Positions 1 through 64,000 of a stretch of DNA of 64,000 nt are shown piece after piece (the stretch's first letter is position 1; each line of letters starts with the position of its first letter). The stretch is from Myxococcota bacterium. GTDB lineage: Bacteria > Myxococcota_A > UBA9160 > UBA4427. The notes beneath the pieces were generated by a model. It saw only the letters and a program-made list of their open reading frames with translations. It did no database searches and was not told the origin of the DNA. The stretch covers positions 1,216,001 through 1,280,000 of the forward strand of contig OZ252299.1 of NCBI GenBank assembly GCA_965250285.1, written 5' to 3'. The position numbers and the translations under genes were made by a program.

Positions 1-84
1 GGCAACGTCAAGCAGCTGCCCGTGCGAGACGACATCACGCTGCCGATCGACGAGCAGTTGATCGTGGAGCTCTACTCGCGCTGA
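1..84 (+). CDS. rpsD: 30S ribosomal protein S4, C-terminal fragment (runs off window start)
   Basis: Frame 1 reads GNVKQLPVRDDITLPIDEQLIVELYSR*, the typical S4 C-terminus, directly upstream of rpoA. Confidence 0.93.
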   Translation, partial: GNVKQLPVRDDITLPIDEQLIVELYSR

Positions 85-194
85 TCGGGGAGCGCTCCGC
101 CGCACGGAGCGTACCCATGAACGTCAGCGCTGAATGATTCGAACGCTCCGCCCGAAGGCGGAGTCGACCCGAAAGGGACGAAAGGGGGGTTCCG

Positions 195-1223
195 ATGCAG
201 CAGGAACTGATGGCCCAGAACTGGCGGGCGCTGATCCGCCCGCGCCGCCTCGAAGTCGATGAGGCGTCGCACACGGCGTCCTACGGCAAGTTCTCGTGTG
301 AGCCGCTCGAGCGCGGCTTCGGCACGACGCTCGGCAACGCGCTGCGCCGCGTGCTGATCTCGTCGCTCCAGGGCGCCGCGATCACGCAGATTCGCGTCGC
401 CAACGTGCTTCACGAGTTCTCGACGATCCCCGGCGTCATGGAAGACGTCAGCGAGGTCGTGCTGAACCTCAAGGAGGTGCGGCTCCGCATGCACACCGAG
501 GGGCCGAAGTCGATCACCATTCGCCGCAACGGCGAGGGCGAGGTCTTCGCGCGCGACTTCACGAGCGACGATCAGACGGTCGAGATCGTGAATGGCGATC
601 ACAAGATCTGCACGATGTCGCCCGACGCCGAGTTCGAGCTCGAGGCCACCGTCGGTCATGGCAAGGGCTACGTGCTCGCCGATAAGAACAAGACCGAAGA
701 GATGCCCATCGGCACGATCCCGATCGACTCGGTGTTCTCGCCCATCCGCCGTGTGAACTACACGGTGACGCCCGCCCGCGTGGGTCGCGAGACCGACTTC
801 GACAAGCTGACGATGGAGATCTGGACCGACGGCACCGTCGACCCGGTCGACGCGCTCGCCTTCGCGGCCAAGATCGTCAAGGAGCAGATGACGATCTTCA
901 TCAACTTCATCGAGGAGCCCGAGTCGGTGCCCGCGGTGGAGGACGAGCCCGAGCCGCTCAACCCGAACCTCTACAAGAGCGTCGACGAACTCGAGCTCTC
1001 GGTTCGGTCGGCGAACTGCCTCCAGAACGCGAACATCCGGTTCATCGGTGAGCTCGTGCAGCGCACCGAGGCCGAGATGCTCAAGACCAAGAACTTCGGG
1101 CGGAAGTCCCTCAACGAGATCAAGGAGGTGCTCGCCTCCATGGGACTCGCGCTCGGCTCGACCATCGAGAACTTGCCCTCGCGCAAGGATCTCGAGAAGC
1201 TGCGCGAGCAGCGCGAGGCCTGA
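195..1223 (+). CDS. rpoA: DNA-directed RNA polymerase subunit alpha
   Basis: [52 protein letters not shown] motifs. Confidence 0.99.
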
Positions 1224-1224
1224 C

Positions 1225-1596
1225 ATGCGACACGGCAAGAGCGGAAGAAAGCTCGGACGCGACCAGAGCCACAGGAAGGCCATGTTTCGCAACATGGTGA
1301 CCTCGTTGCTCGAGCACGAGCGGATCGAGACCACCCACGCCAAGGCGAAGGAGCTGCGCGGCGTGGCCGAGCGGATGATCACGCTCGGCAAGCGCGGCGA
1401 TCTCCACGCCCGGCGCCAGGCGGCGGCCTACATCCGAAGCAAGGACGTGACGTCGAAGCTCTTCGACGAGCTGGCCGATCGCTATCGCGACCGCCCGGGC
1501 GGCTACACGCGCGTGATCAAGGTGGGCAACCGCGTGGGTGACGCGGCACCGATGTCGATCATCGAGCTCGTCGACCGCGCCGAAGGCGACGCGTAG
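1225..1596 (+). CDS. rplQ: 50S ribosomal protein L17
   Basis: [24 protein letters not shown]...[13 protein letters not shown] 1 nt after the rpoA stop. Confidence 0.98.
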
Positions 1597-1606
1597 CCCG
1601 CTTCGA

Positions 1607-2194
1607 ATGGCGGGCGAAGCGGACGAGACGCCCACCACCGGCGCGCCCGAAGAGTCGGGCGCGGGTGGCGGCCTCGGCGGCACGGGTTGGCTGCTCGCCA
1701 TCGCGATCATCGCGATGGCGGGCGCTTTGATCCTGCTGGGCGAGGGCGGGCCTGCCCCGCTTCGACGGGGCGACCCGGCGCCGGGCTTCGAGCTGGCGCG
1801 CCTCGGTTCGGCTGCGCCGATGTCTCTCGACGACCTCCGCGGTGAGGTCGTGCTGCTCAACTTCTGGGCCACCTGGTGCAAGCCCTGCGAAGACGAGATG
1901 CCGGCCATGCAGCGGCTCTACGAAGCCACGCATGAGCGTGGGTTCGAGCTCGTGGCCATCTCGGTGGACGACGAGCCCGGGCTCGTCGACGCCTTCGTCG
2001 CGCGCATGGGCCTGACCTTCCCCGTGCTGCTCGACCCCGACCAGGCGACTTCTCGCCTCTATCAGACGATGGGCTACCCCGAGTCGCTGCTGATCGACCG
2101 CAGTGGCGTGATCGTCGAGCGCTACGTCGGACCCAAGCCCTGGGACGAGCCGGGCTACGTCGCGCGGGTCGAGCGCCTGCTCGCGCAACCCTGA
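1607..2194 (+). CDS. TlpA/ResA-family membrane-anchored thiol-disulfide oxidoreductase
   Basis: N-terminal TM segment and LNFWATWCKPC thioredoxin motif. Confidence 0.9.
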   Translation: MAGEADETPTTGAPEESGAGGGLGGTGWLLAIAIIAMAGALILLGEGGPAPLRRGDPAPGFELARLGSAAPMSLDDLRGEVVLLNFWATWCKPCEDEMPAMQRLYEATHERGFELVAISVDDEPGLVDAFVARMGLTFPVLLDPDQATSRLYQTMGYPESLLIDRSGVIVERYVGPKPWDEPGYVARVERLLAQP

Positions 2195-2372
2195 CGATCC
2201 GCCGGTCACACCCGACCCACGCTCACCGAAGCGCTTACCCGAGATGCCCCGCAGGGCTGACGGACTTGCTGTGCAGATGGCGGCTCGCTCGGGGGGCACT
2301 CCCCGCACGATTCGGTACGATCCCCGCCGGAGAGGGGCGAGAGCCCTTCCATCCGGGTCCACGGGGGGTGGA

Positions 2373-2684
2373 TTGAGATCGTCGCTGCTGGTGCTGGGGC
2401 TCGCGGTGTGCGCCGCGACGCTCGTGGTCGTGGATCGCGATTCGGGCGTCGGGACGTGGCTCAGGCTGCGTTCGGAGCTCGCTGAGTCGTCCACGCGCAT
2501 TCGCCAGCTCGAGGCCGAGACGGTCTCGCTCCGGCGGCAGATCGAAGAGCTCCGCACCCATCCCTGGGCCATCGAGCGAGCGATTCGAGAGGATCTCGAT
2601 CTGGCTCGGCCAGGTGAGGTGCTGATCCGATTTCGACCGGCGAGCACCGGCGAAGCGGGGCGCGCCAGCGCCGACCGCGGCTGA
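2373..2684 (+). CDS. Septum formation initiator (FtsB/DivIC family)
   Basis: TM helix, coiled coil, IERAIREDLDLARPGEV motif; start uncertain (TTG 2373 chosen for size and G-rich RBS; ATG 2244 or 2277 possible). Confidence 0.75.
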   Translation: MRSSLLVLGLAVCAATLVVVDRDSGVGTWLRLRSELAESSTRIRQLEAETVSLRRQIEELRTHPWAIERAIREDLDLARPGEVLIRFRPASTGEAGRASADRG

Positions 2685-2704
2685 GAACGGAGACGGCGAG
2701 GCCG

Positions 2705-3337
2705 ATGACACGCGAGTCCAGCACACGCAAGCGATCGACGGAGTCGCGCCTGATCTTCACGCTGCTCGGCGTGACGGTCTGGATCGCCGCAGGCTTCGTG
2801 ATCGGCCTGGTCGCAGGCGTGGTCTCCGAAGAGCCGGAGCTGCTCGTGGGACACATGGCCGGCCGCGACACCGAGATCGAGTGGGCCGCAGGTGGCAGCG
2901 AGTCGGGCGACACCGTCGCCCTCATCGAGGCGAATGACGATGGCGGGGCGCTCGCACCGGTCGGCGCAGCGCCGCGGTCGCTGCTCGACGACCCGCCGCC
3001 GCAGACGACGTCGATCCTGAAGGACGAGACCGCGTCGGTCGAGGCCGCGCAGTTCGCGGCCGCGAAGAAGGCCGGCGAAGCGAAGCCGCCGACGACCGCG
3101 GGCCCTCGCTTCCTGATCCAGGTCGGGGCGTACGACAGCCGCGCATCGGCGAGCGAGGTGGCCGAGACCCTGCGCGGCAAGGGGTACGCGGTCGAGGTGC
3201 TGAGCAACTCCGACGACGGCCGCTACCGCGTGCGCGTCGGTCCAGTCGCCGCGCGGGATCGCGCCGAAGGGCTTGCGAAGCGTCTCGAGGACGACGAGGG
3301 GCTCCCCACCTGGATCCTGCGCGTCCGCGAGAGCTGA
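2705..3337 (+). CDS. SPOR-domain cell division protein (FtsN/DedD-like)
   Basis: N-terminal TM, linker, C-terminal FLIQVGAY...YRVRVGP SPOR motif. Confidence 0.85.
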   Translation: MTRESSTRKRSTESRLIFTLLGVTVWIAAGFVIGLVAGVVSEEPELLVGHMAGRDTEIEWAAGGSESGDTVALIEANDDGGALAPVGAAPRSLLDDPPPQTTSILKDETASVEAAQFAAAKKAGEAKPPTTAGPRFLIQVGAYDSRASASEVAETLRGKGYAVEVLSNSDDGRYRVRVGPVAARDRAEGLAKRLEDDEGLPTWILRVRES

Positions 3338-3357
3338 GCACCGATCGGAGTTTCGAG

Positions 3358-4301
3358 ATGCGTTGTGGGGTGACCGGGAGCGGCGGCCAGCTGGGTCGAT
3401 GCCTCGTCGCGCGCCTCGAGGCGGCGCCGAAACACACTCTCGCGTTTGCCACCGGTCATGCCGACTGCGATCTGGGGCGCGCGGATCACGTCGACGCGCT
3501 CTTCGACGACGGACCCGCGGCCGGGGCCGACGTCGTCTTCAATGCCGCCGCGTACACGGCGGTCGACCGGTGCGAGCAGGAAGAGCCGCTCGCCCACGAC
3601 ATCAATGCCGACGGCGTCGCCCACCTGGCGCGCCGCTGTCAGGAAAGCGGAACCCTTCTCGTGCACGTTTCGACCGACTACGTCTTCGCCGGCGACGCCC
3701 GTGCGCCCTACGCAGAAGGGGACGCGACCGCGCCGGTCAACGCCTATGGCCGGACGAAGCGGGCGGGGGAGCAGGCTGCGCTCGAGGCCGCCCCCGACGC
3801 CCTCGTGGTGCGCACCAGCTGGGTCTTCGGGCCCGGGCGCAACTTCGTCGTCGCGATCCTCGAGCAGGCTCGCAAGCGACGCTCCGGCGAGCTCGAGGGG
3901 CCGCTCAGCGTCGTCGATGACCAGGTCGGGGCACCGACGTATGCCGACCACCTCGCCCAGGGGCTGATCGGGCTCGCCGAGCTGGCCCGCCCTGCGCCCG
4001 GCGACAAAGCCACGCCCAAGCCGGATGAACCCGTTCGGGGCCTCTACCATCTGACAGGGGGTGGCTCGACCACGTGGTGGGGGTTCGCCCGCCGCATCCT
4101 CGACCGGACCGGGCACGCAGATCTTGCGATCGACCGCGCCGCAACGGCCGGTCTCGATCTGCCTGCTGCGCGGCCGGCGTACTCGGTGCTCGATACCCGC
4201 CGGGCGGCGGGGCTCGGCGTCGCGCTGCCCGCGTGGGAGCAGGGCTTGGACGACTATCTCGCGTCGCACGATGGTGCGGCGCTGCTGGAGGCGCGGGCCT
4301 G

Positions 4302-4302
<1 letters not shown>
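3358..4302 (+). CDS. rfbD: dTDP-4-dehydrorhamnose reductase
   Basis: [47 protein letters not shown]. Confidence 0.93.
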
Positions 4303-6106
<1,804 letters not shown>

Positions 6107-6110
<4 letters not shown>

Positions 6111-7054
6111 GCGCGTCCACCGACGAGTCCGCCCTCGAGGAGGGCGCCGAGGCCGAAGGTCAGACCCGCGCCGGAGCAATCTGGGAGCAGGTCTGGACGC
6201 TCGCCCTCGCGATCCTCATCGCCCTCGGCATTCGCGCCTTCGTGATCGAGCCCTTCCGGATCCCGTCCGGCTCGATGCTGCCGACGCTGTTGATCGGCGA
6301 TCACCTGTTCGTGAACAAGTTCGTGTACGGGCCCCGGATCCCCTTCACCGACATCCGACTGCCGGGGCTGCGCGAGCCGGAGCGCGGCGACATCGTCGTG
6401 TTCGAGGTCGCGCGCGGGCCGGGGGGCCTCGACTCGGGGATCTTCCCGGCCGACGAACGTCCCGAGCTGACCCAGGACGACTTCGTGAAGCGCATCGTCG
6501 GGCTGCCGGGCGACGAGCTCTCCGTCGTGAATGGCCGCATCTTCGTCAACGGCGAAGAGATGGCCTGGGCCGAGACCGGCAAGACTTTCGTCGATGCCCA
6601 TGGCCGAACGCTCACCTGGTACCGAGAGAACCTCGATGGCTGCGTCCACGACGTGCTCGACGACCCGGTGCCGGGGGTCGGGGGCGCGCCGCCGCGCAGC
6701 CTCGTCGTGCCCGAGGGCCGCTACTTCATGATGGGCGACAACCGCGACTGGTCGAACGACAGCCGCGGCTGGGGCACCGTGCGCCTCGAAGAAATGAAGG
6801 GCCCGGCGTTCTTCCTGTACTGGTCGTGGGACGTGAACGGCAGCGCGATCCAGTTCCTGAACCCGGTCAACTGGGTGACGGCCGACAAGCGCTGGGATCG
6901 CGTCTTCACGCGGGTCGGCTGTGACTCGGTGAGCGACGGCGCCGCGGCGCGGCGGTCGCCGCCGGCCGAGCCCGCGCAGGTCGCGAGCCAGCCGATGTCC
7001 GTCGCCGCGCCCCGGGCGCCGGTCATGGCCGCGGCGGGGCCTGCGGCCGGCTGA
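6107..7054 (+). CDS. lepB: Signal peptidase I
   Basis: [36 protein letters not shown]; follows lepA. Confidence 0.97.
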
Positions 7055-7269
7055 GCGGCGATTCGCAGCCCACCCGCGCCGGGTGCGCCCGCCTCGCCCC
7101 TCGGCTCTTCGGCCGCAGCGGGGCGCACAGCGCCGCTCAGGTGCAGGCGAGCGCGAACCGGCCCGGGCCGGCGCGAATTCACACCCCCATCCGCCGCTGA
7201 AAGGGCACTCACATCGGGTGCGCCCCTTTTGGGCGTGCGCGATCCGCGATAGATTCCGGCCGCGCAGAA

Positions 7270-7302
7270 CCTTTTAAGCTCGTCCCGAGAGACGGGTAAA
7301 GG
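7270..7302 (+). promoter_or_regulatory. PyrR-binding RNA element overlapping the pyrR ribosome-binding site
   Basis: CCTTTTAAgctcGTCCCGAGAGACgggtAAAGG resembles the PyrR binding-loop consensus (CCTTTAA..GTCCxGAGAG..AAGG) and lies immediately before the pyrR GTG. Confidence 0.75.
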
Positions 7303-7308
7303 TGACTG

Positions 7309-7947
7309 GTGACCAGCCCCACGCCCCCCAGCTTGCGGCCCGAAGAGGCCCGCCCGCCCGCGCGCACGCGTGTCGTGCTCGACGACGTCGCGATCCGACG
7401 CGCGTTGATGCGCATCGCGCACGAGATCGTCGAGACGGGCGACGAGCTCTCCGACCTCTACCTCGTGGCGATCCCGAACGGCGGCGTTCCACTCGGACGA
7501 ATCCTCGTCGAGAACCTCGCTCAGGTGGCCGACGCCTCGCTGTCGATGGGCATCCTCGACACCACGCTGTATCGCGACGACCTGACGACCCGCGGTACGC
7601 GGCCGAGACTGCGCCGGACCGAGATGCCTTCGACCGTCGACGACCGCGTCGTCGTGCTGGTCGAAGACGTGGTGAACACGGGCCGTACGATCCGCGCCGC
7701 CATGGATGCGCTGATGGATTTCGGTCGTCCGCGCGCGGTGCGCGTGGTCGCGCTGGTCGACCGGGGGCACCGCGAGCTGCCCATCAAGATCGATTACGTC
7801 GGCAAGAACATCCCGACCCAGCCCGGCGACAAGGTCCGGCTGCGGGCGGGGGGTGACGGGGCGGAGCTGGAGGGCGCCGAAGCCCTCGAGGTCGTGATCG
7901 AGGCCTTTCCGCGCGTCGGGACAGAGTCGAGCGAGGGGGTCTCATGA
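7309..7947 (+). CDS. pyrR: Pyrimidine operon regulator/uracil phosphoribosyltransferase PyrR
   Basis: RALMRIAHEIVE, LDTTLYRDDL, TGRTIRAAMDAL, LVDRGHRELPI. Confidence 0.97.
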   Translation: MTSPTPPSLRPEEARPPARTRVVLDDVAIRRALMRIAHEIVETGDELSDLYLVAIPNGGVPLGRILVENLAQVADASLSMGILDTTLYRDDLTTRGTRPRLRRTEMPSTVDDRVVVLVEDVVNTGRTIRAAMDALMDFGRPRAVRVVALVDRGHRELPIKIDYVGKNIPTQPGDKVRLRAGGDGAELEGAEALEVVIEAFPRVGTESSEGVS

Positions 7948-8873
7948 TCGGACAGGATCTGCTTGGGATCGAAGATCTCTCACGCCAGGACATCGAGTTG
8001 ATCCTCGAGACCGCCGAGCGCATGCAAGAGATCGGGACGCGCGAGGTCAAGAAGGTGCCGACCCTGCGCGGTCGCACGATCGTGAATCTCTTCTTCGAGC
8101 CGTCGACCCGCACGCTGGCGAGCTTCGAGATCGCCGGCAAGCGTCTCGCCGCCGACGTCGTGAACTTCTCCGCATCGAGCTCGAGCCTGACGAAGGCCGA
8201 GAGCCTGCTCGACACGGCACGCACCCTCGACGCGATGGATCCCGACGCCGTCGTCGTGCGCCACAAGGTCGCGGGCGTGCCCCAGCGAATCGCCGACGTG
8301 CTCGACTGTCCCGTCATCAACGCGGGCGACGGCGCGCACGAGCATCCCTCCCAGGCGCTGCTCGACATGCTGACCGTGCAGCAGGCCAAGCAGCGCATCG
8401 AAGGCCTGACCGTCGCGATCATCGGCGACATCGCGCATTCGCGGGTGGCACGCTCGAACATCTACGGCTTCACGAAGCTCGGCGCCGAGGTGCGCGTCTG
8501 CGGCCCCCCGACCATGCTGCCGCCCAATGTCGAGGCGCTCGGCGTCAAGGCGTATACGCGCCTGCGCGAGGCCCTCGACGGGGTCGACGTGGTGATGGCG
8601 CTGCGCATCCAGAACGAGCGGCTCGAGGGCGCCTGTTTTCCGAGCGTACGCGAGTACTCGGCGACGTTCGGCATCGACCGCCAGAAGCTGCGCTTTGCGC
8701 GTCCCGACGCGATCGTGATGCATCCCGGGCCAGTGAACCGCGGCGTCGAGCTCAGCCATGAGCTGACCGACCACAAGCCGAGCGTGATCCTCGATCAGGT
8801 GCGCAATGGCGTCGCCCTGCGCATGGCGCTGCTCTACCTGATCGCCGGACGCCACCGCGACGGAGGCGCATAG
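7944..8873 (+). CDS. pyrB: Aspartate carbamoyltransferase catalytic subunit
   Basis: FFEPSTRT, NAGDGAHEHPSQALLD, HPGPVNRGVE. Confidence 0.98.
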   Translation: MIGQDLLGIEDLSRQDIELILETAERMQEIGTREVKKVPTLRGRTIVNLFFEPSTRTLASFEIAGKRLAADVVNFSASSSSLTKAESLLDTARTLDAMDPDAVVVRHKVAGVPQRIADVLDCPVINAGDGAHEHPSQALLDMLTVQQAKQRIEGLTVAIIGDIAHSRVARSNIYGFTKLGAEVRVCGPPTMLPPNVEALGVKAYTRLREALDGVDVVMALRIQNERLEGACFPSVREYSATFGIDRQKLRFARPDAIVMHPGPVNRGVELSHELTDHKPSVILDQVRNGVALRMALLYLIAGRHRDGGA

Positions 8874-8875
8874 CC

Positions 8876-10180
8876 ATGGCGAAGACGCTGATTCGCGGCG
8901 GCCGACTGCTCGACCCGAAGAAGGGGCGGGACGAGACGCTCGACCTGATGATCGACGGCGAGACGGTCGCCGCCGTCGGTTCGGGCCTGTCCGACGACGG
9001 CGCTCAGGTCGTCGACGCTGCGGGCTGCTGGGTGGTCCCCGGCTTCGTCGACATGCACACGCACCTGCGTGAACCCGGCGAAGAGTACAAGGAAGATCTC
9101 GCCTCGGGCGGCCGCGCGGCCGTTGCCGGCGGCTTCACGGCGATCGCGTGCATGGCGAACACGCACCCGGTCAACGACGACCCCTCGGTGACGAAGTACA
9201 TCCTCGACCGTGCGGCCAAGGATTCGCCCGCGCGCGTGCACCCGATCGCCGCGGCGACGAAGGGGCTCGACGGCAAGGTGATGACCGAGATGGCCGCGCT
9301 CGTCGAGGCCGGGGCCGTGGCGTTCAGCGACGACGGCGCGACGATCATGAACACGTCGGTCATGCGCTCGGTGCTCGAGTATTCGCGCCTCGTCGACAAG
9401 CCGGTCATCGTGCACGCCGAAGACTGTGGCCTGCGCGGCGAGGGCGTCGTCAACGAAGGCCGGGTCTCGACGCTGATCGGCCTGCCGGGCAACCCGGTCG
9501 AGGCCGAGGAGATCATGGTCGCGCGCGATCTACGCCTGGCCGCGCTGACGGGGGCGCGGCTCCACATCGCCCACGTGTCGGCCGGGGGGTCGGTGCAACT
9601 CATTCGCGAGGCGCGGGAGGCGGGGCTGGCGGTCACCGCCGAGGTGACGCCGCATCACCTCACGCTGACCGACGAGGCGACGAGCGGTTACGACACGAAC
9701 TTCAAGATGGCCCCGCCGCTGCGTACGGCCGAAGACGTCGCCGCGCTGCGCGCGGGTCTGGTCGACGGCGTGATCGACGCGATCGCGACCGACCACGCTC
9801 CTCACGCCGAGCACGAGAAGGACGTCGAGTTCACGGCGGCCCCATTCGGCGTCACGGGCTTCGAGACGGCGCTGCCGGTCTGTCTCGATCTCGTGCGCGC
9901 AGGCGAGCTGGCGCCCCTCGAGTTGGTGCGGCGGCTGGCGACATCCCCGGCTGCGATCCTCGGGCTCCAAGGCGGCGGCCTCGCCGAGGGCGCCATCGCG
10001 GACGTCGCTTTGGTCGATCCCGAAGAGCGCTGGGTCTACGACCCGACGGTGGGTGCGTCGAAGAGCCGCAACTCGCCCTGGGCCGGCCATGAGATGCACG
10101 GCCGCGTGCGAATGACATGGGTTTCGGGCCGCCGCGTCCACGACGTCACGCAGCGAGACCGAGAAGGAGAAGCAAGGTGA
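8876..10180 (+). CDS. pyrC: Dihydroorotase
   Basis: [35 protein letters not shown]. Confidence 0.97.
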
Positions 10181-11430
10181 GCCCCAACCCCCCGAACGAC
10201 GCCCCCCAGCACGAGGGCCGCGTGGGCATTCGTCAGCCCGGTCGACCGGCCGCGCTCGCGCTGGCCGACGGCACCGTCTATCGCGGTCAGGCGTTCGGCG
10301 CCGAGACCGTGACCGATGGCGAGGTCGTCTTCAACACGAGCATGACGGGCTACCAGGAGATCCTCACCGATCCTTCGTACGCCGGGCAGATCGTGACCAT
10401 GACGTACACGCAGATCGGCAACGTCGGCGTGAATGCCCAGGACGAAGAGAGCCTGCGCCCGTTCCTGTCGGGCTTCGTCGTCAAGGAGCTCTTCGAGGTG
10501 CACTCGAACTGGCGCGCCGAGAGCGGTCTCTCGGCGCGCATGCGCGACGCCGGAGTGCCCGGGCTGGCGGGCATCGACACCCGCGCGCTCGTCCGCCGCA
10601 TCCGCACCGGGGGGGCTCAGGTCGGCGTGATCTCGACCGACCCCGCCGTGCAGAACGACGCCGAGCTGGTCGAGCGCGCGCGCAGCGCGCCGGGTCTCGA
10701 CGGCCGAGACCTCGTCGCCGACGTCACCTGCCAAGCGGCCTACGACTGGTCGGAAGGGCGCTGGGAAGGTGTCTCGGGCCAGGTGCCCCGCGATGGCCGG
10801 CCCGACAAGAAGCTCAAGCTCGTGGCCTACGACTTTGGCGTGAAGCGCAACATCCTGCGCATGCTCGTCGACGAGGGCTTCGATGTGACGGTCGTGCCGG
10901 CGACCACGCCCGCGGCCGATGCGCTCGCGCGCGAGCCCGACGCGATCTTTCTCTCGAACGGCCCGGGGGATCCGGCCGCCGTGCAGGGGGTGCAGCCCAT
11001 CGTCCGCGAGCTCGCGGCCCGCAAGCCTCTGTTCGGCATCTGTCTCGGGCACCAGATCCTCGGTCTCTCGCTCGGTGGCAAGACGACGAAGCTCAAGTTC
11101 GGGCACCACGGTGGCAATCAGCCCGGGCAGGACGTCGCCACGGGCAAGGTCGCGATCTGCGCCGAGAACCACGGCTACGCCGTCGATGCGCAGTCGCTGC
11201 GCGACGCCGGCGAACCCGTCGACATCACGCACATCAATCTGAACGACGGCACCGTCGAAGGGCTGGCCCACGTCGAGAAGCCGATTTTCTCGGTGCAGTA
11301 CCACCCCGAAGCTTCGCCGGGCCCGCACGACGCAGCGTATCTCTTTCGTCGCTTCCGCCGCATGGTCGAGCGGAGCGTCGACGGTGACCCGATCTCGGGC
11401 GCCGCGATCGCGAAGGAAGATGCTGCCTGA
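10177..11430 (+). CDS. carA: Carbamoyl-phosphate synthase small subunit
   Basis: [49 protein letters not shown] overlaps pyrC stop. Confidence 0.97.
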
Positions 11431-11528
11431 ACCCGACCCGGGACGCCGCCCGCGAGGGCCGACCCGGGTCCCATGCCCCTCGTTCGACGCGCCGCCGCGC
11501 AGCGCGGCGACCCGAAGGATCTCAAAAC

Positions 11529-14753
<3,225 letters not shown>

Positions 14754-14823
14754 AGCCGCCGGCCAGGGTCGACGTTCGGGGCTGCTCGCATCGCCGAGCC
14801 ATGAGGCAGGAGCCCGAGGCGAG

Positions 14824-17376
14824 ATGGGGCAGGGAGAGCGCCGAGCGAGTCGCAGACGGGGGACCGACGGCCCGGGAGCCGCGTCCGGTCTCGTCGGCGC
14901 GATGGCGGCACTGCTGCGGCCGCTCGAGTTTGCCGGCCGCGACGAGGGCCGGGCCATCGAGCGTGTGAGCGGGCTCGAGGCCAGCCTCGTCGCCGCCTGT
15001 GACGGCATTCTCGCGCACCGGCTTCCGGCCGATTTTCGACGATCCGTCGAGGGTTTACGCGCAGGCTTCGAGGCGCCACTCGAAGTCGCCGAGCGCGCCG
15101 AGCGGGTGGCCGCGGCCCTCGAGTGGCTCGCTCCGTTTCGCGAACCCGACTGGCCCGAGGGGTTTCTCGCGCGGCCGCTCTCGGTCCTCCCCGGTGTCGG
15201 GCCGAAGCGCGCCGAGGCGCTCGGGCGCCGCGGCCTCGCGCGCATCGACGATCTGCTCTTTCACCTGCCGCATCGCTACGACGATCGCCGCGCGCTCTCG
15301 GGGGTGGGCGAGCTCGAGGTCGGCCGGCGGGCGACGTTCATCGCAGAAGTACTGGTCGCCGACTACACGTCGCGGCGATCGGGCGGCCGCTCCCGGCGGG
15401 TCTTCGAAGCCGTCGTCGGAGACGGCAGCGGCACCGTCAACCTCAAGTGGTTTCGGGCCAGCGACCTGCTGGCGAAGCAGGTCAAGAAGGGCCAGTGGCT
15501 CCTCGTGACCGGAGACGTCAAGCGCTACCGCTTCTCGAAGGAGCTCGTGCATCCCGAGGTCGAGCCGATCGATCCGCCGGAGGGGGCAGCGGAGACCGTC
15601 TCGAACGAATCGCGGGCCGAGCCCGAAGCGAACCCGAACGGCACGCCGCCGACCCACCCGACCGATGGCACATCGGATCCGGCCGCTGCGGATGCGCTGC
15701 GCGCGATCGTGCCCGACTACCCGGTGCCCGACGGCGTGAACGGTCGCACCCTGCGCCGGCTCGTCGCGCAGTCGGTCGAAGAGTATGCCGACCTCGTCGA
15801 AGGGCACCTGCCGCCCGAGACCGCCGAGAAGCTGGGTCTGCCTTCGGCCGCCGACGCGCTCGTGCAGGTGCATCATCCCGACCCCGAAGCGCGCGTCGAC
15901 GACTACCGAGAGCGCGTGTCGCCGGCGCACACGCGTCTGGTGCTCGAAGAGCTCTATCTGCTCGAACTCGGTCTGGCGCTGCGACGGGGCGATCAGGCGG
16001 CGTTGCCCGGGATCGCGATGGCGCGCTCGGCGGCGGGTGAACGCGCTTCGGCCGCGTCGCTGCCGTTCGCATTGACGGGCGCCCAGGCGCGGGTCGTCGA
16101 AGAGATCCAGAGCGATCTCGCTCGGCCCTCGCCGATGAACCGATTGGTGCAGGGGGACGTGGGCAGCGGCAAGACGGCGGTTGCGCTGCTCGCCGCGGCC
16201 GCGGTGGCGCGTGCCGGACACCAGGCCGCGCTCATGGCGCCGACCGAGCTGCTCGCCGAGCAGCATGCCCGTACGATTCGCGGCCTCGTCGAGTCGGGGG
16301 GCGAAGGGCTGGGGCAGCTCCAGGTGGCCCGGCTCACGGCGTCGATGCCGAAGCCCGTGGCCGACACGGTGCGGGCGCGGCTGGCCGCCGGCGACGTCGA
16401 CCTCGTGATCGGCACCCACGCGCTCGTGCAGGAGGGCGTCGCGTTTCGCTCGCTGGGCCTCGCCGTGATCGACGAGCAGCATCGCTTCGGCGTGCGCCAG
16501 CGGGCCGCGCTCGCTCAGTCGAATGCCGACGGCCGGCATCCCCACGCGCTCGTCATGACGGCGACGCCGATCCCGCGCACCCTGGCGCTCACGCTCTACG
16601 GCGATCTCGACGTGTCGGTGATCGACGAGCTGCCGCCCGGACGCACACCCGTCGAGACGCTGCTGTTGCGGGAGGGCGAAGGGCGGCGGCTCACCGACAT
16701 GGTCCGCGCGACCGTGGATCGCGGCGAGCAGGTGTACGTCGTCTACCCGCTGGTCGAGGAGAGTGAGAAGACCGACCTGCGGTCGGCGATCGAGAGTGCG
16801 CACCGTATCCAGGCGGCCTTTCGCGACGTGAAGGTCGATCTGGTGCACGGTCGCCTCGACGCCGGGGCCCGGGCCGAGGCGATGGAGCGCTTCATTCGCG
16901 GCGAGACCCGCATCCTCGTCTCGACCACCGTGATCGAGGTCGGCGTCGACGTGCCCGCAGCCACGCTCATGGTCATCGAGCACGCCGAGCGGTTCGGGCT
17001 CGCGCAGCTGCATCAGCTGCGGGGACGGGTCGGCCGCGGCGACAAGCCGGGGCGCTGTGTGCTCGTGGCGCGGTCGAGCAGCGAGAAGAGCGAGGCGCGA
17101 TTTCGGGCCATGCTCGACACGCACAGTGGGTTCGAGATTGCGGATGCCGACCTGCGGCTACGCGGTCCGGGCGAGTTCCTCGGAACCCGCCAGAGCGGAC
17201 ATCTGCCGGATCTGCGCATCGCCGATCTCGTGCGCGACGCCGACCACGTCGCGACGGCGCGCCAGGCCGCGTGGGACACGGTCGCGCGCGACCCCGGCCT
17301 CGCCGAGCACGAGCGCGTGCGTCGCGCGGTGCTCGCGCGCTGGGGCGATCGCCTCGCGCTCGTGGGGGTCGGGTAG
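14824..17376 (+). CDS. recG: ATP-dependent DNA helicase RecG
   Basis: QGDVGSGKT, DEQHRFGV, MTATPIPRTL, QLHQLRGRVGRG, RGPGEFLGTRQSG; start 14824 or 14902. Confidence 0.96.
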   Translation: MGQGERRASRRRGTDGPGAASGLVGAMAALLRPLEFAGRDEGRAIERVSGLEASLVAACDGILAHRLPADFRRSVEGLRAGFEAPLEVAERAERVAAALEWLAPFREPDWPEGFLARPLSVLPGVGPKRAEALGRRGLARIDDLLFHLPHRYDDRRALSGVGELEVGRRATFIAEVLVADYTSRRSGGRSRRVFEAVVGDGSGTVNLKWFRASDLLAKQVKKGQWLLVTGDVKRYRFSKELVHPEVEPIDPPEGAAETVSNESRAEPEANPNGTPPTHPTDGTSDPAAADALRAIVPDYPVPDGVNGRTLRRLVAQSVEEYADLVEGHLPPETAEKLGLPSAADALVQVHHPDPEARVDDYRERVSPAHTRLVLEELYLLELGLALRRGDQAALPGIAMARSAAGERASAASLPFALTGAQARVVEEIQSDLARPSPMNRLVQGDVGSGKTAVALLAAAAVARAGHQAALMAPTELLAEQHARTIRGLVESGGEGLGQLQVARLTASMPKPVADTVRARLAAGDVDLVIGTHALVQEGVAFRSLGLAVIDEQHRFGVRQRAALAQSNADGRHPHALVMTATPIPRTLALTLYGDLDVSVIDELPPGRTPVETLLLREGEGRRLTDMVRATVDRGEQVYVVYPLVEESEKTDLRSAIESAHRIQAAFRDVKVDLVHGRLDAGARAEAMERFIRGETRILVSTTVIEVGVDVPAATLMVIEHAERFGLAQLHQLRGRVGRGDKPGRCVLVARSSSEKSEARFRAMLDTHSGFEIADADLRLRGPGEFLGTRQSGHLPDLRIADLVRDADHVATARQAAWDTVARDPGLAEHERVRRAVLARWGDRLALVGVG

Positions 17377-17477
17377 GGCGCGCAGGCGGCGCGCTCAAGG
17401 CGCGAGCGCGCATCGCCGAAGGGTCGAAGGATGGAAGGCCGCGAACGCGCCGTCATCGGCGCGCGCCGGTGGATCGC

Positions 17478-17506
17478 TTGACCCCCGCGTCGCCCTCAGG
17501 TACACC
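17478..17506 (+). promoter_or_regulatory. Sigma70-like promoter for the leu leader (probably leaderless transcript)
   Basis: TTGACC-17 nt-TACACC, with ATG 6 nt downstream. Confidence 0.55.
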
Positions 17507-17512
17507 CCGCTC

Positions 17513-17617
17513 ATGCACCGGACCGCACGCACCCTGCGCCTCGCCCTATCCCACGCCCTGCTTCTAGGCAGGGCGGGAGAGGGCCTCTGCGTCGCGGCTC
17601 CGATCCCCGCTCGCTGA
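17513..17617 (+). CDS. Putative leucine leader peptide (34 aa, MHRTARTLRLALSHALLLGRAGEGLCVAAPIPAR)
   Basis: 7 Leu codons including a CTG-CTT-CTA run and a second CTA (rare in this GC-rich DNA); upstream of leuA. Confidence 0.65.
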   Translation: MHRTARTLRLALSHALLLGRAGEGLCVAAPIPAR

Positions 17618-17783
17618 CGCTGCGTTTCTGCGCGGTGCCCAGAGCGAGCGGGCCTCGACCCCGGACACGGACGATCTGCCCACGGACCCGAGCCTTCGGG
17701 ACGTTCAGGCACGACGTGCGATTCGAGATCGAGTGAGATGAGACCGACGACCCGGGAACGTCGCACGGTGTGACGATCCCCGA

Positions 17784-17830
17784 CCGAAGCCCCCTCCTGC
17801 CGCAGCCGGCTGGAGGGGGCTTCGGCGTTT
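17784..17830 (+). terminator. Putative attenuator hairpin in the leuA leader
   Basis: 14-bp stem CCGAAGCCCCCTCC / GGAGGGGGCTTCGG followed by CGTTT. Confidence 0.55.
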
Positions 17831-17928
17831 CGGGGCGGGATCGACCGCTGCGAGGTGCCGGGCTGGCCGGCCGGAGCGGCGCGAGGAGGGCGAACGAGAA
17901 CGCAGCACGAACGAGACAGGAGCAACCG

Positions 17929-19644
17929 ATGAAGACCGAGCCTCGCATGGACGCGCGCCGCTACGCCGCGGCCCCCGTCCTCGACCGAAGCGACCGACGC
18001 TGGCCGGGTCGCACACTGACGCGGCCGCCCAGGTGGTGCAGCGTCGATCTGCGCGACGGCAACCAGGCCCTCGCCCTGCCGATGGGCCTCGACCGCAAGC
18101 ACCGATTCTTCGATCTGCTCGTCGGCCTCGGCCTGCGCGAGATCGAGGTCGGCTATCCGGCGGCCTCGCAGATCGAGTGGGATTTCGTGCGCGCGCTCGT
18201 CGAGGCCGATCGAGTGCCCGAGGACGTCCGGATGCAGGTGCTCACCGCGGCGCGCCCCGATCTGATCGATCGCACCTTGGATTCGGTCGAAGGGGCGCGC
18301 GAGGCGATCGTGCATCTCTACAACTCGACCTCGACGGTGCAGCGGCGGGTCGTGTTCGAGATGGGCCGCGCCGGCGTGAAGGCGCTCGCCGTGCGCGGCG
18401 CGGAGCAGATTCGTGCGCGCGCCGAGCGGATGCCGGGGACGCGCATCACGCTCGAGTACTCGCCCGAGTCGTACACCGGCACCGAGGACGACTTTGCGCT
18501 CGAGATCTGTGAGGCCGTGGCCGAAGTCTGGTCGCCCTCGGCCGAGCGGCCGATGATCGTCAATCTGCCAGCGACGGTCGAATCGACGATGCCGAACGTG
18601 TTCGCCGACCGCATCGAGTGGTTCGGCGATCACTTCTCGTGGCGCGACGCGGTGACGCTCTCGGTGCATCCGCACAACGATCGGGGCACGGCCGTCGCTG
18701 CGGCCGAAATGGCGCTGCTCGCCGGTGCCGATCGCGTCGAGGGCACGCTCTTCGGCAACGGCGAGCGCACGGGCAACGTCGACCTCGTGACGCTGGCGCT
18801 CAATCTCTACACCCAGGGCGTCGATCCCGGGGTCGACCTCTCCGACCTCGACCGCGTCGTGGCCGAGGTGGAGCACTGCAATCGCATGCCGGTGCCCGCG
18901 CGTCATCCCTACGCAGGTGAGCTCGTGTACACCGCCTTCAGCGGCTCGCACCAGGATGCGGTGAAGAAGGGCCTCGCGGCCCTCGCGCGCGAGACGAGCC
19001 CGACATGGGACGTGCCCTACCTGCCGATCGACCCGGCCGACGTCGGCCGCAGCTACGAAGAAGTGATTCGCGTCAATGCCCAGAGTGGCAAGGGCGGGAT
19101 CGCTTACCTGATGGAGCGCGACCACGGTCTCACGTTGCCGCGCTTCGTGCAGGTCGACTTCGCACGCCACGTGCAACGCATCGCCGATGCGAACGGCGAC
19201 GAGATCACGAGCCGAGTGCTCGGTGAGATCTTCGAACGCACGTACCTCGGCGAGGCGGCCCCGGTGCGGCTGCTCGAAGTCGAGACCTTCAGTCGGGTCG
19301 AGCCCGGTGAGGCGGCGTGCCGCATCGGTGCGTGGCTCGAGCTGCACGGGCACAAGTGCCGGGTCGAGGGGGAAGGGCGGGGGCCGATCGACGCGTGGAC
19401 CCACGCGCTCGATGCGGCCGGTGTGCCGTGCAGCGTGGTCGACTATCACGAGCAGGCGCTCGGAGCCGGCGCCGACGCCAGCGCGATCGCGTTCGTCTCG
19501 GTCGAGCGGGCCGCAGGCGGGCGCCATGTCGGCGTGGGTCGCGGCCCGGACATCGTGCGCGCCTCGCTCGAAGCGATCGTTCGGGCGCTGGCCGACGAGG
19601 TGCGCGGCATCGATCGACCGTCGGCCGGCGACGCGGGCGCGTGA
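17929..19644 (+). CDS. leuA: 2-isopropylmalate synthase (yeast/actinobacterial type)
   Basis: WCSVDLRDGNQAL, EYSPESY, SVHPHNDRGT, LFGNGERTGNVD, FSGSHQDA, IRVNAQSGKGG; AGGAG RBS. Confidence 0.96.
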   Translation: MKTEPRMDARRYAAAPVLDRSDRRWPGRTLTRPPRWCSVDLRDGNQALALPMGLDRKHRFFDLLVGLGLREIEVGYPAASQIEWDFVRALVEADRVPEDVRMQVLTAARPDLIDRTLDSVEGAREAIVHLYNSTSTVQRRVVFEMGRAGVKALAVRGAEQIRARAERMPGTRITLEYSPESYTGTEDDFALEICEAVAEVWSPSAERPMIVNLPATVESTMPNVFADRIEWFGDHFSWRDAVTLSVHPHNDRGTAVAAAEMALLAGADRVEGTLFGNGERTGNVDLVTLALNLYTQGVDPGVDLSDLDRVVAEVEHCNRMPVPARHPYAGELVYTAFSGSHQDAVKKGLAALARETSPTWDVPYLPIDPADVGRSYEEVIRVNAQSGKGGIAYLMERDHGLTLPRFVQVDFARHVQRIADANGDEITSRVLGEIFERTYLGEAAPVRLLEVETFSRVEPGEAACRIGAWLELHGHKCRVEGEGRGPIDAWTHALDAAGVPCSVVDYHEQALGAGADASAIAFVSVERAAGGRHVGVGRGPDIVRASLEAIVRALADEVRGIDRPSAGDAGA

Positions 19645-19948
19645 GCGAACGGGACGCCCGAGCCGGGTTGGGGGGCCGGCTCGGGCGACCTGCTGCGCCC
19701 GGGGCGTTGGGCCGGGCGCTCGCGTTCCGGTGCAGTTCGAGGGAACCCCACGGTGCCCGGCTCGGTCCAACGTCTGGGCGGATCGCGCGCGCGAGGGTGC
19801 GCCGGCCGCCCGGATGCCCGCCTACACGGGCTGTGCGAAAGTCGGGGGCCATTCCTCGCCACTCCTGCTGCTCGGCCGCCGGTGGGCGGTACCGGGCCCG
19901 AATCAGGCCGGCACCGTGCCGGTATGGACGACCCGCCGGAAGAATTCG

Positions 19949-22792
19949 ATGCGCCCCCGACCGACCGCAAAGCTCCTGCTCGCGTGCCTGCCGATGCTCA
20001 TCGCCGGTGCCGCTGGTGCGGATCCCTGGGTGAACCCGGGTGGACCGACCGAGGCCATCTGCGACGTATCGCACGTGGCCGAAGATCAGTCCGGCCAGTC
20101 GGCGGTCGACTTCGTCTTCGACGGCGTGCCGTTCACCGCGGCCAACCTGACGAACGTCGACTTCAAGGGCGCCTCGCTGATCTGCATCCCCGAGACCAAC
20201 GGCTGGTCGTGCGACGGCCGCTGCGTCGACTTCTCGGCGGCCCTGCTCGACGGCGCCCAGTTCCAGCGGGCCGATGCGACGGGGGCGAGCTTCGTCGGCA
20301 GCGACGCCCCGAACGCCGCGTTCTCGGGTGCGACGCTCGTCGACGCTCAGTTTCTGGGGGCCAAGCTCCGCGGCACGAGCTGGGACGGCGCCAACGCGTC
20401 GGGTGCCCGCTTCGACCAGGCCGACCTCACGGATGCGCGCGCGCTCGAGGGCGACGCGACCGACTTCTCGGGGGCGAGTCTCCAGGGGGCCACGCTGCTG
20501 CGCATCGACTTCGGCGGGAGCAACACGACGCAGCGCGTCTCGTTCACCGGCGCCGACTTGAGCCGCAGTACGAGCGACTGCCGCTACACCGAAGTCAGCG
20601 GGTCGGACGGGACGACCACCGAGGTCAGTGACTGCCCCGACTTCAGCTTTGCCGACTTCACGGGCGCCGATCTGCGCAGCGCCGTATGGCGCGGGGCCGA
20701 CCTGGGTGGTGCCGACTTCAGCGGGGCCTCGACCCGGTTCGACAACGCCCGCTTCGACGACGTCGATCTGACCAGCGAAGGGAGTGCAGGCGCCGATTTC
20801 ACCGGCGCCGTGCTGACGAACATGGCCCTGCGCGAGGCCATCTTCATCGATCAGAGCGACTTCGACATGATGGTGCGCAGCGCGACATTCGCCGGCGCGA
20901 GCCTGGCCCGGGCCGATCTGTCGGACGGTCAGCTGTGCTTCCCGTTCACGTTCGACGAAGACGAAGAAGATCCGGCCGCAGACGATGCGGCGGACATGGA
21001 CGACGCCGATTCGGTCGCCGATGCCGACGAGCCCATCCGCTGCGATGAAGCGCCCTATACCGACGTCGTGTGTGTCGACTGGGTCGACACCGCAGGGGGC
21101 GGGGCCGCGTCGATCGCCGACCGCTCGCTGGCGCAGTCGACGCTCGTGGGCGTCTGGGCGCCCGGGATCGACTTCACGCAGTTCACGCTGAGCGGCGCCG
21201 ACCTGCGCCTGATCGAGATGCCCTGCGCGACCCTCGAGGGCGCCGACCTGACCGACACGTTGATCGACGGCGCGAACTTCGCCGGCGCCTCGTTCGTGCT
21301 CGCGGCCGGGGGGGGCGGCGCCGATCTGCCCGCCGATCTGAGTCGCGCGGCGGGCGCATGCATCTTTCCGCCGGCCGAAGGCGACACTCAGCCCGACCCG
21401 CTGTGCCCGCGCTTCGACGAGGCCCTGCTCGAAGGCGTGTCGTTCACGTCGGGCATCATCGACGGGGGCACCTTCGTGGGCGCCCAGCTCGCGGGCGCCG
21501 ACTTCTCGAGCCTGCGGAACCTGTGTCAGCAGCTGCCGGTCGACCCAGACCAGAACGAGGGGCTGACCACGCGGACGTTTTGCAACGACTACACCGGCGC
21601 CGATCTTGGTCCCGATTCATCGGGCACCCCCGCGCGGTTCACCGGCGCTTCGATGGTCGGGCCGATCTTCGATTCGGCGACGGCCGATCAGCTCGTGCTG
21701 AACGAGATGCAGACCGACTGCATCGCCGGGCAGCTCCCCGGTGACGAAGAGGGCACCGTCGTCAGTCACGTCTTCTGCGCGAGCTTCTTCGACACGACGA
21801 TCACGCGGGCCGACTTCAGCGATGCTTCGCTCTTCCAGGCGCGCTTCGGCTGCCTCGACGAGAGCGGCGACGGGCCGCCCGTGTGGGCGTGCAGCGACGT
21901 GCGCGGCAGTGTCTTCGAGCGCGCCGAGCTCTCGGGCTCGCAGTGGGTCGGACCGGTCGACCTGACGAACTTCGATGCGGGCACACCCACCGACCTGGCG
22001 AACGCCCGCCTCGACCAGGCACTCATCACGTGCCAGGGCACGACCTACACCATGACCGTCGACGATGAGGACGTCGTGATGGCCGAAGCCCGTTGCCCGC
22101 AGTTCGCCGGCGCGGTCATGACGCCGGGCCTCGACCTCTCGGATGCGAGCGTGCTCGGCATCGATTGGTCGAACCAGGATCTGACAGGGGCCGATCTCTC
22201 CGGCGCGACGCTCGGCTGCTTCGTCTACACCTACGAAGACGCCGCCGGCGAGTCGCAGTCCCTCGACCCGATCTGCACCGAGCTCGCTGGTGCGACGCTC
22301 GTCGACGTCGACCTCACAGACGTCGAGATCGACGCCGACATCTCGCTTGCGGGGCTCGCGCTCTCGGGCGCCGATCTCACGCGCGCCGATCTGCGCGGGA
22401 TCGACCTATCGGGCGCCGATCTGAGCGGCAGCAACCTCGAGGATGCGCTGATGGACGCGGATACCCGGTTCAATGCCGGCTACGAGCCCGATCCCGATGC
22501 CAGCGCCGAGCAGAAGAAAGAAGACTGTACCCTCGAGGCGGGCGAGATCGCGACCGACGTTCGCGGTGCCCACCTGGGTGGCGTGAACTTCACGCCGGTC
22601 GTCGACTTCGGCGGCGAGTGCATCCTGTACGACGTGTACACGACGTACACGGCACAGACGCAGGGCCTCACCGAGACCGAGCGGCGTGGGATGACGCTGG
22701 TGCCCGAGCCGGGCGCGCTCGTCTCTCAGCTGGCCGCGCTGCTGACCCTCGGGCTCATCGCTCGCCGCGGCCACGTGAGCCGCCGAGGCTGA
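19949..22792 (+). CDS. Secreted pentapeptide-repeat protein with C-terminal PEP-CTERM sorting signal (947 aa)
   Basis: Signal peptide MRPRPTAKLLLACLPMLIAGAAGA; many A(D/N)(L/F)xx repeats; ends VPEPGALVSQLAALLTLGLIARRGHVSRRG. Confidence 0.88.
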   Translation: MRPRPTAKLLLACLPMLIAGAAGADPWVNPGGPTEAICDVSHVAEDQSGQSAVDFVFDGVPFTAANLTNVDFKGASLICIPETNGWSCDGRCVDFSAALLDGAQFQRADATGASFVGSDAPNAAFSGATLVDAQFLGAKLRGTSWDGANASGARFDQADLTDARALEGDATDFSGASLQGATLLRIDFGGSNTTQRVSFTGADLSRSTSDCRYTEVSGSDGTTTEVSDCPDFSFADFTGADLRSAVWRGADLGGADFSGASTRFDNARFDDVDLTSEGSAGADFTGAVLTNMALREAIFIDQSDFDMMVRSATFAGASLARADLSDGQLCFPFTFDEDEEDPAADDAADMDDADSVADADEPIRCDEAPYTDVVCVDWVDTAGGGAASIADRSLAQSTLVGVWAPGIDFTQFTLSGADLRLIEMPCATLEGADLTDTLIDGANFAGASFVLAAGGGGADLPADLSRAAGACIFPPAEGDTQPDPLCPRFDEALLEGVSFTSGIIDGGTFVGAQLAGADFSSLRNLCQQLPVDPDQNEGLTTRTFCNDYTGADLGPDSSGTPARFTGASMVGPIFDSATADQLVLNEMQTDCIAGQLPGDEEGTVVSHVFCASFFDTTITRADFSDASLFQARFGCLDESGDGPPVWACSDVRGSVFERAELSGSQWVGPVDLTNFDAGTPTDLANARLDQALITCQGTTYTMTVDDEDVVMAEARCPQFAGAVMTPGLDLSDASVLGIDWSNQDLTGADLSGATLGCFVYTYEDAAGESQSLDPICTELAGATLVDVDLTDVEIDADISLAGLALSGADLTRADLRGIDLSGADLSGSNLEDALMDADTRFNAGYEPDPDASAEQKKEDCTLEAGEIATDVRGAHLGGVNFTPVVDFGGECILYDVYTTYTAQTQGLTETERRGMTLVPEPGALVSQLAALLTLGLIARRGHVSRRG

Positions 22793-22846
22793 GCCGCGCA
22801 CCGGGCCGCGCCGCATGGGCCCAGCCGCGCGTGCGCCGGCGTCGCA

Positions 22847-24400
22847 TCAGCCGAGCACCATCTCGATGAGGCGCGGCCCCTTGCTCTGCATCGCGCTGGG
22901 CAGCGCCTTGGCGAGCTCCTCGACGGTTTCGACTCGCTCGGCATCGACGCCGAAGCCCCGCGCGAGGCTGACCCAGTCGAGAGCCGGCGGGCCGAGTTCG
23001 GTGAGCGCCCGAGCCTGTGGCCCGGGCTCGATCACACCCGAGCGGCCGAGCTCGACCTGCAGGATGCGATAGCTGCGATTCGAGCAGAGCAGCGTGAGCA
23101 CGTCGAGGCCCTCCCGGGCCTGTGTCCAGAGCGATTGCACGGTGTAGAGCCCGCTTCCATCTGCCTGGAAGTCGATCACCTTGCGATCGGGGCAGGCGAT
23201 GGCGGCGCCCGTCGCGCACGGCGGGCCCTGGCCGATCGCGCCGCCGGTCAGCGACATCACCGTGTGTCTGGGCACGTCCCGCTTGTGCAGGTAGAAGGGG
23301 AGGCTGCTCGTCGCCGCTTCTTCGACCACGATCGCATCGCTCGGCAGATGGCGCGCCAGGAGCCCCCCCACCGCCGCGACGTCGAGGGCGCCGCTCTCGG
23401 CAACGGGCACCATCGGCGGGGTCGGCAGGGCTTCGCCGCCCGGACCCATCGCGTCGGCGAGCGCCTCGAGCGCCTCGCCCGCCGCCTCTTCGGGCTCGGC
23501 GAGGCTCACGAGCCGGTCGGCTTCGACGATCTCGCTTCGCCCGCCGCGGTACCCGAAGAACGCCACCGGATCGCGTGTGCCCGCCAGCACCACGATCGGC
23601 GCCGGCGCGAGCGCTTCGGTGGCCTGCTCGGGGAAGTAGGGCAGGCGATCGAATGCGGGCAGGGCGCCACCGCGCTCCCAACGCGCAGGGAACGTCTCGA
23701 CCATCACGCGCACGCCATGCGCCGTGAGGCGCTCGGCTGCGACCAGGCCGGTCTCGTCGAGTGCCCGACCACCGAGGAGCAGCGCGGGCTCGCCCTTCGA
23801 CTTGGCCTCGCGCAGCCGCTCGGCCACCCGCTCGACGCGGGTCGATGTCACGCTGCGGGGCGGCCGAATGCCGCCGGCCGGCAGATGAGCAGGCCCGGAC
23901 GACTCTTCCCACTGATGATCGACGGGCACGATGAGGCTGGCCGGACCGCGCTCGCCCGACTGCGACGCGACGATCGCGTCGAGCGTTTGCTGCGGGAGCT
24001 CGACGGCCGACTCACTCGTACCGACCCAGGTCGAGACCGGAACGGCGAGCGACGTGATGTCGCTGGTCAGGGGCGCATCGGCGGCCAGATGCCAGCTCGC
24101 CTGATCACCGATGACGTTGAGCACCGGGCTGCGGGCGCGCCGCGCATTGTGGAGGTTCGCGATGCCATTGGCGAAGCCCGGCCCGAGATGCAGGATCGTC
24201 ATCGCGGGGCGGCCCGTCATGCGTGCGTAGCCGTCTGCGGCGCCGGTGCACACGCCTTCGAAGAGGCCGAGGACGGCGCGCATCCCGGGCACGTCGTCGA
24301 GCGCGGCCACGAGGGGCATCTCGGTCGTGCCCGGGTTTGCGAAGCACACATCGACCCCGCAGCTGAGGGCGGTCTTCACCAGACACTCGGCGCCGTTCAT
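22847..24400 (-). CDS. Acetolactate synthase large subunit-like TPP-dependent enzyme
   Basis: FANPGTTEMP, LFEGVCTGAADGYAR, HLGPGFANG, TGGAIGQG, QADGSGLYT. Confidence 0.9.
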   Translation of the reverse strand: MNGAECLVKTALSCGVDVCFANPGTTEMPLVAALDDVPGMRAVLGLFEGVCTGAADGYARMTGRPAMTILHLGPGFANGIANLHNARRARSPVLNVIGDQASWHLAADAPLTSDITSLAVPVSTWVGTSESAVELPQQTLDAIVASQSGERGPASLIVPVDHQWEESSGPAHLPAGGIRPPRSVTSTRVERVAERLREAKSKGEPALLLGGRALDETGLVAAERLTAHGVRVMVETFPARWERGGALPAFDRLPYFPEQATEALAPAPIVVLAGTRDPVAFFGYRGGRSEIVEADRLVSLAEPEEAAGEALEALADAMGPGGEALPTPPMVPVAESGALDVAAVGGLLARHLPSDAIVVEEAATSSLPFYLHKRDVPRHTVMSLTGGAIGQGPPCATGAAIACPDRKVIDFQADGSGLYTVQSLWTQAREGLDVLTLLCSNRSYRILQVELGRSGVIEPGPQARALTELGPPALDWVSLARGFGVDAERVETVEELAKALPSAMQSKGPRLIEMVLG

Positions 24401-24708
24401 GGGCTTCTCACTCTCCGTTGGCTGCGCGACCTGTGCGTGGATCGGCTCGGGCGCCAGGGGTGCCGGCCGGCCCGAGCGCGGTGCACCGACCTCGCGATCA
24501 TGGCACTGAAGGGAGGGCGGCGCATGGCGCGGCGGTCGAGGCGCTCCGCGCCGATCTCGGCCCGGTCGCGCCTCGGCGTGAGCCGGCCTTCGCCCCCGCC
24601 GGCCTGGTCCAGTGGTCGGGGCTCGCCGACGGCACTGCGGCCGGTGGCCCCCACGCGGTGGAGCGTGCGGGAGGGCAAGCGGCGGCGGTCATGTAGAGTC
24701 GTCGGCCG

Positions 24709-26097
24709 ATGACCGAGTCGGCCTCCGCCCATCCCCGGGATCAGCTGAAGCGCGAACTCTCGCTCACCGACGCGACCATGTTGATCGTCGCGTCGGTGAT
24801 CGGCGGCGGCATCTTCTTCACGCCCGCCGAGGTCGCGACCCTGCTGCCGGCGCCGGGCTGGATCATGGCGGCGTGGGGCGCCGGCGCGCTCCTCTCTCTG
24901 GCGGGGGCCCTCGCGAACGCCGAGCTCGGCGCGATGTTCCCGCGCGCCGGGGGCGACTACGTCTATCTCTCCGAAGCGATGCATCCGATCGCCGGCTTCC
25001 TCGTCGGCTGGCTCAGCTTCATCGCGATCTACGCAGGCACGATCGCGGCCCTCGCGGCGATCCTCGCCGAGGGGATCACCGAGCGACTGGCTCTGAGCGC
25101 CGAGTGGATCGTGCCGCTCGCCATCGCGGTGACGCTCGCCGTCTCGGGCATCAACTACGCCGGCGTCCGCTGGGGGGCGCGCGCCAACAACGTGACGTCG
25201 TTCTTCAAGCTCATCGCGCTCGGGGCCTTCGTCGTGCTGGGGCCGATCCTCGGAGAGGGCGACGCCTCGCGCATCGTCACCGCGCCGACGGGCGCCCGCG
25301 ACGGAATCACCGCGGCCGCTTTCGGCCAGGCGCTCTCGCCGATCCTGTTCAGCTACCTCGGCTGGAACGCCTCGGTCTACGTGGCCAGCGAGATCAAGCA
25401 GCCGCAGCGCAACCTGCCGCGCTCCCTGTTCCTGGGGCTGGCGCTCTGCGGCGGACTCTATCTGGCGGTCAACGCCGTGTACCTGTTCGCGCTGCCGATG
25501 GCCGAGCTGCAGCGCTCGGCCGATACCGGCCATGCTGCCGCGCTGGCCCTGTTCGGCCCGGTGGGCGGCACGCTGGTCGCGGCGTTCGTCCTGATCTCGG
25601 TGCTCGGCACACTGAACGCGACGGTGCTGGTCGGGCCACGCATCGCATACGCGATGGCGCTCGACGGGCTCTTCCCGGGCGGCGTCGACCGCGTCACGCG
25701 CGCCTTTCGCACCCCGGGCGTCGCGATCGGCGTGCAGACCGTCGTGACGGTCGGGCTGCTGGTCCTGCTGCAGCGGTTTCCGGCGGCGCTCAGCTTCACC
25801 GTGTTCGCGATTCTGCTCGCGACGATGGCCGACGTGGTTGCGCTCTACCTGCTGCGCCTGCGCCGGCCCGAGCATCCGCGCCCCTATCGGGCCTGGGGCT
25901 ATCCCTGGGTTCCGGCCTTCTATCTTCTCGCGAACGGCGGGATCGCCGTGGCGATGCTCGTCGGTCAGCCGCGGGAGTGTCTGATCAGCGTGGCGCTGCT
26001 CGCGAGCGGGCTCCCCTTCTACTGGCTGTTCTCTCGGCTCTCGGGCGGCCCCGCAGCCGGCGATTCGGGGCCAGAACCGGGGGCCGGGACCGGCTAG
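24709..26097 (+). CDS. APC-family amino acid permease
   Basis: IGGGIF, AELGAMFPRAGGDYVYL, FSYLGW, RPYRAWGYP; multiple TM segments. Confidence 0.92.
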   Translation: MTESASAHPRDQLKRELSLTDATMLIVASVIGGGIFFTPAEVATLLPAPGWIMAAWGAGALLSLAGALANAELGAMFPRAGGDYVYLSEAMHPIAGFLVGWLSFIAIYAGTIAALAAILAEGITERLALSAEWIVPLAIAVTLAVSGINYAGVRWGARANNVTSFFKLIALGAFVVLGPILGEGDASRIVTAPTGARDGITAAAFGQALSPILFSYLGWNASVYVASEIKQPQRNLPRSLFLGLALCGGLYLAVNAVYLFALPMAELQRSADTGHAAALALFGPVGGTLVAAFVLISVLGTLNATVLVGPRIAYAMALDGLFPGGVDRVTRAFRTPGVAIGVQTVVTVGLLVLLQRFPAALSFTVFAILLATMADVVALYLLRLRRPEHPRPYRAWGYPWVPAFYLLANGGIAVAMLVGQPRECLISVALLASGLPFYWLFSRLSGGPAAGDSGPEPGAGTG

Positions 26098-26146
26098 AAC
26101 CCTGCAGATCCAGTACCTTCCGGGCCTGCCCGAGGATCCGGATCCC

Positions 26147-26320
26147 ATGATCACCCCCAGGCGAATCCACGGCTTCCCCCCTCGCGCGAGGCGGTCTGCG
26201 AACGGGCCCCTCTGCACGCGCGAGACGTGTGCCTGCGCCGCGGCGCCGACGACGCCCTCGTCGGCGGCACCGACGTGGGCCGCGACGCAGCAGCCGGCGA
26301 CGGCCGCGCGCGCGACCTAG
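26147..26320 (+). CDS. Possible Thr-rich leader peptide (57 aa)
   Basis: ATG with GAGGA upstream; 9 Thr; hairpin directly after the stop; precedes aminotransferase-hom-thrC. Confidence 0.3.
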   Translation: MITPRRIHGFPPRARRSANGPLCTRETCACAAAPTTPSSAAPTWAATQQPATAARAT

Positions 26321-26550
26321 CCCGTCGCAACGCCTCGAGCAGCAGTTCGAGGGACGCGGCGGGCGGCGCATCGCGCAAGCGGATCGGCGAGAGCGGTTCG
26401 GGAGACGAGGGGCCGGGCGGTCCCCGCAACAGGGAGCAGAGACCCGTCGCACAGGGCGCGTGAGATGCGCGAGCAGCGCGATCGTCATGCGAGCACCGAG
26501 ACGGGCCGGAGGGATCGCAGCGCGAAGCGATCCGTCAGAGGGATTGGATC

Positions 26551-27828
26551 ATGAAGGAAGACGAACGACACGAGGACTGGCGCGGGGACCCGGGCGCGAA
26601 GCCCGTCGCCGACGAGCGACCGAAGCCGCGCCACGACTTTCACAAGCTGAACCGGCTGCCCCCCTACATCCTGGCCGAGGTCACCGACCTGACGCGCGCC
26701 GGTCGCCGAGCGGGGGAAGACATCATCGATCTCGGTATGGGCAACCCCGACATGCCGACGCCCGACCACGTGGTCGAGAAGATCTGTGAGGCGGCACGCG
26801 ATCCGCGCAATCACCGCTACTCGTCGAGTCCAGGCATTCCGAACCTGCGCGCAGCGATCACCGAGTGGTACGCGCGCCGGCATCAGATCGAGCTCGATCC
26901 GAATCAAGAGGCCATCGCGGTGATCGGCGCGAAGGAGGGGCTCTCGCACTTCGTCCTGATGACGATCGGTCCCGGTGATGTGGTGCTCTGTCAGGATCCT
27001 GCCTATCCGATCCACCAGTACTCGGTGGCGATCGCAGGCGGTGATCTGCGCAAGGTGCCGCTCACCGACGACACCGATTTCATCGCGAATCTCGAGCAGG
27101 CCGTGGCCCGCACCTGGCCGAAGCCGAAGATGCTGATCCTGTCGTTTCCCGCGAACCCGACGACGACGATCGTCGACCGTGCGTTCTTCGAGCGCATCGT
27201 CGCGTTCGCGCGTGAGAACGACCTGATGGTGATCCATGACTTCGCCTACGCCGAGATCTGCTTCGACGGCTATCGCCCGCCGTCGATCCTCGAGGTGCCC
27301 GGGGCCCGCGACGTTGCGATCGAGTTCGGGTCGCTCTCGAAGAGTCACTCGATGGCGGGCTGGCGCGTCGGCTTCGCGGCGGGCAACCGGGACATGATCC
27401 ACGCGCTGCGCCGGATCAAGAGCTACCTCGACTACGGCATGCCCCAGGCGATTCAGATCGCCGCGATCACCGCGCTGCGGGGGCCACAGGACTGCGTCGA
27501 AGAGAACGTGCAGGAGTACAAGGAGCGCCGCGACGCGCTGATCGACGGGCTCGGCGCGCCGGGCGAGGGCAGCTGGAAGATCGAGAAGCCCCTGGCGACG
27601 ATGTTCGTGTGGGCCCGGCTCCCCGAGGCGTTCGAAGAGATGGGCAGCCTCGAGTTCTCGAAGCGCCTGCTCAAGGAGGCGAAGGTCGCCGTGTCGCCGG
27701 GCGTCGGCTTCGGTGACGCGGGCGAGGGCTACGTCCGCTTCGCTCTCGTCGAGAACAGGCACCGCATTCGTCAAGCCGTGCGCGGCATCCGTCGCTTCTT
27801 GCGCGAATACGGCGTGAGCGAGAATTGA
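26551..27828 (+). CDS. Class I/II PLP aminotransferase (AlaC / LL-DAP aminotransferase-like)
   Basis: [42 protein letters not shown]; precedes hom. Confidence 0.9.
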
Positions 27829-27913
27829 GCCGGCCGGCCGTGCCAGCGCGCAGACCGCGCCCAGAGCCGGCATCGAACGGACGAGCACGCAAACGAGAGG
27901 AAAGAGGCGAGTC

Positions 27914-29236
27914 ATGAAGAATCGAGTCGGCGTCGGCCTGATCGGCTTGGGCACCATCGGTACGGGCGTCGCGAAGGTGTTGCGCGGCAACGCGGACGTG
28001 ATCCAGCAGCGGCTGGGCTTTGCCCTCGACCTCGTGCGAATCGCCGATCTCGATCTCGACACCGATCGCGGCATCGACCTCGACGGCATCCGCTTCGACG
28101 ACGATGCTGCGGGGCTGGTCGCCGACGCAGAGGTCGACATCGTCATCGAGCTCGTCGGGGGCTACGGCGCGGCCAAGAAGTTCACGCTCGACGCGATCTC
28201 GCACGGCAAGCACGTCGTCACGGCGAACAAGGCGCTGCTGGCCCTGCACGGCAAGGAGATCTTCGACGCCGCCGACAAGCAGGGCGTCGGCGTGCTCTTC
28301 GAGGCGGCCGTCGGGGGCGGCATCCCGATTCTGCGCTCGCTGCGCGAGGGGCTCGCAGCGAACCACATCGAGAGCGTCCACGGCATCCTGAACGGCACGA
28401 CCAACTACGTGCTGACCGAGATGGAAACGACGGGCGAGGATTTCGAGGTCGTGCTCAAGCGCGCGCAAGATCTCGGCTATGCCGAGGCCGACCCGACGTT
28501 CGATGTCGATGGCATCGACGCGGCGCACAAGCTCGCGATCCTGGTCGGCATGGCGTTCGGCGCCGAGGTGACGCACGAGGACATTCCCACCGAGGGCATT
28601 CGCGGCCTGTTGCCCGTCGACTTCGAGCAGGCCGCCGAGTTCGGCTATCGCATCAAGCTGCTCGGGATCGCGAAGGCGAGCGCGGGGCCCGGGGGTGACG
28701 CGCGGATCGAGGCGCGGGTGCATCCGACCATGGTGCCGAAGGCGAGCATGCTCGCCGGCGTCGACGCCGCGATGAACGCGGTCGAGGTGCACGGCGACGC
28801 GGTCGGGCCGACGCTCTACTACGGCGCGGGTGCGGGCGAGATGCCCACCGCGAGCGCGGTGGTCGCCGACTTGATGGAGATCGCGCGCGAGATCCAGCGC
28901 GGCAGCAACCGTCCGGTGGCGCCGCTGTCGTATCGCCCCGATCACCTCGCGCGAAAGCCGAGCGTGCCCCTCGATGAGATCGAGGGCCGCTACTACCTGC
29001 GATTCGAGTGCGTCGACCGGCCGGGCGTGCTGTCGCACATCACGGGCGAGCTCGGCGAGCACGGCGTGGGGATCGCCTCGGCGGTGCAGCACGGCAGCGG
29101 GGGCGGCCCGGTGCCGCTGATTCTGCTGACGCATCCGGCGGGCGAGGGCGCGCTGCGCGCGGCCGTCACGGCCATCGACGGGCTCGACGACGTGACCGCC
29201 CCCACGCGTGTGATCCGCATCGAAGAAGGGCTCTGA
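27914..29236 (+). CDS. hom: Homoserine dehydrogenase with C-terminal ACT domain
   Basis: [46 protein letters not shown]. Confidence 0.97.
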
Positions 29237-29237
29237 G

Positions 29238-30587
29238 ATGAGCGAGAAGCCGCGGTACGCCGCCTGGTTCGAGAGCCTCGCCGATCCGAGCGAGCGCTAC
29301 GGCCTCGACGAGGTCGTCTATACCGATCGTGAAGGCGGACTGTTGCAGGTCGTCCACGACGTCGACGAGTTGAAGAAGACGTCGGCGGACGAGTGGCGGG
29401 CTCGCTTCGAGTCGCGTGCCCGCGGCGGGGAATGGCCGTATGGGTCGGGTGTCTGGGGCTTCAAGGAGATGGTCCTGCCCGAGATCGACGCCGACAACGT
29501 CGTGTCGATGTACGAAGGGCACTCGAATCTCTTCTGGGCCGAGCGCTACGGCAAGCAGATCGGCATCGAGGATCTGTGGATCAAGCTCTGCGGCAACTCG
29601 CATACGGGCTCGTTCAAGGATCTCGGCATGACGGTGCTCGTCAGCCAGGTGAAGGAGATGATCTCGAAGGGCGTCGGGATCCCGGCCGTGGGCTGCGCAT
29701 CGACCGGCGATACGAGCGCCGCGCTCTCGGCGTACGCCGCGGCCGCCGGTATTCCGGCCGTCGTGTTCCTGCCGCGCGGCAAGATCTCGCTGGCTCAGCT
29801 GATCCAGCCCGTCGCGAACGGCGCCATCGTCTTCGCCCTCGATACCGACTTCGATGGCTGCATGGAGATCGTCAAGCAGATCTCGGCGAAGGACGGCGTC
29901 TATCTCGCGAACTCGATGAACAGCCTGCGCATCGAAGGCCAGAAGACGGTGTCGATGGAGATCTGCGCGCAGTTCGACTGGGAGGTGCCCGACTGGATCG
30001 TGATCCCGGGTGGCAATCTCGGCAACGTGTCCGCCCTCGCGAAGGGGCTCGACCTCATGCTCGAGGTCGGGCTCATCGACAAGCGGCCGCGCATCTGCGT
30101 CGGCCAGGCTCAGGCGGCGAACCCGCTCTACCTCTCGTACCTGAAGGATTTCGAGGTGTTCGAGCCCATCGCGGCGCGGCCGACGGTGGCCTCGGCGATC
30201 CAGATCGGCAACCCGGTCTCGCGAGACAAGGCGATTTCGGCGTTGAAGCGCTACGACGGCGTCGTCGAGGAGGCGACCGAGGCCGAGATCATGGAGGCCT
30301 GTGCTGCGGCCGACCGGACCGGGCTCTTCAACTGTCCGCACACGGGCGTGGCGCTCGTCGCACTGAACAAGCTCAAGCAGCGCGGCCTCATACGGTCGAG
30401 CGACCGCGTCGTCGTGGTCTCGACGGCGCACGGTCTGAAGTTCACCGAGTTCAAGCTCCGCTATCACCAGATGGAGACCGAAGGGGTCGTGCCCGAGCTG
30501 CCCAACCCGCCGATCGAGCTCGATGCTCGATACGACACGGTGCGCGACCGGCTGCTCGCCGAGATCGACACCCGCTTCGGCGCCTGA
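29238..30587 (+). CDS. thrC: Threonine synthase
   Basis: [48 protein letters not shown]. Confidence 0.96.
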
Positions 30588-30644
30588 GCCCGCGCGGAGG
30601 CCGAGAGCCTCCAAGCGAAGCGACATCGCCCGCCGGGCAACACT

Positions 30645-33554
30645 GTGAAGGGAACAAGCTTGCATCGAATCGGGGTGGCGACGCTCGTCTGCGCGGTCGC
30701 ATGGATGGGGCTCGGCCTGGGTACGGCTGCCCGGGCTCAGTCGAATGGTTGGCAGAAGACGATCGACCGGGTGACGCCGGCGGTCGTAGCGCTTCGTGTG
30801 AATTCACCCCGCGCCTTCGACGGCGGCACGACCGGCTACTCGGTCGCGACCGGCTTCGTCGTCGACGCCGAACGAGGCTTGATCCTCACCAATCGGCACG
30901 TCGTGACACCGGGCCCCGTGGTGGCGGAAGCGGTCTTCCTCGACAACGAGGAGGTCGACGTGCGTGCGGTCTACCGCGATCCCGTGCACGACTTCGGCTT
31001 CTTTCGCTTCGACCCGGCCGACGTTCAGTTCATGGAGCTCGAAGAGCTCGAGCTCGATCCGGCCGGTGCTCAGGTCGGCACCGAGATCCGCGTGATCGGC
31101 AACGACGCGGGCGAGAAGCTCTCGATTCTGGCCGGCACCATCGCACGCCTCGACCGCTCGGCGCCGCGCTACGGCTCGAACACCTACAACGACTTCAACA
31201 CGTTCTATATCCAGGCCGCCTCCGGCACGTCGGGCGGGTCGTCGGGCTCGCCGGTCGTCGACATCGCGGGCCGCGCCGTCGCGATCAACGCCGGCGGCAA
31301 GCGCATGGCGGCTTCGAGCTTCTATCTGCCGCTCGACCGGGTGGCGCGGGCGCTCGCTCTGATCCAAGAGGGTGAGCCGGTGACACGGGGCACGCTGCAG
31401 ACCGTGTTTCGCTATCTGCCCTACGACGAGATTCGGCGGCTCAAGCTGCGCGTCGAGACGGAAGGCGCCGTACGACGCGCGTTCCCGGACGGCCAGGGCA
31501 TGATCGTGGTGGCCGAGATCGTCCCGGGCGGGCCGGCCGACGGGGTGCTCGCGCCCGGCGACGTGGTCGTGAAGATCGACGGCCAGATGGTCAACGCGTT
31601 CATTCCGATCGAAGCCGTGCTCGACGAGCGTGTGGGCGAGCAGGTCGAGCTCGAGATCGAGCGGGCCGGCGTGCCGATGACGGTGCAGCTCGACGTCGAC
31701 GACCTGCACGCGATCACGCCCGACGAGTACCTCGAGACCGGTGGCTCGGTCCTGAACAAGCTCTCCTATCAGCAGGCGCGCAATCAGTCGGTGCCCGTCG
31801 GCGGCGTTCAGGTCGCGAGCGACGGCTACTGGCTCTCGCGCGCCGGCGTGCCGCGCGGCTCAGTCATCGTCGAACTCGACGGGACGCCGACACCGACGCT
31901 CGACGCCTTCGAAGAGGCGCTCGTCGCGCTGCCCGATCGTGCGCGGGTGCCGCTTCGCTTCTGGATGCCCGGGCAATCGCGCTCGCCGCTGGTGCGCGTC
32001 GCCCAGGTCGATCGCCGCTGGTTCACGACCCAGCGCTGCCGATGGGATGGGGCGACGGGGGACTGGCCGTGCGCGCTGTCGCCGGCATCGCCGCCTGCCG
32101 AGGCGCCCGAGCCGGCGACCACCGACTTCGTGGTCCAGGGCGACAAGGCCCAGCGAGAGGTGACGCCTTCGTTCGTGCTCGTCGACTTCGACATCCCTTA
32201 CCGCATCGACGGTGTGCACGGCGATCGCTTCCGCGGCGCGGGCCTCGTGATCGACGCGGCCGAGGGGCTCGTCGTGGTCGACCGCGAGACGGTGCCGGTG
32301 GCGCTCGGCGATCTCTCGCTCACGTTCGCGAGCTCGATTCAGATCCCCGGCGAGGTGGTCTATCTGCACCCCGAGCACAACATCGCGATCATTCGCTACG
32401 ACCCGGCGCTTCTCGGCGACACGCCGGTCGAGAGCGCCGAGCTGCGCGACGCAAGACTCGATCCCGGCGACGACGTGTACCTCGTCGGCATGACCTCGAG
32501 CGAACGCGTCGTGACGCGTTCGACCCGCATCGCGCGGAAGGAGCCGCTGCAGATGCCCGTTCCGTATCCGCCGCGGTTTCGAGAGTCGAACCTCGAGGTC
32601 GTGACCCTCGACGACTCTGCGTCGACGGTGGGCGGTGTCCTGACCGACAAGAAGGGGCGGGTGCACGCGCTGTGGGCGTCGTACACGGCCGGGTCGGGGC
32701 AGGGCGCCGAAGCGTTCTTTGCGGGCATTCCGATCCAGTCAGTCAGCGATCTCCTCGGCCCGCTCGAAGCTGGTGAGCCGGTCGGTTGGCGGACCCTCGG
32801 CGCCGAGCTTCGGCCGATCACGCTCGCGAACGCGCGGGATCGTGGTCTGCCCGAGGCCGAGGCGCGCCTGCTCGAGGAGCACGACGAGAACGCGCGCACC
32901 GTGCTCTCCGTGCTCCGACTCGCTGCGGGGTATCCCGCGTCAGACGTCCTGCGCGCCGGCGACCTGCTGCTCGCCATCGACGGCGAGCCGGTGACGGCGT
33001 TCCGCGAGGTCGAACGCGCCTCGCAGCGCGAGCGCGTCGCGATTCGGGTCTTGCGCGATGGAGAGATCCTCGACCTCGACGTACCGACCGAGGCGGTGTC
33101 GGGTTCGGGTACGACCGAGGCGGCGTTGTGGGCCGGGACGCTGTTGCAGGCGCCGCCTCGGGCGCTCGCCACGCAACGCGGCCTGCCGCAGGAGGGTGTC
33201 TACGTCTCGCGCTTCTGGTTCGGCTCACCGGCGAACCGCTACGGGCTGCAGGCCACGCGTCGCATCGTCGAGGTCGATGGCCAGCCGACGCCCGATCTCG
33301 AGACGTTCCTCGAGGTCGTCGCCGGTCGACCCGATCGCAGCGGCGTGCTGCTGCGCACCATCGACCTCGACGGCAAGGTCGACGCCATCACGCTTCGACT
33401 CGATCTCGAGTACTGGCCGACGTGGGTGCTGCGGCGCGGCGACGATGGCTGGACGCGGACCTCGGCCGACGCGACGACGCCCGGCGCCGCGGTCGAGGGG
33501 CTGGCGCGGCCAGCCGGTGAGGCTGCAGCCGAAGCAGCGGCGGGCGGGGGTTGA
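30645..33554 (+). CDS. Secreted Nma111/DEG7-like HtrA serine protease (active plus degenerate protease domain, multiple PDZ)
   Basis: Signal peptide; [22 protein letters not shown] catalytic triad; second protease-like domain lacks the triad; PDZ-like segments. Confidence 0.88.
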
Positions 33555-33556
33555 AC

Positions 33557-34228
33557 ATGGCGCTCTCGTGGGCGCAGGTGGCGCGCGTCGGCTCGGGCTC
33601 CCGGGTTGCGCGCACCCTGGGTCCGCGCCCGGCGAAGCCGCTCGAGCTCTACGAGTTCGAGACCTGTCCGTTCTGCCGCAAGGTGCGCGAGGCCATCCAG
33701 ATCCTCGACCTCGAGGTCACGGTGCGACCCTGCCCGAAGCGCGGCGCCCGGTATCGACCCGCGGCCCGCGAGATCGGCGGACGTGCGCAGTACCCGCTCC
33801 TCATCGACCCGAACTTCGACCTGGTGCTCTATGAGTCGGACGACATCGTTCGGCACCTCTTCGAGCGCTACGGCCGCACGCGCGCGCCGTGGCCGCTCGG
33901 GGGCGGCGCGGTCGGGACCGCATTGTCCGTGCTTGCGGGGCTCGTGCATCCGAGCGACGGCACGTTCGCCGTGGCGAGCACGCTCCCAGCGGTTCCGCTC
34001 GAGCTCTGGGCCGACGAGGGGTCGGACGCGGCTCGCCGCGTGCGCGCGCGGCTCTGCGCGCTCGAGCTGCCGTATCGGCTGACGCCGATGGCGACGGGAG
34101 GGGCAGGGGAGGCGATGCTCGCCCAGCGCGGTCTCGCGTCACCGACGCTGCACGATCCGAACGCGAGCGTCTGGCTCGAAGGGGCCGACGCGATCCTCGC
34201 CCAGCTGGAGCGCTACTGCTTGCACTAG
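33557..34228 (+). CDS. Glutathione S-transferase N-terminal/glutaredoxin-like protein with two thioredoxin-fold modules
   Basis: LELYEFETCPFCRKVRE, LYESDDIV; second module LELWADEGS..RRVR lacks CxxC. Confidence 0.8.
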   Translation: MALSWAQVARVGSGSRVARTLGPRPAKPLELYEFETCPFCRKVREAIQILDLEVTVRPCPKRGARYRPAAREIGGRAQYPLLIDPNFDLVLYESDDIVRHLFERYGRTRAPWPLGGGAVGTALSVLAGLVHPSDGTFAVASTLPAVPLELWADEGSDAARRVRARLCALELPYRLTPMATGGAGEAMLAQRGLASPTLHDPNASVWLEGADAILAQLERYCLH

Positions 34229-34265
34229 AGGTGGCTCGCTCGGCGGCGATGCGGCGACCCGGGAA

Positions 34266-35618
34266 TCAGGCGAGACGGTCGATCAAGAGCGTCGCGATGC
34301 TCAAGAAGATGAGGAAGCCGAGCGCGTCGGTGCCGAAGGTGACGATCACGCCCGACCCGAGCGCGGGGTCTTGCCGCAGTGCCTTCAGAGCGAGCGGCAC
34401 GGCGGCGCCGAGCAGTCCGGCGATCGTCAGCGTGGCCATCATCGCGAAGAGCAGCACCAGCCCCATCCAAGGGTTGCCCTCCCACGCATACGCGATGCCT
34501 CCGGTCGCAATGCCCGCGACCGTACCGATCACGAGGCCGACGCCCATCTCCTTGCCGATGGCGCGGATGCCGCTCGAGAATTCGATCTCACCGAGCGCGA
34601 TCGAGCGCGTGATCACCGTGAGCGTCTGGATGCCGCCGTTGCCACCCATGCCGCCGACGATCGGCAGGAATGCGGCGAGGACGACGAAGCGCTCGATCGT
34701 GTCCTGAAAGAGGTAGACGACGAGGCCGGCGGTGAAGGTCGTGACGAGATTGAGCGCGACCCACGGCAGACGCTTGCGAATCGAGAGCCGCGCCGAGCTG
34801 AAGACGCGATCCTCGTCGGAGAGGCCGGCGAGGTGGTACATGTCCTCGGTCGCCTCCTCGGTGATGACGTCGATCACGTCGTCGACGGTGATGACCCCGA
34901 GCATGGTGCCATCGATGTCCGTCACCGGGATCGCGAGCAGGTCATAGCGCGCCACCAGCTGCGCCACCTCCTCCTGGTCGGCGTCGGGGGGCGTCGAGAC
35001 TGGCTGGGCGATCATGAGGTCGGAGCAGGGCGTATCGGGCGGTGCCGCGACGAGGCGCCGGATCGGGACGACGCCCTTCAGGTGTCGCAGCTCATCGACC
35101 ACGTAGAGGTAGAGGATCTGATCGCTCGAGTCGCCGGCCGCTCGAATCGAGTCGATCGCCTCTTGCGCCGTCATCTTCTCGTCGAGCGCGACGAAGTTCG
35201 TCGTCATCACGCGTCCGGCGCTTTGCGCCGGGTAGAGCTCGGCGTGCCTCAGCTCGGCGCGCTTCGCCGCGGGCAGCAGCTGACGAATCGACTCGCTGCG
35301 CTCTTCGGGGATCGCGTCGACGAGCTCGAGCATGTCGTCGACCTCCATGCGCGCGAGCACCTCGGCGAGACGCTGGTCCGACAGCGCGTCGAAGATCTGC
35401 GGCATGAGATCATGTGGAAGCTCGCGCAGCATGGTCGCGGCGCGGCGTTGTTTGAAGAGCAGGTCGACCACCAGTCGAATCTCGCTCGGCGAGAGATCGG
35501 CGAGGAGTGGACCGAGATCGGCTGGATGCACGCGCTCGAGCAGACGCTCGGCGCGCACGAGTACACCGCTTGCGAGAAGTCGCCGCAGAACCCGCGCTGT
35601 GGGGATCGTGGAGGGCAT
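34266..35618 (-). CDS. mgtE: Magnesium transporter MgtE
   Basis: SAGRVMTT, CBS pair (YLYVVD, LGVITVDDVID), RKRLPW, GMGGNGGIQT, TM domain. Confidence 0.95.
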   Translation of the reverse strand: MPSTIPTARVLRRLLASGVLVRAERLLERVHPADLGPLLADLSPSEIRLVVDLLFKQRRAATMLRELPHDLMPQIFDALSDQRLAEVLARMEVDDMLELVDAIPEERSESIRQLLPAAKRAELRHAELYPAQSAGRVMTTNFVALDEKMTAQEAIDSIRAAGDSSDQILYLYVVDELRHLKGVVPIRRLVAAPPDTPCSDLMIAQPVSTPPDADQEEVAQLVARYDLLAIPVTDIDGTMLGVITVDDVIDVITEEATEDMYHLAGLSDEDRVFSSARLSIRKRLPWVALNLVTTFTAGLVVYLFQDTIERFVVLAAFLPIVGGMGGNGGIQTLTVITRSIALGEIEFSSGIRAIGKEMGVGLVIGTVAGIATGGIAYAWEGNPWMGLVLLFAMMATLTIAGLLGAAVPLALKALRQDPALGSGVIVTFGTDALGFLIFLSIATLLIDRLA

Positions 35619-35844
35619 CGCGCGCTCCCGGGTGTCGTGCATCTTGTCGCAGAAGGATCGGGTCTGGGGGTACCGACACACGCTCGATGCGTCTCGGGCG
35701 ACCGCCGGCGACCCTTTCGGTACATCAGTTGGCCGCGTTGCACTACCCCGGGGCGAGCGGGGCCACATCGAGTTGCGTCGAGCACAACATCGAGCGATTT
35801 CGGTCGGCTCGCGTCGGTGAGACGTCGCCGAGTGTGCGCCCGAT

Positions 35845-35864
35845 CACTCGCCCCGGGGCGAGTG
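35845..35864. repeat. Perfect 20-bp palindrome CACTCGCCCCGGGGCGAGTG
   Basis: Self-complementary; degenerate copy at about 35741-35759. Confidence 0.8.
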
Positions 35865-36162
35865 GGTGACATGCATCCGCCACCGAAATCACTGCACCGG
35901 AATCTCAGCGACATAGAAATGTCGAGCTGAGGGGGGTTCCCCAGTTGCGTCGAACGAAGCGACGGGAGATGATTGCCGAAACCCCGAGGGGTTTCGCCGT
36001 GATGTGTCGGCCCGGCCCGATGCAGACGTCGTGGGGGAGCGTCGGCCCGGCCGCCCGCTTCGCGCGACGGCGCGGTACGACCTCCCGCGGCACGCGAACT
36101 CGATGGACGCACGTCGGTGCGGATCGAGGTCGGCCGCGTGGTCAGAAGCGGAGAGCGTGGTC

Positions 36163-36396
36163 ATGAAGCAGCTGGTCGAGGACATCGTCAAAGCGCTGGT
36201 CGACCAACCCGGCGAGGTCCAGATCAAGGAGGTCGTCGGTGAGCATGCTCACGTGCTCGAGCTTCGGGTCGCCAAGGAAGATCTCGGCAAGGTGATCGGA
36301 AGGGGCGGCGCCCACGCGTCGGCCATTCGAACCTTGATGGCAGCCGCCAGCGGCAAAGAGAAGAAGCGCTACATCCTCGAGATCATCGAGCACTGA
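36163..36396 (+). CDS. khpA: KH-domain RNA-binding protein (KhpA family)
   Basis: MKQLVEDIVKALVDQP, ELRVAKEDLGKVIGRGG, AIRTL. Confidence 0.9.
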   Translation: MKQLVEDIVKALVDQPGEVQIKEVVGEHAHVLELRVAKEDLGKVIGRGGAHASAIRTLMAAASGKEKKRYILEIIEH

Positions 36397-36560
36397 GCGC
36401 GAGGTCGAACGGCCTCCGGCCGCGGCGACCGCATCGCCGCGCTCCTCCACAGATCGAATCGCTTCGACTGCGTGAACCCCGTCGTTGGGGCTCCGGTATG
36501 CTGACGCTCCCTTGGCCGGCGCCCGAGCGCGCGTCGGCTTGACCGTTCGCCGGAGTCGCC

Positions 36561-38384
36561 GTGCCTTTCTCCCCCCTCGAAGCGGATGCCCCCTTCACCC
36601 TGGGCGCGCAGCTCGATACGCGCGCAGCCCACCCCGAGCTCGCCGCACGTCCGTTCGCGGTGCACGATGACCGGGTCTGGTCGTATGCCGAGTACCGGGC
36701 CGAGGCGGTCCGCATCGCCGACTTCCTGCTCTCGCGCCTCGGCCGGCCGAGCTCATCGTCGCCGGGCCACGTCGCGATGCTGCTCGAGAATCACCTCGAG
36801 CTGCTCTCGCTGTACGCGGGGTGCGGCTACGCGGGCATGACGCTCTTCGGCATCAACACGGGCCTCGTCGGCGAGACGCTCGCGGGCGTCGTGAATCAGT
36901 CGCGGGCTCGGCTTCTCGTCGTCGATGAGAAGCTGCTGCCGCGCGTCGAGGCAGTGCTCGGCTCACTCGTGCACATCGACGAGCGAGACGTGCTCGTCGT
37001 TCCGACTCAGGGGGCGGCGATCTCGGCGGGGGAGCGCTTCGACGTTGCGCTCGAGCGCGAGTGTGGCCCGGTGTCGGTCGAGCGGCCGACACCCAAAGCA
37101 GACGTCTCGCCCGAGACGAATCTGATGGTCATCTATACGTCGGGTACGACCGGCCTGCCCAAGGGCATCAACAACAATCATGCGAAGCTGCTGATCATTG
37201 GCCGCACCGTGTCGGGCAATCTCGACCTCGGTGTCGACGATCGGGGCTACGCCTGCATGCCGCTCTTCCACTCGAACGCGATCTTTCTCGGTGTCATGCC
37301 GGCTTTCACCGTCGGGGCCTCGGTGGCGCTGCGCGAGCGGTTCAGCGCAAGCCGCTTCGTGCCCGACGTCTTCGAGCACGGCGTGACCTACTGGAACTAC
37401 GTGGGCGAGCCCGTGCACTACATCCTCGGGGCGATCGAGACGGCGACGGAAGGCGATCCGCAGCGCCTGCGCGCCGAGGTCACGCACCACCCGGCCAATC
37501 GGCTGCGCTACGCGGTTGGCAACGGCGCGTCCCCGCCCGATCTCGATCGATTCGTCGAGTGGCTCGGTCTCGACGACATGTTCGAGCTCTACGGCTCGAC
37601 CGAGGCCGCGATCAGCACGTTCCGGAAGCGAACCGACCCGCGCGGATCAGTCGGCGAGATCGCCGACGAGCGCGTGCAGATCCTGGCCGACGACGGCCGG
37701 GTGTGTCCGCCGGCGGAGCTCGATGCCGACGGCAAGATCACGAACTACGCCGATGCGGTCGGCGAGATCTGTCGCGTCGCCGAGGATACGGCGCTCTTTC
37801 AGGGCTACTTCGACAACGCCGACGCCAACGCGAGCAAGTTTCGCGATGGCATCTACCACTCGGGCGATCTCGGCCACGTGGTCGAGCGTGACGGACGCCG
37901 GTTCCTCTTCTTCGACGGACGGACCGATGACTGGATCCGCAAGGACGGCGAGAACTTCTCGGGCGCGCAGGTCGCTCGGCTCGCATCGGAGCACCCCGGT
38001 GTCGTCCTCGCCGCCGCGTACGGCGTGCCGTGCGCGGTGAGCGACGAGCTCGTCATGGTCGCGCTAAAGCTCGCACAAGGTGCGTCGTTCGACCCCCAAC
38101 AGTTCTTCGACGCGTGCGAGCGGCAGACCGAGCACGGCGGCATGGATCGCAAGTGGTTTCCGGACTTCGTTCGTGTGGTCGACGACTTCGAGTACACGCA
38201 GACCGAGAAGATCCTCGTGCGCAATCTGAAGAAGCAGCACTTCCACCCGGCGCGCGTCGCAGGCGATCCGGTCTGGTGGCGGGAGCGCAGCAGCACCTCG
38301 TACGCGGCCTTCACGCCGGCCGACTTCGAGCGATTGCGCGAGCGGTTCGTGGCGGCCGAGCGAGAAGACCTGCTCGAGCGCTAG
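36561..38384 (+). CDS. AMP-binding acyl-CoA synthetase
   Basis: IYTSGTTGLPKG, MPLFHSNA, ELYGSTE, YHSGDLG, GRTDDWIRKDGEN. Confidence 0.92.
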   Translation: MPFSPLEADAPFTLGAQLDTRAAHPELAARPFAVHDDRVWSYAEYRAEAVRIADFLLSRLGRPSSSSPGHVAMLLENHLELLSLYAGCGYAGMTLFGINTGLVGETLAGVVNQSRARLLVVDEKLLPRVEAVLGSLVHIDERDVLVVPTQGAAISAGERFDVALERECGPVSVERPTPKADVSPETNLMVIYTSGTTGLPKGINNNHAKLLIIGRTVSGNLDLGVDDRGYACMPLFHSNAIFLGVMPAFTVGASVALRERFSASRFVPDVFEHGVTYWNYVGEPVHYILGAIETATEGDPQRLRAEVTHHPANRLRYAVGNGASPPDLDRFVEWLGLDDMFELYGSTEAAISTFRKRTDPRGSVGEIADERVQILADDGRVCPPAELDADGKITNYADAVGEICRVAEDTALFQGYFDNADANASKFRDGIYHSGDLGHVVERDGRRFLFFDGRTDDWIRKDGENFSGAQVARLASEHPGVVLAAAYGVPCAVSDELVMVALKLAQGASFDPQQFFDACERQTEHGGMDRKWFPDFVRVVDDFEYTQTEKILVRNLKKQHFHPARVAGDPVWWRERSSTSYAAFTPADFERLRERFVAAEREDLLER

Positions 38385-38687
38385 GTTCGCAGCCGACCGA
38401 TCGCGTCGACGCCTTCGACGGGCCGTGCGGGCTCTTCGAGCGATCGGCAACCGATGCGCAACGCGAGTGCCGTGAAACGTCTGCGTCGATTTCGATCGTG
38501 TAATCGAGCGCGGACGCCGCGCTCGGTGGCGAGCCCTTGATCACGTCACGTCGAGTGGTTGCGTCGCGAGTTGCCTGCGTAGGTTTCGGCACGCGGGTTG
38601 CTTTCCTCATGGGCAGTGAATTTGCCCGTCCGCTGATGCGATCCGCACGCGCCGGCCGGGCCCCTGCGAGAGGGGAGAGTGGGACCC

Positions 38688-39200
38688 ATGATGCACGTCG
38701 AACCCGGATCATCCGATGCGACCGTTTCGGTATCGCAGCTCGTCACGACCAAGCAGCTCTTGGAGTCGGCGCTCGAACGCGCCGAGCATCTCGAGTACGA
38801 AGAGGCGCTGCCCCTGTTCGAGCAGCTGCTGAACCGCGACCCTCGCAGCGCGCGGCTGCGCAGCTACCACGCCCTCTGCCGTGCGGTCGCCGATCGACGC
38901 TTCGACGAAGGCCTCGAGCAGTGCCAGGCGGCCGCCAAGCAGGAGTTCTTCAACCCCGAGCTCTATCTGAACCTGGCCCGACTGCACCTGGCCTTCGGCT
39001 TCAAGGCCGAAGGGGTGCGCTTCGTGCGGCGCGGGCTCATGATCGATCCGGGCAACGAAGCGCTGTCGCAGGCGATGATCGACCTCGGTTCTCGCGTCTC
39101 CCCCGTGCTGTCGTTCCTGCCGCGCCGACATCCGCTGAATCGCCTGCTCGGGCGCGCACGGTCTCGCCTCGTGCGCATCGCGACGCCCGTCGCGGCCTGA
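38688..39200 (+). CDS. Tetratricopeptide-repeat protein
   Basis: YEEALPLFEQLLNRDP and NPELYLNLARLHL..RRGLMIDPGN TPR-like helices. Confidence 0.7.
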   Translation: MMHVEPGSSDATVSVSQLVTTKQLLESALERAEHLEYEEALPLFEQLLNRDPRSARLRSYHALCRAVADRRFDEGLEQCQAAAKQEFFNPELYLNLARLHLAFGFKAEGVRFVRRGLMIDPGNEALSQAMIDLGSRVSPVLSFLPRRHPLNRLLGRARSRLVRIATPVAA

Positions 39201-39254
39201 ACCCCAAGGGGTTCGTCCGCATTTCGGGCCCTGGCGGCGTCCCAAGCGGCTTCC

Positions 39255-39282
39255 TTGACTTCGCCGCGGCCATTCCTACACT
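39255..39282 (+). promoter_or_regulatory. Sigma70-like promoter upstream of the bS22-family gene
   Basis: TTGACT-16 nt-TACACT. Confidence 0.55.
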
Positions 39283-39514
39283 GCGGCCGTCGCGCGCATC
39301 GCGACCTGAGCGGGTGCCGTCTCGAGGGACGTGCCCGCGCCCCGTCTGCCGATCGACTTGGTTGCCCACCCGGCGTGTTTCTGCGCTGAGACAGCCTCGG
39401 TGTCGGTCGGGGGTGCGTTCACGATGTGCAAGAGTGATGGGACTCGCCGCGACTCGATCCAAGCGCCGGGTGTTCGACGACGACGTCGGGCCAGAGCGCG
39501 AGAAAGGAGCCCGC

Positions 39515-39601
39515 GTGGGCAGCGTGATCAAGAAGCGCCGAAAGAAGATGCGCAAGCACAAGCAGCGCAAGCTTCTCAAGCGACAGCGCCACAAGAAGTA
39601 G
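39515..39601 (+). CDS. 30S ribosomal protein bS22 / AURKAIP1-COX24 family (28 aa)
   Basis: GTG start with AAGGAG RBS; MGSVIKKRRKKMRKHKQRKLLKRQRHKK. Confidence 0.88.
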   Translation: MGSVIKKRRKKMRKHKQRKLLKRQRHKK

Positions 39602-40314
39602 TCGTCGCCCGCGTTTCGGGTGTGAATGCACCCTGACCAGAGCCGAGCGTTGCCACGCATCTCTCGAGCCGGGTCGAACGTGGCGACGCGTGAAACGCAC
39701 GACGCACCCGCCCGACCGACTCTGTCGTGTCGTGCAGGTCGAGAACGGACGGTCGGCGGGGTCGACTGCGCATTGCGCAGGGCCTCTGCAGCCGTCCGTT
39801 CGTCGTTTGAGGCGGCGAAGGTCGAGGGGAGCACGCCCCAACCGGCCCATGCGCAGCGAAGTGCATCCCCGGCCGCAACGGTTCGGCGCCTTCGCCCCCC
39901 CCGACTCCCAGCCATCTCTGCACCTGCACCTGTACCTGCGCGTCCACACCGATGAACGCGCTGCGTCGTGAACCCTTCGAGTGATCGTGCGGTCGATGCC
40001 CGCCCTTTGTTTCACGCACACGTTGATCGATGCGAATGCGAATCGAACGCGCGCAGTGGCGCTTCGAATGCGCTCGGTGTGCTTCCTTCTTCTTTTCGAA
40101 CGTGTTTCGACTCGTACTTTTCGTGTGCGTTGGCGTTCGAACGCGTTGACTGCGCGCACGCCGATGTGCGCTTCATGTTTTCTTTGCAACTCATTGAACG
40201 AACAAGCAAAACCCTTTGCGCGACACACGATGCGGAACACACTCGTTGCGCTCGATTCTGGTTCGTCGGCCGCAGTTCACACGTCTATCCACTTGTTTTT
40301 TTTGGGGTATCGAC

Positions 40315-40344
40315 TTGACGCCCGCGAAAATTCGGTGTTAGCGT
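40315..40344 (+). promoter_or_regulatory. Candidate sigma70 promoter with upstream T-tract for the Lys-rich gene
   Basis: TTGACG-18 nt-TAGCGT, preceded by a T8 run (UP-element-like). Confidence 0.4.
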
Positions 40345-40557
40345 CACTCGCAACAACCGCTCTAGGGCCGCGGATTGTGATGAGAACGTCGGGCGACTGA
40401 TGGTCGTTTGGTTTCAAGTCACCCACGCCGCACTCCGATAGGAGATCAGCACACGGTTTGGCATTTTCCGTCGCAATCGGTCGACCGAGCTCGGTTCGGT
40501 CGGGCGAGCGGGATGGGGACCGTGGCTCTACGAGTATGAAAGGGGGGTGACCCACCC

Positions 40558-40839
40558 ATGGCAGCTCGCAAGAAGAAGGCAACGAAGAAGAAGGCCGCCA
40601 AGCGCAAGGCCGGCAAGAAGAAGGCTTCGCGCAAGAAGAAGGCGACCAAGAAGAAGGCCTCCAAGAAGAAGGCCCGCAAGAAGGCCTCGAAGAAGAAGGC
40701 CCGCAAGAAGGCCTCCAAGAAGAAGGCCGGCAAGAAGAAGGCCGCCAAGCGCCGAAAGAAGGCGGCCAAGAAGAAGGCTGGCAAGAAGAAGGCGTCGCGC
40801 AAGAAGGCGTCGCGGAAGAAGGCCCGCCGCAAGAAGTAG
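40558..40839 (+). CDS. Histone H1-like/protamine-like Lys-Ala-Arg-rich protein (93 aa)
   Basis: KKKAx repeats; GAAAGGGGGG RBS; Lys encoded by AAG; own terminator. Confidence 0.8.
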   Translation: MAARKKKATKKKAAKRKAGKKKASRKKKATKKKASKKKARKKASKKKARKKASKKKAGKKKAAKRRKKAAKKKAGKKKASRKKASRKKARRKK

Positions 40840-40886
40840 CTCGCTGCTTCGAGCAAGCGAGGGGTCTCTCCTCGCCAGGAGCCTAT

Positions 40887-40926
40887 GGGCCCCGGCCGGC
40901 GCAAGCCGGCCGGGGTTTCCTTCTTT
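40887..40926 (+). terminator. Rho-independent terminator
   Basis: CCCCGGCCGGC-GCAA-GCCGGCCGGGG then TTTCCTTCTTT. Confidence 0.8.
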
Positions 40927-41137
40927 GGGCGCCCTTCGTGCGCGCCCGCGCTGCGGGCGGGCGTTTTGACGGCTGCAGGCGGCTGGCCTAGATTCCCGAT
41001 CTCCGCCCCGGTTGTCCCGCGGGGCAAATCGACGACACCGACTCACTCACGAATCCACGTCGCAACGCGTCCGGCGACGGCCGACGCGATCGACCTCCGA
41101 TCCGTGCCTTCGAAACTCCGAACCGAGGAACGCCGCC

Positions 41138-41446
41138 ATGGCCCGAATCACCATCGAAGACTGCATCGAGAAGGTGCCGAACCGCTTTCACCTGGTGCAG
41201 ATGACCGCCATTCGCGCGAAGCAGCTGAAGCGCGGCGCCCAGTCGCTCGTCGACGGCGACGACAACAAGGAGGTCGTGACGGCGCTCCGCGAGATCGCGG
41301 CCGGCCACGTCACGCCCGACGATGAGGCACCCATCGAGCCCACAGCCGAGGCCGCCGCAGCGCCCGTCGAGACGGCCCCCGTCGCCGAGGCCGCGCCGAC
41401 CGCCGAGCCGGCCGCGAGCGAAGAGCCGCCGCCCAGCGAGGCCTGA
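41138..41446 (+). CDS. rpoZ: RNA polymerase omega subunit
   Basis: MARITIEDC..VPNRFHLV..AIRAKQL..KEVVTALREIAAG; GAGGA RBS; Ala/Pro/Glu tail. Confidence 0.95.
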   Translation: MARITIEDCIEKVPNRFHLVQMTAIRAKQLKRGAQSLVDGDDNKEVVTALREIAAGHVTPDDEAPIEPTAEAAAAPVETAPVAEAAPTAEPAASEEPPPSEA

Positions 41447-41477
41447 TCGTCGACAGGGCAGGGCGCGTTGCAGCGCT

Positions 41478-41532
41478 CCCGAAACGTCGAAGGGGCGAGC
41501 CGCCGAGCGGCTCGCCCCTTCGACGTTTCGGG
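41478..41532. terminator. Perfect 26-bp inverted repeat between convergent genes (probable bidirectional terminator)
   Basis: CCCGAAACGTCGAAGGGGCGAGCCGC-CGA-GCGGCTCGCCCCTTCGACGTTTCGGG. Confidence 0.75.
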
Positions 41533-41547
41533 TCTCGCGTGATCCGG

Positions 41548-42822
41548 TCAGGCCGTCTGGGGCTGCACCGGCAGCGTAAAGCGGGCCACCGTGCCTTCAC
41601 CCGCCTCGCTGCGCAGCGAGCACTCGCCGCCCATCAGCGTACAAAGGTCGCGAACCAGCGTGAGGCCGAGGCCGGCGCCGCGGTAGCGCGCCGATGCGCG
41701 GTCGTCGACCTGGTAGAACTCGTCGAAGACGTAGGGCTGATCGTCGGGGCAGATGCCGATGCCCGTATCTTCGATCTCGCACACGAGTTCGCCGTCGACG
41801 ACCTCGCCGCGGATCGTCACCGATCCCTTCGTCGTGAACTTGGCTGCGTTCTCGAGCATGAGGAAGAGGATCTGGTTGACCTTGGTGAGGTCGGTCCGGA
41901 TCTTCGGGAACGGCTCTTCGATCTGCTTCTGGATCGTGACCGGTCGCCCCTCGAGCTCGTCCTGCACGCTGAAGATCGCCTCGTCGATGACTTCCGAGAA
42001 GTTGACCTCCTGCACCTCGAGGTCGAGCTCGCCCTGCTTGATCTTCCACAGGTCGAGGATGTTCTGCAGCGTGCGCTGAAAAGCCGTGCCCTGATCGAGG
42101 GCACCCCGCAGCTGTGTCTTGGCCGACTCGCTGATGTTCTCGTTCTCGCCGGCGAGCACCGCGATAATGGCTTCGATGATGCTGTTGAGCGGCGTCCGCA
42201 GCTCGCGCGACATCTTCTCGATGAAGTCGCTCTTCATCTTCTCGACGCGACCGAGCTCTTCGTTGTTGCGCAGCAGCTCGATGTCCTGGGCGAAGAGCGT
42301 CTCACTCATCTTCAGGAGCTCGTCGTTCTTCTCGTCGGCGACATTCGACTGATCGAACAGCTCTTGCTCGAGGGCTTCGACGCGTTCCTGGAGGCGCGCG
42401 TGATCGAGATGGATGGCGGTCGACCGGGCGAGGTCTTCGAGTGCGGCCTGCCCGTGCTCGGCGGCCGACGCGGGCAGCCCGACGACGAGTAGGCCATGGG
42501 GGTGCCCGCGCTCGGAGAGCGGGATCATCAGTACGCCCCCCTGGCCGCGGGGGCCCATCTGCGGAGGCGCACCGGCCTGGGTCGTGTGCTCACCGGACAG
42601 CGCGGTTCGAATCGAAGAAGCGAGGGCTTCGGCTGAGCCGCGCGCGTCGTCGAGCGACGCGAAGCCTGCCGCGGCGCGCAGTCGAGGCAGACCGATCTGG
42701 CGATCGTCCCCCGGCAGGAACGCAAAGAGCAGGCTCGCACCGCCGCCCACGACCTCAGCCGCGCGAGACGCGGTGGCCCGAAGCGCACCGTTCAGCCTTT
42801 CGAGGGATTCGGGCCCGGCCAT
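41548..42822 (-). CDS. GAF-like sensor/HATPase histidine-kinase-like protein lacking the phosphoacceptor His
   Basis: H box reads MSRELRTPLNSI; ENAAKFT, DTGIGI and GAGLGL boxes present. Confidence 0.85.
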   Translation of the reverse strand: MAGPESLERLNGALRATASRAAEVVGGGASLLFAFLPGDDRQIGLPRLRAAAGFASLDDARGSAEALASSIRTALSGEHTTQAGAPPQMGPRGQGGVLMIPLSERGHPHGLLVVGLPASAAEHGQAALEDLARSTAIHLDHARLQERVEALEQELFDQSNVADEKNDELLKMSETLFAQDIELLRNNEELGRVEKMKSDFIEKMSRELRTPLNSIIEAIIAVLAGENENISESAKTQLRGALDQGTAFQRTLQNILDLWKIKQGELDLEVQEVNFSEVIDEAIFSVQDELEGRPVTIQKQIEEPFPKIRTDLTKVNQILFLMLENAAKFTTKGSVTIRGEVVDGELVCEIEDTGIGICPDDQPYVFDEFYQVDDRASARYRGAGLGLTLVRDLCTLMGGECSLRSEAGEGTVARFTLPVQPQTA

Positions 42823-42971
42823 CGCCGCGTTCGTGCCTCCTGCTTCTGCCGTGGTCGCGCGTCGCGACGGTTGCCTCGGTCGGGCCGCTCTCTGCGGCCG
42901 GGGCCCTCTCGGGCCGGGTCCGTTTGACTCATTCGCGAACCATGGAGCAACGCCGCTCCGCGATCCGCCGG

Positions 42972-44114
42972 CTAGAACCGGTCGTCCGGTTCGATCTCGA
43001 AGGGCGCCTCGGGCTTCTCGACCTCGGGCGCGTCTTCGAAGTCGCCCTCCATCTCGAGCTTGGTCTGGAAGTCTGCCGGGTTCGAAGCCGCGTTGAGCGC
43101 CGTCTCCACCGAGATCTTGTTCGCCCGCAGCAGGTCGAGCAGATGCTGGTCGAACGTCTGCATGCGATCGCCGCGGCCTCGCGCGATGAACTCGCTCATC
43201 TCGTGTGTGCGGGCGGGGTCCTTGATGCACTCTTGAATCGATCGGGTCGAGCGCATGATCTCGATCGCGGGGACGCGACCGTTCTGCTTCTTGTTGACGA
43301 GCAGACGCAGCGAGATGATCGCCTTGAGGTTGTCCGCCAGGCGCGCGCGCACCTGAAGCTGCTCTTCGGTCGGGAAGAACGAAACGAGGCGCCCGATCGT
43401 CGAGGCGACGTCGGCCGTGTGGATCGTCGAGAAGACGAGATGGCCGGTCTCCGCCGCCTTGAGCGACGTGTCGACGGTCTCGAGATCGCGCATCTCGCCG
43501 ACCATGATGCAGTCGGGATCCTGGCGCAGCGCGGCGCGCAGGGCGTTCGGGAACGACTCGGTATCCATCCCGATCTCGCGCTGCGTGATGATCGCCTTCT
43601 CCTGCTCGAAGACGAACTCGATCGGGTCTTCGATCGTGACGATCTTGCACTTCCGCTGGCGGTTGATCTCGTTGATCATCGTCGCGAGCGTGGTCGACTT
43701 GCCCATACCGGTCGCACCGGTCACGAGCACGAAGCCGCGGCGCAGTCGCGAGATGTCGGCGAGCACGCCGGGCAGGTTGAGGTCGCCGAAGGTCTTGATC
43801 GTCGGCGGAATCACGCGGAGCACGACGTTCAGATTGCGTCGCTGCCTCGAGATGTTGACTCGGAATCGGCCTTCGCCGGGCAGCTCGTAGGCGAGGTCGA
43901 GCTCGTTGAGCTCGGGGCTCCGCTTGAGCGGATCGGTCTCGATGAGCATCTGGACGATCTGCTCGGTGTCCTCCGGTGTGAGGACCTTGTACTTGAGCTC
44001 GACCAGTTCACCGTGGAACCGATACAGCGGGAGATATCCCACCTGGAAGTGGATATCGGACGCGCCTTTCTCCAGACCCAGCCGGAGCAGACGGTGCAGC
44101 TTGTCGCGATCCAT
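42972..44114 (-). CDS. PilT/PilU-family type IV pilus retraction ATPase
   Basis: GASDIHF, GATGMGKSTT, TIEDPIE, RQDPDCIMVGEMRD, ETGHLVFSTIHT, MQTFDQ; AIRNLIRE motif diverged (SIQECIKD). Confidence 0.93.
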   Translation of the reverse strand: MDRDKLHRLLRLGLEKGASDIHFQVGYLPLYRFHGELVELKYKVLTPEDTEQIVQMLIETDPLKRSPELNELDLAYELPGEGRFRVNISRQRRNLNVVLRVIPPTIKTFGDLNLPGVLADISRLRRGFVLVTGATGMGKSTTLATMINEINRQRKCKIVTIEDPIEFVFEQEKAIITQREIGMDTESFPNALRAALRQDPDCIMVGEMRDLETVDTSLKAAETGHLVFSTIHTADVASTIGRLVSFFPTEEQLQVRARLADNLKAIISLRLLVNKKQNGRVPAIEIMRSTRSIQECIKDPARTHEMSEFIARGRGDRMQTFDQHLLDLLRANKISVETALNAASNPADFQTKLEMEGDFEDAPEVEKPEAPFEIEPDDRF

Positions 44115-44450
44115 CGCCGATCTACCCTCCTCAGGACCCGGCGAGCGATGCGCGGGCGAGGATGACGAGAGACCTATCGGATCGCCGAGAGGCCGCCTGT
44201 AGCGGATCTTGCGTCTTCGACTCGTGCAGTCGTGAAGATCGCGACCCACCGTCGCGGCGAGCAGGCGTTGCCCGCCTTGGGGCGGCGACGGGCTATGCTG
44301 GCCCGCCGGGCGGCGGTGCGAAGCGGGTGGGGGACGCCCGTGATGCGAGCGCACGCAGCGCTTCGAGCGGCGCAACGGCGGACCGGGCGAGCGTGTGACC
44401 CGGCGAGGGAGACGAGCAGCGTGAGACTTCGACGGGCAGCGCCTCGCGGC

Positions 44451-45098
44451 GTGCGCATCGCGGTGGACGATTCGCGTGTCGCCGGAACGCGGCGCTGGAT
44501 CGGCTTCGCCGCCCTCGTGTGCGCGTGCGCGTGCGGACCGCTCGGCGTGGCCGTCGCTCAGGTTCCGCTCGGCGACGACCGGGTGGAGGCAGCCGCCGAA
44601 GGCGAAGCCGAACCGGCCCCGCAGTCGGACGCGGCCACCCCATCGACCGAATCGGCGCCCGTGCCCGGCGCTGACGCTCCGCCGCCGAGTGGCGGCGCGC
44701 CGCCCCCCTCCGGCGCCAGCGACGTCGGGCTCGACCAGCTTCTTCGCTTGCCGAACAGCCTCGACTTCAAGGAAGAGCGCCGCGGCGGAGGGGGCGCCGC
44801 CGACTGGCGACGCCGCTTCGCCGAGAGCGAGCTCGCCGTGCTCGAGGCACGAAAGAAGCTCGATGAGGCCGAGATCGCGCTGTCCGAAGCCGGGACGGCT
44901 GGCGGCGGGCAGTGGCAGATCGCGCCGCCGGGTCAGCAGGCGAGCAGCGAGGCGGGACCGATCAGCATCAAGCTGCGCGAGGATCTGCGCCGAGCCCGGA
45001 CCGGGCTCGAAGAGGCCGAACGCCAGCACCGGGCCCTCGTGGTCGAGGCCGACCTCGCCGAGGTGCCGATGGCCTGGCGCCAGAACGGCGTCCGCTAG
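44451..45098 (+). CDS. Hypothetical exported protein with Pro/Ala linker and coiled coil
   Basis: Signal-peptide-like segment, low-complexity linker, WRRRF..coiled coil..AEVPMAWR; start uncertain. Confidence 0.55.
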   Translation: MRIAVDDSRVAGTRRWIGFAALVCACACGPLGVAVAQVPLGDDRVEAAAEGEAEPAPQSDAATPSTESAPVPGADAPPPSGGAPPPSGASDVGLDQLLRLPNSLDFKEERRGGGGAADWRRRFAESELAVLEARKKLDEAEIALSEAGTAGGGQWQIAPPGQQASSEAGPISIKLREDLRRARTGLEEAERQHRALVVEADLAEVPMAWRQNGVR

Positions 45099-45276
45099 AC
45101 CGCGCGAGGCGCGCCCCTCGCAACCGTTCGCTGCACGACCGGCCGATTTGCGGGGCAGGGGCCCCCGGCTACACTGCGCGCGCCCGGCGAGGAGGATCTA
45201 TCCGTCCCGCGGGGCATTCTCAGCCCGATTTCCGCGCGTCGACGCGTTCGACGTGCGAAGCAGCGAGGAAGCCAGC

Positions 45277-45459
45277 ATGCCGCTCGACGACATTCCGGAG
45301 CGAACCCAGGAAGAGCTCGACAACGGACCGACCCCGAACGGCGATGCCGCCTCGTGGGCCTACGTCCTCGGCGGGCTTCCGATGATGGTTGTCTTCTTCG
45401 TCGTGATGTTCGGTCTCGTCGGGTCGTGCGACCGGATCGACGTGCTGCTGCCCGGCTGA
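45277..45459 (+). CDS. Small single-TM protein (60 aa)
   Basis: GAGGA RBS; MPLDDIPERTQEELDNG..WAYVLGGLPMMVVFFVVMFGLVGSCD; promoter-like TTGCGG-16-TACACT at 45148-45175. Confidence 0.6.
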   Translation: MPLDDIPERTQEELDNGPTPNGDAASWAYVLGGLPMMVVFFVVMFGLVGSCDRIDVLLPG

Positions 45460-45482
45460 TCGCGCACCGCTCGCTCGGTCAC

Positions 45483-45523
45483 CGACGCCCCCGCTCCGAT
45501 CCGGAGCGGGGGCGTCGTCGTTT
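45483..45523 (+). terminator. Rho-independent terminator
   Basis: 16-bp stem CGACGCCCCCGCTCCG-ATC-CGGAGCGGGGGCGTCG then TCGTTT. Confidence 0.65.
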
Positions 45524-45753
45524 CGGCATCGCGACGACCCTGGCCGGTGCCGAAGGCCCTGGGCGGATGCGCGCCCGTTGCCCGCGTTTGGGCCGCGCGG
45601 GTGCGCGCGACTGCGCCCCCGACGGATTCATCGAGCGACGGTGCAGCCCGCACGCTGAGTGCGTGATGCACCTCACCTGCCGCGGGGATGCGCGACGCAT
45701 GCGCGTGTGAGATGCCTCAACTCGGTGCGCTGCGACGCCGATCCAGAAGATCG

Positions 45754-46509
45754 ATGGGTCGCTTCGCATTCACATCTCGGGATGGCTTGCTCGCGTTCGC
45801 CCTCGCGATCGTGCTCGTCGTCGGCCATGGCTGCGCGAGCACGCCGAACGCGGGTGCCGCGAGCTGGGCATGGTTTCAGGTGCCGGCGCCGGACGATGCA
45901 TGGAGCCCGAAGATCGCCGGCTGGCAGCATCGCGAGCGCCAGGATGACGGGACGCCGCGACCGGCGGTGGCCGCCGATGGTCAGGCGCTCGAGCCCTTCG
46001 AGACGGGCCCGCCCGCCGAGGATCTGGTGCCCGAGGCACGCACGCTCCGCAGCAAGTACTTCGGCTTCCGCGCCGCACAGAAGCGAGAGCTCGCTCGATC
46101 GTTCGCCGCCTGGGTTCAGGGACAGGCCGCGGAACACTACGTCGAGGATGGGCCGACCGATCACTGGGCCACCCTCGAGGAGACGCTGCGCAGCAACGGC
46201 GATGACTGCGACGGCCTCGAGCTGCTCACCTTTCACGGGCTGCGCGACCTCGGCTTCGACGAAGACGAGGTGTTTCGCGCGATCGTGTACCGAAAGAGCG
46301 ACAACCAGCACCACATGGTCACGCTCTGGTTCGAAGACCCCGACGATCCGTGGGTCATCGATCCGACCGGTGCGATGACCCTCGGTATGCCCCGCATGTC
46401 GGCGATGCCCGGCTGGGTGCCGCTCAAGCTCTTCACCGACGATCGTGAGTACACCGTTCGCCCCGGTGGTGTGGCCGATGCGGCGGAGCGGCTCGCCCAG
46501 AACCGCTGA
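45754..46509 (+). CDS. Lipoprotein with transglutaminase-like cysteine protease domain (BTLCP/LapG-like)
   Basis: Lipobox-like VGHGC; DHWATLEETL..GDDCDG, HHMVTLW, WVIDP (Cys-His-Asp). Confidence 0.7.
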   Translation: MGRFAFTSRDGLLAFALAIVLVVGHGCASTPNAGAASWAWFQVPAPDDAWSPKIAGWQHRERQDDGTPRPAVAADGQALEPFETGPPAEDLVPEARTLRSKYFGFRAAQKRELARSFAAWVQGQAAEHYVEDGPTDHWATLEETLRSNGDDCDGLELLTFHGLRDLGFDEDEVFRAIVYRKSDNQHHMVTLWFEDPDDPWVIDPTGAMTLGMPRMSAMPGWVPLKLFTDDREYTVRPGGVADAAERLAQNR

Positions 46510-46628
46510 GCGCACCCCCCTCGCGCCGCGAGATCGACCGCAGCGGCACCGCCCGCTCGATCTGGACAGGGGCGGCCCGGTGGCCGCGCGTTGACGCAGC
46601 GGGGCGCCGCTCCGATACTCGGCGCGCA

Positions 46629-47663
46629 ATGCCTCTCTCTGCCTTTCTCCGCGTGCCGACACCCGCTTCGTTCGTCCGTCTCGCCTGTGCCGCTCTGGCC
46701 GCGATCGCCCTATGCGGCTGCGGCTCGGACGATGCGCCGGGCGCCTCCGACACGTTTCGCGTCGCGCTGCTGACCCCTGGCTCGATTGCCGATGGTGGCT
46801 GGAACGCCGGGGCCTACCGCGGGCTCGAGCGCATTCGCGACGAGCTCGGCGCGCAGATCTCGCACGAAGAGACGAAGACGCCCGCGCAGTTCGAAGAGTC
46901 GTTTCGCGCGTACGCAGCGCAGGGCTACGACCTCGTCTTCGGCCATGGCTTCGAGTACCAGGACGCGGCCGCCGCCGTCGGGGCCGAGTATCCCGACACG
47001 ATCTTCGTGACCACGTCGGGCAACACCGTGCGCGAGAACGTCGTGCCGATGGTGTTCGAGCTCGAGCAGGCGACGTATCTGTGCGGCCTGGTCGCCGGTC
47101 ACGCGTCGCGCAGCGGGATCGTCGGGATGATCGGCGGCATCGACATCCCCTCGATCCGCAGCACGTTCCTCGCCTTCCAGGCGGGTGTGAAAGAGTCGCA
47201 GCCCGACGCCTCCGTGCGTGAAGTCTTCATCGGCAACTTCGACGACACCGCGGCCGCCCGTGAGTCGGCGCTCGCGCTGCTCGAAGAGGGCGCCGACTTC
47301 TTGATCCACCAGGCGAACGAAGCAGGCCGCGGGGTCTTTCAGGCCGCGCAGGATCGCACCACGAAAGAGGCGCCCGTCTACGTCTTCGGCACCAACGCGA
47401 ACCAGAACGACATGGCGCCCGAGGTCGTGGTCGCGTCGGCGACGCTCGATCTGCCGGGCGCGTTCGTGACCGTCGCGAAGCGCGTGCAGGACGGTGCCTT
47501 CGAGGCCGCGCCGATCCGACTGGGCATGAAGGATCGCGTGGTGGACTTCGTGCCGAACGAGGCGCTGTTCCCGGGGCTCGGGCCCGAGGCGAAGCAGCTC
47601 GTCGCCGAGAAGCGCGCCGCCATCGAGTCGGGGGCCTTCACCGTGCCCCGCGGCGACTTCTGA
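46629..47663 (+). CDS. BMP-family ABC transporter substrate-binding lipoprotein (nucleoside/purine-type)
   Basis: Lipobox; GSIADGGWNAGAY, GYDLVFGHGFEY, GNFDD; promoter-like TTGACG-17-GATACT at 46591-46619. Confidence 0.9.
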   Translation: MPLSAFLRVPTPASFVRLACAALAAIALCGCGSDDAPGASDTFRVALLTPGSIADGGWNAGAYRGLERIRDELGAQISHEETKTPAQFEESFRAYAAQGYDLVFGHGFEYQDAAAAVGAEYPDTIFVTTSGNTVRENVVPMVFELEQATYLCGLVAGHASRSGIVGMIGGIDIPSIRSTFLAFQAGVKESQPDASVREVFIGNFDDTAAARESALALLEEGADFLIHQANEAGRGVFQAAQDRTTKEAPVYVFGTNANQNDMAPEVVVASATLDLPGAFVTVAKRVQDGAFEAAPIRLGMKDRVVDFVPNEALFPGLGPEAKQLVAEKRAAIESGAFTVPRGDF

Positions 47664-47683
47664 CCCGCGAGGCCGCTCGGCGC

Positions 47684-49243
47684 ATGTCCGCTCCCGTGCC
47701 GCTCTCGCCGCCCGACGCTTTCCCCCGCCTGCGGCTCGTCGACATCGACAAGACCTTCGTCGCGGGTCGGCCGGTGCTGCAGCAGGTCGGCCTCGAGGTC
47801 GCTGCCGGCGAGATCCACGCTCTGCTCGGCGAGAACGGTGCCGGCAAGTCGACGCTCATGAACGTGCTCGTCGGGCTCGTGCAGCCCGACGCCGGCCGCA
47901 TCGAGATCGACGGCGCGCCCCGCACGCTCGATCGCTGGGGGCCGGTCGCTGCCCTCGAGGCCGGCATCGCGATGGTGCACCAGCACTCCACGCTCGTGCC
48001 CGCGATGACGGTCGAAGAGAACCTCTGCTTCGGGGATCGTCGTCGCGGCCTGCGCTTCGATCACGCGGCCGCAAGCGAAGCACTGCGCACGCTCTCCGAG
48101 CGGCATGGCCTCGAGGTGCCGCTGGGTGCCCGCGTCGAAGACCTCTCGGTGGGACAACGCCAGCGGGCCGAGATCCTGCGGGCGCTCGATCGAGGTGCGC
48201 GCATCCTCGTTCTCGACGAGCCGACCGCGGCGCTCACGCCGAGTGAGACGCGCGAGCTGTTTCCCGCGCTCGAGCAGCTACGGGCCGAGGGCCAGAGCCT
48301 CATCTTCATTTCGCACAAGCTCGACGAGGTCGAAGCGCTCGCCGATCGCGTCACCGTGCTGCGGCGAGGCCGCGTGACCGGCACCGTCGCGACCCGCGAT
48401 GCCGACGCACATGCGCTCGGCGAGCTGATGCTGGGCCGCAGCATGCCCACGCTCGAGAAGCGCCCCCGGCCGACCCCCCCGGCCGACACACCGGCGTCGT
48501 TCGCGCTCGAGGGCGTCGCGGCCGATGGGGTGCGCGCAGCGAGCGCGCTTCGCGGGCTCGATCTCGAGGTTGAGGCCGGAGAGCTCGTCGGCATCGCCGG
48601 CATCGACGGCAACGGACAGCTCGAGCTCGAAGAGGTGCTGGTGGGCGTGCGCCCGATGACGTCGGGCGCGCTGCGCGTCGCGGGTGCGGTCGTGGCGCCC
48701 GGCGTACACAGCCTGCGGTCACACGGCGTCGCGCACCTGTCGGGGGATCGCGAGGGCGCGGGCCTCGTGCCGGGGCTCTCGATGACCGAGAACTGGATCC
48801 TCAAGGCGACGGGCGAGGCGTCGGTCTACTTCGAGCACGGCTTCGTCGATGCCGGCGCGGCGCGCGCGGCCACCGAGGCGGCCATCGATGCGTTCGAGAT
48901 TCGCCCGCCGGTTGCGTCGGCCGACGTCGCGACGCTCTCGGGCGGCAACGCCCAGAAGCTCGCGGTGGCGCGCGAGCTGTCGGACGATCCCGATGTCCTG
49001 CTCGCCGTGAATCCCACCCGGGGCCTCGATGTCGGCTCGGCCCGGTTCGTCCATGAGCAGATGCTGGCGCTGCGCGACCGCGGGGGCTCGGTGCTGCTGC
49101 TCTCGACCGAGCTCGACGAGGTGCTGCTGCTCGCCGACCGCGTCTTCGTGCTCGTGCGCGGCGAGCTGGTGCCCGTCGCACGCGGGGCCGATCGGGCCGA
49201 GATCGGCGCCGTCATGCTCGGTCGCGGGAGCGAGCACGGATGA
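47684..49243 (+). CDS. ABC transporter ATP-binding protein (two ATPase domains)
   Basis: GENGAGKSTLM, LSVGQRQ, LDEPTA, LSGGNAQK, NPTRGLDVG. Confidence 0.93.
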   Translation: MSAPVPLSPPDAFPRLRLVDIDKTFVAGRPVLQQVGLEVAAGEIHALLGENGAGKSTLMNVLVGLVQPDAGRIEIDGAPRTLDRWGPVAALEAGIAMVHQHSTLVPAMTVEENLCFGDRRRGLRFDHAAASEALRTLSERHGLEVPLGARVEDLSVGQRQRAEILRALDRGARILVLDEPTAALTPSETRELFPALEQLRAEGQSLIFISHKLDEVEALADRVTVLRRGRVTGTVATRDADAHALGELMLGRSMPTLEKRPRPTPPADTPASFALEGVAADGVRAASALRGLDLEVEAGELVGIAGIDGNGQLELEEVLVGVRPMTSGALRVAGAVVAPGVHSLRSHGVAHLSGDREGAGLVPGLSMTENWILKATGEASVYFEHGFVDAGAARAATEAAIDAFEIRPPVASADVATLSGGNAQKLAVARELSDDPDVLLAVNPTRGLDVGSARFVHEQMLALRDRGGSVLLLSTELDEVLLLADRVFVLVRGELVPVARGADRAEIGAVMLGRGSEHG

Positions 49244-50349
49244 GCTCGATCCTGCCGAGCGGCGGCGCGTCGGGATCCTTCGCCGAACGCGCGCTCGAAG
49301 AGGCGCTGCGTGCGGTCGTGTCCATCGGGGTGGCGCTGCTCCTCGCGGGCCTCGTGATCGCGATGCTCGGCTATTCACCAGGCCGCGCGCTCGCGGCGCT
49401 GCTCTCGGGTGGGCTCGGCGGGCCGGCGGCGTGGACGTCGACGCTGCTCAAGGCGTCGCCGCTGCTTCTGACCGGCCTCACCGTGTCGCTGTGCTTTCGC
49501 TGCGGCGTGTGGAACATCGGCGCCGAGGGGCAGTTCTATCTCGGTGCGCTGCTCGCCACGGCCGTCGCGACCCGCATCCTGCCGGGTGCACCCGCGCCGA
49601 TCCTGGTGCCGGCGGGCATGCTCGCGGCGGTCCTCGGCGGCGTGCTCTGGGCTTCGATCGCGGGCGCGCTCAAGGCCGGGCGGGGCGTGTCGGAGGTGAT
49701 CTCGACGATCCTGCTCAACTTCGTGGCGATCCAGCTCGTATCGCTCGCCGTGCACGGCTGGCTGCAGGAGTCGTCGGGCGCCTATCCCCAGAGCGACGCG
49801 CTCGCGGCCGCCGCCCGGCTACCGCGCTGGGGCCGGCTGCACCTCGGCTTGCCCATCGCCGGTCTGCTGGCGGTCGGATGCTGGCTGCTGCTCTTTCGCA
49901 CGGCGTTCGGCCTGCGCATGCGCGCGGTCGGCTTCGGCCCCCGCGCTGCGCGCTTCGCGGGCATCGATCCCAGTCGCACGCTGGTCGCGACGCTCGCGCT
50001 CTCGGGCGGTCTGGCCGGTCTCGCCGGCGGGCTCGAGGTCATGGGCGTCACGGGACGGCTCTACGAGAAGCTCTCACCCGGCTACGGCTACACCGCCATC
50101 GCAGTGGCGCTGCTCGCGCGCCTGCATCCCCTGGCCGTCATTCCGTCGGCGCTGCTCTTCGGCCTGCTCGAAGCCGGGGGCGGCGCGATGCAGCGCGAAG
50201 CGGGCGTGCCCGCGGTGGCGACCGACGTCGTGAAGGGCGTCGTGATCCTCGTCTCGATCGGCTTCGCGACGCTCTCGTGGCCTTTCGCTCGGCGTACGGC
50301 GGAGGCCGGGTCGAGCGACGACGATGTGCAGCCGGAGGTCGCCGGCTGA
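49240..50349 (+). CDS. ABC transporter permease
   Basis: WNIGAEGQ, SEVISTILLN, GYGYTAIAVALL. Confidence 0.92.
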   Translation: MSSILPSGGASGSFAERALEEALRAVVSIGVALLLAGLVIAMLGYSPGRALAALLSGGLGGPAAWTSTLLKASPLLLTGLTVSLCFRCGVWNIGAEGQFYLGALLATAVATRILPGAPAPILVPAGMLAAVLGGVLWASIAGALKAGRGVSEVISTILLNFVAIQLVSLAVHGWLQESSGAYPQSDALAAAARLPRWGRLHLGLPIAGLLAVGCWLLLFRTAFGLRMRAVGFGPRAARFAGIDPSRTLVATLALSGGLAGLAGGLEVMGVTGRLYEKLSPGYGYTAIAVALLARLHPLAVIPSALLFGLLEAGGGAMQREAGVPAVATDVVKGVVILVSIGFATLSWPFARRTAEAGSSDDDVQPEVAG

Positions 50350-51257
50350 TGGAGGCGCTGCTCGAAGCCTGTGTTCGGCTCGCGATTCCGCTGCTGCTCG
50401 CGGCGCTCGGCGAGCTTGTGATCGAGCGCTCTGGCGTGATCCACATCGGCGTCGAGGGCACGATGCTGGTGGGCGCCTTCGTCGGGTTCGCGGTCGGTGT
50501 CGGTGTGGCGTCGCCCGGCCTGGGGCTGGTCGCCGCCGCCTTCGCCGGCGTCGCCGTGGGGCTCGTGTTCGGCTTCTTCGTGCTCGTACGGCGCGCGGAT
50601 CAGATCGTGGTCGGCACCGCCGTCAACCTGCTCGCGCTCGGCTCGACCGGGCTCGCTGCGCGCGCGATCTGGCAGGGCGCGATCCCGACGGGTGAGACGC
50701 TCCCGACCTGGTCGCTGCCCGGCCTCTCGCAGCTGCCCTGGGTGGGGTCGGCCCTCTTCTCGATGGGGCCCCACGCCTGGCTCGCCTTCGTGCTCGCGCC
50801 GTCGATCGCCTGGTTTCTGGCGCGCACCCGCCCGGGCCTGCAGCTGCGGGCGGTGGGGGAGAGCGCCCGGTCGGCCGACGCCGAAGGCGTGTCGGTGATC
50901 GGCACCCGTCTCGCTGCCATCGTGTTCGGCACGGCGGTGATGGGTGTGGCCGGGGCGACGCTCTCGCTGTCGCTCAGCAACACGTTCACAGAGGGCATGA
51001 CCGCGGGCCGCGGCTTCATCGCACTGACGGTCGTGATCTTCGCGCGCTGGAGCCCGGTCGGCGCAGTCGGGGCCGCGCTCTTCTTCGGCGCGGCCGTCGC
51101 GGCCCAGGCGCGACTGCAGGCGATGGGGACCGCGATCCCGTATCAGCTGACGCTGATGCTGCCCTATGTCCTCACGCTGGTCGTGCTCGCGTTGGCCTCG
51201 CGCCGGTCGGCCGGGCCGGCCGACCTGGGCCAGGCCTTCTCTCGAAACGAGCAATGA
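50349..51257 (+). CDS. ABC transporter permease
   Basis: ERSGVIHIGVEG, ADQIVVG, LRAVGE, AGRGFIAL, LPYVLT; ATG overlaps previous TGA. Confidence 0.92.
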   Translation: MEALLEACVRLAIPLLLAALGELVIERSGVIHIGVEGTMLVGAFVGFAVGVGVASPGLGLVAAAFAGVAVGLVFGFFVLVRRADQIVVGTAVNLLALGSTGLAARAIWQGAIPTGETLPTWSLPGLSQLPWVGSALFSMGPHAWLAFVLAPSIAWFLARTRPGLQLRAVGESARSADAEGVSVIGTRLAAIVFGTAVMGVAGATLSLSLSNTFTEGMTAGRGFIALTVVIFARWSPVGAVGAALFFGAAVAAQARLQAMGTAIPYQLTLMLPYVLTLVVLALASRRSAGPADLGQAFSRNEQ

Positions 51258-51334
51258 GTCGGCGGCGCGCCGGAGGCAAGACGATTCGCGTCGTCCGGTC
51301 CGGCTGAGGTACCCTTCCGAATGGGGGGAGTACC

Positions 51335-52240
51335 GTGAACCGACGTGGTGTGGATCGACGGGTCCGCGCGGCGAGGCCTCGTGCGGCCGGCGCGGCGAAT
51401 GGATGGGGGCGACCGATCGCGCTCGTATCGGCGATCGCGTTCACCTCGTCGTTCTTTCTCTCTCATGATCTCGGTGCGAAGCCGCATCGGCCCGATCGCT
51501 TCGATCGGGTCGTGATCGACGCCGGCCACGGGGGCGAGGACGACGGCGCCCGGGGTGCGCGCGGGCTGACCGAGAAAGAGGTGGTGCTCGACGTCTCGCA
51601 GCGCGTCGCCCGTGCGCTCGAGGCACGCGGCGTCGAGGTGTTGCTGACTCGCACGGACGACACCTTCATTCCGCTCGAAGAGCGCACGTCCCGGGCCAAC
51701 GACGCGCGGGCCGATCTCTTCGTCTCGATTCACGCCAACTCGGCCAAGCATGCGAAGCCGTCGGGCATCGAGACGTTCTTCGTCTCGCTCGACGCCACCG
51801 ACGAAGACGCCGCCGAGTTGGCGGCGCGTGAGAACGAGGCGTTTGGCGAGGCGGGACGCCGCGTGATCGTCGACGATCCGCTGACGCAGCTCATGGGCGA
51901 CATGATCACGAACGAGCACGTTCGCGAGTCGAGCGAGTTCGCGAAGATCGTGCAGCACGAGCTGGCCGGTCTCGACGGCGCCCGGTCGCGGGGCGTGAAG
52001 CAGGCGCCCTTCGTGGTGCTGATGGGCGTGCAGATGCCGGCTGCGCTCATCGAGGTCGGCTTCATTTCGAATCCCGAAGAAGAGAAGAAGCTCGGCCGCC
52101 GCGATCATCGCGATCGTCTCGCCGCCGCGATCGTCGAGGCGATCGGAGAGTTCGGCGAGCGCGCCGACGCGCGCCGCGGCGTCGATCACGAGTCGTCGCT
52201 GTTCCTGTCTTCTTCGGACGCGCGGTCGGCTCCACGCTGA
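51335..52240 (+). CDS. N-acetylmuramoyl-L-alanine amidase (Amidase_3)
   Basis: VVIDAGHGGED, EKEVVL, LTRTDD, FVSIHAN, IEVGFISN. Confidence 0.93.
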   Translation: MNRRGVDRRVRAARPRAAGAANGWGRPIALVSAIAFTSSFFLSHDLGAKPHRPDRFDRVVIDAGHGGEDDGARGARGLTEKEVVLDVSQRVARALEARGVEVLLTRTDDTFIPLEERTSRANDARADLFVSIHANSAKHAKPSGIETFFVSLDATDEDAAELAARENEAFGEAGRRVIVDDPLTQLMGDMITNEHVRESSEFAKIVQHELAGLDGARSRGVKQAPFVVLMGVQMPAALIEVGFISNPEEEKKLGRRDHRDRLAAAIVEAIGEFGERADARRGVDHESSLFLSSSDARSAPR

Positions 52241-52354
52241 GCCTGGCCTCGGACCGGGTCGCGCGCGAAGCTGGCTTCTTTGGCTGGCTCACCCTTCGTC
52301 ATTCGCAGTAGTCTCCGCCCTCCGGCCGCTCGGGCCGGTTCGATCGGAGATCTC

Positions 52355-53113
52355 ATGTCGACCCCTCGCCGCGACGGCCGAGCCCACGATGAGCTGCGCC
52401 CGCTCGGGCTGACCCCCGACTTCATCGACAACCCGCTGGCCTCGGTGCTCTGCGAAATGGGCCGCACGCGCGTGCTCTGCAGCGTGAGCGACGAGCCCTC
52501 GGTCCCGCGCTGGCTGAAGGGCCGGGGCGAGGGCTGGGTGACGGCCGAGTACGCGATGCTGCCGGCCGCGACCGACACGCGCAACGAGCGCGAGTCGTCG
52601 AAGGGCAAGGTGTCTGGGCGCACCATGGAGATTCAACGTCTGATCGGTCGTAGCCTGCGCGCGGTGGTCGATCTGTCGGCGCTCGGCGAGCGCACGTTGA
52701 CGGTCGACTGTGACGTGCTCCAGGCCGACGGTGGGACGCGGACGGCCTCGATCACCGGGGCATTCACCGCGCTCGCGCTTGCCGTGTCGCGCCTGCGCGC
52801 CCGCGGTGACGTCGAACGACCGGTCTTGCGCGACAGTGTCGCCGCGATCTCGGTCGGCATCATCGACGACGAGGTGCGCCTCGATCTGCCCTACGAAGAG
52901 GATGGGCGTGCGCAGGTCGACATGAACGTCGTCGCGACGGGCAGCGGTCGGCTCGTCGAGATTCAGGGCACCGGCGAGGGGCATACGTTCTCGCGAGCTG
53001 AGCTCGACGCCCTGACCGATCTCGCGCTCGACGGGGTCGCGACGCTCACGGCGAAGCAGGCCGATGTGCTCGGCGATGCCATGCCCAAGCCGGCGAACAC
53101 GGACGCGTCGTGA
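52355..53113 (+). CDS. rph: Ribonuclease PH
   Basis: [50 protein letters not shown]. Confidence 0.97.
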
Positions 53114-53709
53114 CACCGCGGCTCATCGTCTCGACCGGCAACCCCGGCAAGCTGCGCGAGTTCATCGAGATCCTCGGGCTCGAAGCCGGTGCGCTCGGCA
53201 CGCTGCGCGACGTGCCCGAAGTGGTTCTGCCCGAGGAGGGCGCGGAGTATCTGCCGAACGCCATCGCCAAGGCGCGCGCGGTGGCCGACCAGGCCGGGCT
53301 CCCGGCCATCGCGGATGACTCTGGGCTCGAGGTCGACGTGCTGGACGGCGCGCCCGGGCCACTGAGCGCCCGGTATGGCGGGCCGGGCCTCGACGACGCG
53401 GGGCGCGTCGCCCATCTGCTCGCCGAGATGGCCGCGCGGGGGGGTACACCTCGCGGTGCTCGCTTCGTCTGCATCGCCGCGCTGGCGATCCCGGGCGGCG
53501 AGACGCACACGGCGACCGGCGTCTGCGAGGGCGAGATCCTCGATGCACCGACCGGGGTCGGTGGCTTCGGCTACGACCCCGTCTTTCGGCCGACCGGCCA
53601 CGCCGTCTCGATGGCCGAGCTGCCCGGCGGCGTGAAGAACCGCATCTCGCATCGCGGTCGAGCGTTGGCCGAGCTGGCGAATGCGGTGGCCGCGGTGGTC
53701 GGGGCCTGA
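53110..53709 (+). CDS. rdgB: Non-canonical purine NTP pyrophosphatase (RdgB/HAM1)
   Basis: [37 protein letters not shown]. Confidence 0.95.
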
Positions 53710-53810
53710 GACCCGAAGCGGCTCGCCATCTCGCATCGCGGTCGAGCGTTGGCCGAGCTGGCGAATGCGGTGGCCGCGGTGGTCGGGGCCTGAGACCCGA
53801 AGCGGCTCGC
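53643..53810. repeat. Perfect 84-bp tandem duplication of the rdgB 3' end
   Basis: 53643-53726 is identical to 53727-53810. Confidence 0.95.
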
Positions 53811-53827
53811 CCGCCAAAGGAGCGGTG

Positions 53828-54103
53828 ATGCGCGCCCTGCCGGATGGGGTCTCGAGCTACAAGCGCACGCCCGAGTTCGAGGCGTCGACGGTGCCCGCCG
53901 GACTGCTGCGTTCGCACCGGACGAAGGCCGGCGTCTGGGGCGTGATCCATGTGCTCGAGGGCGAGCTCGTGTACCGCATCCTCGAGCCTTCGGTCGAAGA
54001 ACACGTGCTGCGACAGGGCTTCGAGGGCGTCGTCGAGCCCGAGGTGCCGCACCAGGTCGAGCCCCGGCCCGGCGTACGGTTCTACGTGGAGTTTCGTCGC
54101 TAG
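53828..54103 (+). CDS. DUF1971/YeaR-like (TehB N-terminal) small cupin protein
   Basis: YKRTPEF..VPAGLLRSHRTKAGVWG..VLEG..PEVPHQV..FYVEF; AAGGAG RBS. Confidence 0.85.
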   Translation: MRALPDGVSSYKRTPEFEASTVPAGLLRSHRTKAGVWGVIHVLEGELVYRILEPSVEEHVLRQGFEGVVEPEVPHQVEPRPGVRFYVEFRR

Positions 54104-54115
54104 GCGTCTCGGCCG

Positions 54116-54844
54116 CTAGACGTTCAGCTCGGCGTAGCGGCTGGTGATGAACTCACGCAGCCGCTTGGTGTCGTCGCTGTTCATCTCGTCGAAGCGCAGA
54201 CCCATGCCGAGCGGAAGGTTCGGGCGCTGCAGATTGCCCGGAACGTTCGAGAAGAGGACCTGGCCCGAAGTCTCGATCGCCGCGCCGGGCAGCCGCAGCT
54301 CGAGCTGGATCTGCGCGCCCTCCATGCTGGCGCGCTGGGTCTCGAGGAACGCGCCGCCTTCGGACAGGCTGTACACCACGGCGTCCTTCGTGCGGCCGCC
54401 GACGAAGACCCGGGCCAGCAGATACGTCGGTACGCGCAGCGTGCGCCGCTTGTGATGGTCGCGGTCGCCGCCGAGCGCGCGGTTCAGCTGAAAGCGCAGG
54501 GTGCCTTCGTCATAGGGCTCCCAGAGTGCGAGCTTCAGCCCGGCCGACTTGAGCTCCTTGCGCTGGCTGGGTGTCGGGTGCCGACCGACCGAGACGAGCA
54601 TCACCTCGCTCTGCGACGTGGCGTTGCTGAGCTTCTTCAGGGCCTTCTTCAGCTTGTCGTGGTGGAAGTCGGTCGGGATCATCACGACGCAGAACGGCTG
54701 ACGGGTCGCGGCGACGAGCGCCTCGGCGCTCTCGATGTTCGCGACCCGGGCCGGCTCGACGTCGAACGAGCGAAGCCGCTCCGCGAGGGTGGTGATCCCC
54801 CCGTCGGAGCCCTCGATCAGGATGATCTGGGGGCGCTCGTCCAT
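54116..54844 (-). CDS. PilZ-domain protein with N-terminal receiver-like domain
   Basis: RRTLR (RxxxR) and SLSEGG motifs, GMGLRF at the C-terminus. Confidence 0.8.
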   Translation of the reverse strand: MDERPQIILIEGSDGGITTLAERLRSFDVEPARVANIESAEALVAATRQPFCVVMIPTDFHHDKLKKALKKLSNATSQSEVMLVSVGRHPTPSQRKELKSAGLKLALWEPYDEGTLRFQLNRALGGDRDHHKRRTLRVPTYLLARVFVGGRTKDAVVYSLSEGGAFLETQRASMEGAQIQLELRLPGAAIETSGQVLFSNVPGNLQRPNLPLGMGLRFDEMNSDDTKRLREFITSRYAELNV

Positions 54845-54941
54845 GGCGGGCGGATCGGGTGGCCCAGCCCGATTCTTGAGGGATGCGGCTGATTGGGGCC
54901 AGCGCCCCTTCGAATGGGGGGGCTCCGCGACCGAGTCGACG

Positions 54942-55238
54942 TCAGGTCGGAGGCGCGAAGATGCGCTGCATCGTCTCGTAGGGTGTCGGTACGTTCGGAT
55001 CGAAGCGGCGCAGGCGCCGCCGCAGGCGCTCGAGGCGCTTCGGGGTGAGCTCGAGGTCTTCGCTCAGGAGGAACGCGCCGAGTCGCTCGTCGAGATACCG
55101 ACGCAGCTGGTGGGCGGCCAGGGCGTCGGGGTCGTAGCCGGCCTCCTGCAAGCTGATCCACAGCGCATAGCGGGGCACGAGCCTTCCGATCTCGACGGAA
55201 AGTTCGGCATGCAGATGATCGAAGCAGCGACGCCGCAC
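54942..55238 (-). CDS. Hypothetical protein (98 aa)
   Basis: GTG with GGAGG RBS; globular-looking composition; no family recognised. Confidence 0.55.
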   Translation of the reverse strand: MRRRCFDHLHAELSVEIGRLVPRYALWISLQEAGYDPDALAAHQLRRYLDERLGAFLLSEDLELTPKRLERLRRRLRRFDPNVPTPYETMQRIFAPPT

Positions 55239-55412
55239 ACGGGCCTCCGGCCCCCCGCTCGAACGTGGGATGGCGACCCCGCTTGTGTCAGAGCGATTCG
55301 ACAGTGTGCGTCCCGGTCGCGCGCGTTCGGTGCCGTGCCGATGCCGGCGCAGCGACGGCTGTCGGGGCGTCGCCCAGTCTTCTCGCAGCCAGGTCTCGAG
55401 ATACTGCCGTGC

Positions 55413-56054
55413 TCAGTCGTGTCGCAGCCAGGTCTTGAGACGCTGCCGGGCGCGGAACGCGCGGCTCTTGGCGGCCGCCGATCCGATGCCGGCGCGGCTG
55501 GCGTAGGCGTCGTAGCTCTCGCCGGCGAGCGCACAGTGCTCGAGCACGTCGCGCTCGGGTTCGGGCAGGGCGGCGATGCCCGCCCGCAGTCGCCCGATGC
55601 GTTCACCTTCGAAGAGCGCGCGCGAAGGGTCGGCGTCGGGGTCGGCCTGGCGCTCGGGCTCGAAGCCGCTCTCGGCAGCGAGCTCGACGCGGCGACGACG
55701 TCGCGCCTCGCTGCGCAGCCACATCAGCCCCTCGTTCACGACGATCCGGTGAAGCCAGGTCGAGAAGCGCGCGCGGCCATCGAACGTGGCCACACCGCGC
55801 ACGGCCTTCTCGAACGCGCTCTGGACGACGTCTTCAGCGGCATCGGGGTTGCGCACCACACGGCGTGCGACCGCGATCATGCGCGGGCGAAGCGACGCGA
55901 GGGTCTCGTCGAGCCGCGACGGGTCGAACGCGGTCGGGCGCGGGGCCGGTTGGGGCTTTGCACGCACGAGGCGGTCGCGCCGTCGCGGCGCCGTGGCGGA
56001 TTCGGGAACCACGTCGAGTCGGGGCAGGTCGGGCGTCGAGTGCATCACATTCAT
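55413..56054 (-). CDS. ECF sigma factor
   Basis: DAAEDVVQSAF, FSTWLHRIVVN, LPEPER, AAKSRAFRAR. Confidence 0.9.
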   Translation of the reverse strand: MNVMHSTPDLPRLDVVPESATAPRRRDRLVRAKPQPAPRPTAFDPSRLDETLASLRPRMIAVARRVVRNPDAAEDVVQSAFEKAVRGVATFDGRARFSTWLHRIVVNEGLMWLRSEARRRRRVELAAESGFEPERQADPDADPSRALFEGERIGRLRAGIAALPEPERDVLEHCALAGESYDAYASRAGIGSAAAKSRAFRARQRLKTWLRHD

Positions 56055-56063
56055 CGACCAGCA

Positions 56064-56089
56064 CTACGGCCGCCGGCCGATCCGGTTAC
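56064..56089 (-). promoter_or_regulatory. ECF-type promoter GTAACC-N15-CGTAG for the minus-strand sigma gene
   Basis: Minus strand reads GTAACC ggatcggccggcggc CGTAG, 9 nt before ATG 56054. Confidence 0.7.
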
Positions 56090-56197
56090 GTCGGCGACGC
56101 CATTCGACCTGAATCCGGTGCGTCGCGAGCGGCGCGAGGCCGTCTCGGCCCGCACACGTGCGATGCGGAGTGGGGTGCGCAACGGGCCGAATCCGCC

Positions 56198-56223
56198 GTA
56201 ACCTCGCAGGGCGAACCGCGTAG
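56198..56223 (+). promoter_or_regulatory. ECF-type promoter GTAACC-N15-CGTAG for the plus-strand sigma gene
   Basis: GTAACC tcgcagggcgaaccg CGTAG, 7 nt before ATG 56231. Confidence 0.7.
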
Positions 56224-56230
56224 AACGAGG

Positions 56231-56848
56231 ATGGTGATGGCCGAGGTCGCCGACGGGGTCCAGGGGAACGCCCGCGAGGATGCCCGACGTGCAGAGCGTG
56301 AGGCCGAAGACGCGCGCTGGAGCGCGTGGATGGCCGCCGCCCAGGACGGCGACGGCGACGCCTACCGGCGGCTGCTCGAAGAGCTGCTGCCGGCCCTGCG
56401 ACGCATGGTGCGCGCACGGGTGTACGACCAGGAGAGCGCCGAAGACGTGGTTCAGAACACCCTGCTCTCGATCCACCGCGCCCGCCATACATACCGGCCC
56501 GAACGTTCCTTCGGGCCGTGGATGCGGGCCATCGCGCGCAACGCGATGATCGACTCGTTCCGCGAGAGCGGCCGGCGCGGTGAGCGCGAGGTCGGCGTCG
56601 ACTGGATCGACGACGTGCCCGCCGAGCCGCCGTCGTCGCGCACGAGCGAAGGGCTCGACCCGCGTCTGCAGGCCGCGCTCGAGCGCCTGCCCGACAAGCA
56701 GCGGCAGGCGGTCGAGATGATCCAGCTGCGCGAGCTCTCCGTGGCCGAGGCCGCGCTCGAGGCCGGGGTGTCGCCCGGTGCGCTCAAGGTGCGGGCTCAC
56801 CGGGGCTACCGCGCGCTGCGTCGCATGCTCGGGGGGGAAGGCTCATGA
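56231..56848 (+). CDS. ECF sigma factor (SigF/ECF16-like)
   Basis: WMAAAQDGDGDAYRRLL, EDVVQNTLLSIHRARHTY, ALKVRAHRG; followed by NrsF-like gene. Confidence 0.9.
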   Translation: MVMAEVADGVQGNAREDARRAEREAEDARWSAWMAAAQDGDGDAYRRLLEELLPALRRMVRARVYDQESAEDVVQNTLLSIHRARHTYRPERSFGPWMRAIARNAMIDSFRESGRRGEREVGVDWIDDVPAEPPSSRTSEGLDPRLQAALERLPDKQRQAVEMIQLRELSVAEAALEAGVSPGALKVRAHRGYRALRRMLGGEGS

Positions 56849-56924
56849 GCGCGCACGACGCGAACAGACGCCCCACGACGAGCGCTCAGGGGGCCGCGCA
56901 TCGCATGTGCGGGGGAGGTGGCTC

Positions 56925-57593
56925 GTGAGTGCGCCGGGTTCCGAACAGCACGACGCGACCGATCGCCTGCTCGATGCCCTCATCGACGACGCCGAGCCTG
57001 TCGAGCGGATCTATCCGATCGGCCGCGTGGCCGCCGGCGTGCTGGCGATCTACGTCGTGTGGTGGGGCGTCAGCGTCTGGATGATGGGCGGGATGCGCGA
57101 CGCCGCGAGCTTCGCCGAGGTGGTGGCCGATGGCTTCTTCGTCGGCCTCGTATCGAGCGTCGCGGGTGCGACCGGCGCAGCCCTCGCGTCACGCGAGCCC
57201 GGCCGGGAGCGCATGGCGCAAGGGGCCCTGGGGCTCGCGCTCGTGGGCGTCGCCGCGATGCTTGCGACCTTCCTCGTGCGGGTGGGCGACACGACCGACA
57301 CGTTCTCGACGAGCATGAGCGCGCACTGTCTGCTGAACGCGGCCCTGCTCGGGGGCCTGCCGGCCGGGGTGCTGCTCGTCGTGGCGCTCGGCGGCTGGCG
57401 CGGGCGGCCGGTGATGACCTCGCTCACGGCCGCGACCAGCGGGGCGGCGCTCGGGGCGATTGCCGTACACATGACGTGTCCGGCCCAGGGCGCCTGGCAC
57501 ATCCTGCTGGGCCACTACGTGCTGCCGCTCGGCGCCGCGCTCGCCGTCGGCGGTGCGGGCGCCTTCGTGTGGCGGTGGTGGACGAACCGCTGA
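56925..57593 (+). CDS. NrsF/DUF1109-like multi-TM anti-sigma factor
   Basis: GTG with GGAGG RBS; TDRLLDAL..AEPV N-terminus, about 6 TM segments, HC and HMTCP..H motifs. Confidence 0.75.
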   Translation: MSAPGSEQHDATDRLLDALIDDAEPVERIYPIGRVAAGVLAIYVVWWGVSVWMMGGMRDAASFAEVVADGFFVGLVSSVAGATGAALASREPGRERMAQGALGLALVGVAAMLATFLVRVGDTTDTFSTSMSAHCLLNAALLGGLPAGVLLVVALGGWRGRPVMTSLTAATSGAALGAIAVHMTCPAQGAWHILLGHYVLPLGAALAVGGAGAFVWRWWTNR

Positions 57594-57662
57594 GTCGAGG
57601 CGCACTCGGGCGCGATCGGCGGCATCGCTGATCGAGATGGGCCGAGCTAATCTGCGCCGCCG

Positions 57663-58253
57663 ATGTCCGACCACAGCGGCGAATTGATCCTCATTCGACA
57701 TGCCCAGAGCGAGTGGAACGCGGCCGGCCGCTGGCAGGGTCACGCCGATCCGCCGCTGTCGGCGCTCGGCGAGGAACAGGCGCTCAAGCTGGCGGCCGAG
57801 CTCGCCGGCGAGCGGGCCGACCGGCTCTTCGCGAGCGATCTGCGCCGCGCGCTGCAGACCGCAGAGCCGATCGGCGCGCGGTTCGATCTCGCGATCACGA
57901 TCGAGGACGCCTTTCGCGAGCTCGACGTCGGGCGTTGGTCGGGGCTCACGCGCGAAGAGATCCATGCGCGCGAGCCCGAGCTGCTCGCCGAGTTCGAGAC
58001 CGGCGATCCGCACATCCGGCCGGGCAGCGGCGAGACCCGGGCCGAGCTGCGGCAGCGGGCGCGCGATCGCATGGCGCTGATGGCAGCCGAGCACCCCGGC
58101 GAGCGCATCATCATCGTGACCCACCTCGGCTTCATCCGCGCGCTGCTCCCCGAGGCCGAGCCTGAGAATGCGAGTGCGCTGCGGGTGAGCATGGAGCGGG
58201 CGCTCACGGCCCGCGACCCGGGCGTCGCCGCGGAGCAGGTCGGGCCGCTCTGA
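57663..58253 (+). CDS. Histidine phosphatase (phosphoglycerate mutase family)
   Basis: LIRHAQSEWN, WQGHADPPLS, SDLRRALQTA, ELDVGRWSG, VTHLG. Confidence 0.9.
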   Translation: MSDHSGELILIRHAQSEWNAAGRWQGHADPPLSALGEEQALKLAAELAGERADRLFASDLRRALQTAEPIGARFDLAITIEDAFRELDVGRWSGLTREEIHAREPELLAEFETGDPHIRPGSGETRAELRQRARDRMALMAAEHPGERIIIVTHLGFIRALLPEAEPENASALRVSMERALTARDPGVAAEQVGPL

Positions 58254-58289
58254 CCCGTCCAACCATCGCCCATCGAGGCGGCCTCTCGC

Positions 58290-59000
58290 TCAGAGGTGAG
58301 CCAGCCCGACCAGTCGACCGATCGCAGCCGTCACGGCCATCGCGAGGGCGCCCCAGAAGACGACGCGCACCGTGGCGCGTGCCGGTGCGGCCCCGCCCGT
58401 GCGGGCCGAAGCGAAGCCGAGCACGACGAGCATGCCGAGCGCAACGCCCGTGACCCCAGGCATGAGCCAGGTCGGCGGCAGCGCCACGGTCGTGAGGACC
58501 GGGAGGAGCCCGCCGACGCTGAAGGTCAGCGCCGATACGAGCGCCGCGGCGACGGGCCGGGCTGCCGTCACCTCGGTGAGTCCGATCTCGTCGCGTGCAT
58601 GGGCGTCGAGCGCATCGCGTGCCATCAGCTGTCGCGCGACGAGGCGCGCGACGTCGGGGTCCACTCCCCGGTGCTCATAGATCGTTGCCAGCTCGTCGAG
58701 CTCGGCATGGGGATGCGCATCGAGCTCGGCCCGCTCCCAGTCGAGGTCGGCCTTCACCGAGTCGCGCTGGGCCGAGACCGAGACGTACTCGCCCGCCGCC
58801 ATCGACATGGCCCCGGCGATGACCGCCGCGATGCCGGCGGTGAGAATGGCATCGATGCCCGCGCCCGCGGCGGCGACGCCGACCAGCAGACTCGCCGTCG
58901 AGATGATGCCGTCGTTCGCGCCCATGACGGCGGCGCGCAGCCAGCCGAGCTTGAACGCGTGGTGATCCTCGGGCAGGTGGCGATGCGCCGGTGAGCTCAG
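58290..59000 (-). CDS. VIT1/CCC1-family Fe/Mn transporter (probable CTG start)
   Basis: GWLRAAVMGANDG, AGAMSMAAGEYVSV, HARDEIG; conserved motif extends upstream of the first ATG. Confidence 0.88.
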   Translation of the reverse strand: MSSPAHRHLPEDHHAFKLGWLRAAVMGANDGIISTASLLVGVAAAGAGIDAILTAGIAAVIAGAMSMAAGEYVSVSAQRDSVKADLDWERAELDAHPHAELDELATIYEHRGVDPDVARLVARQLMARDALDAHARDEIGLTEVTAARPVAAALVSALTFSVGGLLPVLTTVALPPTWLMPGVTGVALGMLVVLGFASARTGGAAPARATVRVVFWGALAMAVTAAIGRLVGLAHL

Positions 59001-59012
59001 GGTGGGTCTCCC

Positions 59013-59462
59013 TCAGTCGTGATCGCCGCCGTGTGTCTCTTCGCCGAACGTCGCGATCAGTCCGGCCAGGAGCGCGGCCCGCTCCTCCCCCTCGAGGTCG
59101 GCCTCGGGGTGGGCGAGCAGATAGAGGATCGGGGGCATCTCGCCCTCGCGCAGCATCTCGGCGGCCTCGTCGGCATCCTGCTTGCCCTGGCCCCATCGCG
59201 AGACGTTGAAGTGCGATCGCGCCTCGTCGACGTCGTGCTGCATGAGCCAGGAGACCGGAGCCACGTTCGCGTACGCGGGCCACACGGTTTCGTTGCTGTG
59301 GCAGTCGCCGCAGGCGCGCATGAACAGCGCGCGCGTCTCGGGCGCGTTCCACTCGGGCTCGGCGACGACCGCGGGATTCTCATGGTCGCGGCCGTACGGA
59401 ACGAGCTGGATCGCGATGAAGCCGGCGAGGGCGGCGAGGGCGATCTGGGTGGGCCGGGCCAT
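59013..59462 (-). CDS. Haem-binding domain cytochrome c protein
   Basis: N-terminal anchor, RACGDCHSNETVWP, APVSW, EMPP. Confidence 0.85.
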   Translation of the reverse strand: MARPTQIALAALAGFIAIQLVPYGRDHENPAVVAEPEWNAPETRALFMRACGDCHSNETVWPAYANVAPVSWLMQHDVDEARSHFNVSRWGQGKQDADEAAEMLREGEMPPILYLLAHPEADLEGEERAALLAGLIATFGEETHGGDHD

Positions 59463-59473
59463 TCGATCCCCCT

Positions 59474-61165
59474 TTAGGCCGATGCGTTCGTGGTGCGCGC
59501 GCGCAGCTGACTGCGCTCAGCGACCAGCATCTTCAGCCCTTCGAGCGTGATCCAGACATCGAGCGCCAGGATCAGCGTGCCCGAGAGGGCGAGCAACCAC
59601 AGCGACCCGAAGTCGGCATAGTAGTTGATCAGGTTGCCGACCATCGCGAACGCCGTGGCCGTCGTGACGAAGAGCATCGGGACGATGGTGTACACGATCG
59701 GTCGACCCAGGCGCTGCAGCCAGATCGAGACGATCAGCAGCGTCACGCCGGCCACCAGCTGGTTGGTGGTGCCGAAGAGCGGCCAGAGGGCAAGACCGCC
59801 CTTGCCCCCGCCCTGCGTGATCGCGAGCAGCAGCGCGGCGCCGATCCCGATCGCGCCGGCGAGGAACCGATTGTCGAGCTGCTTGATCCCGTAGGCTTCG
59901 CCGAGCTCGCTGATCACGAGGCGCTGGATCCGCGCGCCGGTATCGAGCGACGTCGCAGCGAATGCGATCACCATCACGGCCATGAACGTCTCGGCGCCGG
60001 CGCGCGGAATGCCGAGCGCCGAGACGAACGTACCGCCGCCCGAGACGAAGGCGCCGAGCTTGGCCGCGAGCCCATTGGCCGCGCCCCAGCTCGCGTAGTG
60101 CGAGCTCCAGTGGTCCATGCTCGAGAAGCCCGCCGTCGCGGCGAGGGTCGCGAGCAGGGCGAGGCCGCCCTCGGCGAGCATCGCGCCGTAGCCGATCGGA
60201 CGGGCGTCGGTGGCGCAGGCGAGCTGCTTCGAGGTCGTACCGCTCGAGACGAGACCGTGGAAGCCGCTGATGGCGCCACATGCGATCGTGACGAACAGGA
60301 ACGGGATCATCGGCGGGGCACCTTCGGGCGAGGGGTTGTACGCCGGCGCCACGATCGTCGGCTGCAGCACGAAGAGCCCCGCCGTCAGGATGCACAGCCC
60401 GGTGACCAGCTGATGGCTGTTGAGATAGTCGCGGGGCTGCAGCAGCAGCCACACCGGCAGCACCGAGGCGACGAACGAGTACCCGAGCAGCAGCCAGACC
60501 CAGGTCGATACCGAGACGGTCTGGATCGCCGGAAACGCCTCGGCGAAGTCGTTGCCGAAGCCGATGGCCGTGAGCAGCAGACCAAAACCCACGAGCGAGG
60601 GCCAGAGCAGCGGCCAGCCCTTGCGGTGCACGCCCCAACCGAGTGTCATCGCCACGATGATCTGCACGTTGATCGGGAAGATCGAGCCCGGGTTGCTCTT
60701 GAAGAGCGTGCCGATGATGTAGGCGAACACCGCGAGCACGACCCAGATGAGCAGCGAGATCGTGACGAGGAAGAGCGTGCGGATGCGCGGCCCGACGACC
60801 TCGCCCGCCACCTCGCCGATCGAGCGGCCGCGGTGGCGGGCGCTGATGACCAGTGCAGAGAAGTCGTGGGCGGCGCCCATGAACAGGGTTCCGATCGACA
60901 CCCAGAGCAGCGCGGGCAGCCAGCCCCAGATGACGGCGATGGCCGGGCCGACGATCGGGGCCGCCCCGGCGATCGAGGCGAAGTGGTGGCCCCAGAGCAC
61001 CGACTTGCGGGTCGGCAGGTAGTCGACGCCGTCTTCGAACTCGCGCGACGGCATCGGCTCGTCGTCGCGCAGCCGAAAGATCGAGTCGGCGAGGAAGCGG
61101 CTGTAGTAGCGATAGCCGAGGCCGTAGATCGCGATCACGATGAAGGCGAGCACCGCAGCGTTCAT
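59474..61165 (-). CDS. cstA: Carbon starvation protein A family transporter
   Basis: DGVDY, GHHFASIAGAAPIVGP, LPVWLLLQPRDY, IACGAISGFH, WPLFGTTNQL. Confidence 0.94.
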   Translation of the reverse strand: MNAAVLAFIVIAIYGLGYRYYSRFLADSIFRLRDDEPMPSREFEDGVDYLPTRKSVLWGHHFASIAGAAPIVGPAIAVIWGWLPALLWVSIGTLFMGAAHDFSALVISARHRGRSIGEVAGEVVGPRIRTLFLVTISLLIWVVLAVFAYIIGTLFKSNPGSIFPINVQIIVAMTLGWGVHRKGWPLLWPSLVGFGLLLTAIGFGNDFAEAFPAIQTVSVSTWVWLLLGYSFVASVLPVWLLLQPRDYLNSHQLVTGLCILTAGLFVLQPTIVAPAYNPSPEGAPPMIPFLFVTIACGAISGFHGLVSSGTTSKQLACATDARPIGYGAMLAEGGLALLATLAATAGFSSMDHWSSHYASWGAANGLAAKLGAFVSGGGTFVSALGIPRAGAETFMAVMVIAFAATSLDTGARIQRLVISELGEAYGIKQLDNRFLAGAIGIGAALLLAITQGGGKGGLALWPLFGTTNQLVAGVTLLIVSIWLQRLGRPIVYTIVPMLFVTTATAFAMVGNLINYYADFGSLWLLALSGTLILALDVWITLEGLKMLVAERSQLRARTTNASA

Positions 61166-61235
61166 GCGTCGCGGCCTCGCTCGGCCGGAGCATGGGGGCA
61201 GGCGACCCCCGCCGTGGCCGCGCGCGTGCGCTCGG

Positions 61236-62969
61236 TCATGCGCCGAGCTCCTCCTGCGCGAAGGGCACGGCCCCTTCGCCGCGCAGCAGGTTCTTCAGGA
61301 TCTTGCCCGCCGGGTTTCGGGCGAGCGGCTCGGTGCGGTAGGTGAATCGCTCGGGCACCTTGAACGGCGCCAGGTGTGCCCCGACGTGACTCTGCAGCTC
61401 GGCGTCGGTCACGCGGGCCCCGGGCTTCGTCACGACGACGGCGTGCACGCGCTCCCCGAGGTCGGGACAGGGGTCGCCGATGATCGCGGCCTCGTCGACG
61501 GCCGCGTGATCGGCGAGGCAGGCCTCGATCTCCTGGCAGTACACGTTCTCGCCCCCGCGGATGATCATGTCCTTCGCGCGATCGGCGACGAAGAAGAAGC
61601 CGTCTTCGTCCTCGTAGCCGACGTCGCCCGTCCAGAGCCAGCCGTCGCGCACGGTCTCGGCCGTGGCTTCGGGGCGGTTCCAGTAACCGGGCGTGACCAG
61701 CGGGCCGGCGAACGTGATCTCGCCGAGCTCGCCGGTGGGCACCGGCGCGCCGTCTTCGTTTCGGATCACGAGATCCATGAGCGGCATCGGCCGGCCCACC
61801 GACTTCATCTTGTCGAGCAGGTTCTTGCCGCCGTTCACCGTGGCGACGCCGTGGGTCTCGGTGAGCCCGTAGGCATTGGTGAAGCTCGGCTCGATCGGCA
61901 GCACGGCGCGCGCCTTCTCGATGGTCTCGGGCGGCGTCGGCGCGCCGCCGAACGAGACCGAGCGCAGGCTCGACAGGTCGTAGTCGCCGACCTTCTCGTG
62001 ATGCACGACGCGGTGGAGCATCGTCGGGATCGCGCCCCAGTTGACGACCTGCTCCGCCTGAATCAGCTGCATCACCTGCTCGGGCTCGAAGCGGCCCTCG
62101 GTGAAGACGAGCCTGGCGCCGGCCGTCATCCCGGCGCAGAACCCCGAGTGCAGGCCGCCGACGTGGAAGAGCGGCGACGACATGAGATTTACGAGCGCCG
62201 GCTTCTTGCCGGTCGCCTCGCCCTGCTGGGCCCGGGATTGCGTCGCGCCCGTCAGCGCGCCCGCGACCTGGGCGAAGAGGATGCCGGTCACCTGGGCGAT
62301 GGTGCCGCGATGGGTGGTGATGCAGCCCTTCGGTCGACCCGTCGTGCCCGACGTGTAGAGAATGACGAATGGATCGTCTTCGTCGATCGGCACGTCGGGC
62401 GGCGTCGGGTGCTCGACGATGACGTCCTCGACCGGCACCGTGCCCTTCGGCGCGCTCGCGCCGATGTAGATCACCGCCTCGAGCGTCTCGATCTTCTCGA
62501 GGACGGGCTGGGCCCGCGGGTACAAGCGTTCGTCGACGATGAGCACCTTGCTGCCGCTGTCGCGCAGGCCGTACTCGATCTCTTCGGCGGTCCACCAGCC
62601 ATTCAGGCCGACGCCCACGCCGCCGGCGCTGACGGCCCCGAAGAGCGCAATCAGCCACTCGGGGCAGTTGTACGAGAGCACCGCGAGGCGATCGCCCTTC
62701 GCGAAGCCGAACTGCTTCGTGAGGACGTCCGCCGTGCCCCACACCCGCCGGCCGAACTCGCCATACGAGATGCGCCGATCGCCCTGGATCATGAATTCGG
62801 CGTCGCCCCGCTGCGCCGCGTTCGCGACCTTCTCGCGCATCGAGCGTTCGCGGTTCTTCCAGTTTCGCATCGCGCGGCCGCCGACGTCGCTCGACGCGAT
62901 CTCGAAGGGGCCTCCGGGCCCGGTCAGCTGGGCGACGGCCTGCGCGTAGGTCGGGGGGGCGTCGGACAT
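61236..62969 (-). CDS. Long-chain fatty acid-CoA ligase
   Basis: LYTSGTTGRPKG, PLFHVGG, AYGLTET, WTGDVG, DRAKDMIIRGGENVY. Confidence 0.92.
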   Translation of the reverse strand: MSDAPPTYAQAVAQLTGPGGPFEIASSDVGGRAMRNWKNRERSMREKVANAAQRGDAEFMIQGDRRISYGEFGRRVWGTADVLTKQFGFAKGDRLAVLSYNCPEWLIALFGAVSAGGVGVGLNGWWTAEEIEYGLRDSGSKVLIVDERLYPRAQPVLEKIETLEAVIYIGASAPKGTVPVEDVIVEHPTPPDVPIDEDDPFVILYTSGTTGRPKGCITTHRGTIAQVTGILFAQVAGALTGATQSRAQQGEATGKKPALVNLMSSPLFHVGGLHSGFCAGMTAGARLVFTEGRFEPEQVMQLIQAEQVVNWGAIPTMLHRVVHHEKVGDYDLSSLRSVSFGGAPTPPETIEKARAVLPIEPSFTNAYGLTETHGVATVNGGKNLLDKMKSVGRPMPLMDLVIRNEDGAPVPTGELGEITFAGPLVTPGYWNRPEATAETVRDGWLWTGDVGYEDEDGFFFVADRAKDMIIRGGENVYCQEIEACLADHAAVDEAAIIGDPCPDLGERVHAVVVTKPGARVTDAELQSHVGAHLAPFKVPERFTYRTEPLARNPAGKILKNLLRGEGAVPFAQEELGA

Positions 62970-63078
62970 GATGGGCGCATCACTCCTGTTTCGTCTGGCC
63001 GAGAAGGCGAGGCCGCCCACGACGCGGCGGCGGCGAAGGGGTGCATCGGGTCTCGGTGGGGAAGTGGCGCTCAGGGTA

Positions 63079-63633
63079 TCACGCGGGCGGCGGGGGCGTG
63101 CGCGGGGGCGTGGACGCAGGCGGAGACGTGTCCTCGCCCGGCTCCCCCCAGCCGGGGATGCCGAGCCAGCGTCCACCGGCGATCGTGGCGCACGTGACCG
63201 CCAGCGTGATCGCGATCGCCGCGCCCGCGACATCGAGGCCGACGTCGAAGGCCGACCCGGTTCGGTCGGCGAGTGTCGCCTGACGGCGTTCGTCGAGGAC
63301 CGCGAGCAGCGTCGAGAAGGCCAGCGCCGTCACGCACGACAGCACCACCGGTGCTCGGCCGTACCGAAGCCGCTGTCGCACGTCGACGTAGCGCAGCGCG
63401 AGCACGGCAAAGACGCCGTACTCGATCGGGTGCGCGAGCTTGCGGATCGCCGCGACCCATCCGGCCCTCTCTTCGGGCGACGCGTCGGGCAGCAGCCACT
63501 CGAGCAAGGGGCCGAGGATGCGCGACGTCTCGGCCGCGCTGAAGTCGCTGCTGCCGAGCACCCAGATGAGGCTCGCCCACGCGAGCGCGAGCCCACCGTC
63601 GAGCCAGATGCGTTTCTCGTCCGAGAGTGCCAT
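63079..63633 (-). CDS. VanZ-family membrane protein
   Basis: IRKLAHPIEYGV, DERRQ, RTGSAFDVGLDVAG. Confidence 0.85.
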   Translation of the reverse strand: MALSDEKRIWLDGGLALAWASLIWVLGSSDFSAAETSRILGPLLEWLLPDASPEERAGWVAAIRKLAHPIEYGVFAVLALRYVDVRQRLRYGRAPVVLSCVTALAFSTLLAVLDERRQATLADRTGSAFDVGLDVAGAAIAITLAVTCATIAGGRWLGIPGWGEPGEDTSPPASTPPRTPPPPA

Positions 63634-63674
63634 GCGAAGTCGTCCGTTCGGCGCGTAGGGTAGTGTCCCGAGCG

Positions 63675-64000
63675 ATGTCGACCAGTGAACCGCGCACCGT
63701 CGGTCTCGTGTTCGAGACCTTCGACAGCTACGACCGAGCCGACCGCGACCCCGCCGACTGGCACGTCGAGTACGAGCCCGAAGCCACGATCGATGGACTC
63801 GCCGCTGCGCTCGAGTCGCGCGGGCACACGGTCGCCCGGCTCGGCACCCCGCACGCACTGCTGGAGCGCGTGGGTCGGGGTGAGCTGCCGAGGCTCGACG
63901 CGGCGCTCTGCATCGCCGAGGGCTTCGGCTCGCGCAACCGCGAAGCCTGGGGCCCGACGGTGCTCGAGATGGCGGGTGTGCCGCTGCTCGGCAGCGATGC
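63675..64000 (+). CDS. D-alanine--D-alanine ligase-like ATP-grasp protein (partial, runs off window end)
   Basis: EYEPEATID..ALESRGH..CIAEGFGSRNREA..LEMAGVPLLGSD. Confidence 0.75.
   Translation, partial: MSTSEPRTVGLVFETFDSYDRADRDPADWHVEYEPEATIDGLAAALESRGHTVARLGTPHALLERVGRGELPRLDAALCIAEGFGSRNREAWGPTVLEMAGVPLLGSD

Follow-up and report, generated by a model that had tools for sequence, protein, structure and literature searches.

A lineage-restricted pentapeptide-repeat protein with cysteine-bracketed acidic loops and a divergent PEP-CTERM-like tail

The gene at positions 19949–22792 (forward strand) of the window, the whole 64,000-nucleotide stretch analysed here, encodes a 947-residue protein of a single-copy, undescribed family that is confined to one family of uncultured bacteria and combines known parts. 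In this protein a predicted pentapeptide-repeat beta-helix is interrupted by nine acidic loops, each probably closed by its own cysteine pair, and ends in a divergent PEP-CTERM-like tail. The initial annotation had read pentapeptide-repeat runs and 24 mature cysteines from the DNA. Both were borne out by the ORF translation, which gave a Pfam Pentapeptide (PF00805) match of 160 bits (cut-off 20.2) and 25 cysteines in total (2.6% of the protein), 24 in the mature part and one in the signal region; every loop sequence quoted at that time is present in the protein. The features are as follows.

19949–22792, forward: complete gene for the 947-aa protein; lies downstream of leuA and has no second copy in the genome
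19949–20020, forward: likely Sec signal peptide, residues 1–24 (judged by eye: basic first residues, a hydrophobic core and AGA at the end)
20021–20131, forward: N-terminal cap, residues 25–61, with C38; the His-rich first-coil motif of the family is present here in degenerate form
20078–22513, forward: pentapeptide-repeat beta-helix, modelled with ~110 faces, or ~28 coils
20183–20224, forward: loop 1, C79–C92, with inner C88 (probable partner C38); corner A; low model confidence
20579–20635, forward: loop 2, C211–C229, predicted beta-hairpin; corner A
20936–21073, forward: loop 3, C330–C375, net −17, predicted disordered; corner B
21224–21226, forward: C426, in the helix wall at corner B, probable partner of C365 (inside loop 3)
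21359–21406, forward: loop 4, C471–C486, Pro-rich; corner A
21524–21583, forward: loop 5, C526–C545, a hairpin stem tipped by the conserved motif DPDxN(D/E)G, a candidate Ca site; corner A
21719–21778, forward: loop 6, C591–C610, predicted beta-hairpin; corner A
21851–21892, forward: loop 7, C635–C648; corner B
22031–22096, forward: loop 8, C695–C716, long predicted beta-hairpin; corner B
22217–22276, forward: loop 9, C757–C776, predicted hairpin; corner B
22514–22699, forward: C-terminal cap with pair C860–C891; family-diagnostic segment, used as profile A5
22700–22789, forward: PEP-CTERM-like tail of divergent type, with VPEP, a hydrophobic helix and a basic cluster

Comparison with contigs of a close relative covered 34 listed coding differences, with 19 further rows outside the list. 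Of the 34, 30 fell at third codon positions, and the same listed differences gave 27 synonymous against 5 non-synonymous codons, which indicates a genuine gene maintained by purifying selection. Its neighbours are carB, recG, leuA, a TPP enzyme gene, a permease-like gene, an aminotransferase gene and hom/thrC-like genes (all but the leuA and TPP enzyme assignments come from reading the sequences). As these are housekeeping rather than EPS genes, genomic context gives no function, and a functional operon was rejected; no transporter or metal gene was found among the neighbours. Upstream of the gene lies a 14-bp motif that is common to a same-genus genome and unique in this one, while an Rfam search of the upstream region returned no credible match (one weak miRNA match, 25.8 versus 84 bits). 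Among five listed runs there was no RNA run carrying the sequence, a result that is neutral as to expression. Paralogues had been suggested as worth seeking, and phmmer over the genome's 41,598 ORFs returned only the gene itself.

Within each pair the two cysteines fall at the same position of the repeat, i+2, which makes every loop an insertion at a helix corner. A leucine or phenylalanine stands seven residues before the first cysteine in 8/9 modules, and F, L or Y three residues after the second in 8/10. The resulting C-loop-C-x-x-F module occurs far above chance: within a set of 262 proteins, mostly generic pentapeptide-repeat matches, 14 had three or more modules (two of these being the query itself) and 230 had none. 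Thirteen of the 14 module-rich proteins carried a PEP tail; plain, Cys-poor pentapeptide PEP proteins also exist, 16 of them with no module. Among five close sequences, 22/24 mature cysteines were invariant, in agreement with the conserved Cys pairs flanking acidic loops that had been proposed, and the remaining two, 330 and 375, were lost together in homologue P0006; the mature cysteine count was even in 19/24 family members. Register, hairpin symmetry, co-loss and parity bear indirectly on the assigned pairing of twelve putative Cys pairs, nine of which would close internal loops, with the adjacency needed for disulfides predicted. Against disulfides, conserved adjacent Cys pairs in an unrelated solenoid family are reported not to form them (PMC13123833).

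An AlphaFold2 model (pLDDT 83.3, pTM 0.74) predicts the quadrilateral beta-helix anticipated in the initial annotation, with ~28 coils and period-5 bridges, and its best structural match was HetL (3DU1; Z 25.8, rmsd 2.2 Å over 222 residues). The segment from residue 440 to 800 is predicted well. Both marks of the Rfr fold are present: four repeats per coil in the predicted model, and at least eight tandem pentapeptide repeats (PF00805 160 bits, ~110 faces). Five of the nine loops are modelled as beta-hairpins whose base holds the two cysteines; modelled strands within loops 2, 5, 6 and 8 are symmetric around the Cys pair, and loop 9 is also a hairpin. The long D/E-rich loop picked out earlier is present and acidic, but the 330–375 segment involves two pairs, 330–375 and 365–426, rather than one; it is ~22 aa longer than its counterpart in homologues, and C426 lies at the same modelled corner as the C365-bearing loop.

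Face counts between successive loops (20, 17, 15, 8, 8, 5, 8 and 8) assign five loops to one corner and the other four to its neighbour, so all nine are predicted at two adjacent corners flanking one face, as the suggestion of loops on one side of a rod had implied. Corners were assigned from DSSP strings with manual choices; in the query, four bridges were taken to be small hairpins and left out, a face of low confidence was added, and the model loops out two canonical repeats (114–123) that, if helical, would shift loop 1 by two corners. In a model of the distant homologue P0098 (pLDDT 80.2), canonical loops fell at one corner in 6/7 cases and at the adjacent corner in 1/7, counted by hand with three faces after short loops added by a sequence rule; a non-canonical pair, 273–283, sat at a third corner. 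A sequence-only test of loop spacing put 53/61 intervals at 0 or +1 mod 4, with more at +1 than at 0; bulges of five residues confound it. Among close homologues, conservation was highest for the outward-pointing residues of the fenced face (0.47 versus 0.35–0.39), which may reflect no more than the C-P-x-F motif on that face.

The N terminus has a typical signal-peptide layout in 5/5 close homologues including the query, judged by eye. At the other end, the VPEP, hydrophobic stretch and basic cluster passed a motif/hydropathy/basic filter together with 75 other ORFs, and the same tail was seen in 14/14 family proteins shown. The PEP-CTERM assignment made earlier therefore holds for the layout but not for the curated models: profile searches of the protein with TIGR02595 and PF07589 gave no match to the tail, the query was absent from the genome's 75 TIGR02595 matches at E ≤ 1 (150 of 156 candidates scored), and the tail matched only weakly, and only to tails of other PEP families. 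We take it to be a divergent, slightly longer PEP-CTERM-like variant. A check for exosortases was rewarded with six exosortase-family genes in the genome (PF09721 above cut-off), two of the six also passing TIGR02602. A MYXO-CTERM search gave no match in the genome, nor in the controls.

Acidity is concentrated in the loops, with D+E making up 27% of loop residues and 16% of scaffold residues. D, E, G and P abound in the loops and basic residues are few, and 137/158 Cys-bounded segments across the family (a count that includes some cap pairs and redundant sequences) were net negative, with 3/158 positive. Classic DxDxDG-type motifs were sporadic, in 5/15 proteins. An acidic composition with few basic residues is found in most PEP-tailed proteins that the genome encodes, so the acidity of the loops is partly generic.

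The loops had been called variable, and they do differ from one another, but across close homologues the loop at each position is kept almost as well as the scaffold (42% for loops versus 48% for scaffold). Hypervariability among orthologues was not found: in the 15-member 90% cluster of P0098, variable sites numbered 4/96 in loops and 30/824 in scaffold (p=0.77). An antibody- or VLR-like receptor with diversified loops was rejected, given this absence of within-species hypervariability and of any paralogue or cassette repertoire. Loop turnover was seen only between genera, where loop sets are wholly different, protein length ranges from ~500 to 1,800 aa with new loops on the same caps and grammar, and the only features in common are the caps and the Cys grammar. 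The syntenic gene is ~25–33% identical between genera while its neighbours keep ~50–85%.

The family was found in 14/193 genomes of the order, all 14 within the one bacterial family, in which 14/68 genomes searched carry the gene with one match each. A His-rich N-terminal motif occurs in 20/24 members and is degenerate in this protein. A metagenome contig scan gave 123 pattern matches and no confirmed member, and a GTDB contig scan gave one locus among 28 stretches. The earlier impression that no protein of this architecture had been described agrees with the literature searched, in which we found no description.

We tentatively favour, as the leading but still uncertain reading, an exosortase-sorted rigid rod whose loops, on one side, would use Ca2+/Mg2+ bridges to attach the cell surface to a substratum or to polyanionic exopolysaccharide. 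Judging from its sequence, the protein would be exported by Sec and its signal peptide cleaved. Disulfides would then form outside the cytoplasm, each bridging the corner where the chain exits and re-enters the helix (adjacency predicted) and keeping the register while a loop of 10–45 residues protrudes. Loops every two coils at two neighbouring corners are predicted to fence one face into an acidic groove along a rod of ~13 nm, a length estimated from the model's secondary structure and a background value for the rise per coil. By analogy with the PEP-CTERM pathway, an exosortase would cut at the PEP motif and deliver the protein to the surface or matrix, where carboxylate-rich loops may capture divalent cations and through them link to surfaces or matrix polymers, the loop set being refitted by each genus. 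Characterised PEP-CTERM proteins are described as stabilising cell–EPS contact (PMC12188702).

The replacement of loop sets in a single-copy, syntenic gene that diverges further than its neighbours would also suit a specific recognition receptor for kin, prey or a partner protein, in which the fenced face binds one macromolecule and loop replacement between genera shifts specificity; Qnr loop excursions, which are reported to guide partner binding (PMC8145042), and the conservation of the fenced face fit this reading. We nevertheless consider it unlikely, since the species cluster lacks the excess of loop substitutions that a polymorphic kin receptor would need, the loops are D/E/G/P-rich with few basic residues, and the face conservation may come from the C-P-x-F motif alone. 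A related and wider idea, which we hold to be rather doubtful, is a modular display scaffold: a fixed grammar for disulfide-closed loops along one edge, with genus-specific sets recognizing lineage-specific partners (kin, prey or matrix). If true, it would be a natural version of engineered loop-bearing RFR solenoids and a first case of a pentapeptide-repeat protein serving recognition on the surface of bacteria, in a myxobacteria-related, uncultured host family.

A purely structural rod along the outer-membrane/LPS layer, with loops and disulfides serving mainly stability or protease resistance, has a precedent in Caulobacter YjbI, described as a secreted surface pentapeptide protein with two conserved Cys pairs (PMC12864828), and length variation with caps kept is what a spacer might show. 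It seems unlikely, as presence in only 14 of the 68 genomes implies that the gene is dispensable and the 16 Cys-poor PEP proteins without the module imply that a rod does not need loops. Strong negative charge, loops every two coils on one side and the His-rich first coil of most members would serve a metal scavenger or mineral template binding cations for uptake, detoxification or nucleation; that we find decidedly unlikely, given the absence of a transporter or metal gene nearby, the degenerate His motif here and differences between genera in loop spacing and sequence that a lattice match would not tolerate. Lyase and tailspike beta-helices use loop-fenced grooves, and tailspikes, AlgE4 and lyases are among the structural matches of the model (Z 13–16). 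A polysaccharide-modifying enzyme with such a groove is highly improbable, however, because these matches lie well below those to pentapeptide proteins (Z 17–26), their 4–11% identity is the level of a common repeat shape, and, with only caps and Cys grammar common across genera, no constant catalytic set is seen.

To our knowledge, function has been assigned to only a minority of pentapeptide-repeat proteins, and likewise of PEP-CTERM proteins. The present family unites pentapeptide repeats and a PEP-type tail under a clear structural rule, with both cysteines at i+2 and loops at a single corner or at two that adjoin; should the rule be confirmed, it would show a beta-solenoid taking many long inserts without losing register. 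For protein design the family offers more than 100 natural loop examples, and for the uncultured group a lineage-restricted marker and candidate adhesion or matrix protein. Textbook mechanism is unchanged by the finding, and the function given above is a proposal.

HetL (3DU1), Rfr23 (2O6W) and Rfr32 (2G0Y) have the quadrilateral beta-helix in common with our model. As described in PMC8145042, two loop insertions project from one corner of HetL, Rfr23 has a 24-residue insertion and a C39–C42 disulfide bracket, and Rfr32 combines a signal peptide with a cap stabilised by a disulfide; three Ca ions are reported along one face of 2G0Y (PMC12864828). These cyanobacterial proteins have 5–10 coils, whereas ours has ~28, with nine inserts, each with its own Cys pair in fixed register, and a PEP-type tail; the NCBIfam HetL model scored it 112.5 against a cut-off of 260. 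YjbI is described with two Cys pairs that flank the helix ends and a charged, membrane-penetrating C-terminal tail (PMC12864828), whereas here the 24 mature cysteines, in twelve probable pairs, lie mostly around internal loops and the tail is of the PEP-hydrophobic-basic type. The fungal surface adhesin BAD-1, an analogy only, also has repeated disulfide-closed loops, but these are described as near-identical tandem loops with a Trp motif, with no mention of a pentapeptide helix (PMC3708853).

PEP-CTERM/exosortase cargo (TIGR02595, PF07589; PMC1569441) resembles the protein in its PEP-hydrophobic-basic tail, few basic residues and exosortases in the genome, and probably in having a signal peptide. 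It differs in that typical cargo contains 0.4% Cys, against 2.6% here, and in that this tail is longer and was missed by the curated models. Fold and loop excursions are alike in the gyrase-protecting Qnr/MfpA proteins. Those proteins are cytoplasmic and of ~200 aa, and their models (lengths 183–221) scored 32–51 bits against cut-offs of 240–500; a Qnr-type resistance gene or PipB/SopA-type effector was rejected, the HMM matches falling far short of their cut-offs and reflecting the common repeat. Synthetic RFR beta-solenoid loop variants ranked 2–5 structurally (Z 22–25) and were the top PDB sequence matches. A design study of RFR solenoids is said to have made single loop extensions on the same fold by computation. 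These variants (4YFO, 5DQA, 5DNS and 5DN0) are designed and carry loop or beta-hairpin extensions, whereas the protein described here is natural, multi-loop and Cys-bracketed.

The open reading frame translates to a protein with 25 cysteines, 24 of them past the signal region, in which every loop quoted in the initial annotation was found.

Window 19949–22792, + strand: whole gene, 947 residues, by ORF translation
Residues C860–C891: putative cysteine pair of the cap

The database gene call starts 45 codons further upstream (992 aa); since four close homologues all begin at the matching Met, translation probably starts at 19949. In a marine metagenome run, contigs from a close relative differ from the gene mostly at silent sites: in the 34 coding differences counted from those listed (19 more rows lie outside the count), 27 codons are synonymous and 5 non-synonymous. 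The gene is real. Two genomes of the genus, that of L027 among them, have a 14-base motif in common upstream of the gene (window 19829–19842); it occurs once in the window's genome and is possibly a regulator site.

Three Pfam pentapeptide models scored over cut-off, in line with the initial reading, but the tail matched neither curated PEP-CTERM model (PF07589, TIGR02595). Identity with HetL, Qnr, MfpA or PipB was rejected, as NCBIfam scores were all far under cut-offs; these matches reflect the common repeat. The tail passes a PEP–hydrophobic–basic filter, with 75 other ORFs of the genome, and is a little longer than the common PEP-CTERM form. In this longer variant (window 22700–22789), a mark of the family that TIGR02595 missed here, the first basic residue lies 19–21 positions past PEP, often with Gln at +8; it was also noted in further large ORFs of this genome that end in a PEP tail. 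Exosortase-family genes, which it had been proposed to look for, number six in the genome; a dedicated enzyme for the longer tail may be among them, and the protein is presumably exosortase-processed.

Numbering each pentapeptide from its inward L/F (position i), we found L/F seven residues ahead of the first cysteine in 8/9 modules of the window protein and F/L/Y three residues past the second in 8/10. This spacing places both cysteines in the same slot, i+2, at what would be the turn joining two faces, with the loop as a predicted insert at a helix corner. The module is not general among pentapeptide proteins: of 262 compared, 230 lack it, and 16 PEP-tailed pentapeptide proteins have none. 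At least three modules occur in 14 of the 262, a number that counts the query twice; 13 of these 14 have a PEP tail. The C-loop-C pattern is conserved, 22 of 24 cysteines being invariant in five close homologues (44–48% identity to the query). Loss of C330 together with C375 in one close homologue, where C365 and C426 are kept, suggests pairs 330–375 and 365–426, and 19/24 family members have an even number of mature cysteines. We infer twelve pairs: nine loop staples, 38–88, 365–426 and the cap pair.

An AlphaFold2 model of residues 25–917, from six sequences, gave a mean pLDDT of 83.3 and a pTM of 0.74. The closest solved structure was HetL (Z 25.8, rmsd 2.2, 222 aligned), with synthetic loop-bearing RFR solenoids at Z 22–25 and tailspikes and lyases lower (Z 13–16). 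Modelled strands are symmetric around the two cysteines of loops 211–229, 526–545, 591–610 and 695–716, and loop 757–776 is a hairpin too; the acidic loop 330–375 has low confidence, and C426 lies at the same corner as the C365-bearing loop. Successive loops are separated by 20, 17, 15, 8, 8, 5, 8 and 8 faces, in a count that omits four bridges, taken to be small hairpins lacking Cys, and includes one added low-confidence face. As had been suspected, the loops are predicted to lie on one side, five leaving one corner and four the next and enclosing a single face; repeats 114–123 are looped out in the model and, if helical, would shift the first loop's place. In the distant homologue P0098, folded as an independent test (pLDDT 80.2, pTM 0.62), a hand count, with three faces following short loops added by a sequence rule, assigned six of the seven canonical loops to a single corner and the seventh to a neighbouring one; the non-canonical pair 273–283 is at a third. 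The ~110 faces of the window-protein model make ~28 coils and, at a beta-helix rise of 4.8 Å per coil, would give a rod near 13 nm long. The first coil in 20/24 family members holds a His-rich motif, H-x-x-[HE]-x-H, which is degenerate in the window protein (window 20021–20131) and whose His residues in the P0098 model occupy normally inward positions; a metal-held N-terminal cap is possible.

The loops differ from one another, as first described, but not in the way 'variable' implied: pairwise identity between close homologues is 42% in loops against 48% in scaffold, loop lengths are nearly fixed, and the 15-member P0098 cluster, in which one sequence supplies most differences, has no loop excess of variable sites (4/96 versus 30/824, p=0.77). 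Paralogues, also sought in the genome, were not found. Because close homologues conserve the loops and there is no second copy, an antibody-like or antigenic-variation system is ruled out.

Among 193 genomes of the order, a profile of the C-terminal cap gave a single match in each of 14, which all belong to the window's own family (14/68 genomes, 7 genera); among 401 genomes sampled from the phylum it had no match outside that family. Of its 107 matches in the protein database, 30 contain the cap motif; every one of these ends in a PEP tail, and at least one module occurs in all 21 that are 500 aa or longer. Members are named 'pentapeptide repeat-containing protein' from Myxococcales, Myxococcota or Deltaproteobacteria bacteria; the same-genus genome of L027 is labelled Spirochaetaceae, and one of the two taxon labels is probably wrong. 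leuA precedes the gene in the window and in 7/12 other loci compared, whereas the five loci of one genus have it elsewhere; in that genus it lies behind a same-orientation ORF of >2,000 aa (L064:13309–19500, L065:1215–8306) that is 44% identical between two genomes. Between genera, identity is ~25–33% for the gene versus ~50–85% for leuA, a permease-like gene and an aminotransferase; lengths run from ~500 to 1,800 aa and loop sets are replaced, while caps, Cys grammar and negative charge are kept. Other genomes of the family encode pentapeptide PEP-CTERM proteins that are short (240–300 aa) and poor in Cys (L013, L016, L017, L043, L046, L047); these may be plain relatives ancestral to the looped form. 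The proteins at L036 (G013:C108) and L037 (G032:C124) have a different secreted pentapeptide-repeat architecture that lacks a PEP tail and combines an N-terminal domain, Ala-rich coiled segments and scattered inserts that contain Cys.

The best-supported reading is that the protein would be exported as a rod, its disulfides holding helix register across each insert and its acidic loops fencing one face; D+E content is 27% in loops and 16% in scaffold. Against the disulfides, conserved Cys pairs of another solenoid family are reported, in the part of PMC13123833 available, not to be oxidised. Among possible roles a cation-bridged matrix or adhesion function ranks likeliest, if tentatively, because the PEP-CTERM proteins that have been characterised attach cells to exopolysaccharide (PMC12188702, in part) and a solved pentapeptide protein reportedly binds Ca along one face (PMC12864828, in part). 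However, canonical Ca motifs are sporadic, acidity is common among the genome's PEP proteins, and the gene lies outside any EPS locus. That the protein is a specific receptor seems unlikely, and slightly more doubtful is an envelope strut like YjbI, a surface pentapeptide protein described with two Cys pairs in PMC12864828; a metal or mineral binder is less probable again, and an enzyme very improbable.

The window protein is a genuine feature built from known parts, with a role that is a candidate only. Pentapeptide repeats and PEP tails are a common combination in databases; a full-text literature search returned no paper joining the repeat with PEP-CTERM or exosortase. The earlier impression that no such architecture had been described agrees with a broader search of main texts, mostly outside subscription journals, which found none. 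What we did not find described there is a Cys-loop-Cys insert that recurs, locked in register, down one side of a long helix. According to the available part of PMC8145042, corner loops are a known part of HetL architecture, Rfr23 has a disulfide bracket and insertion, and Qnr has functional loops. HetL has ten coils (same source), whereas ~28 are predicted here, and Cys content is 2.6% compared with 0.4% in typical PEP-CTERM cargo (PMC1569441, in part).
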